Below, piece after piece: positions 1 to 64,000 of a DNA stretch of 64,000 nt. The notes under the pieces are model-generated. The model worked only from the letters and a program-made list of their open reading frames with translations. It was not told the origin of the DNA and did no database searches. The position numbers were made by a program, and so were the translations under genes. Every line of letters starts with the position of its first letter. The first letter of the stretch is position 1. The stretch comes from Candidatus Poribacteria bacterium (GTDB lineage: Bacteria > Poribacteria > WGA-4E > WGA-3G): the NCBI GenBank assembly GCA_965214095.1, contig OZ243938.1, forward strand, positions 4,896,001 through 4,960,000. The letters run 5' to 3'.

Positions 1-3000
1 CAAAATAATCTAAAAAGTATCGATCCAAGAATTCCGATTGGCACGCTCTGTTGCGTAACTGGAGTAAGTGGTTCTGGAAAGAGTTCTCTTATCCATGATA
101 TTCTATACAAAGCACTTGCCAGAGATTTAATGAAAGCAAAGACTGTGCCGGGTGACTATGAAAAGATTCAGGGGATTGTTGATGGTGAACCTGTCCCTGT
201 CTCAGATGTCATAGACAAAATCATCAACATTGATATGTCACCCATAGGTCGGACACCTCGCTCCAATCCTGCAACCTATACAAAAGTTTTTGATGCAATC
301 AGATCATTTTATACAAACTTGCCTGATGCTAAACTTCGTGGATATAAACCTGGACGTTTTAGTTTCAACGTTCCGGGTGGTAGATGTGAAGCCTGTACAG
401 GCAACGGTGCAAAAAAAGTTGACATGGGTATACTTGCGGATGTGTGGGTTGAATGTGATGTTTGTAACGGTAAACGGTATAACAATGAAACCCTCACTAT
501 AAAATACAAAGGCAAGAACATATCCGATGTATTAGAAATGGATATTGAATCTGCACTTGAGCATTTTGCGGATCTCCCGAAAATTGCAAAAGGAATTCAG
601 TTGCTTCACGATGTAGGTTTAGACTACATCAAACTTGGTCAACCTGCTCCAACACTTTCTGGTGGTGAGGCACAGAGAATTAAACTCTCAAAAGAACTTT
701 CAAAACGGAGTACCGGTAAGACACTTTATATTCTTGATGAACCGACTACTGGTCTACACTTTGAAGATGTCAATAAGCTGCTAACTATTCTTCACAGATT
801 AGTTGATGAAGGTAATACTGTTGTGGTGGTGGAACACAATCTTGAAGTGATTAATTCTGCTGATTACCTTATTGATTTAGGTCCTGAAGGAGGAATTGAT
901 GGTGGACAGATTATTGCAGTTGGCACGCCTGAAGAGGTGAAAGATAAATCCGAATCGTATACTGGACAAGCATTACATGGGGAATATGATCTGTGGAAAT
1001 CGCTGGACTCTAAACCGTCAGTTGAAGATAACGGTGATGTTGCACAAGACCTACTCGATCAAAAACAGACCGAAATACGTAAGTCTATCTTGGTTCAAGG
1101 AGCTGGTGAAAACAACCTTAAGAACATCAATATTGAAATACCGCATCAGAAGTTAACTGCGTTTACAGGTGTTAGTGGATCAGGCAAGACATCTCTTGCA
1201 CTTGATACTATTTATGCTGAAGGACAACGAAGATATATTGAGACACTTAGCACTTATGCACGGCAATTTATTGGGAGTATGGACAAACCGAAAGTGGCTA
1301 AGATTGAAGGATTGTCACCTGCAATTGCTATAACTCACTCAAGTCCAAGCCAGAACCCTCGCTCTACCGTTGCTACGATAACTGAAATACATGACGGTCT
1401 TCGAACACTATATGCAAGATGGGGGCAACCGCACTGTCCATCTTGTGAAGTGGAAGTCCGTCCACAAACAGCACAACAGATTGTAGAACGTTCTTTCAAA
1501 AATTTGAAAGGCAAAAGAGTAGATGTACTTTCACCACTCACGAATTTCAAATCTATCGAAAATGATACTGAGGTCGTTATTGGTGCAGAACGAACACCCG
1601 GTCTAAAGGGAAATGAGGATTATGCCGATGCATTTCAAAGATTGCAACGAACAGGATTTGCACGCGTACAGATTGATGGTGAAATCTATAGGCTTGATGA
1701 AGCACCTGATATCCGAAAACGTCGTCGGCATGAAGTGTTTTTGGTCATTGATCGGCTGAATCTTGTTGAAGATGAGATAAGTCGTTTCACTGAGACTGTA
1801 GAATTAGCACTCATCGAAAGTGAAGGTTTTGTAATCATTCAACCGAATGATAGTAAAGAATTATCTGAAAGACAATTTTTCAGTGAACACGCTATGTGTT
1901 CAAAATGTGGACGGAATTTCCCGCAACTAACACCCCGACACTTCTCATTCAACAATAGATTAGGGGCTTGCAGTTCTTGCGACGGTATTGGTAGAGAATT
2001 AACGGATGACCAATCAACCTGCGAGGATTGTTATGGGACAAGATTAGATGAATTTCCAAGAAATGTCAGATATACTGAAAAAACAATTGCAGAACTGATG
2101 GCTTTGTCAATCGCTGAGATTTCATCGTTTTTCAATGGACAGATAGAAACTATTGAGAAACATCTAACAACGGCTGCAGGTGCTAAGGAAGCAGAATCAG
2201 CGAAGGATCAAGTGCGAAACGTTATTACTTCAAGGGCAACACACCCAAGACTTCATGCACATACATCACCTGAATTTGAAGCACAACTTTTAAGGCAAAT
2301 TCAGTTACGGTTGAGTTTTTTAGAGGATATCGGGCTCGGATACCTCGGTTTAGATAGAACTGCCCCAACGCTTTCTGGTGGAGAAATCCGCAGAATCCGA
2401 CTTGCAAGCCAACTTGGAACTGGACTTACTGGAGTTACTTATATCCTTGATGAACCGAGTATCGGTCTGCACCCGCGCGATCAAGAACGGTTGATTTATG
2501 CAATGAAAGATCTGCGCGACATCGGTAACAGTGTCCTGGTTGTTGAACACGACAGAGATACAATTATGTCTTCTGATCATGTTATTGATTTCGGTCCAAA
2601 AGCAGGAAAGCAAGGTGGAGAAATAGTTGCGGTTGGAACACCAAACGCATTTTCTAACGCAGAACCGATTTCTATGGAAACCGCCATACAATCAGATAAC
2701 GGGGATGACTCTGCAAGAGATGCGAACCTTACAGCCAAAAAAGGATTAACACAGTCATATCTATCAAACGAGATGCAAATCCCTGTTCCAGCGGTGCGTC
2801 GAAAAGGTTCAGGTAAAAGCCTTAAACTGTTCGGTGCAAGAACTAACAATCTTAAAGACATTGACATTAACATTCCAATAGGAACGCTTACATGTGTGAC
2901 GGGTGTTTCTGGGTGTGGAAAGAGCTCGCTGATTGAAGGCACATTACGACCGGCAATGGAATCACGCAAATCAATTAAAAAGAATAAAAATAACACTGGG

Positions 3001-3828
3001 AAAAACAATGTAACTGAGAACTATGACAAAATACAAGGTATAAGTCATGTTGAACGTATTATACACATTGATCAGAAACCGATAGGTGAAACACCACGAT
3101 CTAATCCGGCAACCTATACTGACCTATTTACCAAGATTCGTGAGATGTATGCAGAATTACCTGACGCAAAACTTCGTGGATTTAATCGGGGACGTTTCAG
3201 TTTCAACCTATCTTATGGGCAATGTGAAGTATGTGATGGACAACGTTACAATCGTGTTGAGATGCATTTCTTACCCGATGTATGGATACCTTGTGAAAAC
3301 TGCAATAGCACAGGATATAATGCTGAAACATTAGAAGTGAAATACAAAGGCAAAAACATAGCCGAAGTGTTACAGATGACAGTGCTAGAGGCACTTGAAC
3401 TGTTTAGTAACATCAACCGAATTAAACGCACACTCCAAACTTTAGCAGATGTAGGTTTGGATTATATCCAGTTAGGTCAAGCTGCAACTACGCTTTCTGG
3501 TGGAGAAGCACAACGGGTTAAACTTGCAAAGGAACTCGCAAGAAGACAGACTGGAACGACTCTTTACATTATGGATGAACCCACAACTGGTTTGCACTTT
3601 GACGATGTGCAAAAACTTCTCAATGTCCTAAATAAACTTGTTGATGTGGGTAATACAATCGTTGCAGTTGAACACAATCTGGATGTCATTAAATCTGCAG
3701 ATTGGGTTATTGATTTGGGACCTGAGGGAAGTGATGCTGGAGGATACCTTGTAGGAATGGGAACTCCTGAAGAGGTGGCTGAAGTGAAAGAATCACATAC
3801 TGCTCGTTTCCTCCGTGAGATACTTTAG
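1..3828 (+). CDS. uvrA: Excinuclease ABC subunit A, tandem-duplicated form (5' part outside window)
   Basis: Frame 1 is open from base 1 (QNNLKSID...TGVSGSGKSS). Three Walker A motifs (GVSGSGKS, GVSGSGKT, GVSGCGKS), three LSGGE/DEP signatures, zinc fingers and two PRSNPATY motifs: the end of one UvrA module followed by a complete second one. Confidence 0.95.
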   Translation, partial: QNNLKSIDPRIPIGTLCCVTGVSGSGKSSLIHDILYKALARDLMKAKTVPGDYEKIQGIVDGEPVPVSDVIDKIINIDMSPIGRTPRSNPATYTKVFDAIRSFYTNLPDAKLRGYKPGRFSFNVPGGRCEACTGNGAKKVDMGILADVWVECDVCNGKRYNNETLTIKYKGKNISDVLEMDIESALEHFADLPKIAKGIQLLHDVGLDYIKLGQPAPTLSGGEAQRIKLSKELSKRSTGKTLYILDEPTTGLHFEDVNKLLTILHRLVDEGNTVVVVEHNLEVINSADYLIDLGPEGGIDGGQIIAVGTPEEVKDKSESYTGQALHGEYDLWKSLDSKPSVEDNGDVAQDLLDQKQTEIRKSILVQGAGENNLKNINIEIPHQKLTAFTGVSGSGKTSLALDTIYAEGQRRYIETLSTYARQFIGSMDKPKVAKIEGLSPAIAITHSSPSQNPRSTVATITEIHDGLRTLYARWGQPHCPSCEVEVRPQTAQQIVERSFKNLKGKRVDVLSPLTNFKSIENDTEVVIGAERTPGLKGNEDYADAFQRLQRTGFARVQIDGEIYRLDEAPDIRKRRRHEVFLVIDRLNLVEDEISRFTETVELALIESEGFVIIQPNDSKELSERQFFSEHAMCSKCGRNFPQLTPRHFSFNNRLGACSSCDGIGRELTDDQSTCEDCYGTRLDEFPRNVRYTEKTIAELMALSIAEISSFFNGQIETIEKHLTTAAGAKEAESAKDQVRNVITSRATHPRLHAHTSPEFEAQLLRQIQLRLSFLEDIGLGYLGLDRTAPTLSGGEIRRIRLASQLGTGLTGVTYILDEPSIGLHPRDQERLIYAMKDLRDIGNSVLVVEHDRDTIMSSDHVIDFGPKAGKQGGEIVAVGTPNAFSNAEPISMETAIQSDNGDDSARDANLTAKKGLTQSYLSNEMQIPVPAVRRKGSGKSLKLFGARTNNLKDIDINIPIGTLTCVTGVSGCGKSSLIEGTLRPAMESRKSIKKNKNNTGKNNVTENYDKIQGISHVERIIHIDQKPIGETPRSNPATYTDLFTKIREMYAELPDAKLRGFNRGRFSFNLSYGQCEVCDGQRYNRVEMHFLPDVWIPCENCNSTGYNAETLEVKYKGKNIAEVLQMTVLEALELFSNINRIKRTLQTLADVGLDYIQLGQAATTLSGGEAQRVKLAKELARRQTGTTLYIMDEPTTGLHFDDVQKLLNVLNKLVDVGNTIVAVEHNLDVIKSADWVIDLGPEGSDAGGYLVGMGTPEEVAEVKESHTARFLREIL

Positions 3829-3882
3829 GGATCAAATCCATTGTCTGAGTTAAATTCTCTTGATTTGTTAGCAGTATTCACT

Positions 3883-4068
3883 CAGGGTTATTTAGTTTTA
3901 ATAATTTTCAAGTGATGAACGTTACTAAGAGTTTATATCGTAGGTCGGGTAGATGCACGAAACCCGACACGTTCAATGCTTGTCGGGTTTCGTGCCTCTA
4001 CCCGACCTACAGGTGTTATATTGAAATGTGAAAAATATAGCAGAAAAACCGAAAACTAAATAACCCTG
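3883..4068. mobile_element. MITE with CAGGG termini (ISAs1-like ends) carrying a REP doublet
   Basis: TIR CAGGGTTATTTAGTTTT / AAAACTAAATAACCCTG. Exact 9-bp TSD GTATTCACT at 3874-3882 and 4069-4077. Internal inverted GTAG-REP pair at 3940-4010. Confidence 0.85.
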
Positions 4069-4085
4069 GTATTCACTCATACTTC

Positions 4086-4113
4086 TTGACTGAATTTCAT
4101 AAATGCATATAAT
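4086..4113 (+). promoter_or_regulatory. Putative sigma70 promoter for ferredoxin-GGR
   Basis: TTGACT-16 bp-TATAAT. Confidence 0.5.
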
Positions 4114-4267
4114 TATGAATATCATACCATTTCTAATAGAAAACACCGCATTTTTGTAGCACAAACTGCCAGTTTGTGAAGTCCTTAAAGAGATTCTTAA
4201 CAAATGTTAATGGGACAAACATTTATAGAATGGTATCAGAAATAAATTACGAACAATGAGGAATTAG

Positions 4268-4486
4268 ATGATTCATATAAAAGAAGAACTCTGCGTATAT
4301 TGCGGGGCATGCGTAGCAGTATGTCCAGAAAACATAATTGAACTTGTAGACACACATCTTAAAATTGACCAACCTAAGTGTATTGATTGTATGAAATGTG
4401 TAAAAGGGTGTCCCATAGGGGTACTATCTATGGAACGTAAAGGAAAAATATACGAATTTGATTTTCCAAACAGAGGTCTTTTCTAA
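4268..4486 (+). CDS. 2x[4Fe-4S] ferredoxin
   Basis: CVYCGACVAVCP and CIDCMKCVKGCP motifs; GAGG RBS. Confidence 0.9.
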   Translation: MIHIKEELCVYCGACVAVCPENIIELVDTHLKIDQPKCIDCMKCVKGCPIGVLSMERKGKIYEFDFPNRGLF

Positions 4487-4518
4487 TCCTATTGTAGAAT
4501 TAGAATAAATGATTACGC

Positions 4519-4621
4519 TATGGTGAAGTATAAAATTATATCTACACTTTCGTCCCACGGTAGACGAGGTTTCCTAACCTCGCCTCAGCAATGTGTAGAA
4601 TTTATTCAATAATTTACTCTA
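4519..4621. repeat. Degenerate TATAGT-shell MITE with GTAG REP
   Basis: TATGGTGAA...ACTCTA ends; core CCCACGGTAGACGAGGTTTCCTAACCTCGCC resembles the copies at 22.8 and 31.2 kb. Confidence 0.7.
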
Positions 4622-4641
4622 AATATTCACTGAGATGAAAT

Positions 4642-5835
4642 ATGTATCATTCAGATTATGATGTTATAGTTGTTGGTGCGGGACCGGGCGGATCTATTGC
4701 AGCAAAAGTTGCTGCTGAAAACGATTTACGCGTCCTGCTTTTAGAAAAACGACAAGAAATTGGAACACCCCTCCGCTGAGCGGAGGGGATTGGCACAGTG
4801 GATCTGTGTGAATTTATTCAACCGGAACCTGCATGGATATCGCGTACAATACACGGTGTCCGACTCTTTTCACCAAATGAAACTCCTGTTACTATTCATC
4901 ATGAAGATGCTGGTTATGTAATTGAGCGGAAAGTGTTTGATCGAAGACTTGTGGAATTAGCTACTAATGCTGGTGTGGAAATCATGGTTAAGGCACGTGT
5001 CACTGATGTAACCACCACAGAGAGTAATGTTGTTAACGGGGTCGTTTTCCAGTATTCTGGTCGCGAGTACAAATGTAGAGCCAAAGTTGTCATCGCAGCT
5101 GATGGTGTAGAATCTCAAGTAGGACGTTGGGCAGGTATTGATACAACACATCAACTCCGCGACGTTGGTATATGTGCACAATATCTCATCTCAAATATTG
5201 ACATCATACCAGAATATTTGGATTTTTATTTCGGCAAGGAGAAAGCTCCACTCGGATATATTTGGGTCTTTCCAAAAGGTGATGATATTGCTAATGTTGG
5301 GATAGGAATTAGAGGGAGTATATCTGGAAAAAGTGATAAACTTGCTATAGATTACTTAAACGAGTTTGTTAAAAGAAAGTTCCCAGAGGGAAAGACATTA
5401 GGGTTAGTCTGTGGTGCTGTACCAGTTGGAACAGGTTTACCACGAATAGTCGGAGATGGAATATTGCTTGTAGGAGATGCAGCACATCACAGTGACCCCT
5501 GTTCAGGTGGCGGTATTCCAAATGCAATGTTCTCTGGTAAATATGCTGCAGAAGCTGCTATTGAAGGTATACATAAAGGGGATGTCTCTCAGAAAGTACT
5601 TAGTTCGTATGCTAAAAAGTGGGAACGTGAGAAAGGAAGAAACTTCAAACGTATCTGTCGTATCAGAGATTGTGTTCTCAAATATACTGATGAAATGTAT
5701 GATGAATATGCCGAAGTACTCTCTAAAGTACCCAGTGATCAGATGACATTAGCAAAAATCTTCCAAACCTTCCTAAGACATCAACCGAGTTTACTTCTTG
5801 AATTGCGTCATCTGATTTTAGCAGGATGGGTATAG
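4642..5835 (+). CDS. Geranylgeranyl reductase family flavoprotein (DGGR-like) with in-frame TGA at codon 46, putative selenoprotein
   Basis: ATG 4642 gives [18 protein letters not shown] (Rossmann motif)...[14 protein letters not shown](4777-4779)-AEGIG, continuing in frame into ORF 4798-5835. GGR motifs: [24 protein letters not shown]. Confidence 0.85.
4790..4812 (+). promoter_or_regulatory. Putative bacterial SECIS hairpin
   Basis: GCACAG-TGGAT-CTGTGT stem-loop starting 14 nt after the TGA, with G in the loop. Confidence 0.5.
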
Positions 5836-5962
5836 TAGAAATCTGAATAGATTCTGTATCAACATTTTTAATAAAATACACATTCCCCTTCCAAATTTCC
5901 ACTTGACAAATCCACAAATACATGGAATTATAATTCCACATACTTAATTACACTAACTCTTT

Positions 5963-6856
5963 ATGCGTATTCCAAACTATTATCAAATCTTAGAGATAAA
6001 GCGAGATGCATCTGAATCCGAAATTAAAAAGGCGTTCAGAATACTCGCAAAGAAATATCATCCTGACAAGATAGACTTCAACAATAGTCCGGATCAAATT
6101 GAATGCGCGGAACAGATGTTCCGCGATGTTCTTAACGCTTACGATGTGCTTTCCGACGAAAAACGTAAATCTGAATATGACCGAAGAATACGGAACATTG
6201 AATGCAAGCAAGAGAAATATCAATCGTATTATGACAGACTAAATCAAATCAACTCTGATTGGGCAAAATTGGAATTGTTGTTTCATGCGCTGTTGCACCG
6301 GAACTATAAAACCGGTATCTCAATGTATGAGCAGCTCTGTGAGAAATGTGAGAGTAATGGCACGAAATGGTGTCCAGATGATTTCTTCAACTATGAAGAT
6401 AGTCGTGACTGCGAATTCCTTCTTGCAGAAGCATATCAGAATATTGGATTTGCCAACGGAGATGGTTCTATTTCAGAGCGACACAGAAATATAGAACAAG
6501 CGATGCACATTTACGAAACCTTATTGTCTGCAGAAGGACAACGTCCCTGCTTCAAACACTTTATTACAGAGGTAAAGGATCGTCTCAAGAGAATCTATCT
6601 TTACCATTATAGTGTTGAAGGCCATCAACAGATGTGTCACATTCCGTTGTCAAAGATTCAGGATCTAAATCTACCGAAACGTGAAACTGCATGGATGTAT
6701 AAAAAGATTGCTGAATTTTATGTTGAAATAGACTTGTTCCCCCATGCGCGTCAGGTTTTATTGATGGCATTTGAATTGCAGCCTAATCTTGCAGGTGCAA
6801 AGAAGATATGTAGAACTTTGAACCTGACCAATCAGTGTTCAGTAACTCAGAAATGA
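5963..6856 (+). CDS. DnaJ (J-domain) protein with TPR-like C-terminus
   Basis: NYYQILEI...KKYHPDK...AYDVLSD J-domain. Confidence 0.85.
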   Translation: MRIPNYYQILEIKRDASESEIKKAFRILAKKYHPDKIDFNNSPDQIECAEQMFRDVLNAYDVLSDEKRKSEYDRRIRNIECKQEKYQSYYDRLNQINSDWAKLELLFHALLHRNYKTGISMYEQLCEKCESNGTKWCPDDFFNYEDSRDCEFLLAEAYQNIGFANGDGSISERHRNIEQAMHIYETLLSAEGQRPCFKHFITEVKDRLKRIYLYHYSVEGHQQMCHIPLSKIQDLNLPKRETAWMYKKIAEFYVEIDLFPHARQVLLMAFELQPNLAGAKKICRTLNLTNQCSVTQK

Positions 6857-6890
6857 GATTAGACTGTTGAAGAGTGGATGATAGAAAAAA

Positions 6891-7076
6891 ATGTATAATG
6901 AAATTGCTTTTCCACTCATTGCCATCATTCTTGTAGTAGTTTGGCTGATCATATTAACGATGTATCGGCGTAAACATGGAATCAGAACATGGTGTCCGAA
7001 CTGTGGGCAGCGACAAACGGGTTTGTCAACACAGTGTCCGAAATGTGGCGTTGTTTTCAAAGATTGGAAAGAGTAG
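6891..7076 (+). CDS. Small membrane-anchored zinc-ribbon protein
   Basis: N-terminal TM helix, then CPNC and CPKC. Confidence 0.65.
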   Translation: MYNEIAFPLIAIILVVVWLIILTMYRRKHGIRTWCPNCGQRQTGLSTQCPKCGVVFKDWKE

Positions 7077-7113
7077 TTATATATCTTGATTGAACATATT
7101 GAGGAGAAAAATA

Positions 7114-8001
7114 TTGCGAAACGAAGTCCAATGGGAACGCATGTTCCCAGACGAATTAGAAGCAGCTTTTGACAAGTGTCCCGCGGTCTATTTCACCTAC
7201 GGTCTCTGCGAACCGCACGGACCACAAAATACCGTCGGACTGGATGCACTCAAAGCACACGCAATCGCTTGTCGTGCAGCACAACAACACGGCGGCATTG
7301 TCGCACCTCCAGACTATTGGCATATCCACGAAACAGGAACTTATGCGAATTGGGCACAAAAGAATGTCGGTGAAGTGCGGAGTTGGATGACTGCAATGCC
7401 AGCATGGCAACATTTTAAAAATGTCTGCTATCATGTGCGTGCTGCAGATGCGCTCGGATTCCACGCAGCAATCTTCCTCACAGGACATTACGGACCGAAT
7501 TGGCAAGACCTGAAGATGCTCCTTGAGATACTTCAACCACACTTCGCAATACGTCTATATGGACTACCAGATTTTGAAGCAAACACTAAAGGCTTCAGCG
7601 GACAAGGTGATGGTGGAGACCATGCAGGTAGAGTTGAAACATCACTCTTGTGGGCATTAGAACCGGACTGTGTTGATATGTCTCGGATGCCAGAAAAAAA
7701 CGAACCCGGTCCACACTTCGCTATGGGTGGAAACGCTTATGACTCTGACCGTCGCATCGGTGAAAGAATGGTGAACGATGAAGTGACATGGCTTGGCAAC
7801 AAAATGAAAGAATTATTGGATGAATACGCGCATCTAAATATATCCGACCGTCAACCTGTAACTTTCGGAGAAGTTGAACAAATTTGGGAACAACAAGTGA
7901 AACCTGTATTGAATACCTTTAAAACAATGGAAAATACTGGTGAACCGCCGCCGATAGATTCTCAATGGTTCCGTCAATGGAAAATACCAGAAATTGATTG
8001 A
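7114..8001 (+). CDS. Creatininase family protein
   Basis: GLCEPHG..GLD, TGHYG, DHAGRVETS motifs; TTG start after GAGGAG. Confidence 0.85.
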   Translation: MRNEVQWERMFPDELEAAFDKCPAVYFTYGLCEPHGPQNTVGLDALKAHAIACRAAQQHGGIVAPPDYWHIHETGTYANWAQKNVGEVRSWMTAMPAWQHFKNVCYHVRAADALGFHAAIFLTGHYGPNWQDLKMLLEILQPHFAIRLYGLPDFEANTKGFSGQGDGGDHAGRVETSLLWALEPDCVDMSRMPEKNEPGPHFAMGGNAYDSDRRIGERMVNDEVTWLGNKMKELLDEYAHLNISDRQPVTFGEVEQIWEQQVKPVLNTFKTMENTGEPPPIDSQWFRQWKIPEID

Positions 8002-8014
8002 AAAAGGACATCAC

Positions 8015-8776
8015 ATGAAATCAACAAATGGACAACTATTAGCTGCCTATCAGAATAATGGATACTTGACTGGCATACATATCGCTGATGACTCTGAGGC
8101 AACGCAGTACCGAAAAGAATATGACGCATTAGAAGCAAAAGTCGGCAAAGAAAAATGCGAAATCGGACTCATTGATTGGCATTTTGATTACGAGTTTATA
8201 TGGCAAATATCCATTCACCCTAAAATCCTTGATGTAATTGAAGAACTCATCGGACCTGATGTAATGCTATTAGCAACACACTTTTTCTGCAAGTATGGTC
8301 CACGAGAAAAATTCGTTGCTTGGCATCAGGATGTAACCTATTGGGGATTGGAACCACCGGATGCTGTCACTTCATGGTATGCAATTGATGACAGCGATGT
8401 TGGTAATGGGTGTATGCAAGTGATACCGGGCAGCCATAACAAAGGTATCCAAGAACACGGCAAATCTGAACAGGAAGGTAATCTACTAAGTATCAATCAG
8501 GAAGTTCCTGTAACAGAAGATATGGCAAACACGGCAGTTGATTTGGTATTGAAAGCAGGTGAGATGTCAATACATCACGGTCAGATTATTCATGGAAGTC
8601 TACCAAACCATTCTACGCGCAGACGTTGTGGTCTGACAATACGTTACATCTCTCCATCAGTTAGGCAAGCAGAAGATAATTCGTTGAAAAGACCTTGGAA
8701 ACCTATTCTGTTGCGAGGCGAAGATCGTCACCAAAATTTCACAACTGTCTCTAATCCTTTCCCGCTAACCCATTAG
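8015..8776 (+). CDS. Phytanoyl-CoA dioxygenase (PhyH) family protein
   Basis: WHQD, NGCMQVIPGSH, HGS..N.S..RR motifs. Confidence 0.9.
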   Translation: MKSTNGQLLAAYQNNGYLTGIHIADDSEATQYRKEYDALEAKVGKEKCEIGLIDWHFDYEFIWQISIHPKILDVIEELIGPDVMLLATHFFCKYGPREKFVAWHQDVTYWGLEPPDAVTSWYAIDDSDVGNGCMQVIPGSHNKGIQEHGKSEQEGNLLSINQEVPVTEDMANTAVDLVLKAGEMSIHHGQIIHGSLPNHSTRRRCGLTIRYISPSVRQAEDNSLKRPWKPILLRGEDRHQNFTTVSNPFPLTH

Positions 8777-8788
8777 ATTATATTTAAT

Positions 8789-8920
8789 CTGCTACTAATG
8801 GAGTGTCCATTCGGATATTGTAGGTCGGGTAGAGGAACGAAACCCGACTTTATTGATGATAAATGGCTGCAGTCGGGTAGAGGAACGAAACCCTACCTAC
8901 AAGATTAGTATAGACAGAAC
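8789..8920. repeat. REPIN-like element (GTAGGTCGGGT REP doublet)
   Basis: Reverse-complement homolog of 17221-17350; REP core GTAGGTCGGGTAGAGGAACGAAACCCGAC. Confidence 0.8.
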
Positions 8921-8940
8921 ACTAATACATAGGAAAATAA

Positions 8941-10062
8941 ATGCATTCACACATCTATGATGTCATCGTGATCGGCGCAGGTGGCATGGGAAGTGCAACC
9001 GCATATCACCTTGCCAAGTCTGGTGCAAAGGTACTTGTATTAGAGCAGTTCAATCGTAGACATACTTATGGTAGTTCACACGGTGAAACACGTATCATCC
9101 GATTCTTCTACGACAAACCTTTCTACACAGAATTGATGAAAACCGCATACACCGAATGGCGATCGCTTGAATCAGAATCTGGCAAGCAACTACTATATAT
9201 TACAGGTAGTGTCAATCTTGGGACAAAAGGGAATAAGTATACTACAGCCGTAAGTAAAAGCTTAGATGAAGCAGGAGTCAACTATGAGTGGTGGCATACA
9301 AAAGAATTGACGAAACGATTTCCACAATTCTGTGTTCCAGACAATTATGATATTCTCTGGCAAAAGGACACAGGTTTTCTCTATGCTTCTGAATGTGTGT
9401 TAACCCATTTGGCATTAGCAGAACGACACGGTGCAATTGTACGTGAAAACACACCTGTGAAGAGGATTGATTGGCAAACAGATGCGCCAACCATACATAC
9501 TGAAAAGGATAAATATTTTGGCAGAAAGGTTGTCTTGACTGCAGGTGCGTGGACTTATTCTCTCCTATCAGAACTTAACCTTCCACTTACAGTGACAAAG
9601 CAGCAGGTGTGTTATTTCAAACCCACTAATACAACACTGTTTCAACCTAACAATTATCCTGTCTTCACAGAAATTACAGCAGATGATGAATTTATATATG
9701 GGATGCCATATTTCGGAAAGAACGGAGCAAAGGTGGCACGGCATGGATTAGGAAAGCCCTTTTTACCTGATATGTTTGAACGAGAACCTGATGAAGATTA
9801 TGACAAACACATAAATGATTATGTGCAAGAACGTATCCCAAGTCTCGGTAAAGCAACCCATTCTGAAGTATGTCTATATACCGAAACACCAGACGAAGAT
9901 TTCATAATTGACGCACATCCTGATTGTCCAAATGTTCTGATCGCAGCAGGGTTTTCAGGACACGGATTTAAGTTCTGTTCTCTTGTGGGTAGGATTATGT
10001 GTGAGTTGGCATTGACTGGCAAAACCGAGTTTGACATCAACCCATTCCGTATTCATCGCTAA
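8941..10062 (+). CDS. solA: N-methyl-L-tryptophan/monomeric sarcosine oxidase
   Basis: GAGGMGS, GSSHGETRIIR, CLYTETPD, GFSGHGFKF. Confidence 0.85.
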   Translation: MHSHIYDVIVIGAGGMGSATAYHLAKSGAKVLVLEQFNRRHTYGSSHGETRIIRFFYDKPFYTELMKTAYTEWRSLESESGKQLLYITGSVNLGTKGNKYTTAVSKSLDEAGVNYEWWHTKELTKRFPQFCVPDNYDILWQKDTGFLYASECVLTHLALAERHGAIVRENTPVKRIDWQTDAPTIHTEKDKYFGRKVVLTAGAWTYSLLSELNLPLTVTKQQVCYFKPTNTTLFQPNNYPVFTEITADDEFIYGMPYFGKNGAKVARHGLGKPFLPDMFEREPDEDYDKHINDYVQERIPSLGKATHSEVCLYTETPDEDFIIDAHPDCPNVLIAAGFSGHGFKFCSLVGRIMCELALTGKTEFDINPFRIHR

Positions 10063-10081
10063 ACTATATACGAGATATCTA

Positions 10082-12154
10082 CTATTTCAGACCGGGAATT
10101 TTTGATTTAAGTTCATTAATCTGATCGCGTAACGACGCTGCAAGTTCAAATTCAAGGTCTATTGCAGCCTTGTGCATCTGGCGGGTTAGATCATCAATTC
10201 TCGCTATAATATCTTCTTCATTTGTTTCTTCTACTACAGCTACTGGGGCAATATCTTCGGGTTTACTCGTAATGTATTCCTCCGTAGATTCAGAGATGAG
10301 TTGTTCAATCGCTTTCTGAATTGTAACAGGAGTAATATCATTTTCCTCGTTATATTTCAATTGTATGTCGCGTCTACGTTGTGTTTCTGCCATCGCATCT
10401 GCCATTGCTTCAGTGACAGTATCACCATATAACAGCACTTCTCCATCAACATTTCGCGCAGCACGACCCGATGTCTGAACCAATGATGTGACTGACCTAA
10501 GGAAACCGGGACGATCAGCATCCAATATCGCCACGAGAGAGACTTCAGGAAGGTCAAGTCCTTCACGTAGTAGGTTGATACCGATAAGAACATCAAATTC
10601 ACCTTCACGAAGTTGACGTAATATACGGGCACGGTCAAATACATCTATCTCAGAATGCAAGTAGTTTGCACGGATACCTGCCTCAATAAAATACTCACTT
10701 AAGTCCTCTGCCATCCGTTTGGTAAGCGTTGTAACAAGTACACGCTGTTTCTGCTTCACACGTTCATGTATCTTACCGATAAGATGGTCAATCTGTCCAC
10801 TGACAGGATGTACAGAAATTTGAGGATCAATCAGTCCTGTCGGACGTATGATCTGTTCTACGATTTGTCCACCACCTTTTTCCTCAATCTCATATTTACC
10901 GGGTGTGGCAGATACAAATATAACCTGATCCCAATAGGCTTCTACCTCTTCAAACTTGAGTGGTCGGTTGTCTAATGCTGAGGGTAAACGGAAACCGTGC
11001 TCTACGAGTGTTGTTTTTCTCGCACGGTCTCCACGATACATGCCTTTCAATTGTGGAATTGTAACATGAGATTCATCAATGAAAAGTAGAAAATCTTCTG
11101 GAAAGTAATTTAGAAGACAGTACGGGGGTTCACCCTCTTGCAATCCAGATAAGTGGCGTGAGTAATTTTCTATACCAGAGCAGTAACCAACTTCACGTAG
11201 CATTTCCAAATCAAAACGTGTTCGTTGTTCAACGCGTTGTGCTTCTAACAGTTTATTCTCTTTCTCAAAAGTTGCTATACAATCGTGCAACTCAAGTTCA
11301 ATGTTGATAAGTGCTTCTTCAAATATATCAGCATCGGTCATAAAGTGTCTCGCGGGATATATTTCAAGAGTGTTCTGTTTTGTTAAGATTTCGCCTGTGG
11401 TAGTATCAATTTCACAAATTCTATCTACTTCATCACCAAAAAGTTCAATACGGAATGCGCTTTCACTATAAGCGGGAAACACCTCAATAACATCACCACG
11501 CACACGGAATGTCCCTTGCCAAAAATCCACATCGTTGCGAACATACTGAATAGATACCAAATCGCGCAGGAATTCATCGCGCCGAATCATCTTTCCGATT
11601 TCCAAATCAATTTTCTGACCTTCAAATTCGCGGGGTGAACCCAAACCATATATACATGAAACACTCGCAACAATCACAACATCACGTCGTGACATCAATG
11701 AAGCAGTAGATGCAAGTCGCATCCGAGTAATCTCCTCATTTATGCGAACATCTTTCTCTATAAACGTATCAGTAGATGGGATGTATGCTTCAGGTTGGTA
11801 GTACTCATAATCACTAACGAAATAGTGGACGGCGTTATGCGGAAAAAAGGATTTAAACTCATTATAGAGTTGGGCAGATAAGGTTTTGTTTGGAGAGATG
11901 ACGAGTGTGGGACGTTGCACATTTTGAATGACATTTGCCATCGTATACGTCTTACCAGACCCCGTCACACCGAGTAGTGTTTGCACTCTATCTCTACGTA
12001 AAATACCATTTGTCAATTTCTCTATCGCTGCAGGTTGATCGCCTTCTGGATCAAAATCGGAGACTAACTCAAACGGTTCTGTAGGAATCTCTGGGTTTAT
12101 ATTAATTGGAGATATTGAGGGACGTGCGTCAAAGTGTTCTCTCATTTTTGTCAA
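10082..12154 (-). CDS. uvrB: Excinuclease ABC subunit B
   Basis: GDQP, GVTGSGKT, YYQPEAY, DESH, GRAARN and C-terminal UVR domain. Confidence 0.98.
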   Translation of the reverse strand: MTKMREHFDARPSISPININPEIPTEPFELVSDFDPEGDQPAAIEKLTNGILRRDRVQTLLGVTGSGKTYTMANVIQNVQRPTLVISPNKTLSAQLYNEFKSFFPHNAVHYFVSDYEYYQPEAYIPSTDTFIEKDVRINEEITRMRLASTASLMSRRDVVIVASVSCIYGLGSPREFEGQKIDLEIGKMIRRDEFLRDLVSIQYVRNDVDFWQGTFRVRGDVIEVFPAYSESAFRIELFGDEVDRICEIDTTTGEILTKQNTLEIYPARHFMTDADIFEEALINIELELHDCIATFEKENKLLEAQRVEQRTRFDLEMLREVGYCSGIENYSRHLSGLQEGEPPYCLLNYFPEDFLLFIDESHVTIPQLKGMYRGDRARKTTLVEHGFRLPSALDNRPLKFEEVEAYWDQVIFVSATPGKYEIEEKGGGQIVEQIIRPTGLIDPQISVHPVSGQIDHLIGKIHERVKQKQRVLVTTLTKRMAEDLSEYFIEAGIRANYLHSEIDVFDRARILRQLREGEFDVLIGINLLREGLDLPEVSLVAILDADRPGFLRSVTSLVQTSGRAARNVDGEVLLYGDTVTEAMADAMAETQRRRDIQLKYNEENDITPVTIQKAIEQLISESTEEYITSKPEDIAPVAVVEETNEEDIIARIDDLTRQMHKAAIDLEFELAASLRDQINELKSKIPGLK

Positions 12155-12445
12155 ACAAATCTATATGGGAACTTGTCAAGTCTGTTGAGATTTAATAATA
12201 GCATCAGTATTGTATTAGTAGTATAGCATGTTATGCATTTTGTTTGTAAGAAAGTATAACTGAATGGGTATCTAAAGTTTTAGGTGAAATATCCCAGTAA
12301 CCATTGTAGTACCAAAAACTTTACACATCCGCTGAATGTGAAGTAGTATGGAAAATAAAGCTGATTAACACAATCTCTGCAATGCCTGGCCGATTCTCGT
12401 TTATGAATGATTGGTTTTCTATGTGGTATGCTCAGTTGACTGACA

Positions 12446-14641
12446 TTAATCAAAGACCCGTCGTATCAAAGATGAAAATGATATACCGCTTCCATCAACA
12501 AGTTGCGTATACATATATGTTCTGTTTCCATATCCATCAATGACACGTAGGTTAATGAGATTGTCTGCATATTTTGGATAATCAAATTCAACTGTTTTCT
12601 TCTTCTCACCATTCAATGTTAAGGCATCATGCAGAACATCATTTTTACCTCTATAGTTTTTATCCCATTCTTTTTGGTTTTCAACTGGATCCGGATACCT
12701 CTTAAAACCAGCAGGAGGACTTTCGCTCATTGGTTTTACCAATAAACGAACCTGTCTAATTCCATCAGCATCTTCAATCTTAAATCTGACTTTTCCTTTT
12801 GAATTTGAAAGTCTTTGAATTGATGTCTTAACATCATAGAATGTCCTATTAGCATTAAAATATTGGCTACAATTTAACCATGCAGCACTACTCTTGGATA
12901 ATTGCTTAGATTCTTCACTGTATGACATAAGATATGAAGGACTCCGATAATCGCGGTTTAATCCTATTGCTTCTCCAAACTTAGCTGCTATCTTATGCAC
13001 CGAATATTTGTTGAGTGGTGTCCGAACAACAATATTTCCGCCATATTCTCTAATTATATTATCCTTTACGAGTAGTTCCATTTCTCTTATCACTCGTTCC
13101 ATATCTCGTATGTTTTTACTAATATTTTCCACATCTGAAACTGTATATTTATTTTTATCTGATTTCTTTTCTATTTTTTCATCCATGATGACAAAATAAA
13201 AATTGTGGGTTAAATCAAAATGCTCTTGAATTTCCTTTTTCACTCTTGCTGTGGTGAATACATCATAGTAGTCATCAGCTGTTTTACCTTCAAATAAGTA
13301 TACTTTTGCAGATTCATTACTATTTTTTTCATATTTGAATGACTTTCGTCCATATCCGTGTCGTTCCATTTCATCTGCAAAATATGTCTGAAGGTCACTT
13401 AATAGTATATCAATTTTCTCTGGTATCTCTGCTTGTGGCAGACGGTTAGTAGGCAGAAAGTAAATAGGAATAACAGCATTTTGTATTGTTTCTTGTTTAG
13501 TAGGCAAATAGTCATCTATATTCCAGACTCGAATCACACCGTCATTACCGCCACCAGCGACAAACCGACCATCAGCAGATACATCAACACACTTCACCCA
13601 ATCGGAATGTCCTTTAATTGAAGTTATATGTTCACCATTTTCAACGGACCAAAATTCAATTTCGTTGCTACCTGCACTGATAATGACTTTGCCATCTGGA
13701 GTAAAAGCAAAATCATAGACATTTCCAGCTGGAATCGTGTTATAGTCTTGCCAACCAGGTGGATTGTACAATCTTATATCTCCTTTATTATCTGCAATTG
13801 CAAGGATAGGATTCTTCGGATCAGCTGAAAACTGTAGAGCATCAATCTTTCCAAACTTTCTATCTATAGAATTTTGTCTATCTAACAAAGATATAGAGGT
13901 AGTATTGATGACTTGATTACCATTAATCTCACGGATATTAACGCTGTAATTTATTGAATCTATAGTTGCCAATAACCTGCCATTTGGAGAAAATGTATGA
14001 TCTTTTTGAACAGTATTCCCTCTCAACTTAAAGAATTCTACAGGATTTGTTGGCTTACTTACATCCCATAATTCCAAACTTGGAGTTTCAATTGCTATGT
14101 GATTTCCATTTGGTGAATAAACCACCTTAAATCCCAGAACAGGTATTGAACTGATTAATGATACATCGGCAATATTCCATAACTTAACATTCGCTTCAAT
14201 ATCAACTAAATCTGAGATTGCAAGTATAGTCCCATCAGGTGAAAATGAAGCTGAACTACCACTAAATTCTGCTAAGGGTGTACCCGGATTATTGATATCC
14301 CACAGTTTGATTTTCTTTTCAGTGTTCATGTCATGGGTTCTACTTACTAATAAACTGGAGTTTGTCGGTGAAAATTCGACAGTTTGTGGGGTGCCTCCTT
14401 GAATCAATTCAGCGATAATTTCAGGTTTTTCCGAAACAACTGCATACTTCTGTCTAATATCATCTGGTATCTTTTCAGTTCTGGGAATATCTGGTGGAGG
14501 ACTATCGTTTCTTGATGAGAACCTGTCTATCAATTGTTTTCTGTCTTCCTCTTGCTGAATTATATCTATAATTATGTAGACAAATCCAAATAGGATGACA
14601 CACCCGACCAACAAAAGCGAAATGAAAACCTTGAATTTCAT
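12446..14641 (-). CDS. Membrane-anchored WD40 protein with a degenerate zincin-like C-terminal domain
   Basis: N-terminal TM, multiple FSPxG/WD repeats, then FADEMERHGYG...YLMSY domain. Confidence 0.8.
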   Translation of the reverse strand: MKFKVFISLLLVGCVILFGFVYIIIDIIQQEEDRKQLIDRFSSRNDSPPPDIPRTEKIPDDIRQKYAVVSEKPEIIAELIQGGTPQTVEFSPTNSSLLVSRTHDMNTEKKIKLWDINNPGTPLAEFSGSSASFSPDGTILAISDLVDIEANVKLWNIADVSLISSIPVLGFKVVYSPNGNHIAIETPSLELWDVSKPTNPVEFFKLRGNTVQKDHTFSPNGRLLATIDSINYSVNIREINGNQVINTTSISLLDRQNSIDRKFGKIDALQFSADPKNPILAIADNKGDIRLYNPPGWQDYNTIPAGNVYDFAFTPDGKVIISAGSNEIEFWSVENGEHITSIKGHSDWVKCVDVSADGRFVAGGGNDGVIRVWNIDDYLPTKQETIQNAVIPIYFLPTNRLPQAEIPEKIDILLSDLQTYFADEMERHGYGRKSFKYEKNSNESAKVYLFEGKTADDYYDVFTTARVKKEIQEHFDLTHNFYFVIMDEKIEKKSDKNKYTVSDVENISKNIRDMERVIREMELLVKDNIIREYGGNIVVRTPLNKYSVHKIAAKFGEAIGLNRDYRSPSYLMSYSEESKQLSKSSAAWLNCSQYFNANRTFYDVKTSIQRLSNSKGKVRFKIEDADGIRQVRLLVKPMSESPPAGFKRYPDPVENQKEWDKNYRGKNDVLHDALTLNGEKKKTVEFDYPKYADNLINLRVIDGYGNRTYMYTQLVDGSGISFSSLIRRVFD

Positions 14642-14702
14642 AATGATAACCTTGGCTATATAAGGGTATGGTCGGCTTATGATTTGACTTTGTAATTAAG
14701 GT

Positions 14703-17210
14703 CTAATGCTGATCACATATTTTGGTAGGTGCTTGTCCTTCAAGAAAGGGTTCGTTGCTAATGTTTTCAGGTGGACATTTGTCTTTATTACGTAGTAAAC
14801 CTGTGATTTTGTCAATTTCCCAGAACTCAATTCCTTCAGGCACAGTAAATGGTTTCTCAGGTCCTCTTGAAGCATCTTTCATAAACCGTGCCCAAATCGG
14901 TAGTGCTGCCTTAGCACCTTCTTCATTATAGTTGTGTCTATTACGTCTATACACATCAAAGCCTACCCAAACACCAACAACCAAATCCGTACTATACCCA
15001 ACAAACCAAGCGTCCACATTTTTATTTGTTGTTCCTGTCTTACCTGCAATTGGACGAGTAATCATATAATCAAAACTTGATGAAATAGCTCTACGACCTG
15101 TTCCATGTTTTATCACACTTTCTAAAAAAGTATGTATTTGATATGCAACTCTTTCATCTAAAACTCGTGTGCGATCTGGTTGAAATTCATAAACAGGTTT
15201 TCCATCAGCGTCCACGATATACTTGATGTAACTTGGCTCAACAAGCATACCACGATTTGCAAAGACGCCATACGCTGCAGTTAATTCAAGCACGGTCATA
15301 CCTGATGCACCTAAAGTCAGTGCTGGCGTCGGTTGCATAGGACTTTCTATACCCATTCTTTTCGTTAAATTGACAATCCTATCAATACCTTCCCATAAAC
15401 CTTTGTCATTCACTGGCGTATTTAATGCTGCCTTTGCTGTCGGAACATTGATTGATTTCTTTATAACCTCTCGAACCGTAAGAGGTCCTTTAAAGGTTCT
15501 ACTATAATTCCTGGGATGCCATTTTTTCTGACCGGGAGCAGGAACGATACCCCAAATGTCATCAATTAGAATCGTTGCAGGAGTAACAATCGATGGTTCT
15601 TCCATCAATGCAGCGAAGACAATAGGCTTAAACGCGGAACCCGGTTGTCTCCGAGCAGGATCTCTCTTGTTTCCAACAGTTCTATTGAAAAAATTTATGT
15701 CAGATTCATTATTCCTTTTTTCTTCATTTATCTTATAATCTCGTCCTCCAACCATTGCCTTCACTGCACCAGAATGTGGGTCAAACGCTATAAAACCTGC
15801 TTGTAAATAACTTTTTATAGGATCTATCCTATTAGCTTTTACTTTGTTCGCATCGTAATTTGGTAATCTACTAAACTTGTCTAATTCTCGTAAGTGATTT
15901 CCAACAGCTTTCGTAGCAACTGATTGCATAGACATGTCAATAGTCGTGTAAACCTTTAATCCTTCTTTATACAGACTCGATTGAAGTTCAGGTATTTTAT
16001 CAAGTTCTGACTTTATATGATTGATAAAGTGACCTGCTAAATCCCGATTATTATTTAGAATTGACGATTCCGGTTGATTCACTCCCAAAGGTTGATTCCG
16101 ACTATGTTCATATTCCTTTTGTGTTATAAAACCTTGTGTATACATTGCTTTGAGGACAACATTACGCCGAGAGATAGCATTCTTAGGATTTCTTATTGGA
16201 GAAAATTGTGTTGTTCCCTTTGGTAAGGCAGCAAGCAATGCACATTCATGAAAATCAAGCTCAGATACTTCCTTCCCAAAGAATTCCATAGCAGCTTTTT
16301 GTATGCCGAATAGTTGACGACGATTGAACCGTCCAAAGTCAATGAAATTGAGATATGCTTCTAAAATTTGATCCTTTGACAACGACTTTTCAATTCTGAA
16401 TGCCAACAATATTTCACGAGTTTTTCTCGCAGGTGTGCGTTCATCTCCCAGATAGACGTTCCGTGTTAGCTGCTGCGTTAACGTACTGGTTCCACTGACA
16501 CGATCCCCACCTTGTAAAGAATATACAATCGCTCCAGCGAGTCGAATAATGTCAATTCCAGAATGCTGATAGAACCTTCTGTCTTCAATTGCAATAAACG
16601 CATCCTTCAATTTATTTGGCATTTCACCAAGCGGAATGATTCTTCGGGTAGTACCTCCCTCATCAGCAGCAAATTCATCAAGGAGTTCCGGTTCAAGATA
16701 GAATTCTCTTATTGAAATACCGTCCACATTCCTTATAGCTTCAATCTTACCACTCTTTATTCTTAACGTTATTCGTTTTGGTTCTGTTTCTTCTTTCATT
16801 AGAGGGTAATCAAACTGTCGTGTGAACAATTGAATTGTTCCATTCTGTTTATGTGTTTCTCCACTTAATTGCACCAGAAATTGTCCTTGATCGTTGATAC
16901 CACTTGCATCTGGTGCCACTTTTTCGTAATCTAATCGTTCTAACTTATCTACCAGAAAATCTGCCGTATCTTTCAACTGCACTTCACAAATTGAGGAATA
17001 TACCTCAAGATGTTGTCTCCAAGTGTGTGCGTCCTGCTTGTATTCTAATTTCTGTAAATTGAGAGATGCCACATCCTCCCAACATCCAAGCATAAAACCA
17101 CCTGCCACACCTATTCCAAAGCAGATGACAAAAAAGATAATAATGACTGGGACAAATGTAACACTTAATAATACATTGAGTGTATGTGATAGGAAATTTC
17201 GTATATTCAT
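14703..17210 (-). CDS. Class A penicillin-binding protein (PBP1A/1B)
   Basis: EDRRFYQHSG, STLTQQL, RK..E; RQPGSAFKP, SIN, KTGT. Start set at ATG 17210 because the longer ORF runs through a REP element. Confidence 0.93.
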   Translation of the reverse strand: MNIRNFLSHTLNVLLSVTFVPVIIIFFVICFGIGVAGGFMLGCWEDVASLNLQKLEYKQDAHTWRQHLEVYSSICEVQLKDTADFLVDKLERLDYEKVAPDASGINDQGQFLVQLSGETHKQNGTIQLFTRQFDYPLMKEETEPKRITLRIKSGKIEAIRNVDGISIREFYLEPELLDEFAADEGGTTRRIIPLGEMPNKLKDAFIAIEDRRFYQHSGIDIIRLAGAIVYSLQGGDRVSGTSTLTQQLTRNVYLGDERTPARKTREILLAFRIEKSLSKDQILEAYLNFIDFGRFNRRQLFGIQKAAMEFFGKEVSELDFHECALLAALPKGTTQFSPIRNPKNAISRRNVVLKAMYTQGFITQKEYEHSRNQPLGVNQPESSILNNNRDLAGHFINHIKSELDKIPELQSSLYKEGLKVYTTIDMSMQSVATKAVGNHLRELDKFSRLPNYDANKVKANRIDPIKSYLQAGFIAFDPHSGAVKAMVGGRDYKINEEKRNNESDINFFNRTVGNKRDPARRQPGSAFKPIVFAALMEEPSIVTPATILIDDIWGIVPAPGQKKWHPRNYSRTFKGPLTVREVIKKSINVPTAKAALNTPVNDKGLWEGIDRIVNLTKRMGIESPMQPTPALTLGASGMTVLELTAAYGVFANRGMLVEPSYIKYIVDADGKPVYEFQPDRTRVLDERVAYQIHTFLESVIKHGTGRRAISSSFDYMITRPIAGKTGTTNKNVDAWFVGYSTDLVVGVWVGFDVYRRNRHNYNEEGAKAALPIWARFMKDASRGPEKPFTVPEGIEFWEIDKITGLLRNKDKCPPENISNEPFLEGQAPTKICDQH

Positions 17211-17220
17211 AACTAAATAA

Positions 17221-17350
17221 TTCTGCCTACACCAATCTTGTAGGTCGGGTAGAGGAACGAAACCCGACATGCACCCATTTATCATCAACAAAGGCGGGTG
17301 TCGTGCCTCCACCCGACGAACAATGTCCGAATGGACACTCCAATAGACTA
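17221..17350. repeat. REPIN-like element
   Basis: GTAGGTCGGGTAGAGGAACGAAACCCGAC plus a degenerate inverted partner; homologous to 8789-8920. Confidence 0.8.
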
Positions 17351-17968
17351 AGGTGTGCGATCTATATTTGTCTTTCTGACTCTTTTTATTAGACAACCAA
17401 TCGCACGCGTTTTTTTCTGCTTATCTGGGACTGTTTTACCTTCTAATACCAGATCCAGATTAGACCGTAAATGTTGCGTCTTAGGATCTTGTCGGCTATC
17501 GTCAATCGCACCTCGATATCTGAGTATCTTCTTAGAATCTATGAGAAAGACTTCTGGAGTTCTGCGTGCATTAAAATAGTCTGCTATAACATTGTCAGTA
17601 TCCTTGAGTATTGTGAACGCAAACTTATGTTTTTTTGTATACTCTTTTATTTCCTCTATCTTTTCATGTTTATTTGAATGGATTCCGACTATCTGAACAG
17701 CTTTCTCCTTGTAAACATTATATAAAGTATTGATACGGACAACATAATCATCTACTACTGGACACTGTGTTGCCAAGAATATGAGTAAAATTGCCTTCTT
17801 CTCTTCACACAACTTTTCAAATGAATGCAGTTTGTCTTCTGTATCTTTAAGACTCCAATCTTTGACCTGTTCATCAATTTTGACCGACTCTTTATCTTTT
17901 TCTGATGCAAACGTTAAACAGGTAATAAACATTACAAGTCCTAAAATAGTAATTGACTTCCATATCAT
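17348..17968 (-). CDS. Exported thioredoxin-fold redoxin (AhpC/TSA family)
   Basis: Signal peptide, ATQCPVV, TPEVFLID, YRGAIDD, AIGCLIK. Confidence 0.85.
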   Translation of the reverse strand: MIWKSITILGLVMFITCLTFASEKDKESVKIDEQVKDWSLKDTEDKLHSFEKLCEEKKAILLIFLATQCPVVDDYVVRINTLYNVYKEKAVQIVGIHSNKHEKIEEIKEYTKKHKFAFTILKDTDNVIADYFNARRTPEVFLIDSKKILRYRGAIDDSRQDPKTQHLRSNLDLVLEGKTVPDKQKKTRAIGCLIKRVRKTNIDRTP

Positions 17969-17995
17969 AGCAATTCCTTTGTAAAAAAAACAAAC

Positions 17996-18742
17996 TCACG
18001 TTATTTTTGACAAAAAATCAGTTAATTCATGTAAATGATTGAGTTGGACATCAACAGCAGACAAATCAGGACATTCTTTTTGTTCATTACCAACCATCCA
18101 AGCTGTCCACAATCCGACCCGTTTAGCTCCAACCATATCGGCACTATAACTATCACCTACGTAGATTGCTTCAGATGGAATAACGTCTAAATCTGTTAAG
18201 GCAGCATTGAAAATACGTGGATCAGGTTTTGCTACACCAAAGGCAGTAGAATCAATAATCACATCCAGCAATGGAGTCAGTTGATATTCATCACACCAGC
18301 CCTTTGTATTACCAAAATTATTACTAATTACACCAAGCATATAGTTGCCATATAGTGATTTCAGCCAAGCACGATTACTCGTTAGATTCTCAGTTACACC
18401 ACTGCAAAACCATTCTACATATTCATCTTTCAATTGATCGCTCAACTCAAGACGTTTAAATACCCCCGTTCCAATAGCATCCACTGTTTCACGTAGGCTG
18501 CATTTTGCAGCTTCACGGTTCGCTACTGCCCCCACGGGTAACATTGAACCGTCTTGATAAGACCATTCAACTGATGCATCACCGAATGCAAATTCAGAAA
18601 TTGTTGCACGATCTGCTTTGTCAAATTGATCACGTGTGATTTCAGGATGATGTTTTTGAATAAACTGATATGTTCGTTCCAGCCAATGGGTTCCGTTCGC
18701 ATCTAATGTTCCACCAAAATCAAATATTAATGCTTTTATCAT
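17996..18742 (-). CDS. HAD family hydrolase
   Basis: IFDFGGTL, KPDPRIF, YVGDS..ADM.GAK. Confidence 0.9.
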   Translation of the reverse strand: MIKALIFDFGGTLDANGTHWLERTYQFIQKHHPEITRDQFDKADRATISEFAFGDASVEWSYQDGSMLPVGAVANREAAKCSLRETVDAIGTGVFKRLELSDQLKDEYVEWFCSGVTENLTSNRAWLKSLYGNYMLGVISNNFGNTKGWCDEYQLTPLLDVIIDSTAFGVAKPDPRIFNAALTDLDVIPSEAIYVGDSYSADMVGAKRVGLWTAWMVGNEQKECPDLSAVDVQLNHLHELTDFLSKIT

Positions 18743-18775
18743 ATATTGTATGTCATTCCTTGTATGAATTTATGA

Positions 18776-19840
18776 TCATAATTGCTTTCTGTCGATTAAT
18801 TTATCTCCTAATGCCTCTGTGACTTCAGTTACAGTAATTTCCTGCATGCATAAGTATTGCGCATCTCGTCGATGGCAGGTCCGTTTGTAGCACGGTCGAC
18901 ACTCCACAGGTTTTTCTATGATTGTGTGTCCTTTACTATATGGCTGGTGTCGTACTGGAGACGTAGGCCCGAAAAGTGATACCGTCGGTGTACCGACTGC
19001 CGCAGCAATATGCATAGGACCGCTATCACATGTGAGACAAACATCACACATTTCTAATAACGCACCAAGCTGAAATATATCTGTTTTACCTACAAGATTT
19101 ATCGTTGAATCTGCAAACGTCAACTTCTCCACTATTGACGTTTCGTTTAACGATCCAACCAAGACGATTTTGATATTTGGAATTCTCTTATATGTTTGAT
19201 TTATGACTTCATCAAAATCTTTCACACGCCACTCTTTTGTCCGCCATGTTGTACCTAAATTTATCGCCAAAAGTTTATCATTATCTGTCACACCTTCATT
19301 ATTCAAAATATTCAAAATTGATTGTCGGTCTTCATCAGTATGCCAGAATTCTAAATGTGTTGTGAATTCACAGCCTGTCTTGTCAAAGACATTAGAATAG
19401 TCGTGATTCTTACTCGGAAGTCTATTAACAACATTCAGGTATTTCTCTACCTCATGTAAATCTGTCCTATTCTTGCAAACTGTGGTCAGAAATATGTCGC
19501 GTCCTTTGAACGAGGCACCAATACGAATCGGCACTCGTGCAAAAAAAGGATAAAGTGCATTTCTAAACGATGTATGATGCATCACGACAGCCAAATCAAA
19601 CTTGTATTCACGTATTATCCGAACCATTCTAAAAAATGATTGATACCGATTTTCTGTCTTGGAATCTACAATACAACTATCAACATACGGATTTGTCCTC
19701 ATTAGGTCTGCGACAAGTGGTCGTAACAGTAGAGTCAGACTGGAATCAGGAAATTCTTGTTTCAGCACACGCAAAGATGGCGTGAGAAGGACCATATCAC
19801 CGATCCAAGCTCCCGTATGACAAACAAGTATTCTTTCCAT
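18776..19840 (-). CDS. waaF: Lipopolysaccharide heptosyltransferase II (GT9)
   Basis: WIGDMVL, DSGPMHIAAA, LFGPT, CRPC. Confidence 0.8.
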   Translation of the reverse strand: MERILVCHTGAWIGDMVLLTPSLRVLKQEFPDSSLTLLLRPLVADLMRTNPYVDSCIVDSKTENRYQSFFRMVRIIREYKFDLAVVMHHTSFRNALYPFFARVPIRIGASFKGRDIFLTTVCKNRTDLHEVEKYLNVVNRLPSKNHDYSNVFDKTGCEFTTHLEFWHTDEDRQSILNILNNEGVTDNDKLLAINLGTTWRTKEWRVKDFDEVINQTYKRIPNIKIVLVGSLNETSIVEKLTFADSTINLVGKTDIFQLGALLEMCDVCLTCDSGPMHIAAAVGTPTVSLFGPTSPVRHQPYSKGHTIIEKPVECRPCYKRTCHRRDAQYLCMQEITVTEVTEALGDKLIDRKQL

Positions 19841-20715
19841 TAGAAATAGAACGGATTAGACCAAGCTTTCTTACCTGTTTCGTCCGTCACTTCTATTCGG
19901 ACATATTTCGTACTTTCCGATACTGGATATGTAGCCTCTGTAAGGAGTGCTCCATTTGTTGGTATGAAACGCCTACCTCGACTACGTTCTGCTTTAAAAA
20001 CAATAGATTTTGCTTCGGTACACTTTACATGTAACTTACTATCTTGTAACGTTATGTCATAAATTTCAGGTCCGAGAGTAGAATAAAATGAACCTGCTCT
20101 AAGTGCCTCCATGATACTGTCAAGAGTCAAATCTTCTGCTTTTACCATTATCCAACCGTGGAAACAGTCGTGTTCTGTGCCGTGTGAATCATCTGAAGCA
20201 ATCCCAAGAACAGGACCCCCTTTATCTAATAGGTCATCCCATGACTGTTCTGAAAAACCTTTCCCAATCCCCATACAAGTATCATTGTAGACTTCTACAG
20301 CAAAATACCCGCGCAACGGGAGGTAATCTGTAATAGTATGTCCACACCAATATGGATGACAGAGCACTGCCTCTCCACCCTGTTCTTTGATATCATCAAT
20401 TACAGCATTTGGATGCATTTTGGCACAGTTTACTGCTTCATGTATGTTGATCGCTACAATGTGGTATGTCGGACCTCCGTAAGGATTTGATGGATGGACT
20501 TCACTACCTGAGATCGCCAAAAAATCAGATGAGGTGTGGGCATCGACATCATTTACTTTGCGGTGGTCAGTTAAAACAAGAAAATCGTAGCCAGCATCCT
20601 GATATGCTGCGAAACGATCTGAAATTGAAAGTCGACCATCCGATTCTGTACTATGACTGTGGGTATTACCCCGGTACCATTGTCCTGGTTCTTGAAAAGG
20701 ATTTCGATAGATCAT
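19840..20715 (-). CDS. PHP-domain metallohydrolase (CehA/McbA-like)
   Basis: GNTHSHSTESDG, LTDH, HPYW, SDDSH, AWSNP. Confidence 0.85.
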   Translation of the reverse strand: MIYRNPFQEPGQWYRGNTHSHSTESDGRLSISDRFAAYQDAGYDFLVLTDHRKVNDVDAHTSSDFLAISGSEVHPSNPYGGPTYHIVAINIHEAVNCAKMHPNAVIDDIKEQGGEAVLCHPYWCGHTITDYLPLRGYFAVEVYNDTCMGIGKGFSEQSWDDLLDKGGPVLGIASDDSHGTEHDCFHGWIMVKAEDLTLDSIMEALRAGSFYSTLGPEIYDITLQDSKLHVKCTEAKSIVFKAERSRGRRFIPTNGALLTEATYPVSESTKYVRIEVTDETGKKAWSNPFYF

Positions 20716-20879
20716 TGTAACCTCCTTAATACTACATTAAATCGTTTGAAAAAATAATTCCCATTAACTTTCACATATCTTTGTAATGTAGTTCACGACA
20801 ACATTACAATGTCAATTTTACCATATTCAAATGTCGTGTGTCAACAAGATTGGAATAGAAAACTACGTGAGAATAATAC

Positions 20880-20908
20880 TTGACAGAATCTTAAATATGA
20901 AGTATCTT
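20880..20908 (+). promoter_or_regulatory. Putative sigma70 promoter
   Basis: TTGACA-17 bp-TATCTT upstream of the TPP enzyme. Confidence 0.4.
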
Positions 20909-20912
20909 TATC

Positions 20913-21049
20913 TATAGTGAAATTTGAAATTAACTATACACTTTGCATTTAGAAAAACGCGTTTGTAGTCGCGCAATTCATTGCGCCTCGGACATTATAT
21001 GAATAAGCAATTGGGACAATATGTTTCATTAATTGTCCGTTTAACCATA
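20913..21049. repeat. TATAGT-shell element with GTAGTCGCGCAATTCATTGCGC REP
   Basis: 43-bp core 20954-20996 is identical to 32527-32569. Confidence 0.7.
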
Positions 21050-21134
21050 AACTAAAAACTTGAGAATATAGAGAAAAATCTCACTGAAACAATATTCATA
21101 ATTAAATGTTTTTGAGATACAGAAAGGGTCTGTA

Positions 21135-22694
21135 ATGACAGGTGGAACACTATTTGTTGAATGTTTGAAAGCACAAGGAATTGAGGTGATTTTCGGTCTA
21201 CCGGGAAACCATCTTGATACCGTATACGAGGCATTATACAACAACAAGGATAGTATTCAGCACTATGTAACACGGCATGAAGGTGGAACTGCCTTTATAG
21301 CGGATGGATACGCACGCGTAACAGGTGATGTCGGTGTCTGCATGACGGTACCAGGTCCAGGTTCAAACAATGCTTCCATAGGGATATGTGAAGCTTATAC
21401 TGCATGTTCACCAGTACTGTGGATTACAGGACAAAATCCATCCTACCTGTCACAAAAAGATCCTCGTAAATGTTTTCACGGTTTAGACCAAGCAGCTGCC
21501 TTCGCACCGATGACAAAACATATTGAAATCGTTCACCGTGTAGAACAAATTCCGAATGCAGTCAATCGCGCATTTAGAGAGTTACGTTCAGGAAGACCAG
21601 GCCCAGTGCTAATCGAACTCGCAACAGACGCACTACAAGCAGATGTTGATTTACCGATTCCGCCAAGTAATAACGGCATTCAGACAATGGCAAGTCAGGA
21701 CGATATTGACGCAGCAGTTGCACTCATAAAAACAGCAGCACATCCTTTGATAATATCTGGTGGAGGGATAAATCACACACGCGCAACCACAGAACTACTT
21801 GATTTCGCCAAACTACTTGATGCACCCATAGCAATGACAGGTATGGGTAAAGGATCTATCCCTGAAGATTCTCCGTATTCAATCGGTCTTTTCCGTGACG
21901 GTATTGCACAAGCAGCAATGAAAGCATCAGATCTCATCATTGCAATTGGCACTCGATTCACCTATCGTGACACAGGAAATTGGTCGCTACAAATACCACA
22001 ACCCTTGATACACATTGAAGCAGACGTTGATGAGATACACAAAGAATATCCCGCATCCGTTGGAATAGGGGCAAATCCAAAATTAGTGCTACAACAACTG
22101 AATACAAGACTTCAAGATGAAAACATTGACTGCGGATGGGGTGATGGACTAAAACAGCTTCACAGCCAATTCACATCCATTGAACCACCACGTATCCTCA
22201 AAGAATTGCGTGATGTTATGCCACGCGATGCCATACTATCTGTTGATGTGAATATTACCGGGTATGGTGCATTATCACATTTTCCAACATATTCTGCTGG
22301 AAGTTATATCTTTTCAGGAATATCGGTTGCAATGGGTATTGGACTAACCGCTGCAATCGGTGCACAAGTCGCATATCCAGAACGGAAAGTCGTTGCACTC
22401 TGCGGAGATGGTGGGTTCTTGATGACAAGTCCCGATCTTGCCACTGCCGTGATGTATGACCTACCTGTAGTTACACTTGTGATGAATGACAATCAATACA
22501 CTTCCATTGAACGCGGGCAGTTACGTAGGTTTGGTAAACGTATCGGTGTTGAATTGGTCAATCCTGATTTTGTTCAGTTTGCAGAGTCATTTGGAGCATT
22601 AGGTTTACGTGTAGAAGATCCTGAGGATTTTAGACCAACATTGGAAAAGGCACTTTCGCTTGATAAACCTGTTCTTGTTGAAGTAATAAAGTAA
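21135..22694 (+). CDS. Thiamine pyrophosphate-binding enzyme (acetolactate synthase-like)
   Basis: FGLPG, RHEGG, GRPGPV, GDGGFLM...NDN TPP motif. Confidence 0.9.
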   Translation: MTGGTLFVECLKAQGIEVIFGLPGNHLDTVYEALYNNKDSIQHYVTRHEGGTAFIADGYARVTGDVGVCMTVPGPGSNNASIGICEAYTACSPVLWITGQNPSYLSQKDPRKCFHGLDQAAAFAPMTKHIEIVHRVEQIPNAVNRAFRELRSGRPGPVLIELATDALQADVDLPIPPSNNGIQTMASQDDIDAAVALIKTAAHPLIISGGGINHTRATTELLDFAKLLDAPIAMTGMGKGSIPEDSPYSIGLFRDGIAQAAMKASDLIIAIGTRFTYRDTGNWSLQIPQPLIHIEADVDEIHKEYPASVGIGANPKLVLQQLNTRLQDENIDCGWGDGLKQLHSQFTSIEPPRILKELRDVMPRDAILSVDVNITGYGALSHFPTYSAGSYIFSGISVAMGIGLTAAIGAQVAYPERKVVALCGDGGFLMTSPDLATAVMYDLPVVTLVMNDNQYTSIERGQLRRFGKRIGVELVNPDFVQFAESFGALGLRVEDPEDFRPTLEKALSLDKPVLVEVIK

Positions 22695-22763
22695 ACAAAC
22701 ATATACGACATATCAGTTTTTTAGAACATACTTATGTTCATCATATTTGAAATATTATTTTTA

Positions 22764-22866
22764 TATAGTGAATTATAAATATAAGTTGACACTTTCGCCC
22801 CACGGTAGGCGAGGTTTCCTAACCTCGCCGATGCAGAGTGTTCAAGTAATTTCAAAATCTACTATA
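22764..22866. mobile_element. TATAGT...ACTATA MITE-like element with GTAG REP
   Basis: Inverted ends; 70 bp (22799-22868) are identical to 31185-31254. Confidence 0.75.
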
Positions 22867-22886
22867 ATGTAAGATTGGAGTTTTCT

Positions 22887-24089
22887 ATGAAAAGAAGAAT
22901 AGGCGTTCTAACTGGTGGGGGAGATACAAGTGCGCTCAATGCCACCCTAAAAGGAATCGCACTGAAATCCGAAGAACTCGGTTTTGAACTTATCGGCTTT
23001 ATGGAGGGGTGGAGAGGAGTTCTTCAAGGTGGACGCTACCTAACCCTAACACCTGACATGATTGATGAGAACCATGGCGGCACAATACTAAAGAGTTCAC
23101 GCACAAACCTTATCGCCATGGACAAGTTAGACGAAGCAATTGAAAACCTAAAAAAATTGAATATCAGTGGTCTTATCCCAATCGGTGGTGATGATACACT
23201 TACAGTCGGTTCAGCACTTTCAGAACAATTTACAACCGTATTTGTTACAAAAACGATTGACAATGATGTGGGTATAAATCCACCTGAAGGGGATGCCGTT
23301 GATTATTCAAAAATGGTCAACTATTTCTGTCCCGGTTTCCCAACCGCGGCAAATAGAGTGATTAATGCTGTCAGAGATTTACGAACAACGACATATTCTC
23401 ACGACCGCATAATTGTTGTAGAAGCAATGGGAAGAGATGCAGGATGGCTCACTCTCTCCGCTGCCTACGGTTTGGCAGACCTTATCGTTGTACCAGAAGT
23501 GCCATATCAACCCGATAAGTTGGCAGAAGCAATACGAGAAATACATGCACTACAAGGTAATGTTATTGTCGTTGTTTCAGAGGGTATACGAAATGATGAT
23601 GGTGAATTAATGATTACATCTAAAGCGGAACTTGATGCCTTCGGACACACAAAGCCTGGAGGATGTTCTGAAATTATCGTGGAAGCAATGAAGAAACGTC
23701 TTACTGATATACCAAGTTCTGCCTTACGCGCATTGATACTTGGATACATGCAAAGATGTGGAAGTCCTACAGAATTGGATAGAGATACAGCAATTAAAGC
23801 TGGGTCGCTTGCTGTCCGATCACTCGCTGATGAAATGGATAATGGTGTTGCTACAATAACACGGACAGATGCAGGGATAGAACCCGTAATGCTGCCAATT
23901 GAAAGAGTGTTGAAACGAGACGAAACTGGACACGTCATCCGACGCAGTCTCGACCCACGATTCTATGATGCTGATCGATATCATCTATCACCAGAAGGGG
24001 CTGGGTATTTCCGTCCGCTCTTTGGTGACCTACCACGAAGAAGACGATCCTTGGAAGAACGCAACATTGATATCGGTGTATTGGATTAA
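22887..24089 (+). CDS. pfkA: 6-phosphofructokinase, probably PPi-dependent
   Basis: TGGGD, GGDDT, KTIDND, EAMGR, LGYMQR. Confidence 0.85.
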   Translation: MKRRIGVLTGGGDTSALNATLKGIALKSEELGFELIGFMEGWRGVLQGGRYLTLTPDMIDENHGGTILKSSRTNLIAMDKLDEAIENLKKLNISGLIPIGGDDTLTVGSALSEQFTTVFVTKTIDNDVGINPPEGDAVDYSKMVNYFCPGFPTAANRVINAVRDLRTTTYSHDRIIVVEAMGRDAGWLTLSAAYGLADLIVVPEVPYQPDKLAEAIREIHALQGNVIVVVSEGIRNDDGELMITSKAELDAFGHTKPGGCSEIIVEAMKKRLTDIPSSALRALILGYMQRCGSPTELDRDTAIKAGSLAVRSLADEMDNGVATITRTDAGIEPVMLPIERVLKRDETGHVIRRSLDPRFYDADRYHLSPEGAGYFRPLFGDLPRRRRSLEERNIDIGVLD

Positions 24090-24144
24090 GAAAATAACCA
24101 AAAATGATTCATGATAGGCAACTGAATCAATACATATCCAATTC

Positions 24145-24233
24145 TACCAAATTAACCTAAATCGTAGGGGCAGGGTTCCCCTGCCCGCCCGTATTCTCAG
24201 TATCAAAACAATACAGATCTCGTTAATTTGGTA
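24145..24233. mobile_element. Small MITE-like shell with GTAG REP
   Basis: Perfect 12-bp IR TACCAAATTAAC/GTTAATTTGGTA around GTAGGGGCAGGGTTCCCCTGCCC (24164). Confidence 0.65.
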
Positions 24234-24239
24234 TTACAC

Positions 24240-25301
24240 CTACAAAGGCAGTGAAATCGGAACACCAGATTGGGATGAACGATAGGTAGCCTCTGCCAAC
24301 TCTATACCATCTCTCCCAATCTGTCCATGCGTTGTCGGTTCTGCTTCACCCGCAATACACTGCAACCAATGATCAATACTCGCACCTTTCGCGGCTATAC
24401 CCCAATAACGTTGATTGCGTTGTGCTTCCGGTATATTTCGATATGTATCATCATCTGGAATGGGTGCTGTGAATTCCTCTGCTGAATCCATATCGTGAGT
24501 TTTCCAACGCACACCATTTCGTATAATTGATGCTGATCCATTACTTGTAACCAAACCATTACCACTATGTCCAACTTGTGCAGCCCAACTCTTCATCATC
24601 ATACCAACACCACCATTCTTGAAGTGCACTGTCAAAACAGCATTGTTTTCCACTGCTTTATCTTCAGATGGATATGTACCACCAAGTGGGACATGTGATG
24701 TGTAACCGTAGACAGATGTAGCAGGTCCATGCAACCACAACCACAAGTCTAAATGATGGATCGCTTGCTCAACAAGCATCCCACCTGACTCTTCCTTCAC
24801 AAAAAGCCACGGATGTTTTTCAGGTGAAAAGTATCCTACTTGATTAGAGTATGCCATCTGTAGAGTGCCAAGAGTTCCATCCTCAAGCAGCGATTTCAAT
24901 TTCATAAATCCCGGATCAAACCGCATCATATAGGCAACCATCAGCAGAACACCAGCATCTTTGGCAGCAGCGACCATTGCGTCACCCTCAGCAACATTAC
25001 AACACATCGGTTTTTCCATCAGGATATGCTTGCCTGCATCAGCGGCAGCACGTGTAATTTCAAGATGTGGACGCGGGTGAACGCATACATCAACTGCATC
25101 GATGTCTTTTCTATCCAAAAGCGCGCGATAATCTGTGTAAGCATCTGCTTCAAAACGATCTGCTTGTTCTTTAGCACCCGCCTCATTAATGTCAGCAATA
25201 GCAACAATATCTGCACGTCGTGTCGGTTCATGGTAATAAGGTGAGTGAAGGTTACGAAAGATACCACCACACCCGATTATTCCAACTCTCATTTTGTCCA
25301 T
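24240..25301 (-). CDS. Gfo/Idh/MocA family oxidoreductase
   Basis: GIIGCGG, EKPM, SGGMLVEQAIHHLD. Confidence 0.9.
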   Translation of the reverse strand: MDKMRVGIIGCGGIFRNLHSPYYHEPTRRADIVAIADINEAGAKEQADRFEADAYTDYRALLDRKDIDAVDVCVHPRPHLEITRAAADAGKHILMEKPMCCNVAEGDAMVAAAKDAGVLLMVAYMMRFDPGFMKLKSLLEDGTLGTLQMAYSNQVGYFSPEKHPWLFVKEESGGMLVEQAIHHLDLWLWLHGPATSVYGYTSHVPLGGTYPSEDKAVENNAVLTVHFKNGGVGMMMKSWAAQVGHSGNGLVTSNGSASIIRNGVRWKTHDMDSAEEFTAPIPDDDTYRNIPEAQRNQRYWGIAAKGASIDHWLQCIAGEAEPTTHGQIGRDGIELAEATYRSSQSGVPISLPL

Positions 25302-25302
25302 C

Positions 25303-26037
25303 TTATGTTCCTTTCTGCATACTGTTTCTTAGAATAGGAGGTGTTCCCTCATCCTGTAAAAGCGAAAGTGTTTCAGCAATTATCGCATGTTGTAATTCTG
25401 AATTGTTCGGTTCTCCCAACGGATGTCCAAAACTATACGGAACAAGCAATGCACGCGGGGGTTTCACCTTCTTCGTGATGTCTTCCAAGAGTGTAATAGA
25501 TACAGTAGATATTCCCACTTCTTCAACAACACGTTGAATCAATCCTACAGACTGATTGCATAGCGGTCACACCGGAGTTAAGAATGCAACATCAACACCA
25601 TCAGCTTTAAGCATCCTTGCTACCTCTGGAGCAGTGTCCGCAATGAGATGCTTCGGTCTTGAAATTGATCCCATAAAACTGAAGTGTCTATGATTAAGAG
25701 AACCGATTTTTCCTTCATTCTCCAGTTCTTTAAAACGATCAATAGGAAAAACAAGATTGGCATCTGTTTTTGTATCAGACTTATCGTAGGCAACGCTTTT
25801 ATGTCCGACCTTTAGTTCATTAGACTGAATTGAATTGGGAATCTCGCGGTAGGAACAATCACCGTTTACATAAGGTTCCTGTCCATTGATATAAAATCCC
25901 GCAGTCGTAATGAGAACAACATTACATTCATTCAAAGGTTTCTTAAGCGGTGTGTTTGGAGTCGTGCCATACCGTTTGCCACGATAAAACCGCATAAAGA
26001 AACGGAATAATGGTTCAAGTTCACTTATTGATGCCAT
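25303..26037 (-). CDS. Glycine/proline reductase selenoprotein B (GrdB/PrdB)-like protein, Sec at codon 157
   Basis: ORFs 25567-26037 and 25303-25542 are in frame. The junction reads FLTPV-TGA(25567-25569)-PLCNQSVGLIQR, a UxxC motif. Family motifs LITTAG, FPIDR, HFSFMG, PPRA...GHPLG. Confidence 0.9.
25537..25557 (-). promoter_or_regulatory. Putative bacterial SECIS hairpin
   Basis: AATCAGTC-TGTAG-GATTGATT 8-bp stem separated from the TGA by 9 nt. Confidence 0.65.
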
Positions 26038-26048
26038 ATTTATCCTAA

Positions 26049-27074
26049 TTATCCATTAGCATAGATGAGTCGTTTCCTGTTTTGACACGGAAGTTCTATC
26101 GTCTGTCCAGTGATACCACTCTCAATAGACGCAAATCCGATCTCATTCACTGCAGTATAATCATCGCGTGAACAATCAGGTGGTTGTCCACCATCAAGAT
26201 AGTCTGTTATCTGTTTATACGCAACCTTGAATGGACTTGCATTCTCAGGTAAATCAAGTGTGTCATTATCTACGATCTTACCACCTTTCTGAACCGTTGC
26301 ACCACTATAGAAACCAGTTTGCACTGAACCTTCACTTCCTAGTACATCCACTGAAAAACCACCTTTAACACCATGTTTTCCAACATGATAACCGATAGCA
26401 CCGTTTTCAAATTTGATAGTTGCACCGACAATTGCAGGCTCTGGTTCATAAGGTTCTGGCACATCACCACCACCTTCAACATAGCCTGTGACTGACACGG
26501 GGTCATATCCAGCAAACTGACAAATCATATCTGTGGTATGGATTGAGAAGGATAGCACACCACCACCACAATACCCGATGACACTCTGCACTTCACCAAC
26601 CAACCCGTCCTTAACCAACGATTGTAGTCGGATGAGATGCGGTCCCCAATGTCTTGTATAGTCAACTACAATGGGAATACCTTTCGCATCAGCACCTGCG
26701 GTCATAGTGTCTACCTCTTCAAGCGAACATCCTGCAGGTTTTTCAAGAAAAATGGCTTTGATGTCTGCCCTCAATACGTTCTGCATTACCTCAAAATGGT
26801 GCGGACCCCGCACACAGACAGCAACAATATCTAACTTCTCACTTTCCAACAATTGCACATCTGTTTCATAATAATTGATTGAATTGTCTGGAAATCCTGG
26901 CCCCCAAGTCCTCTTGAAGTCTGCTTGACGGTCAGTAGACATATCTGCAACTGCGACTAACTCTGTAGTTTCACACAGACGGATGCCACCTGCATGACAA
27001 TACGGATATTCATCACTCGGTGTTGAATAACGGGCTGCAATACTACCTAATCCGATAATTCCGACACGATACAT
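26049..27074 (-). CDS. Gfo/Idh/MocA family oxidoreductase
   Basis: GIIGLGSIA, FLEKP, IHTTD. Confidence 0.88.
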   Translation of the reverse strand: MYRVGIIGLGSIAARYSTPSDEYPYCHAGGIRLCETTELVAVADMSTDRQADFKRTWGPGFPDNSINYYETDVQLLESEKLDIVAVCVRGPHHFEVMQNVLRADIKAIFLEKPAGCSLEEVDTMTAGADAKGIPIVVDYTRHWGPHLIRLQSLVKDGLVGEVQSVIGYCGGGVLSFSIHTTDMICQFAGYDPVSVTGYVEGGGDVPEPYEPEPAIVGATIKFENGAIGYHVGKHGVKGGFSVDVLGSEGSVQTGFYSGATVQKGGKIVDNDTLDLPENASPFKVAYKQITDYLDGGQPPDCSRDDYTAVNEIGFASIESGITGQTIELPCQNRKRLIYANG

Positions 27075-27144
27075 TGAGTTCACTCCTTATTTTGGGATAT
27101 TAAGAGATTAGCACATATTGAAGTTAATAGGCAAGTGTTATTCC

Positions 27145-27387
27145 CTAGGTTATTTAGTTTTCGGTTTTTCTTCTATTTTCTTCACAAATGCTAAATTTCC
27201 CAAGCCGGTAGGTGCGGTTTCCTAACCAATGCAGAATACCACACGCGTATTCTAGCGTGTACCAGACACCTTTCATAATAAGTCTTCTCACAGGTTCCGA
27301 TGCCGTTCGGAAACCGCACCTACCGGCTTGGGTGTTAACTTTCAGTAAATTTCTGTTTTGGAATATTCTTAAAACTAAATAACCCTG
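27145..27387. mobile_element. CAGGG-type MITE (opposite orientation to 3883 copy) with a different REP cargo
   Basis: Ends CTAGGTTATTTAGTTTT / AAAACTAAATAACCCTG; internal perfect 24-bp IR 27199-27222 / 27309-27332. Confidence 0.8.
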
Positions 27388-27396
27388 ATTACTTTC

Positions 27397-27425
27397 TTGA
27401 CAAAGAGAGTGTTTTATTGTAAAGT
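27397..27425 (+). promoter_or_regulatory. Putative sigma70 promoter
   Basis: TTGACA-17 bp-TAAAGT. Confidence 0.45.
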
Positions 27426-27493
27426 TATATCGTGTTTATTATTTCCTTGATGGAGATATTTATTCAGAATGAAGAAAGGTAAGAGGTGATAGT

Positions 27494-28264
27494 ATGTTAC
27501 GTGAATTACTTTCGAGTAGATTAGTTTTTGCCGGGATTTTTATCTTAGTTGTGTTTGCGGGTGCTTGCTGGTTCTATAGTTGGCATGTTCAACGCGCTAT
27601 TGATGCAGAGTTGGCAAAAGATGCACTGCTGCATTCAGGGAAAAATGATGATGAAACACGCGATGCCCAGGACACTCTTGAAACCGGTGACACACAAATG
27701 TCTGACACCACGGTTGTGCCACCGGCAGATAATGTCTCTGAAACGCTTGACACTGCGGATATGTCTTTACCTGAAGAAGCACCGGCAGAAGATGTGCCTG
27801 TCTCGCCTTTTGGTTTCGGGCCGTATCCCGAAGTACCAAAGGGGTTTTATGGGGAACCTTCATGGCTCTGGAGCGATGAATTCAAGGCGCAACTGGAAAA
27901 GACACTATCATACGGTCTTAAGTCAAGAGGTCTCACTTTTACCGATCATTTGAGAATAAGTGAGCTCCAGGATCGTGTCGCAATCAAGCTTTTTAACGAA
28001 GGTGTTGATTTTGCTGGAATGACAAGTATCGATCAGAACGGTCTGTTTTACCCCGATGAGCCTAATGTCATCTACGTGGCATGGCAAGAGGTAACAGAGA
28101 AAAATGGTGAAGTGAGGCGCTATATATCAGCTGGGCTCGGTTCGTCAATGTCAGAGTTATCTATTCCCGAACGAATGGGATACGATCCGATTCCTGATTG
28201 GATTGAGGTAAGATCATATGCAGACGGTATTGATCCCTATGAGTATCTGGGACTTAACCGTTAA
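27494..28264 (+). CDS. Membrane-anchored hypothetical protein
   Basis: GAGGTG RBS, TM helix, acidic linker, PVSPFGFGPYPEVP motif. Confidence 0.75.
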   Translation: MLRELLSSRLVFAGIFILVVFAGACWFYSWHVQRAIDAELAKDALLHSGKNDDETRDAQDTLETGDTQMSDTTVVPPADNVSETLDTADMSLPEEAPAEDVPVSPFGFGPYPEVPKGFYGEPSWLWSDEFKAQLEKTLSYGLKSRGLTFTDHLRISELQDRVAIKLFNEGVDFAGMTSIDQNGLFYPDEPNVIYVAWQEVTEKNGEVRRYISAGLGSSMSELSIPERMGYDPIPDWIEVRSYADGIDPYEYLGLNR

Positions 28265-28701
28265 ATCAATTTTTTTGACGCATAACTAAAGTTTGGACAA
28301 TATTGTTAGGTTCAAGTATTTTCATCACTATGTGTATCGTTGATTTGCCGAAAAACCTGTGTAATATTCTGTGAGTTATCTTTTTCTTTCGAACTCACTG
28401 AAAATAATGTTTTTGCTATTTGCAATCGCAGAACAGCGACACACAATCCGAGTGTGAGTCGTTCAGGACGATACCAATGCATCCCGAGTTCTTTGCGGAC
28501 ATCTTCAGCTATCAAGTTTTCTGTGTGGGGGCTGCTATAAACACGAGCTTCGTTAGACAAGTAGTGTGTAAATAATTTTGGTTTCTACTATAAATTGACA
28601 TACATGCAGATCTTGGTCAGGACACAGTCAATCTTCCCAATTCTCGTCACATCCTTCCATCCTATCCAACAACCCCTATCCGTCCAAAAGACATCTGATC
28701 T

Positions 28702-28722
28702 TGAAAATCCTGGTTCAGACAA
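28702..28722. repeat. Short dispersed repeat TGAAAATCCTGGTTCAGACAA
   Basis: Identical 21-mer at 47748-47768. Confidence 0.6.
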
Positions 28723-28959
28723 AAATGAATTCAACAAAACCCAATACTCTTTGTTCCCATTCTGTCAAATTGTTCTGCCTTTGTTGAACTCAGAAAATGA
28801 TGACTACAATTTTACACACCAATGCACCAATTTTTTGCCAATGATTATCAATATATGATATAATAAACAATAGTTCGCAAATATATGATAAATTGAACAC
28901 TTAACATAAAGTTATATCCTATTGTGTTCAAACAGACACATCTCTGTCAGGAGGGAGAT

Positions 28960-29667
28960 ATGTCGGAAACAAACCTAAAGAAACGTATTCGTGATGGACA
29001 CCATGTATATGGAGCATCTGTGTCAATGACCATAGATCGTGACAGTCTCGCTGAAAGAGTGGAAAAAGGTGGATACGATTTTGTTGCAGTTGACAGTCAA
29101 CATGCGCCATACTCTGAAGATAGACTTGTCGCATTTTGTAATATGGCAGACGATTTAGGTATTCCAGTCAACTTTCGGATCAAACATACACGCAACGCAT
29201 ATCTCATTGGAAACTACCTTGACCTCGGTCCATCCGGTATTGAAGTGCCACAAGTAGAATTAGAGGAAACTGTTGACGAAGCAGTTGCCGCCTTTTATTA
29301 TCCGCAGGAAGGATTACGCAGTTGGGGTGGTGCTGCAAGAAAAAATTCAGCAAATATGGAACGACTGCAATATGCAGACTGGTGGAATAACTACGGTATG
29401 CTGTGGATGCAGATTGAGTCTATTGAAGCGGTAACACATGCAAGAAGGCTTGCAAAAACTGGTGTAGATTGTCTCTCGTTCGGTCCAACAGATTTAACTT
29501 TCAGTATGGAAGGTCATCCGAATCATGCTTTACAAACTGTAGATGCTTGTGTACAGTACGTCGTGAAAGAATTAGAAGATAGTTCAACTACTGTCTGTTT
29601 TCGAAACGGTAATCCAAGCACACGCAACAAGTACGCTGATATGGGTGTTACCGTTTTCTTAGAATAG
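28960..29667 (+). CDS. HpcH/HpaI aldolase family protein
   Basis: DSQH, LDLGPSGIEVP, YPQEGLRSWG, QIES, FGPTDL. Confidence 0.85.
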   Translation: MSETNLKKRIRDGHHVYGASVSMTIDRDSLAERVEKGGYDFVAVDSQHAPYSEDRLVAFCNMADDLGIPVNFRIKHTRNAYLIGNYLDLGPSGIEVPQVELEETVDEAVAAFYYPQEGLRSWGGAARKNSANMERLQYADWWNNYGMLWMQIESIEAVTHARRLAKTGVDCLSFGPTDLTFSMEGHPNHALQTVDACVQYVVKELEDSSTTVCFRNGNPSTRNKYADMGVTVFLE

Positions 29668-29673
29668 TCTAAT

Positions 29674-31059
29674 ATGATATATTATGGACTTGTATGCTCA
29701 GCAATAAATGAAGACCGGCAGGCACTAAGAGAGGGAATGCGACTATTAGCCACTATTGCACATAAATACAATATCCCAATTACTTGGGCAATAACTGCTG
29801 ACTTAGCACGATCTTTCTCAAATGATTTGACAGAATGGCATAATGAATACAGTGATGAACCTTTGTTAATGCTCGATATAACGTCAACATGGAAAGAAGG
29901 TTGGTATTCAATTACTGAACAATCTACATCAGATAATGAAGTTGACCATGAAAATATAAATACCCTATACGAATCTGCATCAGCAAACTCTATAGCAGAA
30001 CATCTCGTAAAAATGAGAGAAACTGTTCCAAACTTTATCAGTTCTGAATGGAAGAAATTCCAGAAGGCTTTCGATTGGACAGTGCCAAATATCGCTGGGG
30101 CAGAATGGAAAAACCATGTATTGGTTCAAGCATTAGAACAGGAAGGATTTCGAGGTCTGTGGGGATATCGTTGGGAGAAACGCGACTCCATCGCAGAAGG
30201 TGATCGTGGCTGTCCCTTCGGCTTTTTTTATCCTTCTACAGAACAACATAACTTCAGCACTCCTGCTGCAGGAAGTATCGCTGGTATACCGCACAATACA
30301 GCAACACACATTCAGAAGGAGAAACACAATCTCAGATCTGCACTCATAAACGATGTCCTTCATCAGAACATAAACCTATATATTGAGAATGATAACTGGA
30401 ACCGGTGGATCTGCTATGTAGAACATGTTGATGTAATGGATGTCGTCCAGTTAGGTCAAGAAACATTAGCAAAACTGGATACTTATTTAGAATATATAAC
30501 CAACAAAGAATCCATTAAGCTTCTACCTTTATCTGATATAATAGACGACTATTGGACAAATTGCCAGATGACTGAACCGACTTATGTTGTTAAGCCAACA
30601 CTATCAAAGCCTGAATCTCAGAACACTTTAACAGACACCTCCGACACTGATACTGAAAGCAAAAAGGAGTTCACCTATTACGATGCCGAATGCCAATGTT
30701 CGTTTGTTGAAGGAACGATGGAACCTGTTGAAATGAAGAATTATATTACACCACCAGTTTTGGAGAATATCGGAATCGGTGTTTCAGACCACAGTTTTCT
30801 AAATCATGGAGTAGAATACCATTTACCAAGAATGACAAACTATCAACCTATTAGGAAACGTTCAAGATTACATATCAATTTTACAATTGAGTCAACAAAA
30901 GCAATGCCTTATGCCGTTGCTGTCTGGGGAAACCACCTCGGCTTACAACTAACTGAGTCAAACGCCAAAGAGGTTAAATGGATTGATGAACATCTGCTCT
31001 TTATTAGACTTGCATTAGAGAAAGGTGATAACGATTTTGAGATCATCCTATCTATATAA
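29674..31059 (+). CDS. Hypothetical protein, possibly polysaccharide-deacetylase-like
   Basis: 461-aa ORF 6 bp after the aldolase; IPITWA and GCPFGFFYPS motifs. Confidence 0.7.
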   Translation: MIYYGLVCSAINEDRQALREGMRLLATIAHKYNIPITWAITADLARSFSNDLTEWHNEYSDEPLLMLDITSTWKEGWYSITEQSTSDNEVDHENINTLYESASANSIAEHLVKMRETVPNFISSEWKKFQKAFDWTVPNIAGAEWKNHVLVQALEQEGFRGLWGYRWEKRDSIAEGDRGCPFGFFYPSTEQHNFSTPAAGSIAGIPHNTATHIQKEKHNLRSALINDVLHQNINLYIENDNWNRWICYVEHVDVMDVVQLGQETLAKLDTYLEYITNKESIKLLPLSDIIDDYWTNCQMTEPTYVVKPTLSKPESQNTLTDTSDTDTESKKEFTYYDAECQCSFVEGTMEPVEMKNYITPPVLENIGIGVSDHSFLNHGVEYHLPRMTNYQPIRKRSRLHINFTIESTKAMPYAVAVWGNHLGLQLTESNAKEVKWIDEHLLFIRLALEKGDNDFEIILSI

Positions 31060-31090
31060 AAAAAGATATAGTAGAGAAGAATACAGATAT

Positions 31091-31252
31091 TATAGTAAAA
31101 ACCATAATTATTTACACACTACGGTAGGTTCGGTTTCCGAACCGGTATCCCACGATAGGCGAGGTTTCCTAACCGAACCGGTGTCCCACGGTAGGCGAGG
31201 TTTCCTAACCTCGCCGATGCAGAGTGTTCAAGTAATTTCAAAATCTACTATA
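31091..31252. mobile_element. TATAGT...ACTATA MITE-like element with three tandem REP units
   Basis: Left end shared with 37230, right end shared with 22866; three ACG(G/A)TAGG units. Confidence 0.78.
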
Positions 31253-31277
31253 ATAGAATAAAATATTTGGAGGAAGT

Positions 31278-32510
31278 ATGGATAAAGTTTTAGGATTAAA
31301 ATGTCGTGAATGTGAACGCGAGTATCCAAAGGAACCACTTCACGTTTGCGAGTTCTGTTTCGGACCATTAGAGGTCCACTATGACTACGAAGTCATTCAG
31401 AAGTCAATTTCAAGACGTTCAATAGAACAAGGTCCTGATAGTTTATGGAGATACATTGACTTATTGCCGATCGACGGTGAACCGACTGATGGATTAAAAT
31501 CTGGTTTTACACCACTTATCCGAGCCAAAAATCTTGGGGACGCACTCGGTGTAAAGGAGATATACATAAAAGACGATTCTGTCTGCCACCCAACATTATC
31601 ATTCAAAGACCGGGTGGTTGCTATCGCACTCAGCAAGTCAAAAGAATTCGACTTTGACACGGTCTCGTGTGCATCCACTGGGAACTTAGCCAATGCTGTC
31701 GCTGCACATGCGGCTATTGCTAACTTAAACTGTTATATCTTCATTCCCGCTGATTTAGAACTTGGCAAAGTTGTCGCGTCGTTAGTCTATGCACCCACGG
31801 TTGTAGGTATCATGGGTACTTACGACGAAGTAAACCGTCTGTGTAGTGAAATCGCGGGGGTCTACCCGTGGGCATTCGTCAATATCAACATCCGTCCATA
31901 CTATGCGGAGGGTTCAAAAACGCTCTGTTTTGAATTAATTGAACAACTCGGTTGGGAAGCACCAGACCACATAATTGCACCCGCCGCTGGTGGTTCACTG
32001 ATAACAAAAATTGGGAAGGCATTGAAAGAATTCCATCAATTAGGATTGATTGAAAAACCAAATACAAGAATACACATAGCACAAGCAGAAGGTTGCGGTC
32101 CAATTGTCAATGCTTTCAAGGAAAACAGTGATTTTGTCAAACCAGTGAAACCTGATACAATAGCAAAGTCTCTCGCTATTGGCAATCCTGCCGATGGTAT
32201 ATATGCAGTGAATACCGTACGTAATTCTGGTGGTATCGGTGAACATGCAAATGATGAAGAAATCGTTGAAGCAATTAAACTCCTTGCTGCCACAGAAGGC
32301 ATTTTCACAGAAACTGCTGGCGGTGTCACACTTGCTGCAACAAAAAAACTTATTGATGATGGACACATCGCAAGAGATGAACGGATTGTTGTAGCAATTA
32401 CAGGTAACGGTTTCAAGACAATTGAAGCACTTGAAAACAAGACAGATGATCCACATATTATTGCCCCACAACTCAATGCATTTCGGAAACTGATGACAAA
32501 TATTGAGTAA
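31278..32510 (+). CDS. thrC: Threonine synthase
   Basis: PTLSFKDR PLP lysine, ASTGN, EGSKT, ITGNGFK. Confidence 0.92.
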   Translation: MDKVLGLKCRECEREYPKEPLHVCEFCFGPLEVHYDYEVIQKSISRRSIEQGPDSLWRYIDLLPIDGEPTDGLKSGFTPLIRAKNLGDALGVKEIYIKDDSVCHPTLSFKDRVVAIALSKSKEFDFDTVSCASTGNLANAVAAHAAIANLNCYIFIPADLELGKVVASLVYAPTVVGIMGTYDEVNRLCSEIAGVYPWAFVNINIRPYYAEGSKTLCFELIEQLGWEAPDHIIAPAAGGSLITKIGKALKEFHQLGLIEKPNTRIHIAQAEGCGPIVNAFKENSDFVKPVKPDTIAKSLAIGNPADGIYAVNTVRNSGGIGEHANDEEIVEAIKLLAATEGIFTETAGGVTLAATKKLIDDGHIARDERIVVAITGNGFKTIEALENKTDDPHIIAPQLNAFRKLMTNIE

Positions 32511-32526
32511 ACCGTTGACATTAACC

Positions 32527-32636
32527 AAAACGCGTTTGTAGTCGCGCAATTCATTGCGCCTCGGACATTCACTGGCATGCGAAGGTTCATAACCTTGACA
32601 GTTCACAGTGTCAAATTAAATCTAAATTCTACTATA
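32527..32636. repeat. GTAG-REP element ending in ACTATA
   Basis: Core identical to 20954-20996; TCTACTATA right end. Confidence 0.65.
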
Positions 32637-32674
32637 TGTTCTAAACCTTATAGCAACGCTTAGAGGATAATAGC

Positions 32675-33241
32675 GTGTCTCAAATGGAAACACACGAACT
32701 TTCACAAGATTTATCCAGACAACATGCCACAATGACTTTAGATGAATTTCTTGAGGATGATGTGGAAGGGTATGAATACGTTAAAGGGGAATTAATTCCG
32801 ATGGCTGCAGCGTCAATGAGACATGGTAAAATTAGCGTTAATATCCTAAGGTATTTAGATCCGATAGTCTACGATAACAAACTTGGCGAATTATATACTG
32901 CTGAAACTTCGTTTAAAGTTGGTGAAAGAGTGCTAAAACCAGATATAGCCTTTATTTCAAAAGAACGGATAACAGGTGACCCAGATAAAGGTTCACCTAT
33001 ACCCCCTGACCTTGCAATTGAGGTGGTTTCACCTACTGATATTCAATCACATATCGTTGGAAAAGCACTTGCTTATTTAGACGCAGGAACACGATGTGTT
33101 TGGGTGGTAGAACCTGTTTCAAGAACTGTCACAGTGTATAAGTCCGAGACAGACATAAAAACACTAACACGTGATGACACCCTCACTGGAGACGATATAG
33201 TTCCCGATTTCTCCTGTCCAGTTGAACTATTGTTTGAGTAA
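32675..33241 (+). CDS. Uma2 family endonuclease (DUF820)
   Basis: YEYVKGEL, KPDIAF, PDLAIEVVSP, YLDAG..VWVV. Confidence 0.9.
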   Translation: MSQMETHELSQDLSRQHATMTLDEFLEDDVEGYEYVKGELIPMAAASMRHGKISVNILRYLDPIVYDNKLGELYTAETSFKVGERVLKPDIAFISKERITGDPDKGSPIPPDLAIEVVSPTDIQSHIVGKALAYLDAGTRCVWVVEPVSRTVTVYKSETDIKTLTRDDTLTGDDIVPDFSCPVELLFE

Positions 33242-33251
33242 TGGTAAAAAC

Positions 33252-35576
33252 ATGGAAACACTAAGTGGTATTCTGGAACGTATTGTATATGAAAACGCCG
33301 ACAGCGGTTATACTGTCGGCAGGTTTTCTGCATACGGTCATCCTGAACTCGTAACGATAGTCGGAAATCTCGCATCGGTCAATGCAGGTGAGAGTCTACT
33401 GCTGAGTGGAGAATGGACAAACAACCCAAAATATGGTCCGCAATTCCAAATTGATAGATATGAAACCATCCAACCCGCAAATGTTCTTGGTATTAGAAAA
33501 TACCTCGGTTCAGGTATGATTAAAGGTATCGGACCAAAGATGGCAACACGTATCGTTAGTAAGTTTGGGATGGATACAATTGATGTTATTGAACAAACTC
33601 CAGAGAAATTGGCAGGTGTACCAGGAATTGGTAATAAACGTGTGGAGATGATACAACAAGCGTGGGAGGAACAACGCGAAATAAAAAATGTGATGCTATT
33701 TTTACAATCACACAATGTTAACACAGCCCATGCCACTAAGATATACAAGACATATCAGAATGAATCTATCCCCATTGTAACTTCAAACCCCTACCGTCTT
33801 GCAGATGATATTTACGGTATCGGTTTTGTCACCGCTGATACAATTGCACAAAGTCTTGGCATTGACAGAAATAGTCCACACCGACTCCAAGCAGGAATAA
33901 AATATGTACTTAGTCAAAAAGCCGATGAAGGACATGTCTTCCAACATCCTACTGACCTCATAGAGGCATGTGAAGAGATACTTCAACAGGATCCGCATAC
34001 AATTGAGTTAGGTGTCCTGGCTCTATACCAGAAGGAAGAGGTATTTCTAACATCTCAGAATGGTCAAGTGGAAATCCTTGCTGAAGAAGCCGCTGTGGAC
34101 AATTGGCTCAATAGTTCAACAAACAAAACAATGACTGAGTCAGAAAACATATATGTAGAAACCTGTGATCAAACTGACGAACTTCCAGATGAAGATATCC
34201 CAGACCATGCTTTCAAAGTTGATGAAAAAAGTGCAGTCTATCTTGCACCATTTTACTACGCTGAGATAGGAGTTGTGAACCAATTTCAGCGACTACTCTC
34301 AAGTGAAAGACGATATGCCAGTCGTTCAGACATCTCCAAATCATTAACACAGTTAGAAATTGAGATGGATATACAATTTGCATCTCAACAGAAAGAGGCA
34401 ATTCTTGCTGCCCTAACAGAACGTGCATTGATTCTCACTGGAGGTCCAGGAACTGGCAAAACCACAACGACAATAGGAATACTTCGACTGTTTGAAACTG
34501 ATAATAGACATGTCGTTTTAGCTGCACCAACAGGACGGGCAGCGAAAAGACTCAGTGAAACCACAGACAGAGAAGCAAAAACAATACACCGACTACTGGA
34601 ATTTTCGCCACACGAAAACGGCTTCAAGCGAAATCGTGAGAACCCATTAGAGGCTGATGTGGTCATTATTGATGAAATGTCAATGGTGGATATAGTATTG
34701 ATGAACCGACTGATGCAGGCAATACCTACACATGCAACCGTAGTTCTCATCGGGGACACAGATCAACTTCCATCTGTTGGGGCAGGAAATGTGCTAAAAG
34801 GATTAATAGAATCAAAAGTGATACCTGTCGTCACACTCACAGAAATCTTTCGACAAGCACAACAAAGCATGATTGTCACCAACGCACATCTGATTAATAC
34901 TGGTCAAATTCCCGATCTATCTGGTCCAAATGATCGCAACTTTTTCTTTATAGAAGAAGAGGACCCAGAGGAAATCCTCAATCTCGTCACCTCGGTTATT
35001 TCTGACCGACTTCCCAAGCACTACAACTTCCATCCTATTGACGATATTCAATTGCTATGTCCAATGAGACGTGGTATACTCGGGACAGAGAATTTCAACA
35101 AATGTCTTCAAGATGTACTAAATCCTTATTCAGAACAAGCCATCAGAGGATGGCAAACATTCCGAACTGGCGATAAGGTCATGCAAATTCGCAACAATTA
35201 CGATTATGATGTATTCAACGGCGATATAGGCCGAATCGTTGAAATTGATCAGATTGAGAAAATGTTGGCAATACGTTTTGCTGATAAACAGGTCGTTTAT
35301 GATATGGCAGACCTCAATGAACTTGTCCTTGCTTATGCAACTACCATCCACAAAGCGCAAGGAAGCGAATATCCTGTCGTCGTAATACCCATACATACGC
35401 AACATTATATAATGCTACAACGAAATTTACTCTATACCGGTATCACGCGGGCAAAGGAAATGGTTGTAATAGTGGGTACAAAACAGGCACTCAATATTTG
35501 CATACGCAATAATCAGGTAATGAAACGAAACAGCTATCTTTCCGAACGTTTACAAGATGCAACTTACAATGTCTAA
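33252..35576 (+). CDS. recD2: ATP-dependent RecD-like DNA helicase
   Basis: YLGSGMIKGIGP, GGPGTGKT, DEMSM, QLPSVG, HKAQGSE. Confidence 0.93.
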   Translation: METLSGILERIVYENADSGYTVGRFSAYGHPELVTIVGNLASVNAGESLLLSGEWTNNPKYGPQFQIDRYETIQPANVLGIRKYLGSGMIKGIGPKMATRIVSKFGMDTIDVIEQTPEKLAGVPGIGNKRVEMIQQAWEEQREIKNVMLFLQSHNVNTAHATKIYKTYQNESIPIVTSNPYRLADDIYGIGFVTADTIAQSLGIDRNSPHRLQAGIKYVLSQKADEGHVFQHPTDLIEACEEILQQDPHTIELGVLALYQKEEVFLTSQNGQVEILAEEAAVDNWLNSSTNKTMTESENIYVETCDQTDELPDEDIPDHAFKVDEKSAVYLAPFYYAEIGVVNQFQRLLSSERRYASRSDISKSLTQLEIEMDIQFASQQKEAILAALTERALILTGGPGTGKTTTTIGILRLFETDNRHVVLAAPTGRAAKRLSETTDREAKTIHRLLEFSPHENGFKRNRENPLEADVVIIDEMSMVDIVLMNRLMQAIPTHATVVLIGDTDQLPSVGAGNVLKGLIESKVIPVVTLTEIFRQAQQSMIVTNAHLINTGQIPDLSGPNDRNFFFIEEEDPEEILNLVTSVISDRLPKHYNFHPIDDIQLLCPMRRGILGTENFNKCLQDVLNPYSEQAIRGWQTFRTGDKVMQIRNNYDYDVFNGDIGRIVEIDQIEKMLAIRFADKQVVYDMADLNELVLAYATTIHKAQGSEYPVVVIPIHTQHYIMLQRNLLYTGITRAKEMVVIVGTKQALNICIRNNQVMKRNSYLSERLQDATYNV

Positions 35577-35634
35577 CAACAACTATAGTATCATTAGATA
35601 CAACTTAAATGGAAAAACAATTAGGAGTTCCAAT

Positions 35635-37173
35635 ATGAAGATACTTATTTTGGTTCTAATAAGTTCAATACTATTCTTATCTCAAACTGCCGCCTTCGCT
35701 GAAGTCCGTTTACCGAGAGTATTCGGCAACAACATGGTAATACAACGGGATATGCCTGCGCCAATATGGGGTTGGGCTGCCCCAAATGAAGCAATCACTA
35801 TTTCTGTTCTTAGACAGGATGTTGAAAGTGAAGTTGACACATACATAGTTAAAACAGATGAAAAAGGAAATTGGAGAACTACACTTAAAGCTACACCAGC
35901 AGGGGGTCCATATAAAATTGAGATTTCCGGTGAAAATACCATTGAATTATCAGATATTCTCTTCGGTGAAGTGTGGGTATGTTCGGGGCAATCAAACATG
36001 GCGTGGTCTGTCAACACTTCAAATAACAGTGAGGAGGAGATCGCCGCAGCAAACTATCCAAATATCCGTCTGTTTCATATCCCTCAAAGGGCATCTGGTT
36101 TACCTGTAGCAGACGTGCACGCTGAATGGCGACCAACGACACCAGACAGTGTCAGACATTTCTCTGCTGTTGCTTATTACTTCGGTAGACACGTGCACAA
36201 AGAACTTGATATACCCATCGGTTTAATCAACTCAGCTTGGGGTGGAACACGCATTGAAGCTTGGACTGCACCTGAAGGATTTGATGCAATTCCAAAACTA
36301 TCTGCTATTTCAGAAGAAATCCACGACATCAATAAAAACTATCGTAGGCAGCTACCTGAAAAAATGATAGCAATTGAAGAATGGATTGCAGAAACACGTG
36401 AAGCATTGGAGAACGACGGTATCATATATAAGATGCCTGAGAATCAACACGCCTTAAATCCACATAATAGACCAACTGCGCTCTATAACCACATGATATA
36501 TCCCATCGTGCCTTTTGCCATTCGCGGTGCATTATGGTATCAAGGTGAGTCCAATATGAAAGAAGGGATGATGTATCATGAGAAAATGAAGGGACTAATC
36601 AAGGGATGGCGTGAGATATGGAAACAAGGTGATTTCCCCTTCTATTTTGTACAACTTGCACCTTGGGGTGGTTATGATAGGGATGATCCGACCCATCTAC
36701 CCCAAATATGGGAAGCACAATCAGCCACATTAGAATTGCCGAATACTGGCATGGTTGTTACAACTGACATTGGTAACATCAGAGATATTCATCCCAGAAA
36801 CAAGCAGGATGTCGGTCTAAGGCTTGCGTTCTGGGCACTTGCGAAAACTTACGGGAAAGACGATCTTGTTTGTTCCGGTCCTCTATATAAATCTATGGAG
36901 ATTGAAGGAAACTCAATCCGTCTTCATTTTGAGCATGTTGGTAGTGGGTTAGTGTCACGAGATGGCGAACCGTTGTCATGGGTTCAAATCGCAGGTGAAG
37001 ATAAGCAGTTCGTGGATGCTGTCGCTGTGATAGATGGCGATACGGTCGTTGTATCAAGCGATGCGGTTGAGTCACCTGTTGCAGTGCGATTAGGATGGAA
37101 TCAAATCGCAGAACCCAATCTTATGAATAAAGAGGGACTACCAGTATCTCCCTTCCGTACAGACACATGGTAG
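35635..37173 (+). CDS. Sialate O-acetylesterase family protein
   Basis: Signal peptide, GEVWVCSGQSNM, WYQGESN, DIHPRNK. Confidence 0.9.
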   Translation: MKILILVLISSILFLSQTAAFAEVRLPRVFGNNMVIQRDMPAPIWGWAAPNEAITISVLRQDVESEVDTYIVKTDEKGNWRTTLKATPAGGPYKIEISGENTIELSDILFGEVWVCSGQSNMAWSVNTSNNSEEEIAAANYPNIRLFHIPQRASGLPVADVHAEWRPTTPDSVRHFSAVAYYFGRHVHKELDIPIGLINSAWGGTRIEAWTAPEGFDAIPKLSAISEEIHDINKNYRRQLPEKMIAIEEWIAETREALENDGIIYKMPENQHALNPHNRPTALYNHMIYPIVPFAIRGALWYQGESNMKEGMMYHEKMKGLIKGWREIWKQGDFPFYFVQLAPWGGYDRDDPTHLPQIWEAQSATLELPNTGMVVTTDIGNIRDIHPRNKQDVGLRLAFWALAKTYGKDDLVCSGPLYKSMEIEGNSIRLHFEHVGSGLVSRDGEPLSWVQIAGEDKQFVDAVAVIDGDTVVVSSDAVESPVAVRLGWNQIAEPNLMNKEGLPVSPFRTDTW

Positions 37174-37196
37174 AAGCAATAATAAACGATTAACTT

Positions 37197-37226
37197 GTAG
37201 GCGCGCTTTGTTAGCGCGCCTATTTC
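37197..37226 (+). terminator. GTAG hairpin, possible intrinsic terminator
   Basis: TAGGCGCGCT-TTGTT-AGCGCGCCTA followed by TTTCT, between convergent genes. Confidence 0.5.
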
Positions 37227-37229
37227 TGT

Positions 37230-37423
37230 TATAGTAAAAACCATAATTATTCACACACGACGGTAGGTTCGGTTTCCTAACCGAACCGGTGTTTGTTCTG
37301 TATTATTTACACACGACGGTAGGTTCGGTTTCCTAACCGAACCGGTGTTTGTTCTGTCTCATAGATGCGATTAGGAAACAGCATCTACCAGAGAGTGTGC
37401 ACGTATTTTTACATTTCACTATA
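37230..37423. mobile_element. TATAGT...ACTATA MITE-like element with internal ~56-bp tandem duplication
   Basis: Two copies of ACACACGACGGTAGGTTCGGTTTCCTAACCGAACCGGTGTTTGTTCTGT plus an inverted REP. Confidence 0.78.
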
Positions 37424-37443
37424 AATACTAAGTAATCCAGAAT

Positions 37444-38382
37444 CTATGCCGCTAATGCAGCAAATATAGCCTTAATGTAACCAACAGAATACGCCAATCC
37501 AACGTTACCCTCTAACCTTGGAATGTGGTCAGCATTGATACAGCCATCAAAACCAACTTTCTGAAGTTCACGCACAATTTTGAACATGTTCATATCACCA
37601 TCATCAAGGAGAGTCTCCTCAAAAGCACCTGCAGTTGCAAGACTGCCACGCACATTCCTTAGATGAACCATAAAGATACGACCTTTACGACCATAGTTAT
37701 TTATCTCATCAAGAACGATAGCACTGCCACCAGCTTCTGCACGTGTTCCACAACAGTATAAATAACCAACGTTTCTACTTGGAAAAGCATCAATCACTCG
37801 ATGAAAACCCAAACTACCCAAAGGTGTATCAGGATTCGGCACATCAGATGGATGTATTGCCAACTTTATATCGTGTTCATCCGCAATGGGTACTAATGCT
37901 CCGTAGACTTCACAGAAACGTTTCCACCATTCATCAAGTTCTTCCATTGTTGGTGTATTTGGTGGGTTTTTCGTGGCTGCACGACTCTCTCCTCGTGAGA
38001 TGTATCCGCCACGATGCACAGCAGAATAACGTGTCATCAAATAACCGAATGTATCACCCCAGAACCTTTGTCGTGCGATTGGTACCCCTGCTTCAGCGAA
38101 TACTTTCAAAGCGTTGCATGTATTCTCAAGTTCTTTCTCACCGCCAGATTGCCCTTTCATAAACTTCTCTGTAATGTTTGGCAGTGTTACGCGGTTGATA
38201 TCCAAACCATAAGAACGAATCAGTTTCCTCATTTTCAACAGTTCGTCTAAATCTGGATACCCTTGTTCTTTGACACCTGGGAAAGATCCATCGTTTCCAA
38301 AATCGATACAATCTGCCCCAAGTTGTGTGACTTGTTTCAGATAGGCTTCAGATAAACCACCGTCCCACACAGATACTTTCAT
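37444..38382 (-). CDS. Mannonate dehydratase family protein
   Basis: LAIHPSD, VHLRNVRG, ETLLDDGDMNM, ADHIP. Confidence 0.85.
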   Translation of the reverse strand: MKVSVWDGGLSEAYLKQVTQLGADCIDFGNDGSFPGVKEQGYPDLDELLKMRKLIRSYGLDINRVTLPNITEKFMKGQSGGEKELENTCNALKVFAEAGVPIARQRFWGDTFGYLMTRYSAVHRGGYISRGESRAATKNPPNTPTMEELDEWWKRFCEVYGALVPIADEHDIKLAIHPSDVPNPDTPLGSLGFHRVIDAFPSRNVGYLYCCGTRAEAGGSAIVLDEINNYGRKGRIFMVHLRNVRGSLATAGAFEETLLDDGDMNMFKIVRELQKVGFDGCINADHIPRLEGNVGLAYSVGYIKAIFAALAA

Positions 38383-38392
38383 ACATTCTCCT

Positions 38393-39397
38393 TTACAAAG
38401 GTAATGACACCGGTTGACCAGTTTCTACGGATTGATACGCTGCAAGTGCGATTTCAACAGCAGCACGACCATCTTTCCCTGTAATCGGTGGAACTGTCTC
38501 ATTGCGAATGGAATTTACAAATGCTCGTATTTCCTGTTGTACTGGCGGTGGCACTTTAATATCTCCAATTCGGATACTTCTGCCTTCCTGTTCAAAAGGT
38601 TTAATCTGAATGGAGGCATCACCACCCCATATTTGAGGGAAATAGATGCTACCTTTTTCGCAGTCTACACGTCCACCATATCCACCAACTGCAGCTGCAT
38701 GACTGGAATGGAGTAATCCAACTGCACCATTTTCAAATTTCAACGAAGCAAGCACAACATCTGGATAGTCAGTTTCTTTTTGAACAAACTTCCCACCCGC
38801 ACCAAAGACTGAGACAACTTCTCCACATGTCCACCGCATAAAATCTATCTCATGTGCATTGATTTCCATGAGACTTCCACCGGATTTGGCACGTTCTAAC
38901 CGCCATGGGGTCCGATTCCCACCACGCCAAGGTCCGCCGATGCGATGAACCATCATATTGACTGGTGCACCAAGTTCTCCGCTATGTACTATTTCTCGGA
39001 CTTTGGAATGCGTTGCATGATAACGACAAACCAACCCAATTGTCAGATACACATCATTCTCAGCAGCAGCACTGATCATTGCATCACAATCTTCTAATGT
39101 TGGAGCCATCGGTTTTTCAGAAAATACATGCTTGCCAGCATTCGCAGCATTAACCGCCATCTGTGCATGTAGAAATGGAGGTGAAGCAATAAGCACCGCA
39201 CGGATATTGTCATTTGCAAGTAGTTCATGATAATCGGTAGTATATTCTGTGCCGAGATTATCAGCTGCAGCTTTTGCCAAGTCCTTCTGCAGGTCACTGA
39301 CAGATATAATTTTAATTCCTTCAACAGCGTTTGCCCCATTTGCCAGGCTTCTTCCCATACCACCGCAACCGATTACGCCGATGCCGATGGTCTCCAT
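38393..39397 (-). CDS. Gfo/Idh/MocA family oxidoreductase
   Basis: GVIGCGGMG, SEKPMA, SGGSLMEINAHEID. Confidence 0.9.
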   Translation of the reverse strand: METIGIGVIGCGGMGRSLANGANAVEGIKIISVSDLQKDLAKAAADNLGTEYTTDYHELLANDNIRAVLIASPPFLHAQMAVNAANAGKHVFSEKPMAPTLEDCDAMISAAAENDVYLTIGLVCRYHATHSKVREIVHSGELGAPVNMMVHRIGGPWRGGNRTPWRLERAKSGGSLMEINAHEIDFMRWTCGEVVSVFGAGGKFVQKETDYPDVVLASLKFENGAVGLLHSSHAAAVGGYGGRVDCEKGSIYFPQIWGGDASIQIKPFEQEGRSIRIGDIKVPPPVQQEIRAFVNSIRNETVPPITGKDGRAAVEIALAAYQSVETGQPVSLPL

Positions 39398-39425
39398 GGA
39401 TTGTGCTTCATCAATTTGCAAGCTT

Positions 39426-40262
39426 TTACCTCCGTCGTGCTTTAATTTGTCCCCAAGTTACACTCAAATGATTTGATGTCGGACTCACATCAAGTCCTTC
39501 TGCATTCATGTTATTTTTAACTTCAGCCGCAGTCAGTGCCCTGTCATAAACGCGAAATTCGTCAAGATATCCTTGGATAGCATCCTCATTAACACCATCT
39601 GACCTGTCACCAATACCTAACAAAAGACCACCGGCAGGGATTGTACCAGCAGCAACAGTATGATCTATCGCAAGTTTACCATCAACATAATAACTAACAT
39701 TTGAACCATCATAAGTGCCAACAATATGAATCCATTTTCCAACAGGTATATCTTCCTGAATGAGATGTTGACCTGCATTCGTTGCCTTACCACCGGCTTT
39801 GACAAAAAACCCGTGTCGATTGTCATCATCGTCGTAATATAGGGTGACAACTTTAGAATTTGTGGGTTGATCATCAAGTGAAATGATACGGTTCCAACTA
39901 TCATCTAAAGCGTTGATTTTGACCCAACATTCTAAAGAGATTTCATCCCAATCTCGGTCAATCTTCGGAGGATCAGAATCCTCAACAAGAAAATAGTCAT
40001 CAAATCCGTCAAGTAAAACGCATTCTCCGACCACACAATCTGCTGCAGAAGCAAGTTCAGGATCACCATCAACTATTGCCTTTAAACCTGAAAAAACATC
40101 CTCTGCCTGTTTATCGATTTGCACAGTATCACTATCAAATGACCAATATGCAACTAAACCGTCTTCAACCGCACCTTTTACCGCATAAACTGGTTGCATA
40201 ATCACTATTGAAAATACAAATAGTATCAAAATAGTGGTGTATATATGAATCTTAGCGAACAT
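39426..40262 (-). CDS. Exported LamG-like jellyroll protein
   Basis: Signal peptide, GLVAYWSFD, WIHIVGTYDG, DEFRVYDRAL, C-terminal VTWGQIK. Confidence 0.88.
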   Translation of the reverse strand: MFAKIHIYTTILILFVFSIVIMQPVYAVKGAVEDGLVAYWSFDSDTVQIDKQAEDVFSGLKAIVDGDPELASAADCVVGECVLLDGFDDYFLVEDSDPPKIDRDWDEISLECWVKINALDDSWNRIISLDDQPTNSKVVTLYYDDDDNRHGFFVKAGGKATNAGQHLIQEDIPVGKWIHIVGTYDGSNVSYYVDGKLAIDHTVAAGTIPAGGLLLGIGDRSDGVNEDAIQGYLDEFRVYDRALTAAEVKNNMNAEGLDVSPTSNHLSVTWGQIKARRR

Positions 40263-40404
40263 GATGTCTCCCATTATGGTTAGGCTTGCTAAACACATTA
40301 ATGCATCCAACAAGCCAAATTAAGAATTGCAAACTCAGTTGTAAGATTTACAATCTTGATATTCAAACACAGTTCTCGTAAATACAATTCTGGTATTTCA
40401 CCAA

Positions 40405-41796
40405 CTAAAATACATCACGCATAGCGCGTCTACGGGCATCGGCACGATCACGCTCCGTTTCTGCGTCAGACTGACCATCAGGCTGGTCTGCAAAGATGGA
40501 TACATATTGCGATGCTTCACCTTTACGTTTGAAGATACGGAAATAATCAAAACGGGTCAGGGTCGGTGGAATATTACCAGGACAGAGTGCATGTAATCCT
40601 ACTTCTACTCTGGGACCCAATGCAATACGCGTAATTCCTACCCCTTTCCAATGGATTCCATCTTGACTTGCAAAAGAAGAGATCTGATTACCACGTCTCT
40701 CTAATCGTAAGAATAGTTCTCTTACGTTCTGCATTCCTCCACGTCCAACAAGGTGGAAACGTCTATTGGCGTGTCTTTCAAAACGAACATCTCCACGGAA
40801 AGCGTGTGGTCCAGAGGTCTTCTCTAATCGCACAAACTGGTTTTCATTCTTCCAGATAATTATACCACCGTGTTCCCGTAATTGTGGGGAGACTCGCAAC
40901 CGGGTTTCAATTGCAAAGTCTTCTGTCACTGCCATGAGTAGCCTTGGGGCAGTCATATCGCCACCACGTCCGTTCGGACCGTGCCATAGGTCTTGCCCTG
41001 GATCTGTCCGCATTTCAAGGTAACCTTGACGTTCAGCCCATCCACCACCACCTTGAGGGTCTTCCCATCGCCATTCTGGACGCATATCGTTACCGATGAA
41101 TTCGTCTTCAAACACTAATTCAGTGAATTCACCTGACGATGCCCAGCCTTCTATCTTTATAGCGGATATTGAATCTCCAAAACTTTGCGGCAACAGATGT
41201 AAGTTAGGCAATTCCTTTTTGAATTCGGAAGGTTCCATTCGAATGGATAACTTTGCCCCTTCAAAATCCGGATGTTCATAAAATACAACCTCAGCACCAT
41301 CGGGTGGGAAATCCGGTCCCTTAAATATACGAATTGACGAGATTCTATCTTCAAACCAAGTGCCACCTTGCGGTGTTCTCAGGTTGGCAATATCACGTAG
41401 GATTGTAATCTTTCTACCTTTATATTCTACGTGTTCATAGCAATCCACGATCATCGGTATTGTTCCCCATTCAGGTCCTACAACATCTATTGTTGAACCG
41501 AAATTGATAGAGGATACCCTATCTGCAAAGTTGAATGCTACATCATGTAAGTTGGGGTAAAAACCTGGTCCGAGCGCAAGTTTCTTACCTTTATAGTTGA
41601 CATGTTGGTATAATATTGCTTTGTAATTTGGACTTCCAGAAAAATTGGGTCCCTTATAAATCTTTAGCGAGGAGATATTGTCTTGAAATCCAATACGTCC
41701 TGTATGCGGCACAGGTTCTAAGACATATCCCATCCTTCCACGAAAATTGGTGTGTTGAAACACCTCTACTATCAGACGGGGAATTACAACTGGCAT
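40405..41796 (-). CDS. Beta/gamma-crystallin repeat protein fused to a DUF1349/ConA-like domain
   Basis: Four motifs FQHTNFRG, YQHVNYKG, YEHVEYKG, YEHPDFEG, each followed by DxxS(S/A); C-terminal QDLW...APRL...VGL domain. Confidence 0.82.
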   Translation of the reverse strand: MPVVIPRLIVEVFQHTNFRGRMGYVLEPVPHTGRIGFQDNISSLKIYKGPNFSGSPNYKAILYQHVNYKGKKLALGPGFYPNLHDVAFNFADRVSSINFGSTIDVVGPEWGTIPMIVDCYEHVEYKGRKITILRDIANLRTPQGGTWFEDRISSIRIFKGPDFPPDGAEVVFYEHPDFEGAKLSIRMEPSEFKKELPNLHLLPQSFGDSISAIKIEGWASSGEFTELVFEDEFIGNDMRPEWRWEDPQGGGGWAERQGYLEMRTDPGQDLWHGPNGRGGDMTAPRLLMAVTEDFAIETRLRVSPQLREHGGIIIWKNENQFVRLEKTSGPHAFRGDVRFERHANRRFHLVGRGGMQNVRELFLRLERRGNQISSFASQDGIHWKGVGITRIALGPRVEVGLHALCPGNIPPTLTRFDYFRIFKRKGEASQYVSIFADQPDGQSDAETERDRADARRRAMRDVF

Positions 41797-42060
41797 TTCT
41801 TTCTCCTATTGGTTGGTATTCTCATTATCTAATTGACATTCATGAGTTCAAGTGATTTCCAAATGTGATCTGTAATATGACAGAACACTAAGACTGAAAT
41901 GAAGATATTAAGAAAATCTAAAAAATATGCCTATCTGGGCTTTCTACGATGTTTTAGTACTTACTTGTTTATCACTGATTGAAATAGGTTCTAATGGTAT
42001 TAGAACTATAACAATATTCAGGATTTACAAACTGTTTTTACAAAGATTTGTCTTCATATT

Positions 42061-43245
42061 TCAAGGTCCTAATAGATGTGACTCCGATAAATATTTGGGT
42101 TCGATTGGGTATTCACGAGGCAGATATATTTCAATAGGGATACCAATTTGATCAAGATACTTACACATCAATGGTGCAACATCTTTCCAGTTTAATCCAC
42201 CCAAAGCACAACCCAATGCAGGCATGGCAAGAGATTCAATGCCTTCTTTTCTTGCGTTCTCTTGTACCCATTTTAATCCGTTTTCAATATCCTCAATACG
42301 TGAGTTTGTTCGCCAATGACGTTTCGTTGCAAAAAGTAAAAACCATTTTATAGGATTCTTTATGGGCACACGATGCGGCTTGAGATCAGTCAACTCATCT
42401 GCAACTGATTCCTCACGTTTATAAAGATAAGGACGTTCAGCAGTAATTCTCTTAGTACGGCATACTTTCTCATATTCAACATATACATCTGGATATTGTT
42501 CTTTAGCACGTAAGGCTAATCCTTTACCCATAACACCTTGAAGATTGACTGTGATTGTCAGAGTCTGCAACTCAGAAAAAAAGATGTCACCACCATCAAT
42601 AAGTCTAATATTATTGCCTCTTGTAATGCAATGTTTAGGCTGGAAGTACCTATTGGAATGATAATTAACTGGTAAGTTAACACTATCAGACATTATCTGG
42701 TTCATTAGGTTCATATTATCATCGGCAAGTATCACTGAGCGGATGTATTCAGGCTTTACACGTTCAGGAACTAAACATTCTGCCATGATTTTTCGTTTTG
42801 ATCCATCGCTTTTTCTCCACCAATCATTCTGAAGCACTTTAGCATGTTGTTGGATTTTTTTCAGTCCTTGAGAACAAGGATAGAACTGTGTGAAGTCTTC
42901 AGTTACATTGCCATCAGAAATGATGACACCAGGTTCACTAAGGACTGTGTTGGCAACTTCAAGAATAACTAATTTTTCTAATCCTGTTTCAATAATAGAG
43001 CGGTACAAGATTGGATTACGTGGTTGAAAGAAGAGACCGGCATAATTCAATAAGTTATTGTTATTCATCAGAGGCGCAATCTTAGACCTTTTGTCAATAT
43101 CGTTATATGAATGTTTTTTACCTTTGAATATCGGTATAAATTTACATCCTACATCTTTAATTCTATTATAGGATAAAATACCTCGTTTAATTATAGATTG
43201 CAAGTTATCTATATGCGTAATGTAGAAGAGACTATTGAATTTCAT
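42061..43245 (-). CDS. DarT (DUF4433)-DarG macrodomain fusion
   Basis: YITHIDNL..I..RGILS, FQPRNP, MAECLV; then GDIF, VNLQGVMGKGLA, FATKRHW, PALGCALGGL. Confidence 0.85.
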   Translation of the reverse strand: MKFNSLFYITHIDNLQSIIKRGILSYNRIKDVGCKFIPIFKGKKHSYNDIDKRSKIAPLMNNNNLLNYAGLFFQPRNPILYRSIIETGLEKLVILEVANTVLSEPGVIISDGNVTEDFTQFYPCSQGLKKIQQHAKVLQNDWWRKSDGSKRKIMAECLVPERVKPEYIRSVILADDNMNLMNQIMSDSVNLPVNYHSNRYFQPKHCITRGNNIRLIDGGDIFFSELQTLTITVNLQGVMGKGLALRAKEQYPDVYVEYEKVCRTKRITAERPYLYKREESVADELTDLKPHRVPIKNPIKWFLLFATKRHWRTNSRIEDIENGLKWVQENARKEGIESLAMPALGCALGGLNWKDVAPLMCKYLDQIGIPIEIYLPREYPIEPKYLSESHLLGP

Positions 43246-43306
43246 GGTTCTACCTTTTGATCAATGTTATGATTTGGTAAGAATTGACAACATAAATGAA
43301 TTATAA

Positions 43307-43942
43307 TTACTGTTTCTGGAATGAAGGTGTAAAGATGTCATTATCTTCTTCAGTTGCAACAACTCTCTTACTTAAATCCAACGGGGTTAATCGGACACTT
43401 AGTAAGTTTTCTACACTGTTGTCAGCAACTATGAATCTTTTAATATACTTGGGTTCAACATTACTAGGAACTAAGCATTCAGCCATCAATTGACGTCTAA
43501 ATTTTCTTGAGTGATCCCATGAAATCCATGAGGATGATTGAAGAATATCTCGTTGTGCATCAATTTTCTTCATTCCCTCTGACTGCGGATAAATCCTAGT
43601 ATGACTACTTGAGGCAATACCATCCGTAATGAATATCCCTTGTCTATCCTCCATTATAGATTTTGATATCCCTAATACTGATATATTTTGTTTGCCTATA
43701 GATTTAAGAATTCTGTATAACATCGGATTACGAGGTTGAAGAAATAGATTAGTATAGTGCCATAGATTTTTCTCATCAGAGGTGTATCTTTCCTTACGAT
43801 CGTTGACAAGGTCCAGGTCATAGATTGAAGTGTAATTAATATTCTCAGTTACAATTCTTTCGTGTGAAAGAATTCCATTGACGAAAATGGATGGTAAGTT
43901 GTCAATATGTGTAATGTAATACAAACCCTTTATGTTCAGCAT
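43307..43942 (-). CDS. darT: DarT ssDNA ADP-ribosyltransferase (DUF4433)
   Basis: YITHIDNLPSI..NGILS, QPRNPMLY, ITDGIAS, MAECLV. Confidence 0.85.
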   Translation of the reverse strand: MLNIKGLYYITHIDNLPSIFVNGILSHERIVTENINYTSIYDLDLVNDRKERYTSDEKNLWHYTNLFLQPRNPMLYRILKSIGKQNISVLGISKSIMEDRQGIFITDGIASSSHTRIYPQSEGMKKIDAQRDILQSSSWISWDHSRKFRRQLMAECLVPSNVEPKYIKRFIVADNSVENLLSVRLTPLDLSKRVVATEEDNDIFTPSFQKQ

Positions 43943-44152
43943 AGTCTTGCACAAGAATAATTCTGTTCACAAAAGTGAAAATAAACGGGTAAATTTCACC
44001 ACAATAAATTCAATTGACGAGTAATAAGCAAGCATTCTGAATATGCATTGATTAAATCCTATTTTCGAAAAAATTCTATTCCAGAATAAAGTCAAAGTTA
44101 TCGATATATAATGCTATGGAAGATCATGAGAATGTTTCATACATCTATATAA

Positions 44153-45241
44153 TCAAAGCAACACTTCATAAATCTGAGCGAACCCATATCTATCCGAAGT
44201 GAACACAACATGTTTCCCATCAGGACTGAAAGATGGATGCGGATGCGTGTGTTGCGGTGCATAAACTTGAATCGGTCCATCACTGTATGGAAAAGGTCCA
44301 TCCCAATGTTCACCTAACGATGATGCATTCGGATAACACAACGTTTTCGGTTCCCCGATTCCATCTCGCGGGTCAAATATTTGAATGCCTATGTCAGGGA
44401 AATTTGTATCAGCCACCATTAATGTGCCGTCAGTGTTACATATTGCATGCCATGCATTGAATGATGTAATTTGCCGTACTTTTTCGGTGTCAACATTGAC
44501 ACACCGGACACCGCGTTGCCAATCCACGAATGCTAACTCACGTGTACGAGGTATCCAAGTTTCGTGTGTTATCCATTCGTTTCTTTCAGCATTCCTTGCA
44601 TAGAGCCTACGATTTCCTGTGCCATCACGATGAATTACCCAAACCCTGTCAGTTAGCGGACCTGCGTAATAGAGTAAGTTTGAATCATCCGGACAAAATT
44701 GTAGGTGTGCAATACTATCCCTACGTAAAATAATGTCATGATCACCTGTCTCTGTATTGACAATAGCAAGTGCAGACTCTTCTCCCAGACTATAGCGAAC
44801 TGCCCACCATTTGTCATCGTGGCTAAGTGCGGTTGTTCCCATCGCTGCAGCAACCATACCACTATCACGCATTTCAGTCGCTGAGAAGTTAACCAACTCC
44901 CGTTCCTCCAACGTTTCCAAGTCAAGCCGCCATCCACTTGTTCCTGCTGTGAAAAACACGGCAGTACCATCGTGTGATGGATGAACTGACCACTCACTAA
45001 ATTCCGGTCTGTCAGTGAGCTGTCGGAGTTGACCTGAACTACGTTCTTCAGCAAAAATCTGCGGTGTTCCTGTCCTATACGACACAAATATTAACCGCTG
45101 CATCGCATCGTCGTACGCAGGAATGATAAAAAACGGATGATGGTGATGTGCTGAAGCAGTCGTTACCTGACGAATGTATGTTCCTGTACGTCTATCGTAA
45201 AATGACCTCGATTCAGCAGAATAAACAGTACCTTTTCCCAT
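44153..45241 (-). CDS. Oligogalacturonate lyase family beta-propeller
   Basis: HLQFCP, THETW, HPHPSFSPDG. Confidence 0.85.
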   Translation of the reverse strand: MGKGTVYSAESRSFYDRRTGTYIRQVTTASAHHHHPFFIIPAYDDAMQRLIFVSYRTGTPQIFAEERSSGQLRQLTDRPEFSEWSVHPSHDGTAVFFTAGTSGWRLDLETLEERELVNFSATEMRDSGMVAAAMGTTALSHDDKWWAVRYSLGEESALAIVNTETGDHDIILRRDSIAHLQFCPDDSNLLYYAGPLTDRVWVIHRDGTGNRRLYARNAERNEWITHETWIPRTRELAFVDWQRGVRCVNVDTEKVRQITSFNAWHAICNTDGTLMVADTNFPDIGIQIFDPRDGIGEPKTLCYPNASSLGEHWDGPFPYSDGPIQVYAPQHTHPHPSFSPDGKHVVFTSDRYGFAQIYEVLL

Positions 45242-45251
45242 CTATTTTTCA

Positions 45252-46250
45252 CTATTCTTCAAATGCAGAATCAAATGCAACCTCAGACGGTTCAAAATCA
45301 TACCCTTTGACTTTGCTACAAGCCTCACTGGCTCCGTGTTCTCTATCCATACCACTGTCTTCCCATTCAATTGAAAGTGGACCGTTATAGCCAATATTGT
45401 TGAGTGCTCGGATAATCTCTTCAAAATTGATATTACCGCGTCCAATTGAACGGAAATCCCAGAAACGTTTTGAATCGCCAAAATTCAAATGTCCACCGAA
45501 CACACCAGACAATCGTGGTGTCTCTGCCCACCAAACATCCTTCATGTGAACGTGATATATCCGATCAGCCAAACGTTCAATGAATGCAACATAATCAACG
45601 CCTTGGTACCCAAGGTGACTGGGGTCATAGTTAAAGCCAAATGTTTCTCTACCATCAAGTGCTTCAATCGCACGTTCAGCAGTAACGATGTCAAATGCAA
45701 TTTCAGTCGGATGAACTTCAAGACCGAACTTAACACCTACCTCATCAAACACATCAAATATAGGATTCCATTTGTCTGCGAAATCTTTAAATCCAGCATC
45801 AATTTGGGATGCGTCTACAGGTGGGAACGAATAGAGTAGATGCCAGATGGAACTGCCTGTAAATCCGTTGACGACATCAACACCAAGTTTTGCGGCGGCA
45901 CGTGCAGTGTTTTTCATCTCTTCGGCAGCCCGTTCTTGAACGCCAGCAGGATCTCCATCACCCCATATTGATTCTGATAGAATTGTTTGGTGTCGGTCGT
46001 CAATATTGTCACATACTGCTTGGCCAACGAGGTGATTACTAATCGACCAAACTTTCAATCCATATTTTGCAAGTAGGTCATGTCTTCCTTGACAATAACT
46101 ATCGTCAGAAAGTGCTTTATCCGTTTCAAAATGGTCTCCCCAACAAGCGAGTTCTAATCCATCATACCCCCACTCACTCGCTTTTTTGGCTATATCTTCA
46201 AGTGTTAGGTCTGCCCATTGTCCTGTAAATAGAGTAACAGGTCTTGCCAT
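45252..46250 (-). CDS. Sugar phosphate isomerase/epimerase (xylose isomerase-like TIM barrel)
   Basis: [32 protein letters not shown]. Confidence 0.9.
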
Positions 46251-46310
46251 ATTTTTTCTCCTTTATTCATAATTTTGTCCAAGTCATCTGTCTCAATTGT
46301 TTCTATTCTT

Positions 46311-47483
46311 TTATGCTGGCGGTGTATAACTTGCATCCACCCAACCGCGTTGCTTTCCACTTTCAACGGCTGTATTTATGAAATGAACACCACGTGCACC
46401 ATCTTGTACAGTGGGAAAATCGGTGTCAAACTCATCAGGAGATTCACCAGCAATTTTCGCTGCCATTGTCCGTGATGCATTCACATAGATATTCGCGAAC
46501 GCTTCAATAAATGCCTCAGGATGTCCAAAGGGTATTCGTGAATTGTGTTGCGCAATCTCCGCAAGATAATCATTACCGCGTTTATAAACCTGTTCCGGTT
46601 CATCAGGGAAACGCACAGATAGATAATTCGGATTTTCTTGATGCCATTCAAGCGATGCATCAGTTCCATATACACGGATTCGTAGGTTATTCTCTTCTCC
46701 AACAGAGATTTGTGATGCATACAGAACGCCGCGCACTCCGTTCTCATAGTGAACTAAAAGATTCCCATCATCCTCTAACAAGCGTCCTTCAACAAAGGTG
46801 GTCATATCCGCACACACTTCTTCCATTTCAAGTCCTGTGATATAATGTGCGAGGTTTTCTGCGTGAGAACCGATGTCACCTATACACGAGGATGCCCCTG
46901 CCTGTTTCGGGTCTGTCCGCCAGACAGCTTGCTTCGCTCCCTCATCTTCCAAGAATGTTGCCAGCCATCCTTGAGGATATTCCACGACAATTTTTCGTAT
47001 AGTTCCCAGTTTACCATCCTTCACAAGTTCACGCGCTTGTTTCACCATCGGGTAACCGGTATAATTGTGTGTCAGGGCAAAAATTACATCATTTGATTTT
47101 ACAAGATGACATAATGCTTCTGCATCTTCCACCGTCGTTGTCATCGGTTTATCGCAAACTACGTGGAATCCAGCTTCAATAAAGGTTTTTGCTACATCAA
47201 AATGAACGTGATTCGGGGTGACGATTGATACAAAGTCAATTCGTTCACCTTCTGGAAGTTGACTCTCTTTTTCAGCCATCTCCTTATAAGAACCGTAAAC
47301 TCGGTTATCATCAAGAAAGAGTTCTGTTCCTTGTTGCTTTGATTTTTCCGGTGATGATGAAAACGCGCCTGCTACCAGATCAATTTCTCCATCAAGTGCA
47401 GCAGCTTTCCGATGCACCGCTCCAATGAATGCATCAGGTCCACCGCCTACCATTCCATAACGTATCTTCCTACCAAGTGGCAT
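46311..47483 (-). CDS. Gfo/Idh/MocA family oxidoreductase
   Basis: GMVGGG..AFIG.VHR, CDKP, EYPQGWL, GHPEAF. Confidence 0.9.
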   Translation of the reverse strand: MPLGRKIRYGMVGGGPDAFIGAVHRKAAALDGEIDLVAGAFSSSPEKSKQQGTELFLDDNRVYGSYKEMAEKESQLPEGERIDFVSIVTPNHVHFDVAKTFIEAGFHVVCDKPMTTTVEDAEALCHLVKSNDVIFALTHNYTGYPMVKQARELVKDGKLGTIRKIVVEYPQGWLATFLEDEGAKQAVWRTDPKQAGASSCIGDIGSHAENLAHYITGLEMEEVCADMTTFVEGRLLEDDGNLLVHYENGVRGVLYASQISVGEENNLRIRVYGTDASLEWHQENPNYLSVRFPDEPEQVYKRGNDYLAEIAQHNSRIPFGHPEAFIEAFANIYVNASRTMAAKIAGESPDEFDTDFPTVQDGARGVHFINTAVESGKQRGWVDASYTPPA

Positions 47484-47599
47484 ATTATATATCCATTCCT
47501 TATTCGTTGTGTAAAAGTTCAACACATGAGATTTTTTCTAATTGTATACTATCATTGTGCCATATTTTTTCATTAATTTCAAGGTGTTTTTGCAAAGAA

Positions 47600-47690
47600 C
47601 AGGGTTATTTAGTTGAAGGTTTTCTTCTATTTTCTTTCACAAATGCAAAGTGCCCTAAGACGGTAGATGCAGTTTCCTAACCTCACCATC
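47600..47690. repeat. Partial CAGGG-type MITE end with REP remnant
   Basis: CAGGGTTATTTAGTT...CACAAATGC...CGGTAGATGCAGTTTCCTAACC parallels 27145-27227. Confidence 0.7.
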
Positions 47691-47795
47691 TATCTTTTGA
47701 ATAGCACCTTGAAACATCAAACTCTAATCCTGAAAATCTACTAATCCTGAAAATCCTGGTTCAGACAAGAATCCGCGCTTCAGACACAAGAAATG

Positions 47796-48707
47796 CTACT
47801 CAATACTATTACTCACATATAACTGTCCATCTCTATTCACAACAGTAAGATGTAGTTCATTCGTCTCACGACTCCGTGAAAACGACAATTTCCAGATAAA
47901 ACCATCAGGCGCATCAATCCGAGACATGAGTCCCCTTTTGCCAACGTTCCATAAGCGGATTATTGGATCCCTGCCACCACTTGCAAGAATCTTACCATCA
48001 TCGGAGAAGGCTAATGCATTTACAGAATCTGAATGTGCACCGAAGGTTGAAAGAAGGTGTTCACTCTCAAGTTCCCACAACCGAACGGCAGAATCTGAAC
48101 CACCACTCGCAAGTAGACTATCATCAGGCGAAAACATGACTGATAAGACTAAGCCATCGTGTGCAGATATAGAGGATAATTGCCTGCCTGATTCCAATTC
48201 CCATATACGTATCTTACCATCTGAACCACCACTGACAACAGTTTTGCTATCAGATGAGAAAGTTAATGTTCTAATATTAGACGGATCTGCAGTAGAACTA
48301 CTCAACATGCGGACTGCTTCTTCATTCCAAGCAGTCAGTGGAACCCCATCTGGAGAAGATGCCAATGCTTTCACTAAACTCGATGTTTCACCCGCAAGAG
48401 TCGCAATTTCATTAGAGGTGTTTGTATCCCACAGACGTAAAGTGCTATCCTCACTTGCACTGACAAGTGTCCGATTATCTGGGGCAAAAGCAACCGCACG
48501 GATACGGTCTGTGTGTCCTGACAAAACTGCTGACTGTTCACTGTCTTCTAAATTATAAACCCATATCCGTTCGCTACCACCAGCAGCAAGATAGCAGCCA
48601 TCTGGTGAAAACGATAGATCTGTGATCTCTTTATTGCTCAATCTTTCTCGTAAACTCTGTGGTAGTTCTATCTGGTTATTTATGTTGAACACAGCAGTCT
48701 TCTCCAA
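47796..48707 (-). CDS. WD40 repeat protein
   Basis: GHTD..AVAFAPD, AHDG, AHSD, RLWD/RLWE repeats. Confidence 0.9.
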   Translation of the reverse strand: MEKTAVFNINNQIELPQSLRERLSNKEITDLSFSPDGCYLAAGGSERIWVYNLEDSEQSAVLSGHTDRIRAVAFAPDNRTLVSASEDSTLRLWDTNTSNEIATLAGETSSLVKALASSPDGVPLTAWNEEAVRMLSSSTADPSNIRTLTFSSDSKTVVSGGSDGKIRIWELESGRQLSSISAHDGLVLSVMFSPDDSLLASGGSDSAVRLWELESEHLLSTFGAHSDSVNALAFSDDGKILASGGRDPIIRLWNVGKRGLMSRIDAPDGFIWKLSFSRSRETNELHLTVVNRDGQLYVSNSIE

Positions 48708-49008
48708 TTGATTATCTTAATTTGGACAAAATAATGAACCCTATGTAAGTTTATCAGAAATAAGTTCAGATTTCAATTCTAATTCTATGACAAGATGTGA
48801 AAAGTTTCTTTCTTCATTAAAACAATGAACCCACATTTTGGCATTAAATTGAGCTAAAATCACAAATGAGATTTGACTTGAAAATACACCTATGAATCAA
48901 ACATAATTCTATCAGTATAAGAGAAATATGATACAACACATCCAAATGTAAATATATTTGAATTTGGCAAAATAATATGTTAAAATTCAAAATCAACAGG
49001 AGGGAAAT

Positions 49009-49773
49009 ATGAAAGTAGGTATAAGAGACGGGATGCTACCAGTCCCATTTGAAGAATCATTCAAAAAAGCAAAAGAAATCGGATTTGATGGAATCGAATT
49101 GTGTATGGGTGTGAAATATAGAGACCATACCCTTTGGCAAGATGAAGGTATAGATAAAGTAAATAAACTCGCTGAGGATGCAAACATTGAAGTATCATCA
49201 CTTTCACCAGGTGGTTTTACTGCATTTTCTTTTATGCACCCCACTGACAGTGTCCGCACAGAAGGTATTGCAAAGTTGCAGTTCCTTGCAGAAACAGCAC
49301 CACAATTAGGCACGAATGTCATTCTCGTACCATTTTTCGGCGGTGGTCAAATTAAGGATGAACATATCAACGCACCAAGGTTCATTGATGGGTTTAAGGC
49401 TGCTGCTGAAACGGCAGAAAAACATAATGTGTACCTTGCAATCGAATCAACATTAAGTGCTGAACAACATCAACAAATTATTGACCAAGTCGGTTCAAGT
49501 TATGTTGGTGTCTATTATGACATGGGTAATGCAACCAACACCGGATATGACTCCCCTTCGGAAATACGAAGTTTAGGCAGTGCCATCGTCCAAATGCATA
49601 TAAAAGATACGGGTGGTAATCACGCAGGTGAAGGATCAGTAGATTTCAACGCTGTTTTTGAAGCTGCACACGCAATCGAATACGACAGTTGGTTCGTACT
49701 GGAAACCCCCGGCAAAGACGACCCTATTGCATCCGCTGCCAAAAACATGAACTTTGTTAGAGACAACTTCTAA
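49009..49773 (+). CDS. Sugar phosphate isomerase/epimerase (hexulose/ribulose-phosphate epimerase-like)
   Basis: GFDGIEL, AIES, YYDMGN, HIKD, VLET. Confidence 0.88.
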   Translation: MKVGIRDGMLPVPFEESFKKAKEIGFDGIELCMGVKYRDHTLWQDEGIDKVNKLAEDANIEVSSLSPGGFTAFSFMHPTDSVRTEGIAKLQFLAETAPQLGTNVILVPFFGGGQIKDEHINAPRFIDGFKAAAETAEKHNVYLAIESTLSAEQHQQIIDQVGSSYVGVYYDMGNATNTGYDSPSEIRSLGSAIVQMHIKDTGGNHAGEGSVDFNAVFEAAHAIEYDSWFVLETPGKDDPIASAAKNMNFVRDNF

Positions 49774-49790
49774 AACCCTTAAATGTGCAT

Positions 49791-49815
49791 GTAGGACGAA
49801 CACTATTCGTCCTAC
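49791..49815. repeat. GTAG hairpin (REP or terminator)
   Basis: GTAGGACGAA-CACTA-TTCGTCCTAC perfect 10-bp stem. Confidence 0.6.
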
Positions 49816-49907
49816 TAAAACACATATTGACAATCAAATATACATTCCAAAATAATACATTGATTAGATAATATACGATATCTCAAATTGCCTATCTGGA
49901 GGATTGT

Positions 49908-50720
49908 ATGAGCAGTCGGAAATTAGTAATTCCGCAATCTGAAGCCAAGAAACTACTATCACTCCCAACCCGTCAAGCTGAACAACTTTTTCAAAGTTAC
50001 GATAAAGAACAACAACTGGAAATAATACGATCCATTCGCAACCCAAAACAACGAGAAGAACTATACTATCTTGTCCCAGATTGCACAGAACTTATTCAGG
50101 ACAGTCCAACAGAAGATGTGTTACAAGTGTTAGATACACTTCTTGGAACAGGTCTCGCTTGTGGTTTGATACCATGTCTATCAAACGAACAATTTGAAGA
50201 AATCATGGATATAGCTGTATGGCGTGATGGAAAATTGGACGAACGATCACTAAGTCTATGGTTGTTTGAACTGTCTGAATGTGAACGGGATGACCTGAGT
50301 CGATTCCTACATCAAATTGACTTGCGTTTCCTTGCTGAACTACTCAAGAACCGTGTAAAACTAAAAGGTGCTCTCAGTGCAATGATGATTGAAGAAGGTA
50401 TTATTGACCCAAGTTCGCCATCTATTGAATGTAAAGATGATCAAGCAAGAGCAATCCTTAACGCAATCTGGGAAGCGGATAATGACCTATTCATACTACT
50501 ATTACGTGAGATGTTCGCTATTGACAAAGAAACAGAAGCAGAAAAAGATATAGTCAGAGCATTAGAAAAGGCAAAAGCTGAAAGAACTGAACGAGTCGCA
50601 GAACGGGATCGTAAAGCTGGAATCAATATCACCGAATCTGATTTACAGAAAAAAGTCGATCTGGATTCACTCATACTTGCTGAGAACGATGAGGAAGATG
50701 AGAAAGATGAGCACAAGTAA
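49908..50720 (+). CDS. Hypothetical protein resembling the DUF6178 N-terminal part
   Basis: GGAGG RBS; helical ORF with DIAVWRDGKLD...WL. Confidence 0.65.
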   Translation: MSSRKLVIPQSEAKKLLSLPTRQAEQLFQSYDKEQQLEIIRSIRNPKQREELYYLVPDCTELIQDSPTEDVLQVLDTLLGTGLACGLIPCLSNEQFEEIMDIAVWRDGKLDERSLSLWLFELSECERDDLSRFLHQIDLRFLAELLKNRVKLKGALSAMMIEEGIIDPSSPSIECKDDQARAILNAIWEADNDLFILLLREMFAIDKETEAEKDIVRALEKAKAERTERVAERDRKAGINITESDLQKKVDLDSLILAENDEEDEKDEHK

Positions 50721-51672
50721 ATTCTCTCTTGTTGCAGATGCAACCATTGATGCCAAGTCCTTTCTCGCAAGAACAATGGTGCACGGCGATAGTCTCGGTA
50801 GAATTGACAATCAAAAATCAGAAACACTATCCGAAGACATTGCTGCACTGGCACACAAACTCATAACCATGAAGGTTGATGACCTATCAGACACATCCAA
50901 ACTTCGCACACAGATTCAAACTTCCTTCGCATTAACTAGCCTCGGTTTAGAATATGGCAGCAAAGGAAACTTAGACAAAGCAGTGAACGTGCTACTCGCA
51001 AATCCTATCGTCAAGTTCTTTCAAATCGGGAATACACTTACGGATAAGTTAATTGAGAAATCCAGGCACCTACTTGAAAATGCATTGATTCAGTCTCCCG
51101 AAGAACTTGAACATCTGGATATTGATAGCATCCGAATCTACAACTTCGCAGAAGCAGAATTCCTTAATGCAGTACACTCTTATTCAACTACTATTTCATC
51201 AGCACAAATCACAATTAAAGAATCACATGAACCAAGATCCTTCAATACATTATCTGATTTAGAGAAAATCAGACAACAACTTGACTACATTGAAGCACGA
51301 TGGACCTATGTGCAAACGTTATCTCATGACGAGATATTCGCTGTTGACCCGCCATTCAGTATTGAAATTGACCCTATACAAAAGTTAACGCTCAATTTAA
51401 TGGCAAATCTGACGCTGTTTTTCCAACCCGAATTTCAGATTGAATCTGACACACTTCAAGATTTTAAAGACATCATATATGATGACAATATTGAAGAAAT
51501 CCGAACGGCACCAAGACAACGATTGCTTGATTGGATACAAGACTATCTCGAACAGTCCAACCGATCTGACAATGAAATAAGGTACGCTGTTAATTATTGG
51601 GACACTTGCCTAAAAACACTGATTAATCCTGAATCCGATATTAATGAAGGGGTTTCTAACCCCGATTTCTGA
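50707..51672 (+). CDS. Hypothetical protein resembling the DUF6178 C-terminal part
   Basis: SLGLE...A...L...FFQIG motif; overlaps the upstream gene. Confidence 0.65.
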   Translation: MSTSKFSLVADATIDAKSFLARTMVHGDSLGRIDNQKSETLSEDIAALAHKLITMKVDDLSDTSKLRTQIQTSFALTSLGLEYGSKGNLDKAVNVLLANPIVKFFQIGNTLTDKLIEKSRHLLENALIQSPEELEHLDIDSIRIYNFAEAEFLNAVHSYSTTISSAQITIKESHEPRSFNTLSDLEKIRQQLDYIEARWTYVQTLSHDEIFAVDPPFSIEIDPIQKLTLNLMANLTLFFQPEFQIESDTLQDFKDIIYDDNIEEIRTAPRQRLLDWIQDYLEQSNRSDNEIRYAVNYWDTCLKTLINPESDINEGVSNPDF

Positions 51673-51747
51673 CGCACAAAACTAATATCGGGTTGCAAAC
51701 CCTACAAAAAGCGTAAATCACAACATTTAAAGTCGCTACACAATCAC

Positions 51748-51777
51748 TTGACATTACACTACACAATTATATATAAT
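51748..51777 (+). promoter_or_regulatory. Putative sigma70 promoter giving a likely leaderless mRNA
   Basis: TTGACA-18 bp-TATAAT with 6 nt between the -10 box and ATG 51784; no RBS. Confidence 0.5.
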
Positions 51778-51783
51778 TCCAAT

Positions 51784-52743
51784 ATGGCACAAAATTACGA
51801 TAACATGGCAAAATCAATATTATCAGATTTTGCAACCGAGATCTCACAGTTTGTACTAAGTAATGATGATGTTGAAGTAGTAGAAAATTTAGATACTGAA
51901 CATCAATTCATTATAGGACAACGGACAGATAGCACAAAACGCATCCGCATTAACAACCGCGAAGTCATACTGCACATTGAACTACAACTTCGCGATAGTA
52001 CACCTGAACCTATGTGGGCACGAAATGCAGCATATCATGGATTTCTTTTCAGTAAATATAAAATACCTGTCTATTCCAACGTCATCTATTTTTATCCCAC
52101 TGCGGGACGGAATGATCCTGGATTTTGCCAATATAGTTCAGATGGCTACGAATACACATTACGATACAAAGTGATACGACTGATTGAAATAGATGGACAA
52201 AAAGTATTGGAGATGCAAAACCCTGGTCTGTTGCCGTTCACACCACTAATGAAACCCCCTGCGGGAATGGAAATAGATCAGTGGGTACAAGAATGTGTCG
52301 ATGCTGTATCTTCTGCATCGGTTGATCAGCACACACAAGCAGATTTGTTCTGTGCATTATCTCTGTTCGGTGGTATCGTCCATGACGCATTACTTTTTAG
52401 ACAAAGAATAAGGAAGGCATTCATGCAAGAATCAAAATTCTATCAATTGCTACGCGACGAATTCATAGCTGAAGGTAAGACACAAGGTCTTGAACAAGGT
52501 CTTGAACAAGGTCTTGAACAAGGTCTTGAACAAGGTAAGAGAGATACGTTACTAAATAATATTCTTACCATCCTTAAGTCTAACTTCCCGACGGATGCTG
52601 TCAATGAACTAATTCCAATGCTACATCGTATTACTGATTTACAGCAACTTGAACAGTTCTTTAATGCCGCTTTACAGGTTCAAAGTCTTGATGCATTCAA
52701 ATTAATGCTTGTTGAACAGATTGATCAGACTGAATCATACTGA
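51784..52743 (+). CDS. Rpn family recombination-promoting nuclease/putative transposase
   Basis: YDNMAK, RTD...ILHIELQ PD-(D/E)xK-like core, LLPFTPL, GLEQ repeats. Confidence 0.85.
   Translation: MAQNYDNMAKSILSDFATEISQFVLSNDDVEVVENLDTEHQFIIGQRTDSTKRIRINNREVILHIELQLRDSTPEPMWARNAAYHGFLFSKYKIPVYSNVIYFYPTAGRNDPGFCQYSSDGYEYTLRYKVIRLIEIDGQKVLEMQNPGLLPFTPLMKPPAGMEIDQWVQECVDAVSSASVDQHTQADLFCALSLFGGIVHDALLFRQRIRKAFMQESKFYQLLRDEFIAEGKTQGLEQGLEQGLEQGLEQGKRDTLLNNILTILKSNFPTDAVNELIPMLHRITDLQQLEQFFNAALQVQSLDAFKLMLVEQIDQTESY
52483..52536 (+). repeat. 12-bp coding tandem repeat (CAAGGTCTTGAA) x4.5
   Basis: Exact repeats encoding QGLE. Confidence 0.95.
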
Positions 52744-52840
52744 CGTTTCAAGTGTAGTTTCTTATGTTGGTTCCACCTATTATATTCAAATTATATTCAA
52801 AACTAAAAAGGACTCTTTAATGATAGGGGCAATATACTGT

Positions 52841-52964
52841 TAAGCAATATCAAATAATAATCTTCCGATTTTTTCGGCAGATGATGCCACCGAGTTCGTA
52901 GGGACGGGGTTTCCCCGCCCGCTATCAATGGACAATGTGCATATTTAATATTGAAACTTGCTTA
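52841..52964. repeat. MITE-like shell with GTAG REP
   Basis: Imperfect IR TAAGCAA...TTGCTTA around GTAGGGACGGGGTTTCCCCGCCC (52898). Confidence 0.55.
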
Positions 52965-52986
52965 GCTGCAGTATAATAAAATAAAC

Positions 52987-53526
52987 ATGAAAATTGAAAC
53001 AGCAACATTTGGAGCAGGTTGTTTTTGGTGTGTAGAAGCAGTCTTTCTTCAATTAGAAGGTGTACATAAGGTTATATCTGGATATACTGGCGGAATGACA
53101 GAGGATCCCGATTACCGGTCTATTTGCACGGGTACAACAGGACATGCTGAAGTCATCCAGATTGAGTTTGACCCGGATGTTATCTCCTTCAAAGACCTAT
53201 TGGATGTATTCTGGCACACACACGACCCAACAACTCTAAACAGACAAGGCAACGACACTGGCACACAGTATCGATCTGCAATCTTTTATCATTCCGATTC
53301 ACAACGAAATATAGCAGAAATATCCAAAGCAGAAACAGACAAATCCAATCTATGGAATGATCCAATTGTAACTGAGATAACACCTATTGACGTTTTCTAT
53401 CCTGCTGAGGATTACCACCAAAACTATTTTGAATTGAATCCAACACAACCGTATTGTCAATTCGTGATTCATCCAAAAATGAAGAAATTCACAAAAGATT
53501 TCCAAGACAAACTCAAATCCAACTAA
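52987..53526 (+). CDS. msrA: Peptide-methionine (S)-S-oxide reductase
   Basis: GCFWC, TGHAEV, HDPT, QYRS, AEDYHQNY. Confidence 0.97.
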   Translation: MKIETATFGAGCFWCVEAVFLQLEGVHKVISGYTGGMTEDPDYRSICTGTTGHAEVIQIEFDPDVISFKDLLDVFWHTHDPTTLNRQGNDTGTQYRSAIFYHSDSQRNIAEISKAETDKSNLWNDPIVTEITPIDVFYPAEDYHQNYFELNPTQPYCQFVIHPKMKKFTKDFQDKLKSN

Positions 53527-53655
53527 ATTTCAAAAGAACAAGATACCCAATAACACAATGACCGTTCATAGACGCGCAATTTATTGTGCGTCTTACATTT
53601 CTTCTCAATAGAGAGAAGCATCTATAGAAATTGAATAAACTAGGAGGTAACTATA

Positions 53656-55245
53656 TTGAAAACGAAGTATATTATTGTCATATTGATGACTACTATCATT
53701 CTCTATGCATCCACAATTAATTTGAATCCACAAGAAACAGAATCGAACATTTCTGTCAAAGTTGAAACACCACGAAAGGTTACCATAGTCTCGGAAAAGA
53801 CTTACAATGGACATCTACAACCACGTGCGGAAGTCAAAGTATATGCAAATATCTCAGGGAAGATCATTAATCTCAATGCAGTTGCCGGGCAAACCGTAGC
53901 AAAAGGAGATGCACTTGCACAGAGCAGCGCACGACAGGCAAGTATAGCAGCGATTAAGGCAGAAGTCGCATTAAGTGTTGCAAAATCGCAACTGACAACA
54001 ACTGAAGCAAACGCACAAACCCGTGTTGAAACGCAGCTTGTGACTGCAAAAGAGTCGGTCGCAGAAGCAGAAGCAAAACTTGAAGAAACGAAATCTCTTG
54101 CTGAAATGCGAATTCGCAACAAATTGGTAGAGGCAGAATCTGCTTTAAAGGTCGCAGAATCTAACTATGAACGTGCAAAAGTCAGTTCAGAGAAAGGATT
54201 GGAGCGCGCCAAAACAGAGTTTACAAAAACGACCTCTGATTATGAACGTGATAAAGAACTTCACACACAAGAACTCATCAGCGATAGTGCCTACGAAGCA
54301 TCTGAAACTCGCTACAAGTTGGGTAAAAGCAGATATGAAGAAGCAGTCGCCGCAGCAGATCAGTTCAAGGATGGTTCTGCCAAACTAACGGTAGACAAAG
54401 CCAAAGCAGAATTGATTGTGGCACAGAAAATTGTTGAGAGCCGTGGATGGGAACGGGAAATCGCTGCAGCGGAATCAAAGGTCACCCAAGCAAAATCAAA
54501 CCTTGTAACCGCACAAAAACTTGTGGAAGCAAAATCATGGGAACGGGAAATCGCAATTGCAAAATCAGCAGTAAGTGAAGCAGAAGAACAATTGAAACTC
54601 GCTCGCGAACATGTTAGTGATGCTATGGTAACATCTCCTATTGACGGTGTAATCGCCAAAAAACACCTTGAAGTAGGTGAATATGCAAAATCCGCTGCCA
54701 CTCCAGGAGAACCGATTTTCACAGTCGTCGCAATGGATATACTAAAAGCAGTTTGGACAGTACCTATAAGCGACATTAACCTAATAAAAAACGGTAATAT
54801 GGTGCTAATTTCAACGCCTTCAGGCATTCAAAATATCATTGCAACAATTGACTACATAAGTCCTACGGCCAAACAGGGAGAGAATACGGTTGTAGTACAT
54901 GCTACATTACCTCAGTCATTACAATTGTTAGCAAAGAACGATTCCACTACGCCAACCCAGAATAGGGCTTTAAAACCAGGTGTGTCAGCTACTATTTCAA
55001 TCAAAACGGGAGAACGCAAAAACGTATCCTTACTACCGCGTCGTTCTGTTATAAACATCCAGAATGGAAAGGGTTACATATTTGTCGTTGAGGAGAATGT
55101 TGCTCGCTCGAAAGAGGTAAATGTTGGGGGTGTATATGGCAGTGAAATTGAAGTAAATACCCGTCTAACACAAGCATCCCAAGTGATAGTGGACAACCAG
55201 CATCTACTGAAGGATGGCACACCAGTTTCTATAATACACGACTGA
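53656..55245 (+). CDS. RND-type periplasmic adaptor (membrane fusion protein) with long coiled coil
   Basis: Lipoyl-like halves ISGKI...VAKGD and SPIDGVI, long helical hairpin, LKPG, LKDG. Confidence 0.85.
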   Translation: MKTKYIIVILMTTIILYASTINLNPQETESNISVKVETPRKVTIVSEKTYNGHLQPRAEVKVYANISGKIINLNAVAGQTVAKGDALAQSSARQASIAAIKAEVALSVAKSQLTTTEANAQTRVETQLVTAKESVAEAEAKLEETKSLAEMRIRNKLVEAESALKVAESNYERAKVSSEKGLERAKTEFTKTTSDYERDKELHTQELISDSAYEASETRYKLGKSRYEEAVAAADQFKDGSAKLTVDKAKAELIVAQKIVESRGWEREIAAAESKVTQAKSNLVTAQKLVEAKSWEREIAIAKSAVSEAEEQLKLAREHVSDAMVTSPIDGVIAKKHLEVGEYAKSAATPGEPIFTVVAMDILKAVWTVPISDINLIKNGNMVLISTPSGIQNIIATIDYISPTAKQGENTVVVHATLPQSLQLLAKNDSTTPTQNRALKPGVSATISIKTGERKNVSLLPRRSVINIQNGKGYIFVVEENVARSKEVNVGGVYGSEIEVNTRLTQASQVIVDNQHLLKDGTPVSIIHD

Positions 55246-55273
55246 AAAAGATAGGGAGATGCATTTGTTGATG

Positions 55274-57312
55274 TTACTCAATATCTTTCCAAGTATTTCG
55301 CTTAACAATAATCCACATTCCAGCTAATGACATCCCATATTCTCTTGAAAGATTATGAAGTGTTTCTCCATCTGCAACTCGTTCATGGATTACTCTGACT
55401 TGTTCTACGTTAACTTTTGCTCCTGATCTCTTTGGACTGGCAACATGTTCTGTTTCGGCACTATCAGTCTCAACAACTTCTGTTTCGTGTTGCGATCCAT
55501 TATTAGTTTTAATTGTATTAAGTTCTCGTTCATGGTTTATATCCTTTTTCTCAACATCTATAATATCAAGTATTTTCTGCCAAAGGTTTTCAACGGAATC
55601 CATACCAAGTTGATAGGAATCACGATTTAATTTCTCTTTTAGTCCTTTGCCTTCGGCGTATATCTTTGAATCCTCCAAATCCTTCTTGTCTTTGTGATTT
55701 AAGAGATTGACTTTTTCCTCTTTTCTCTCAATAAATCCAAGTTCTTCAAAAATAGATAGTCCCGTTTCTATACCAGATTTTTCAAAATCTAATTCATTAT
55801 GCAAAACATTAATATCAATGACACCGTTATATGCTTCAATGAATTCCTTTGTTTCTTTAAACAACTTTCTTAATACATCTTTTTCCAATACTTCTGATTT
55901 AATCTTTCAATGATATTTTGAAAATCTTGTGAACTATCATATATTAAATGGATGTATGTGTCTTTGGATGTGAAAGCAGGTTGGCATCGTCTGCTAAATT
56001 CATCTAAACACAAGACTGGATGGCAAATGATAAAGTGATCAACAGAATGTTGTTCTGGTAATGAAGAAATAATTGCGTCTGAGACGATTGCATATAATTC
56101 CCTATTCTCAAGTCTTGTTAACAACTCCTTTTCTTCATCAGCAGTGATGTGTTTGTTGTGAACTCCAATAATGTCTTCTTTTTCATGTCCCATAAATGTC
56201 ATAAATTGTTTGATTTTTTCACTGTCATGAACATAGATTACAGAAGTTCGTTTGGTTTCAAGCAAGTCTATCAGGTATTTCTTTCTATCTGTGTCTCTGC
56301 GATCAATAATGCGGACATCAGAAGCATTGTTGAGAGGTGGAAAAATTGGATTAACCAATGTTTTGAAACGTTGCTCAACATTACTCTTCTCAATCTTTAC
56401 TTCCAAAAGTTGATTCTCAATGGATGTAAGGTTATCCGTGTATTCTTTGTTTTCAATTTCCGTCTTTTCATACTTCTTTTTAAGTGTCTCATACTGTTCT
56501 TCAATACTATTCTTCTCATTTTCAACCTCCTGGAGTTCAGTCATTTTGTTTTTTAGATTCTTATCAGTCTCAAGCCATGCTTCTTCCGCTGCTTTTAAGT
56601 TATCTTCCGCTGTTCTTAAGTCATCCTTTATATTAATGAGATCTTCATCGATTTTTTCCTTATGAAAAAGTGCTTCTTCCAGTTGATTTTTAACATTCTT
56701 CAATTCTACCTTATCTGTATTATGCCGATCCCTCACTTCCTCCAACTGCTCTTCAGATTTTTCAAATTTCCTTTTATATTCTTTCTTTTTAGTTGTTTCT
56801 ATTTCTAATAGTTCTGTTATATCTGAAATCTGCTTTGCAGAATTTTCTGACAAGAATTGATCCCGTATTTTATCAACTTCACTTATTTTCTCAGATCTTT
56901 TGATAACTCTGAGTATGCAAGATATCAGATACAAATATGTTCGAGTAAACTCAAAGTCTAAATCCTTTGATCCACGGTGTTCACAAATATTCCGTCCATC
57001 TCTAATCAACCAAAAAACACTCTGTACAACTAATTTCCAGTCAAACTTCTGTCCAAAAACATTAGACCAATGTTTTTTAATTATCTGAGGAATATGGTTA
57101 ATATCTATTGCAGATCCAACGTCATCATGGTCTTCTAAACCATCATGAAAATTATCTATTTGGTTGTCTTTTAATGCTTCTTCAATCAGATCTTCTACTT
57201 GTTCACCTTTTACTTGTTTTAAGTTATGGACGATATATGGACGCATAGTATCAAGATAAAGGTCATTTGCCTCTCGAATTGCATCACGACAAGGATATTT
57301 TGGCTCGCTCAT
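55274..57312 (-). pseudogene. Swt1-like HEPN / coiled-coil / helicase-C-like / HTH protein split by a -1 frameshift near 55888
   Basis: ORFs 55870-57312 and 55274-55888 overlap and join smoothly (NQKY|LEKDVLRKLF); RNICEH motif. Could instead be two genes or a sequencing error. Confidence 0.6.
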
Positions 57313-57385
57313 GATTCATCTCCAAAATTTATATATTATGTGTTTCGTTAATCTCCTCTACAATTTGCTTGTAAATAGAATTTAC

Positions 57386-58522
57386 TTATTGCTTGTGTAA
57401 AATAAAAACCTGAATGTTTTCCCATTTTCGTTTTGACCTGTGGGTTGCGACACGTCTTTTGATGATAGAGTGGCATTCAAAACCTGTCTCCTCTATGATG
57501 GATTCAAGATTTGTTATTGCCTTAGGTCCGGACGCATCTGCATATCCTAACAACACGATTCCATCAGGTTTTAAGTAGTTGGGAACTTGTTCAAAAAATC
57601 GTTTCAATGTTTGTTGATTTTCGTCGTGGATTGCAAGTTCTGACCTGCTCCTGACACGTGCAACTACCCACGGTGCATTGAATATTATGACATCAAACTG
57701 AGCAGATGGAAACGTATCAAACAGGTCACCTGCCGACATGACATGTATTTTACCTGCATCTGAAAGGTGATGCTGGATGTTCATTTTTGTTGTAGCAACT
57801 GCTTCCGGTAGTATGTCAGATGCATAGATGTCCGCAGCTTTACCAAACTCTTGATGTGCAAGTAGTGTCAAACAACCACTGCCACAACCGACATCTGCTA
57901 TAGTTGAACTTGACTTTGTTAACTTATCCGAGACGGACTGAATTGCTTCTTGAAAACATTCTACAGTTTCCTGAGAACGCGGTGCCAGCACATTTTCAGA
58001 GGCAACAAGGGATGCATTGAGTGCATGAATAGGATAGGTTTCCACAAGTGCACGCTGGAGACGCTGCACTTTTATGACCGATATCAGAAATGGACAATCT
58101 TCGTTAGCATCTGGTTGCTCACCAAGTAACTCCAAGAGATAAGGTAAGTCCGGTGTGGGATCAATTTGGAGTATACCATCTTTATCTACCCAACACATCA
58201 ACTTCGAAAGGGCATTTTCTCTATTCTGTTTTATGTTATCTCGTTTTTCTCGCGATCTGCGCTTTTCATATCGTTTGTTTCTTGTTTCAGTAGAGAGTTC
58301 ATTCTTGTGCTGTTCAATATAGTCCATCACAGAGATAATTTGTTGCCAATCTCCCTCTACAACAGCAACACCACCCCGTTGTATATGTGTGAAAATACGA
58401 CCTAAGTTCTTTAGTTCTTGATTAGGAAATAACTTAACACCACCTCGTGCGAACACCGCTTCACGAAATTCTGTTGGGATATAAAGTTCACCAATTGGAT
58501 TTATAGAATAAAATGCATTCAT
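57386..58522 (-). CDS. Class I SAM-dependent methyltransferase
   Basis: DVGCGSG, GDLF, FNAPW. Confidence 0.88.
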   Translation of the reverse strand: MNAFYSINPIGELYIPTEFREAVFARGGVKLFPNQELKNLGRIFTHIQRGGVAVVEGDWQQIISVMDYIEQHKNELSTETRNKRYEKRRSREKRDNIKQNRENALSKLMCWVDKDGILQIDPTPDLPYLLELLGEQPDANEDCPFLISVIKVQRLQRALVETYPIHALNASLVASENVLAPRSQETVECFQEAIQSVSDKLTKSSSTIADVGCGSGCLTLLAHQEFGKAADIYASDILPEAVATTKMNIQHHLSDAGKIHVMSAGDLFDTFPSAQFDVIIFNAPWVVARVRSRSELAIHDENQQTLKRFFEQVPNYLKPDGIVLLGYADASGPKAITNLESIIEETGFECHSIIKRRVATHRSKRKWENIQVFILHKQ

Positions 58523-58533
58523 CTAAATATGAT

Positions 58534-59583
58534 TTATTGGATTGCTACGATTTCTCCAGTTCTAACGGATTCTGCTTCTTTGTAACAGAGAAGGAGTGCA
58601 TCTCTGGCACCAACACCAGATAGTGCTGTCGGTTCTTCGTTATTGCTGATTGCATCAACGGCATACTGTATCTCAGCGGTAAAGGCATCAATCGGATCTA
58701 CTTCACCTAAATCCACCTGTTCCACGCTACCATCTTCGGTGATAAGGGTCAACGGCATAGTTGTCGTAGGTTCACCAGCAAGTGTAGAGAAATCAAACAG
58801 GAGCGTTGCTTTCTCAAGGAACATCTCAAATCCGTGCGAAAATGCTCTCCCTTTTTGTGATATTGCTCCTGATGAACAACTGACAGTCAGTTCTTTGTCG
58901 TTGTAGATGTATTGTGTCGTCAAGAAGTCAACGAAATTGCCTCCTGCTATTTTCCCTTGCGAAAACACAGCATCTGGAACACCACAGAGCAATTGGATGA
59001 AATGTGTGTCGTGTATATGTAAGTCAATACCGGGACCACCACTCTTTTCAATGTCGGCTAAATCACGCGACCAACTCGGTTTTGAGATAATCCTCTTGAA
59101 ATGTGCGCCGAGAAGTTCACCGTATTCGCCATTTTCAACAAGTTGTTTTGCATAAGCGTATTCCGCAAAGAATGGGAGCACATGAGCCACCATAAACTCT
59201 TTGTCCGTTTGGTCTGCAAGTGCTACAATTTCATTTGCATCGTCAATGTCAATAGCAATAGGCTTTTCAAGGAGTGTGTGTTTGCCGGCATTTAGTGATG
59301 CCATGCTTACGGACTTATGGAGATGCGTCGGTAGACAGATATCTACAAGATCAATCTCATCGTCTGCAAGGAATTCGTCAATCTGATTGTATGTATTGAT
59401 GTTAGAAAGGTCTTCCATTCCACCACGGGGTCCAAAATTCCCTTGAATACCAGTCCAATCACCTTGTAGTTTTTTCGTGTCACGTGTGCAGATTGCCACC
59501 ACCTCAGCACCAGTTCCGCGTTGAATGCCGTAGTAGTGAATCATCCCCATAAATCCGATCCCGATTATGCCGATTCTTACCAT
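58534..59583 (-). CDS. Gfo/Idh/MocA family oxidoreductase
   Basis: GIIGIGFMG, LEKP, DLHIHD. Confidence 0.9.
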   Translation of the reverse strand: MVRIGIIGIGFMGMIHYYGIQRGTGAEVVAICTRDTKKLQGDWTGIQGNFGPRGGMEDLSNINTYNQIDEFLADDEIDLVDICLPTHLHKSVSMASLNAGKHTLLEKPIAIDIDDANEIVALADQTDKEFMVAHVLPFFAEYAYAKQLVENGEYGELLGAHFKRIISKPSWSRDLADIEKSGGPGIDLHIHDTHFIQLLCGVPDAVFSQGKIAGGNFVDFLTTQYIYNDKELTVSCSSGAISQKGRAFSHGFEMFLEKATLLFDFSTLAGEPTTTMPLTLITEDGSVEQVDLGEVDPIDAFTAEIQYAVDAISNNEEPTALSGVGARDALLLCYKEAESVRTGEIVAIQ

Positions 59584-59672
59584 TTGTTCTATCCTTGTTT
59601 TATAGAAGAAGGCACAGATGACATATCCTATAGGATAGACACCTGTGCCACCCATGTGTTAGAAAGTTGACG

Positions 59673-60389
59673 TTAATAGTTAGTAACTCTTTGTTTAATA
59701 TTCCCCCATGTAGTTGCGGCTTTATTTTTCGCTGAGACAGCAAGAAGATCGCCGCCCATTGCTTGGTTGATTTCATCCTCGCTGAGTGCACGACTCCATA
59801 TTGCTGCATCGTCAATCATACCGTTTACAAAGGTATATTGTGGCCGGTCTTTTGAACATCCGATCCGTAGGTCTTGGTCGTTGGTACCTGTGAAGTTGAA
59901 CTCTTTCGCTTCTTCAACGGAGAGTTCTCCATCAACATAGATCTTCATTGTGTCCCCATCATAAGTTCCAGCGACAAAATGCCACATTTTTACTTCAAGG
60001 TTATGTGGTTTGTTCAACGTTTGACGGTTCTGGTCTGAACCTAAGAACATATTGAAAGTATTACCATCACCAAAAACACCTATACCGTAGGACGTATGTT
60101 CGCCTCCGTTATGGCAGTTTTTATCGAACCACTGAGCATCTTTGTTCCAGACTTCCATCCAGACCCATGCAGCCATAGTGATTTCACCGCTGATTTTTAA
60201 CTTGTCGTCAGCTGGTACATTCACACAATCCGAACCTTCAGCAGTAATTTTGATTGCCTTGCCATTTTTGCCATCAACATCATCAAAAGTTAAGAAGATA
60301 ACAAGATCGTCTTCAATGGCTGCGAAAACTGATCCGACAGCTATTAACGTTATTATCGCTATGAGCGAGAATACTGTTGACCGTAACAT
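59673..60389 (-). CDS. Exported LamG-like jellyroll protein
   Basis: Signal peptide, WHFVAGTYDG, IDDAAIWSRAL, C-terminal TTWGNIK. Confidence 0.85.
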   Translation of the reverse strand: MLRSTVFSLIAIITLIAVGSVFAAIEDDLVIFLTFDDVDGKNGKAIKITAEGSDCVNVPADDKLKISGEITMAAWVWMEVWNKDAQWFDKNCHNGGEHTSYGIGVFGDGNTFNMFLGSDQNRQTLNKPHNLEVKMWHFVAGTYDGDTMKIYVDGELSVEEAKEFNFTGTNDQDLRIGCSKDRPQYTFVNGMIDDAAIWSRALSEDEINQAMGGDLLAVSAKNKAATTWGNIKQRVTNY

Positions 60390-60530
60390 TGGTATAATCC
60401 TCCAATTTTGAATAATTGTGATTCTTAAGCATTTGTCACTTCAAAAGTTGAGACAATTATAATAACTCAACTTTCATATCTCACATTATATCAAATATTG
60501 AGAATTAGTCAAGATTTGTTGGAGGAATAT

Positions 60531-60648
60531 CAGGATTATTTAGTTTTGATAATTTTCAATCGATGAATGTTACTAAGAGTTTATATCGTAGGTTGTTATA
60601 TTGAAATGTGAAAAATATAGCAGAAATACCGAAAATTAAATAACCCTG
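60531..60648. mobile_element. CAGGG-type MITE lacking the REP cargo
   Basis: Near-identical to 3883-4068 but 68 bp shorter. Confidence 0.85.
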
Positions 60649-60667
60649 AAGTAAAGCAATTTTTCCC

Positions 60668-60696
60668 TTGACATCACTAATTTAATAGGATATAAT
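60668..60696 (+). promoter_or_regulatory. Consensus sigma70 promoter
   Basis: Perfect TTGACA-17 bp-TATAAT upstream of the DUF1501 cluster. Confidence 0.75.
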
Positions 60697-60948
60697 TTAG
60701 TAATTCAAGTCGTGAAGTGCGGTTATGAAGGTTTTACGCTACAAATTCCGCATCATTATTAAGGCAAAACCCTCCAATGTAATATGTAAGCAATGTTAGA
60801 ATAGTGAGATAGTTCAACCTGACAAACAAAACTATAAGTGTATACAGGAAACATTTTAGATTATATCTCGTTAGTGACCATAGATCATCATTGTTGTTTA
60901 GTATTCTGTATAAAAAGATAATTGCAAACCAATTTTAGGAGAACAACT

Positions 60949-62262
60949 ATGCCCCAAAGAGACTGCACAAGCACAGACTGCGAAGGTTTTTATCGCAGAG
61001 ACCTTATAAAGGCTGGTGTCCTCGGATTTTTTGGGTTAGGTCTTACAGACTATTTTCGTCTTAAGGCTGATGCACAACCCACTGCTAAACCCGCATCTGC
61101 CAAATCGGTTATTCTTGTCTGGTTAGGTGGCGGTCCAAGTCATCTTGATATGTGGGACCTCAAACCCAATGCACCTGAAGAGATACGTGGTCTGTTCAAA
61201 CCTATTAATACAAACGCCAACGGTATTCAGATTAGTGAACACATGCCAAGGTTGGCAAAACAAGCAGATAAAATGTGTATTGTCCGTTCAATGACATCTC
61301 CTGAAGCTGCACATGAACGCGGCACACATTATATGATCACAGGTTATCAACCATTACCCGGCTTTGCTGTTCCTGGACACGGTTCAGTCGTTGCAGAACT
61401 GAAAGAACAAAGAAGTGCTTTGCCACCTTACATCGCTATTCCCTCACCTGTTGCTTATGCAGGTGGTGGATTCTTAGGTGCATCGCTTGATCCGTTTTCG
61501 CCGGATGGCAACCCTGCCAGCAATAATTTCAAAGTGCGTGATTTACAACCACCGAAAGGTGTCACTTTTGAACGCGTCGAAAATCGGAAGAACTTGCGTC
61601 AAGCAGTTGACAATGCATTCAAGAAATATGAAGCAGGAAATCCGAAGGTTGAAGCAATGGACAACTTCTATAGTGCTGCATACAACCTTATGAGTTCTAA
61701 AGATGCCCGCGCCGCATTTAATCTCTCAAAAGAACCGAAAGAGATGCGCGATGCATATCGACGGGACACTTTCGGACAAAGCTGCCTCCTTGCAAGAAGA
61801 CTCGTTGAAGCTGGTGTTAACTTCGTCACTGTCAGTAACGGTGGTTGGGATAATCATAACAATATCTTCTCCTCACTACCGGGGAAACTCAATGCATTTG
61901 ACCAGACAATGGCAACGCTAATCAATGACCTGTCTCAACGTGGTATGCTTGATAGTACCTTAGTTCTTGCTATGGGTGAGTTCGGTAGAACACCCGTTGT
62001 CAACCGAAATGGTGGACGTGATCATCACTCACGCGTATTCTCAATTATGTTAGCCGGTGGTGGTGTTCAAGGTGGACAGGTAATCGGTGCTTCCGATCCA
62101 TTCGGTATGGAACCTGCTGAAACACCAGTCCGACCCGAAGACTTGTCTGCTACAATCTATCAGAGTCTCGGTATTGACTATAATCAGAGCATTGAATCGC
62201 CTGATGGTGTCCGAATTGTCCTATCACGGGGCGGACGTCCAATCCGAGGTGTCTTGGCTTAG
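60949..62262 (+). CDS. DUF1501 domain protein
   Basis: RRDL Tat-like leader, GGPSHLDMWDLKP, LLARRLVEAGV, WDNH, GEFGRTP, RDH. Confidence 0.93.
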   Translation: MPQRDCTSTDCEGFYRRDLIKAGVLGFFGLGLTDYFRLKADAQPTAKPASAKSVILVWLGGGPSHLDMWDLKPNAPEEIRGLFKPINTNANGIQISEHMPRLAKQADKMCIVRSMTSPEAAHERGTHYMITGYQPLPGFAVPGHGSVVAELKEQRSALPPYIAIPSPVAYAGGGFLGASLDPFSPDGNPASNNFKVRDLQPPKGVTFERVENRKNLRQAVDNAFKKYEAGNPKVEAMDNFYSAAYNLMSSKDARAAFNLSKEPKEMRDAYRRDTFGQSCLLARRLVEAGVNFVTVSNGGWDNHNNIFSSLPGKLNAFDQTMATLINDLSQRGMLDSTLVLAMGEFGRTPVVNRNGGRDHHSRVFSIMLAGGGVQGGQVIGASDPFGMEPAETPVRPEDLSATIYQSLGIDYNQSIESPDGVRIVLSRGGRPIRGVLA

Positions 62263-62284
62263 TCAGTATAAGCATTCATCTATC

Positions 62285-62324
62285 ATAGCGCGGGGTTAAC
62301 GTTGAGTTGTTAACCTCACGCTAT
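62285..62324. terminator. Stem-loop after the DUF1501 gene
   Basis: ATAGCGCGGGGTTAAC...GTTAACCTCACGCTAT. Confidence 0.45.
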
Positions 62325-62458
62325 CTGCTGCTAACTGAGGTTGGGACGTTTTCGCTTGACTTGTAGTAGCATGACTTATGTGTTTCCTACCATATTCCTC
62401 TGCTATTTTCTCATCATTGCTGTCCCTACCTCTACAAACTTAATATTGAGTCGTAAAC

Positions 62459-63508
62459 ATGATTATCCGCAAATATATAGCAATCTCTTTATTCACAGTA
62501 CTAATACTGGGTGTTTTTGTTTTACTTGGAAATTTCCTCCAAGCGGATGAACATCCACAAGTAAAAGAGGAAACCTTATCACCTATCTGGGCACTTGAAT
62601 TTACCCCAGATGGTAAATCTATTGCGGTTGGCAAATATCAGTGGGTGGAACTCTGGGATTTAGAGACACAGAAAATGACCCACGCCTATGAACCGCATGC
62701 CGGCAGAGTCAGATGTATACAGTTTTCTACAGATGGTAAAGTATTGTACGCAAGTGGTGGTCAACCCGCACAAAACGGAGAAATCCGTATGTGGGATGTT
62801 GCCACAGAAGAACTCATCAACACGTTTGAAATTCACGCTGATACCATTGAATCAATAGCCATTAGTCCAAATAATGGGAAATTACTCACCGCAAGTATGG
62901 ATGAATACAGTGCAGTGATTGATATTGACAATCTTGATGATGACATTCCCTTAGACGACCAAGCAAAATGGCTAACACAGCACGTCGGTAGAGTGCTATC
63001 TACCCTCTATCATCCAAACGGAAACTATTTCGTCACTGGAAGCGAGGACAAAACCCTAAAAGTATGGGATCCTGAAACCTATACGGTGCTTGTCAGTTTT
63101 GATGGAAATGATGATGCAGTTTATTCACTTGCTTATGGAACGCGCACAGAACAAATTGTTTCGGGTTCTGCTGATAACACAGTCCGTGCCTGGCGTGTAA
63201 CGCAAGACAACAACGGTAATACACGAGGTGCAGCTGTTCGGACATTCAATGGACATCAAGGTGCTGTTTATAGTGTAGATAGCGGTGTATGGAACAACCA
63301 AGAAGTTATAGCATCCGGCAGTGCAGATTCAACCGTAATTATCTGGGATATTCTTTCTGGAAACCGTAGAAGGACCTTCAATGAACCTACAGATGCTGTT
63401 TATGCTGTCCAGATGAGTCCTGACGGCACACATGTTGCTGCTGGAAGCCGAGATGGTAAAGTAAGAATCTGGAATATCCAAGATAATGAATTAACCCACG
63501 AATTTTAA
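62459..63508 (+). CDS. Exported WD40 repeat protein
   Basis: Signal peptide and about seven WD repeats. Confidence 0.9.
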   Translation: MIIRKYIAISLFTVLILGVFVLLGNFLQADEHPQVKEETLSPIWALEFTPDGKSIAVGKYQWVELWDLETQKMTHAYEPHAGRVRCIQFSTDGKVLYASGGQPAQNGEIRMWDVATEELINTFEIHADTIESIAISPNNGKLLTASMDEYSAVIDIDNLDDDIPLDDQAKWLTQHVGRVLSTLYHPNGNYFVTGSEDKTLKVWDPETYTVLVSFDGNDDAVYSLAYGTRTEQIVSGSADNTVRAWRVTQDNNGNTRGAAVRTFNGHQGAVYSVDSGVWNNQEVIASGSADSTVIIWDILSGNRRRTFNEPTDAVYAVQMSPDGTHVAAGSRDGKVRIWNIQDNELTHEF

Positions 63509-63566
63509 TGTCATAATTGTGGGAGGAATTGTAAATGAATTCCACCCCTTTTGGAGGTACTATTCG

Positions 63567-64000
63567 ATGCGTGCCAATAATAAAAGTAAATACTCATATT
63601 CAAATCAACGTCTCGATTTACTATCAAGGTGGGGTTTAAAATATATACCGCTTGTGTGTATTCTTTTTTTGATGTATACACCAATTTCACTCTTTGCACA
63701 AGCCACACCACGTCTCAATTCTCTCTTTCCCGCAGGAGCACAAGTTGGAAAAAAGGTTGAAGTCAAAATACAAGGTTCCGATCTTGACGGTGCACATACT
63801 CTTATCGTTGAAGGTGATCCTGGCATTAAAGGTATACTCAACGTCGGTGGTGGTGAAGTTGATGAAACACATAAACCCGTTTTTGAATCGAATTGTGGAC
63901 AGTGTCATGAATTGCGTTCTCCAAGTAACCGTTCCATGACAGGAACACAGTGGGAAGCTGTTGTCAAACGCATGGTTCGGGATAAGGGAGCAGAAATCGG
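63567..64000 (+). CDS. Exported PPC-like protein with a c-type heme motif (truncated by window end)
   Basis: Not in the ORF track. GGAGGT RBS, ATG 63567, open to the end: signal peptide, PRLNSLFPAGAQVGKKVEVKIQG, CGQCH at 63894-63908. Confidence 0.8.
   Translation, partial: MRANNKSKYSYSNQRLDLLSRWGLKYIPLVCILFLMYTPISLFAQATPRLNSLFPAGAQVGKKVEVKIQGSDLDGAHTLIVEGDPGIKGILNVGGGEVDETHKPVFESNCGQCHELRSPSNRSMTGTQWEAVVKRMVRDKGAEI

Follow-up and report, generated by a model that had tools for sequence, protein, structure and literature searches.

A predicted selenocysteine-containing geranylgeranyl reductase in Candidatus Poribacteria

We analysed a 64,000-nucleotide stretch of a Candidatus Poribacteria genome (hereafter the window) and found a gene of the geranylgeranyl reductase (GGR) family that is interrupted by one in-frame TGA. 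As a whole, the locus is best explained, with high likelihood, as encoding a FAD-dependent geranylgeranyl (polyprenyl) reductase that contains selenocysteine (Sec). Judged from sequence, the product is very probably a true selenoprotein, with selenium predicted in the polypeptide, and an ether lipid is a somewhat favoured substrate. The original prediction had proposed a Sec-GGR at this place; the Sec machinery of the genome, the alternation of TGA and TGY, a covarying hairpin and an independent contig with the TGA all support that reading. The features are listed in Table 1.

Table 1. Features of the GGR locus, in window coordinates.
Feature	Position	Strand	Basis
72-aa 2x[4Fe-4S] ferredoxin, which probably supplies GGR with electrons	4268..4486	+	Pfam Fer4_9/Fer4
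GGR family gene, 397 codons, predicted Sec at codon 46	4642..5835	+	profiles, 3oz2 alignment, model
GAGPGG dinucleotide-binding motif, residues 12-17	4675..4692	+	translation
Perfect 9-bp palindrome, UGA as 3-nt loop	4768-4776/4780-4788	+	fold
UGA predicted to be read as Sec (U46), at the GGR active-site Cys position	4777..4779	+	translation, orthologue column, alignment
bSECIS-like stem-loop	4789..4813	+	fold and comparison across genomes

The reductase gene and its in-frame TGA

Translation gave 397 residues with the TGA as sole internal stop (U46, context TPLRUAEGIG), which agrees with the predicted start at 4642, intact FAD motif, single in-frame TGA and otherwise intact gene. The N-terminal GxGxxG FAD-binding motif is VVGAGPGG at residues 10-17, and G12, G14, G16 and G17 were invariant columns in an alignment of 19 orthologues. 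Four further motifs defined for GGRs (PMC10821996 and PMC6309074, in part) were also invariant among the aligned orthologues, namely YxWxFP (Y206-I-W-V-F-P211), GGG (G289-G-G291), RxxxD (R96-K-V-F-D100) and LxGD (L-V-G278-D279). The protein scored above the cut-offs of TIGR02032 (GG-red-SF; 230 bits vs. 158.8) and Pfam GGR_cat PF22578 (88.7 bits vs. 27), and its homology to 3oz2 extends over the full length (E 1.2e-74). An AlphaFold2 model (pLDDT 88.4, pTM 0.88) had the three-domain GGR fold, and its best PDB matches were 3oz2 (TM 0.87) and then the SaGGR entries. Positions 4642-5835 are consequently read here as a full-length GGR family member, for which polyprenyl double-bond reduction is predicted.

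The closest named homologues were DGGRs of Methanosarcinales and Methanocellales (47-49% identity), and by sequence the protein is closest to the ferredoxin-linked Methanosarcinales-type GGRs. It scored below the cut-offs of three DGGGPL reductase equivalogs (NF041160, 282.2 vs. 780; NF041080, 181.1 vs. 580; NF041385, 99.2 vs. 700). Because these cut-offs were missed, we did not file it as a DGGGPL reductase equivalog, and the assignment of a lipid substrate rests on gene context. Fold, motifs and active-site column are the same as in the archaeal DGGGPL/GG reductases (Ta0516, 3oz2; SaGGR, 3atq/4opc), whereas the predicted active-site residue from TGA, the bacterial host and the scores below the DGGGPL equivalogs set the Poribacteria protein apart.

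U46 aligned with Cys45 of the Thermoplasma GGR (3oz2) and with Cys47 of the Sulfolobus SaGGR chains. These are the active-site cysteines of TaGGR and SaGGR, located beside the isoalloxazine ring (PMC10821996 and PMC6309074, in part), and in the literature the active-site Cys is essential for the Sulfolobus enzyme. The conserved FAD-proximal Cys that had been assumed at this position is thus found both in these sources, as far as available, and in the alignment.

An orthologue with a TGA in the GGR gene was present in 39 of the 176 Poribacteria genomes (66-100% identity), and all 39 loci belong to four families (f1-f4) of one order. Each of the 25 full-length orthologues (among 61 genomes) had exactly one TGA, always in the same column, and reversion to TGY occurred in none of the 39 TGA-bearing genomes. 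Outside the order, 13 genomes held GGR and none of them had a stop. The column is TGT in two more distant Poribacteria loci (L084 and L085) and Cys in all 62 database homologues that cover it. The proposed comparison for TGA/TGY alternation therefore gave TGA in 39 genomes of one order and TGT or TGC in homologues outside it. A FastTree phylogeny placed all Sec forms in one clade (38/38; support 0.837, moderate) nested among Cys forms. Decay was seen among the relatives, in which one gene has an extra TAG (G134), one is split (G016) and one is broken (G040); three other genomes (G036, G021 and G037) hold remnants.

Among the best 150 representatives at 50% identity are P0204, whose start corresponds to query residue 84, and P0268, whose start corresponds to residue 90. 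Known as proteins alone, they could be truncated Sec-GGR forms. Of 80 metagenome loci with a relationship to P0204, 49 had TGC and 25 had TGT in the U46 column, and 6 were without the N-terminus; TGA was found in none of the 80.

Selection on the coding sequence was compared on the two sides of the TGA. In 26 sequences, with synonymous sites near saturation, pN/pS was 0.092 over codons 1-45 and 0.185 over codons 47-397, which places the 45 codons upstream of the TGA under the stronger purifying selection. Under table 11 the only ORF called begins at GTG 4798 (345 aa). It had been expected that annotation pipelines would truncate the gene, and 58 of the best 120 database matches do begin at residues 53-116. 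Since these start codons scatter, a conserved restart site is absent, and since the GAGPGG motif lies upstream of the TGA, it is missing from all truncated gene calls.

For a check of the TGA in independent runs, assembled contigs, not reads, were aligned to the gene. One 258-nt contig of run X6 (depth 8.4) spans 4691-4948 and keeps the TGA; X1 and X2 gave no cover over the gene, and X5 covered parts of it without the TGA position. Because the TGA was spanned in X6 only, the independent runs lend it weak support. Among the sequencing runs found to carry the GGR locus there was no RNA run.

Recoding signals and the selenocysteine machinery

In the consensus of bacterial SECIS (bSECIS) elements, a stem-loop closely follows the UGA on its 3' side and carries a conserved G in its apical loop. 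The stem-loop downstream of the TGA has the same arrangement. It folds into an outer stem (4789-4791/4811-4813), a core stem (4793-4798/4804-4809) and the loop UGGAU (4799-4803), in which the G at 4800 (G39) is invariant. A SECIS-like hairpin had been placed at 4790-4812; its presence was upheld, and its coordinates were refined to those in Table 1. Across 37 distinct sequences the positions pair in 98.6% of 222 cells, and compensatory change was found at two of the six hairpin pairs (10 cells), a result that none of 500 shuffles reached. By eye, neither of the TGT loci L084 and L085 shows an equivalent hairpin. When the sequence that begins with the TGA was folded by itself, z was −1.53, and 15 of 200 shuffles folded equally well; thus, the significance of the hairpin comes from the comparison across genomes and not from its folding energy, which alone is unexceptional. 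The hairpin also overlaps the codons of conserved residues (LCEF), so its conservation is partly driven by the protein.

The palindrome around the TGA is stronger than the hairpin, and together they reach −29 kcal/mol (z = −3.92). In the relatives 75.9% of cells pair, without compensatory change, and in the Cys loci L084 and L085 six and seven of the nine positions pair (hand count). We therefore rejected it as a functional Sec element. We judge it to be a by-product of the P-[VL]-R-x-A-E-G codons, because the second positions of P, V/L and R complement those of A, E and G.

All four genes of the Sec machinery, for which a search had been proposed, are present in the genome. The tRNA-Sec (selC) scored 78.1 bits (gathering score 47), was reported by ARAGORN as tRNA-SeC with anticodon tca, and adjoins selB (355.5 bits vs. 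242) about 27 kb outside the window. selA scored 616 bits and selD 361 bits; selD has an in-frame TGA of its own (context KCAGUASK), which makes it Sec-containing. Among the 39 TGA-bearing genomes, 38 had selA. An archaeal Sec route was also considered and rejected in favour of the bacterial one, since the SepSecS models PF05889 and TIGR03531 stayed below their cut-offs. The host, a bacterium of Candidatus Poribacteria, uses the SelA/SelB route. The window also holds, on the minus strand, a GrdB-like ORF with an in-frame TGA at 25567-25569 (TPVUPLC), which is the second UxxC selenoprotein that had been noted there. The GGR gene resembles such SelB/bSECIS selenoproteins (SelD, GrdB) in having the UGA at the catalytic Cys position, selA, selB, selC and selD in the genome, and a stem-loop that begins 9-13 nt after the UGA and has an apical-loop G. 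It differs from them in that its stem-loop lacks an Rfam family match (none for positions 4600-5000, even with E values of up to 10 admitted).

Two explanations without Sec must be weighed here. If the TGA were a true stop, the locus would be a pseudogene, or a split gene for a 45-residue peptide and, after a restart at GTG 4798, for a protein of 345 residues. The table 11 call, the likewise truncated public calls of close relatives, and the decay and remnants described above are in line with this. However, the upstream codons have the lower pN/pS, remain in frame in all 39 genomes, even at 66% identity, and encode the GxGxxG motif that the fold needs in order to bind FAD, and the downstream start codons are unconserved; a true stop is extremely improbable. 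The TGA might instead be read as a standard amino acid, either as Trp or Cys by near-cognate decoding or after lineage-wide reassignment, and Cys at residue 46 would function, as it does in all homologues. Yet of the 1379 stop-to-stop ORFs in this genome with 400 codons or more, 269 end in TGA, and the codon is therefore not reassigned. The complete Sec machinery and the conserved, covarying hairpin, missing at the TGT loci, also speak against a standard amino acid, and the lack of reversion to TGY fits selection for Sec itself. We consider this explanation quite improbable, and Sec at residue 46 is the reading that we follow below.

Gene neighbourhood and the lipid substrate

A ferredoxin homologue lies directly 5' of GGR in 34 of 39 related loci, and Fer4-GGR fusion proteins of 465-480 aa exist at 48-50% identity. 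In this genome a repeat element lies between the ferredoxin and GGR genes. In Methanosarcina acetivorans a ferredoxin is likewise encoded at the GGR locus (PMC10821996, in part). The Poribacteria reductase resembles that system in its adjoining gene for a small 4Fe-4S ferredoxin; it differs in having Sec rather than Cys as the predicted residue, in the repeat element that separates the genes, and in a ferredoxin dependence that we infer.

PcrB was found 3' of GGR in 27 of the 39 loci and UbiA 5' of it in 23, and the order UbiA-(SpoU)-ferredoxin-GGR-PcrB is kept in four families and in the Cys outgroup L084. In this genome GGR is adjacent neither to the GGGP synthase (GGGPS) gene nor to UbiA, both of which are present elsewhere. 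Its own PcrB passed the GGGP synthase equivalog TIGR01769 (220.5 bits vs. 161.55), and its UbiA genes were closest to DGGGPS models yet under their cut-offs (231.7 vs. 296). The G1P dehydrogenase model PF13685 gave 40-50 bits, which is unspecific, as the control also matched 13 of 14 genomes, and the CDP-archaeol synthase (CarS) model PF01864 gave 24.2 bits over 89 positions.

GGGPS occurred in 53 of the 55 GGR-holding genomes and in 144 of all 176 Poribacteria genomes. In family f3 (29 genomes), GGR and GGGPS are found together in the same nine. Among the other genomes of family f1 (n = 111), GGR was absent from 96 and GGGPS was kept in 101. GGR is thus dispensable in f1 while GGGPS is kept, and the link between the two is not obligatory. 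The context in the relatives suggests that GGR saturates archaeal-type ether lipids.

A Sec enzyme with another substrate, such as the side chain of a quinone, a polyprenol, GGPP or phytyl-PP in free form, or a terpenoid from the sponge or a symbiont, would fit the separation of GGR from GGGPS and UbiA in this genome, the wider distribution of GGGPS (144 genomes) than of GGR (55) and the missed DGGGPL reductase equivalog cut-offs. GGRs have been described as promiscuous (PMC10821996, in part), and sterols serve as substrates for a bacterial GGR homologue (PMC12004948, in part). Against another substrate stand the gene order conserved in four families and the Cys outgroup, the Methanosarcinales and Methanocellales DGGRs as closest named homologues, and the joint occurrence of GGR and GGGPS in family f3. 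We regard another substrate as rather unlikely and proceed with ether lipids.

Proposed mechanism and significance

During translation, the bacterial Sec system would recode UGA 4777-4779. SelB, loaded with Sec-tRNA(Sec), is expected to bind the stem-loop 4789-4813 and to bring Sec to residue 46, the position that the active-site Cys occupies in all other GGRs, at the isoalloxazine ring of FAD. The electrons probably come from the upstream 2x[4Fe-4S] ferredoxin, given the conserved adjacency, the fused homologues and the Methanosarcina precedent. Likely substrates are the geranylgeranyl chains of GGGP/DGGGP-type glycerol ether lipids, because in the relatives GGR lies between DGGGP-synthase-like UbiA genes and GGGP synthase, and the genome keeps both. 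The Sec form would have a single origin from a Cys form, at or close to the root of one Poribacteria order, and many lineages would later have lost it or retained only a pseudogene.

The Cys residues that Sec replaces are typically redox-active. By this reasoning, the invariant GGR Cys would take a direct part in the transfer of electrons or protons among ferredoxin, flavin and substrate; so far it has been called a 'redox modulator'. We tentatively propose that one Poribacteria order saturates archaeal-type isoprenoid ether lipids by a ferredoxin-driven Sec-GGR, with the residue acting directly in this transfer. The ether lipids in this proposal are those made by the host's own GGGPS and DGGGPS-like enzymes.

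GGR is absent from the selenoprotein families known to us. The literature that we searched did not mention GGR and selenoprotein together, and the view that Sec-GGR is an uncharacterised selenoprotein type stands to that extent. A GGR-like family listed in the supplementary tables of selenoproteome surveys under a generic name (e.g. FAD-dependent oxidoreductase) would lower its novelty. Archaeal-type ether-lipid genes have been described in bacteria of the FCB group and Cloacimonetes (PMC7852524, in part). Poribacteria resemble these in having GGGPS and a DGGGPS-like gene, but they belong to another phylum and their cluster adds ferredoxin and the predicted Sec-GGR.

The public gene calls of the Sec clade, as far as examined, lack the FAD-binding N-terminus, which amounts to a systematic annotation error. 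The predicted Sec-GGR would add a lipid-biosynthesis flavoenzyme to the bacterial selenoproteome, and the Sec and Cys forms would be a natural pair with which to probe the role of the essential active-site Cys of GGRs. The widespread GGGPS-based ether-lipid gene set of Poribacteria to which the context points bears on the 'lipid divide' between bacteria and archaea. The host is a sponge-associated bacterium, and the gene set also bears on where the isoprenoid lipids of sponges come from.

A geranylgeranyl reductase gene with one in-frame TGA

We translated the geranylgeranyl reductase (GGR) gene and found, as the original prediction had claimed, a full-length frame from 4642 with a single internal TGA and an intact GxGxxG FAD motif in the N-terminal stretch upstream of it. 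An ORF listing under table 11 gave only a 345-codon ORF from GTG 4798. The read-through protein matched Pfam GGR_cat (88.7 bits, cut-off 27) and FAD_binding_3, as well as NCBIfam TIGR02032, the geranylgeranyl reductase subfamily (230 bits, cut-off 158.8); in the NCBIfam profile search it did not reach the DGGGPL reductase equivalog cut-offs. Both the Thermoplasma DGGR 3oz2 (E = 1.2e-74) and Sulfolobus GGR chains could be aligned to the entire protein. The nearest structure to its AlphaFold2 model (pLDDT 88.4, pTM 0.88) was again 3oz2 (TM 0.87), with SaGGR entries ranking next, and the two low-confidence stretches of the model, 39-44 and 286-289, flank U46, the TGA-encoded residue, and the GGG motif. 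The RxxxD, YxWxFP, LxGD and GGG motifs were present and invariant in the orthologues.

U46 aligned on the active-site Cys of 3oz2 and of the Sulfolobus chains, which bears out the claim that the TGA occupies the position of the FAD-proximal Cys47 of Sulfolobus. In PMC6309074 this residue (Cys47 in Sa, Cys45 in Ta) is described as a redox modulator behind the isoalloxazine ring, and PMC10821996 states that the GGR active-site Cys is thought to serve electron transfer or flavin tuning.

Features of the GGR locus and of related genes in the window genome (C1, its contig; other positions are those of the window)
Feature	Position	Strand	Details
Ferredoxin, 2x[4Fe-4S]	4268-4486	+	72 residues; precedes GGR
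Repeat in ferredoxin-GGR spacer	4519-4617 (core 4545-4588)		genome-wide
GGR ORF	4642 (ATG) to 5833-5835 (TAG)	+	397 residues, 1 internal stop
Palindrome	4768-4776/4780-4788	+	fold; 9 bp, perfect; UGA as 3-nt loop
In-frame TGA, codon 46	4777-4779	+	TPLR-U-AEGIG
Downstream hairpin	outer stem 4789-4791/4811-4813; core stem 4793-4798/4804-4809	+	fold; loop UGGAU 4799-4803
GrdB-like ORF	25306-26040	-	second selenoprotein candidate; TGA 25567-25569; Pfam GRDB 37.2 bits (cut-off 22); TPVUPLC
PcrB-GrpE-DnaJ	C1:267.8 kb (ether-lipid gene at C1:267794-268468)		
selD	C1:1272212-1273138		TGA at C1:1272242; 361.4 bits; KCAGUASK
UbiA-SpoU	C1:1.385 Mb (ether-lipid gene at C1:1385605-1386435)		
tRNA-Sec	C1:4989496-4989585		78.1 bits (gathering score 47); ARAGORN: tRNA-SeC, anticodon tca

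A six-frame search of 61 genomes (the window's own and 60 relatives) recovered 25 full-length copies (identity 66-100%). Every copy had exactly one TGA, and its column was identical in all 25 (P-[VL]-R-TGA-A-E-G). In 26 gap-free orthologues, pN/pS was 0.092 (pS 0.716) for the 45 codons upstream of the TGA and 0.185 for codons 47-397. The N-terminal stretch with the FAD motif is clearly predicted to be translated in frame with the remainder. An independent run yielded one contig over 4691-4948 with seven differences, three of them at third codon positions beside the TGA and none at 4777-4779; a single spanning contig of depth 8.4 lends the unchanged TGA weak support.

Decoding machinery and RNA hairpins

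The window genome (5.25 Mb in 4 contigs; the window is C1:4896001-4960000) had been expected to decode selenocysteine (Sec), and selA, selB, selC and selD were all found. Profile searches gave 616.3 bits for selA and 355.5 bits (cut-off 242) for selB, which lies directly upstream of tRNA-Sec (selC). With its own in-frame TGA, selD appears to encode a selenoprotein itself. Models of SepSecS, the archaeal/eukaryotic route, remained below their cut-offs, and the Sec system is bacterial. Of the 1379 stop-to-stop ORFs that are 400 codons or longer, 269 end in TGA, 719 in TAA and 391 in TAG; TGA is therefore an ordinary stop and not reassigned. A search of all 176 genomes of the phylum detected selA in 163. 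Only one of the 39 TGA holders lacked a match (38 had one), and this exception, G083, is an assembly of 730 contigs. The second UxxC selenoprotein proposed for the window corresponds to the GrdB-like ORF, in which a comparable hairpin begins 11 nt past the UGA (loop GUA).

A bacterial SECIS consists of a stem-loop that starts about 11 nt past the UGA and whose apical loop holds a conserved G, and the hairpin downstream of U46 agrees with this consensus. The SECIS-like hairpin of the original prediction was present; its extent was given as 4790-4812, and the fold places the stems at 4789-4813. The fold of 4765-4830 comprised two adjacent hairpins (-29 kcal/mol, z = -3.92; none of 200 shuffles reached this stability). 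Without the palindrome it was ordinary (z = -1.53, 15 of 200 shuffles as stable), so folding energy alone proves nothing for the downstream hairpin. Its 6-bp core helix formed standard pairs in 98.6% of 222 cells (37 distinct sequences), and pairing fell to 9.5-68% when the 3' partner was slid. Both-sided changes occurred at two of the six core pairs (C-G to U-A in 4 sequences, A-U to G-C in 6); none of 500 shuffles matched the 10 compensatory cells or the covariation score. These double changes lie on at least three separate tree branches (loci L046-48, L074 and L060/L097) and replace the encoded Thr-Cys with Ala-His or Ala-Arg, which argues that RNA structure constrains the protein here and not the reverse. 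The loop G at 4800 (column 39), the 24th base counting from the U of UGA, was invariant. In the printed strings of the two TGT loci (L084 and L085) an equivalent hairpin was absent, and Rfam gave no match to the downstream hairpin.

The palindrome around the UGA was considered as a functional element and rejected; it is not specific to Sec. It paired in 75.9% of cells in the relatives with no compensatory change, the conserved peptide dictates three of its pairs through second codon positions, and Cys loci paired to a similar extent. Codons for P-L-R are complementary to those for A-E-G, and we regard the palindrome as a by-product.

Distribution of Sec and Cys forms

GGR matches at E up to 1e-60 were found in 55 of 176 Poribacteria genomes. 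TGA-bearing places numbered 39, a count that takes in G134 (additional TAG) and G123 (cut by a contig end), and every one belonged to families f1-f4 of one order; the 13 GGR holders of families f5-f11 (46-64% identity) had no stop. At the U46 column of 39 genome-contig loci, the codon was TGA in 35 and TGT in two (L084, 60% identity; L085, 64%), and the N-terminus was missing at a contig end in two. Among the best 120 matches in a 5.8-billion-protein collection, all 62 that covered column 46 had Cys (46-64% identity). The remaining 58, at 63-91% identity, have their first residue somewhere between query positions 53 and 116 and are the Sec forms cut short by gene callers, an annotation fault that had been foreseen. 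The anticipated alternation was therefore observed, with TGA in one order and TGT/TGC in outside homologues.

We rooted a FastTree phylogeny (38 Sec forms, 29 Cys forms) with a Methanocellales sequence; all Sec tips fell into a single clade (38/38, support 0.837), and its sister was a Poribacteria Cys clade. Owing to its early TAG, L093 of G134 was represented by a fragment of 64 residues only. No TGA form was found outside the Sec clade; 80 metagenome loci related to P0204 had TGC (49), TGT (25) or no N-terminus (6). P0204 and P0268, distant GGR-family representatives (40% and 36% identity), have Met starts at query residues 84 and 90 that resemble those of truncated Sec forms; each could be either an independent Sec form or a gene with a mis-called start.

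Several copies are damaged. G134 has an extra TAG at codon 65, the gene is split in G016 (L049), the N-terminal part in G040 (L050) contains two TGA and one TAG, and only short remnants occur in G036 (L051), G021 and G037. GGR is missing from 96 of 111 other genomes of f1, the window's family. Sec-GGR seems to be decaying in several lineages.

The machinery, the conserved TGA, the Cys alternation and the covarying hairpin support reading ORF 4642-5835 as a Sec-GGR, and we are highly confident that the gene is a genuine, previously unannotated selenoprotein. In everything searched, it was confined to one order of Poribacteria. We found no report of a Sec-containing GGR in the literature on selenoproteins, GGR/prenyl reductases or Poribacteria, where a generic-name entry in supplementary tables is possible. 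The recoding mechanism and the enzyme family are both standard; the combination, a Sec variant of GGR, is new.

Ferredoxin and probable ether-lipid genes

Ferredoxin precedes GGR in 34 of 39 related loci, at a distance of a few to a few hundred bases (within about 10 in most loci, f2-f4). The window genome carries the spacer repeat in about 31-40 long copies, which measure about 100 nt and are 89-93% identical, and the 40-nt core of the repeat about 165 times; public contigs break and depth spikes there. Distant homologues include Fer4-GGR fusions (P0082-P0100 and similar; 465-480 residues, 48-50% identity), some labelled Candidatus Poribacteria, and gene fusion therefore argues that ferredoxin and GGR cooperate. 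According to the available part of PMC10821996, Methanosarcina acetivorans GGR requires the ferredoxin from its own locus.

The inspected flanks (L064, L071, L076, L058 and L084), from relatives of four families and the Cys outgroup L084, had the order UbiA(-UbiA)-(SpoU)-ferredoxin-GGR-PcrB-HrcA-GrpE-DnaJ. PcrB lies 3' of GGR in 27 of 39 loci and UbiA at most 3 kb upstream in 23; in the window genome the cluster is dispersed. The PcrB proteins exceeded the GGGP synthase (GGGPS) equivalog TIGR01769 (220.5 and 211.5 bits, cut-off 161.55), and the UbiA proteins were nearest to DGGGP synthase models, with scores below their cut-offs. Elsewhere in the window, a UvrA homologue (130-3828, +) is unusually long (1232 residues); its UvrA_inter domain does not start until residue 494, a sign that the N-terminus may be extended by a few hundred residues.

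Of 176 Poribacteria genomes, 144 contain GGGPS. Among the 55 GGR holders, 53 have it, and the other two are 73% and 64% complete. Family f3 has both genes in 9 of its 29 genomes, and the genera are the same for the two; in f1, 101 of 111 genomes retain GGGPS and only 15 still carry GGR. Searches could not establish G1P dehydrogenase or CDP-archaeol synthase. Judging from these genes, Poribacteria appear to have an archaeal-type ether-lipid gene set of GGGPS and one or two DGGGPS-like UbiA genes, the latter clustering with ferredoxin and GGR in relatives. We found no paper on such a set in Poribacteria (GGGPS, DGGGPS, archaeol, lipid divide); the available part of PMC7203096 does not mention GGGPS and has Poribacteria in taxonomy only.

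Because of the gene context, the ferredoxin adjacency and the co-occurrence of pathway genes, we infer with moderate confidence that ferredoxin supplies the electrons with which the enzyme saturates geranylgeranyl chains of GGGP/DGGGP-type ether lipids. Compared with Cys, Sec is more nucleophilic, has a lower pKa, undergoes one-electron chemistry more easily and better resists irreversible over-oxidation. Speculatively, such chemistry could speed the ferredoxin-to-flavin relay or shield it in an oxic host.
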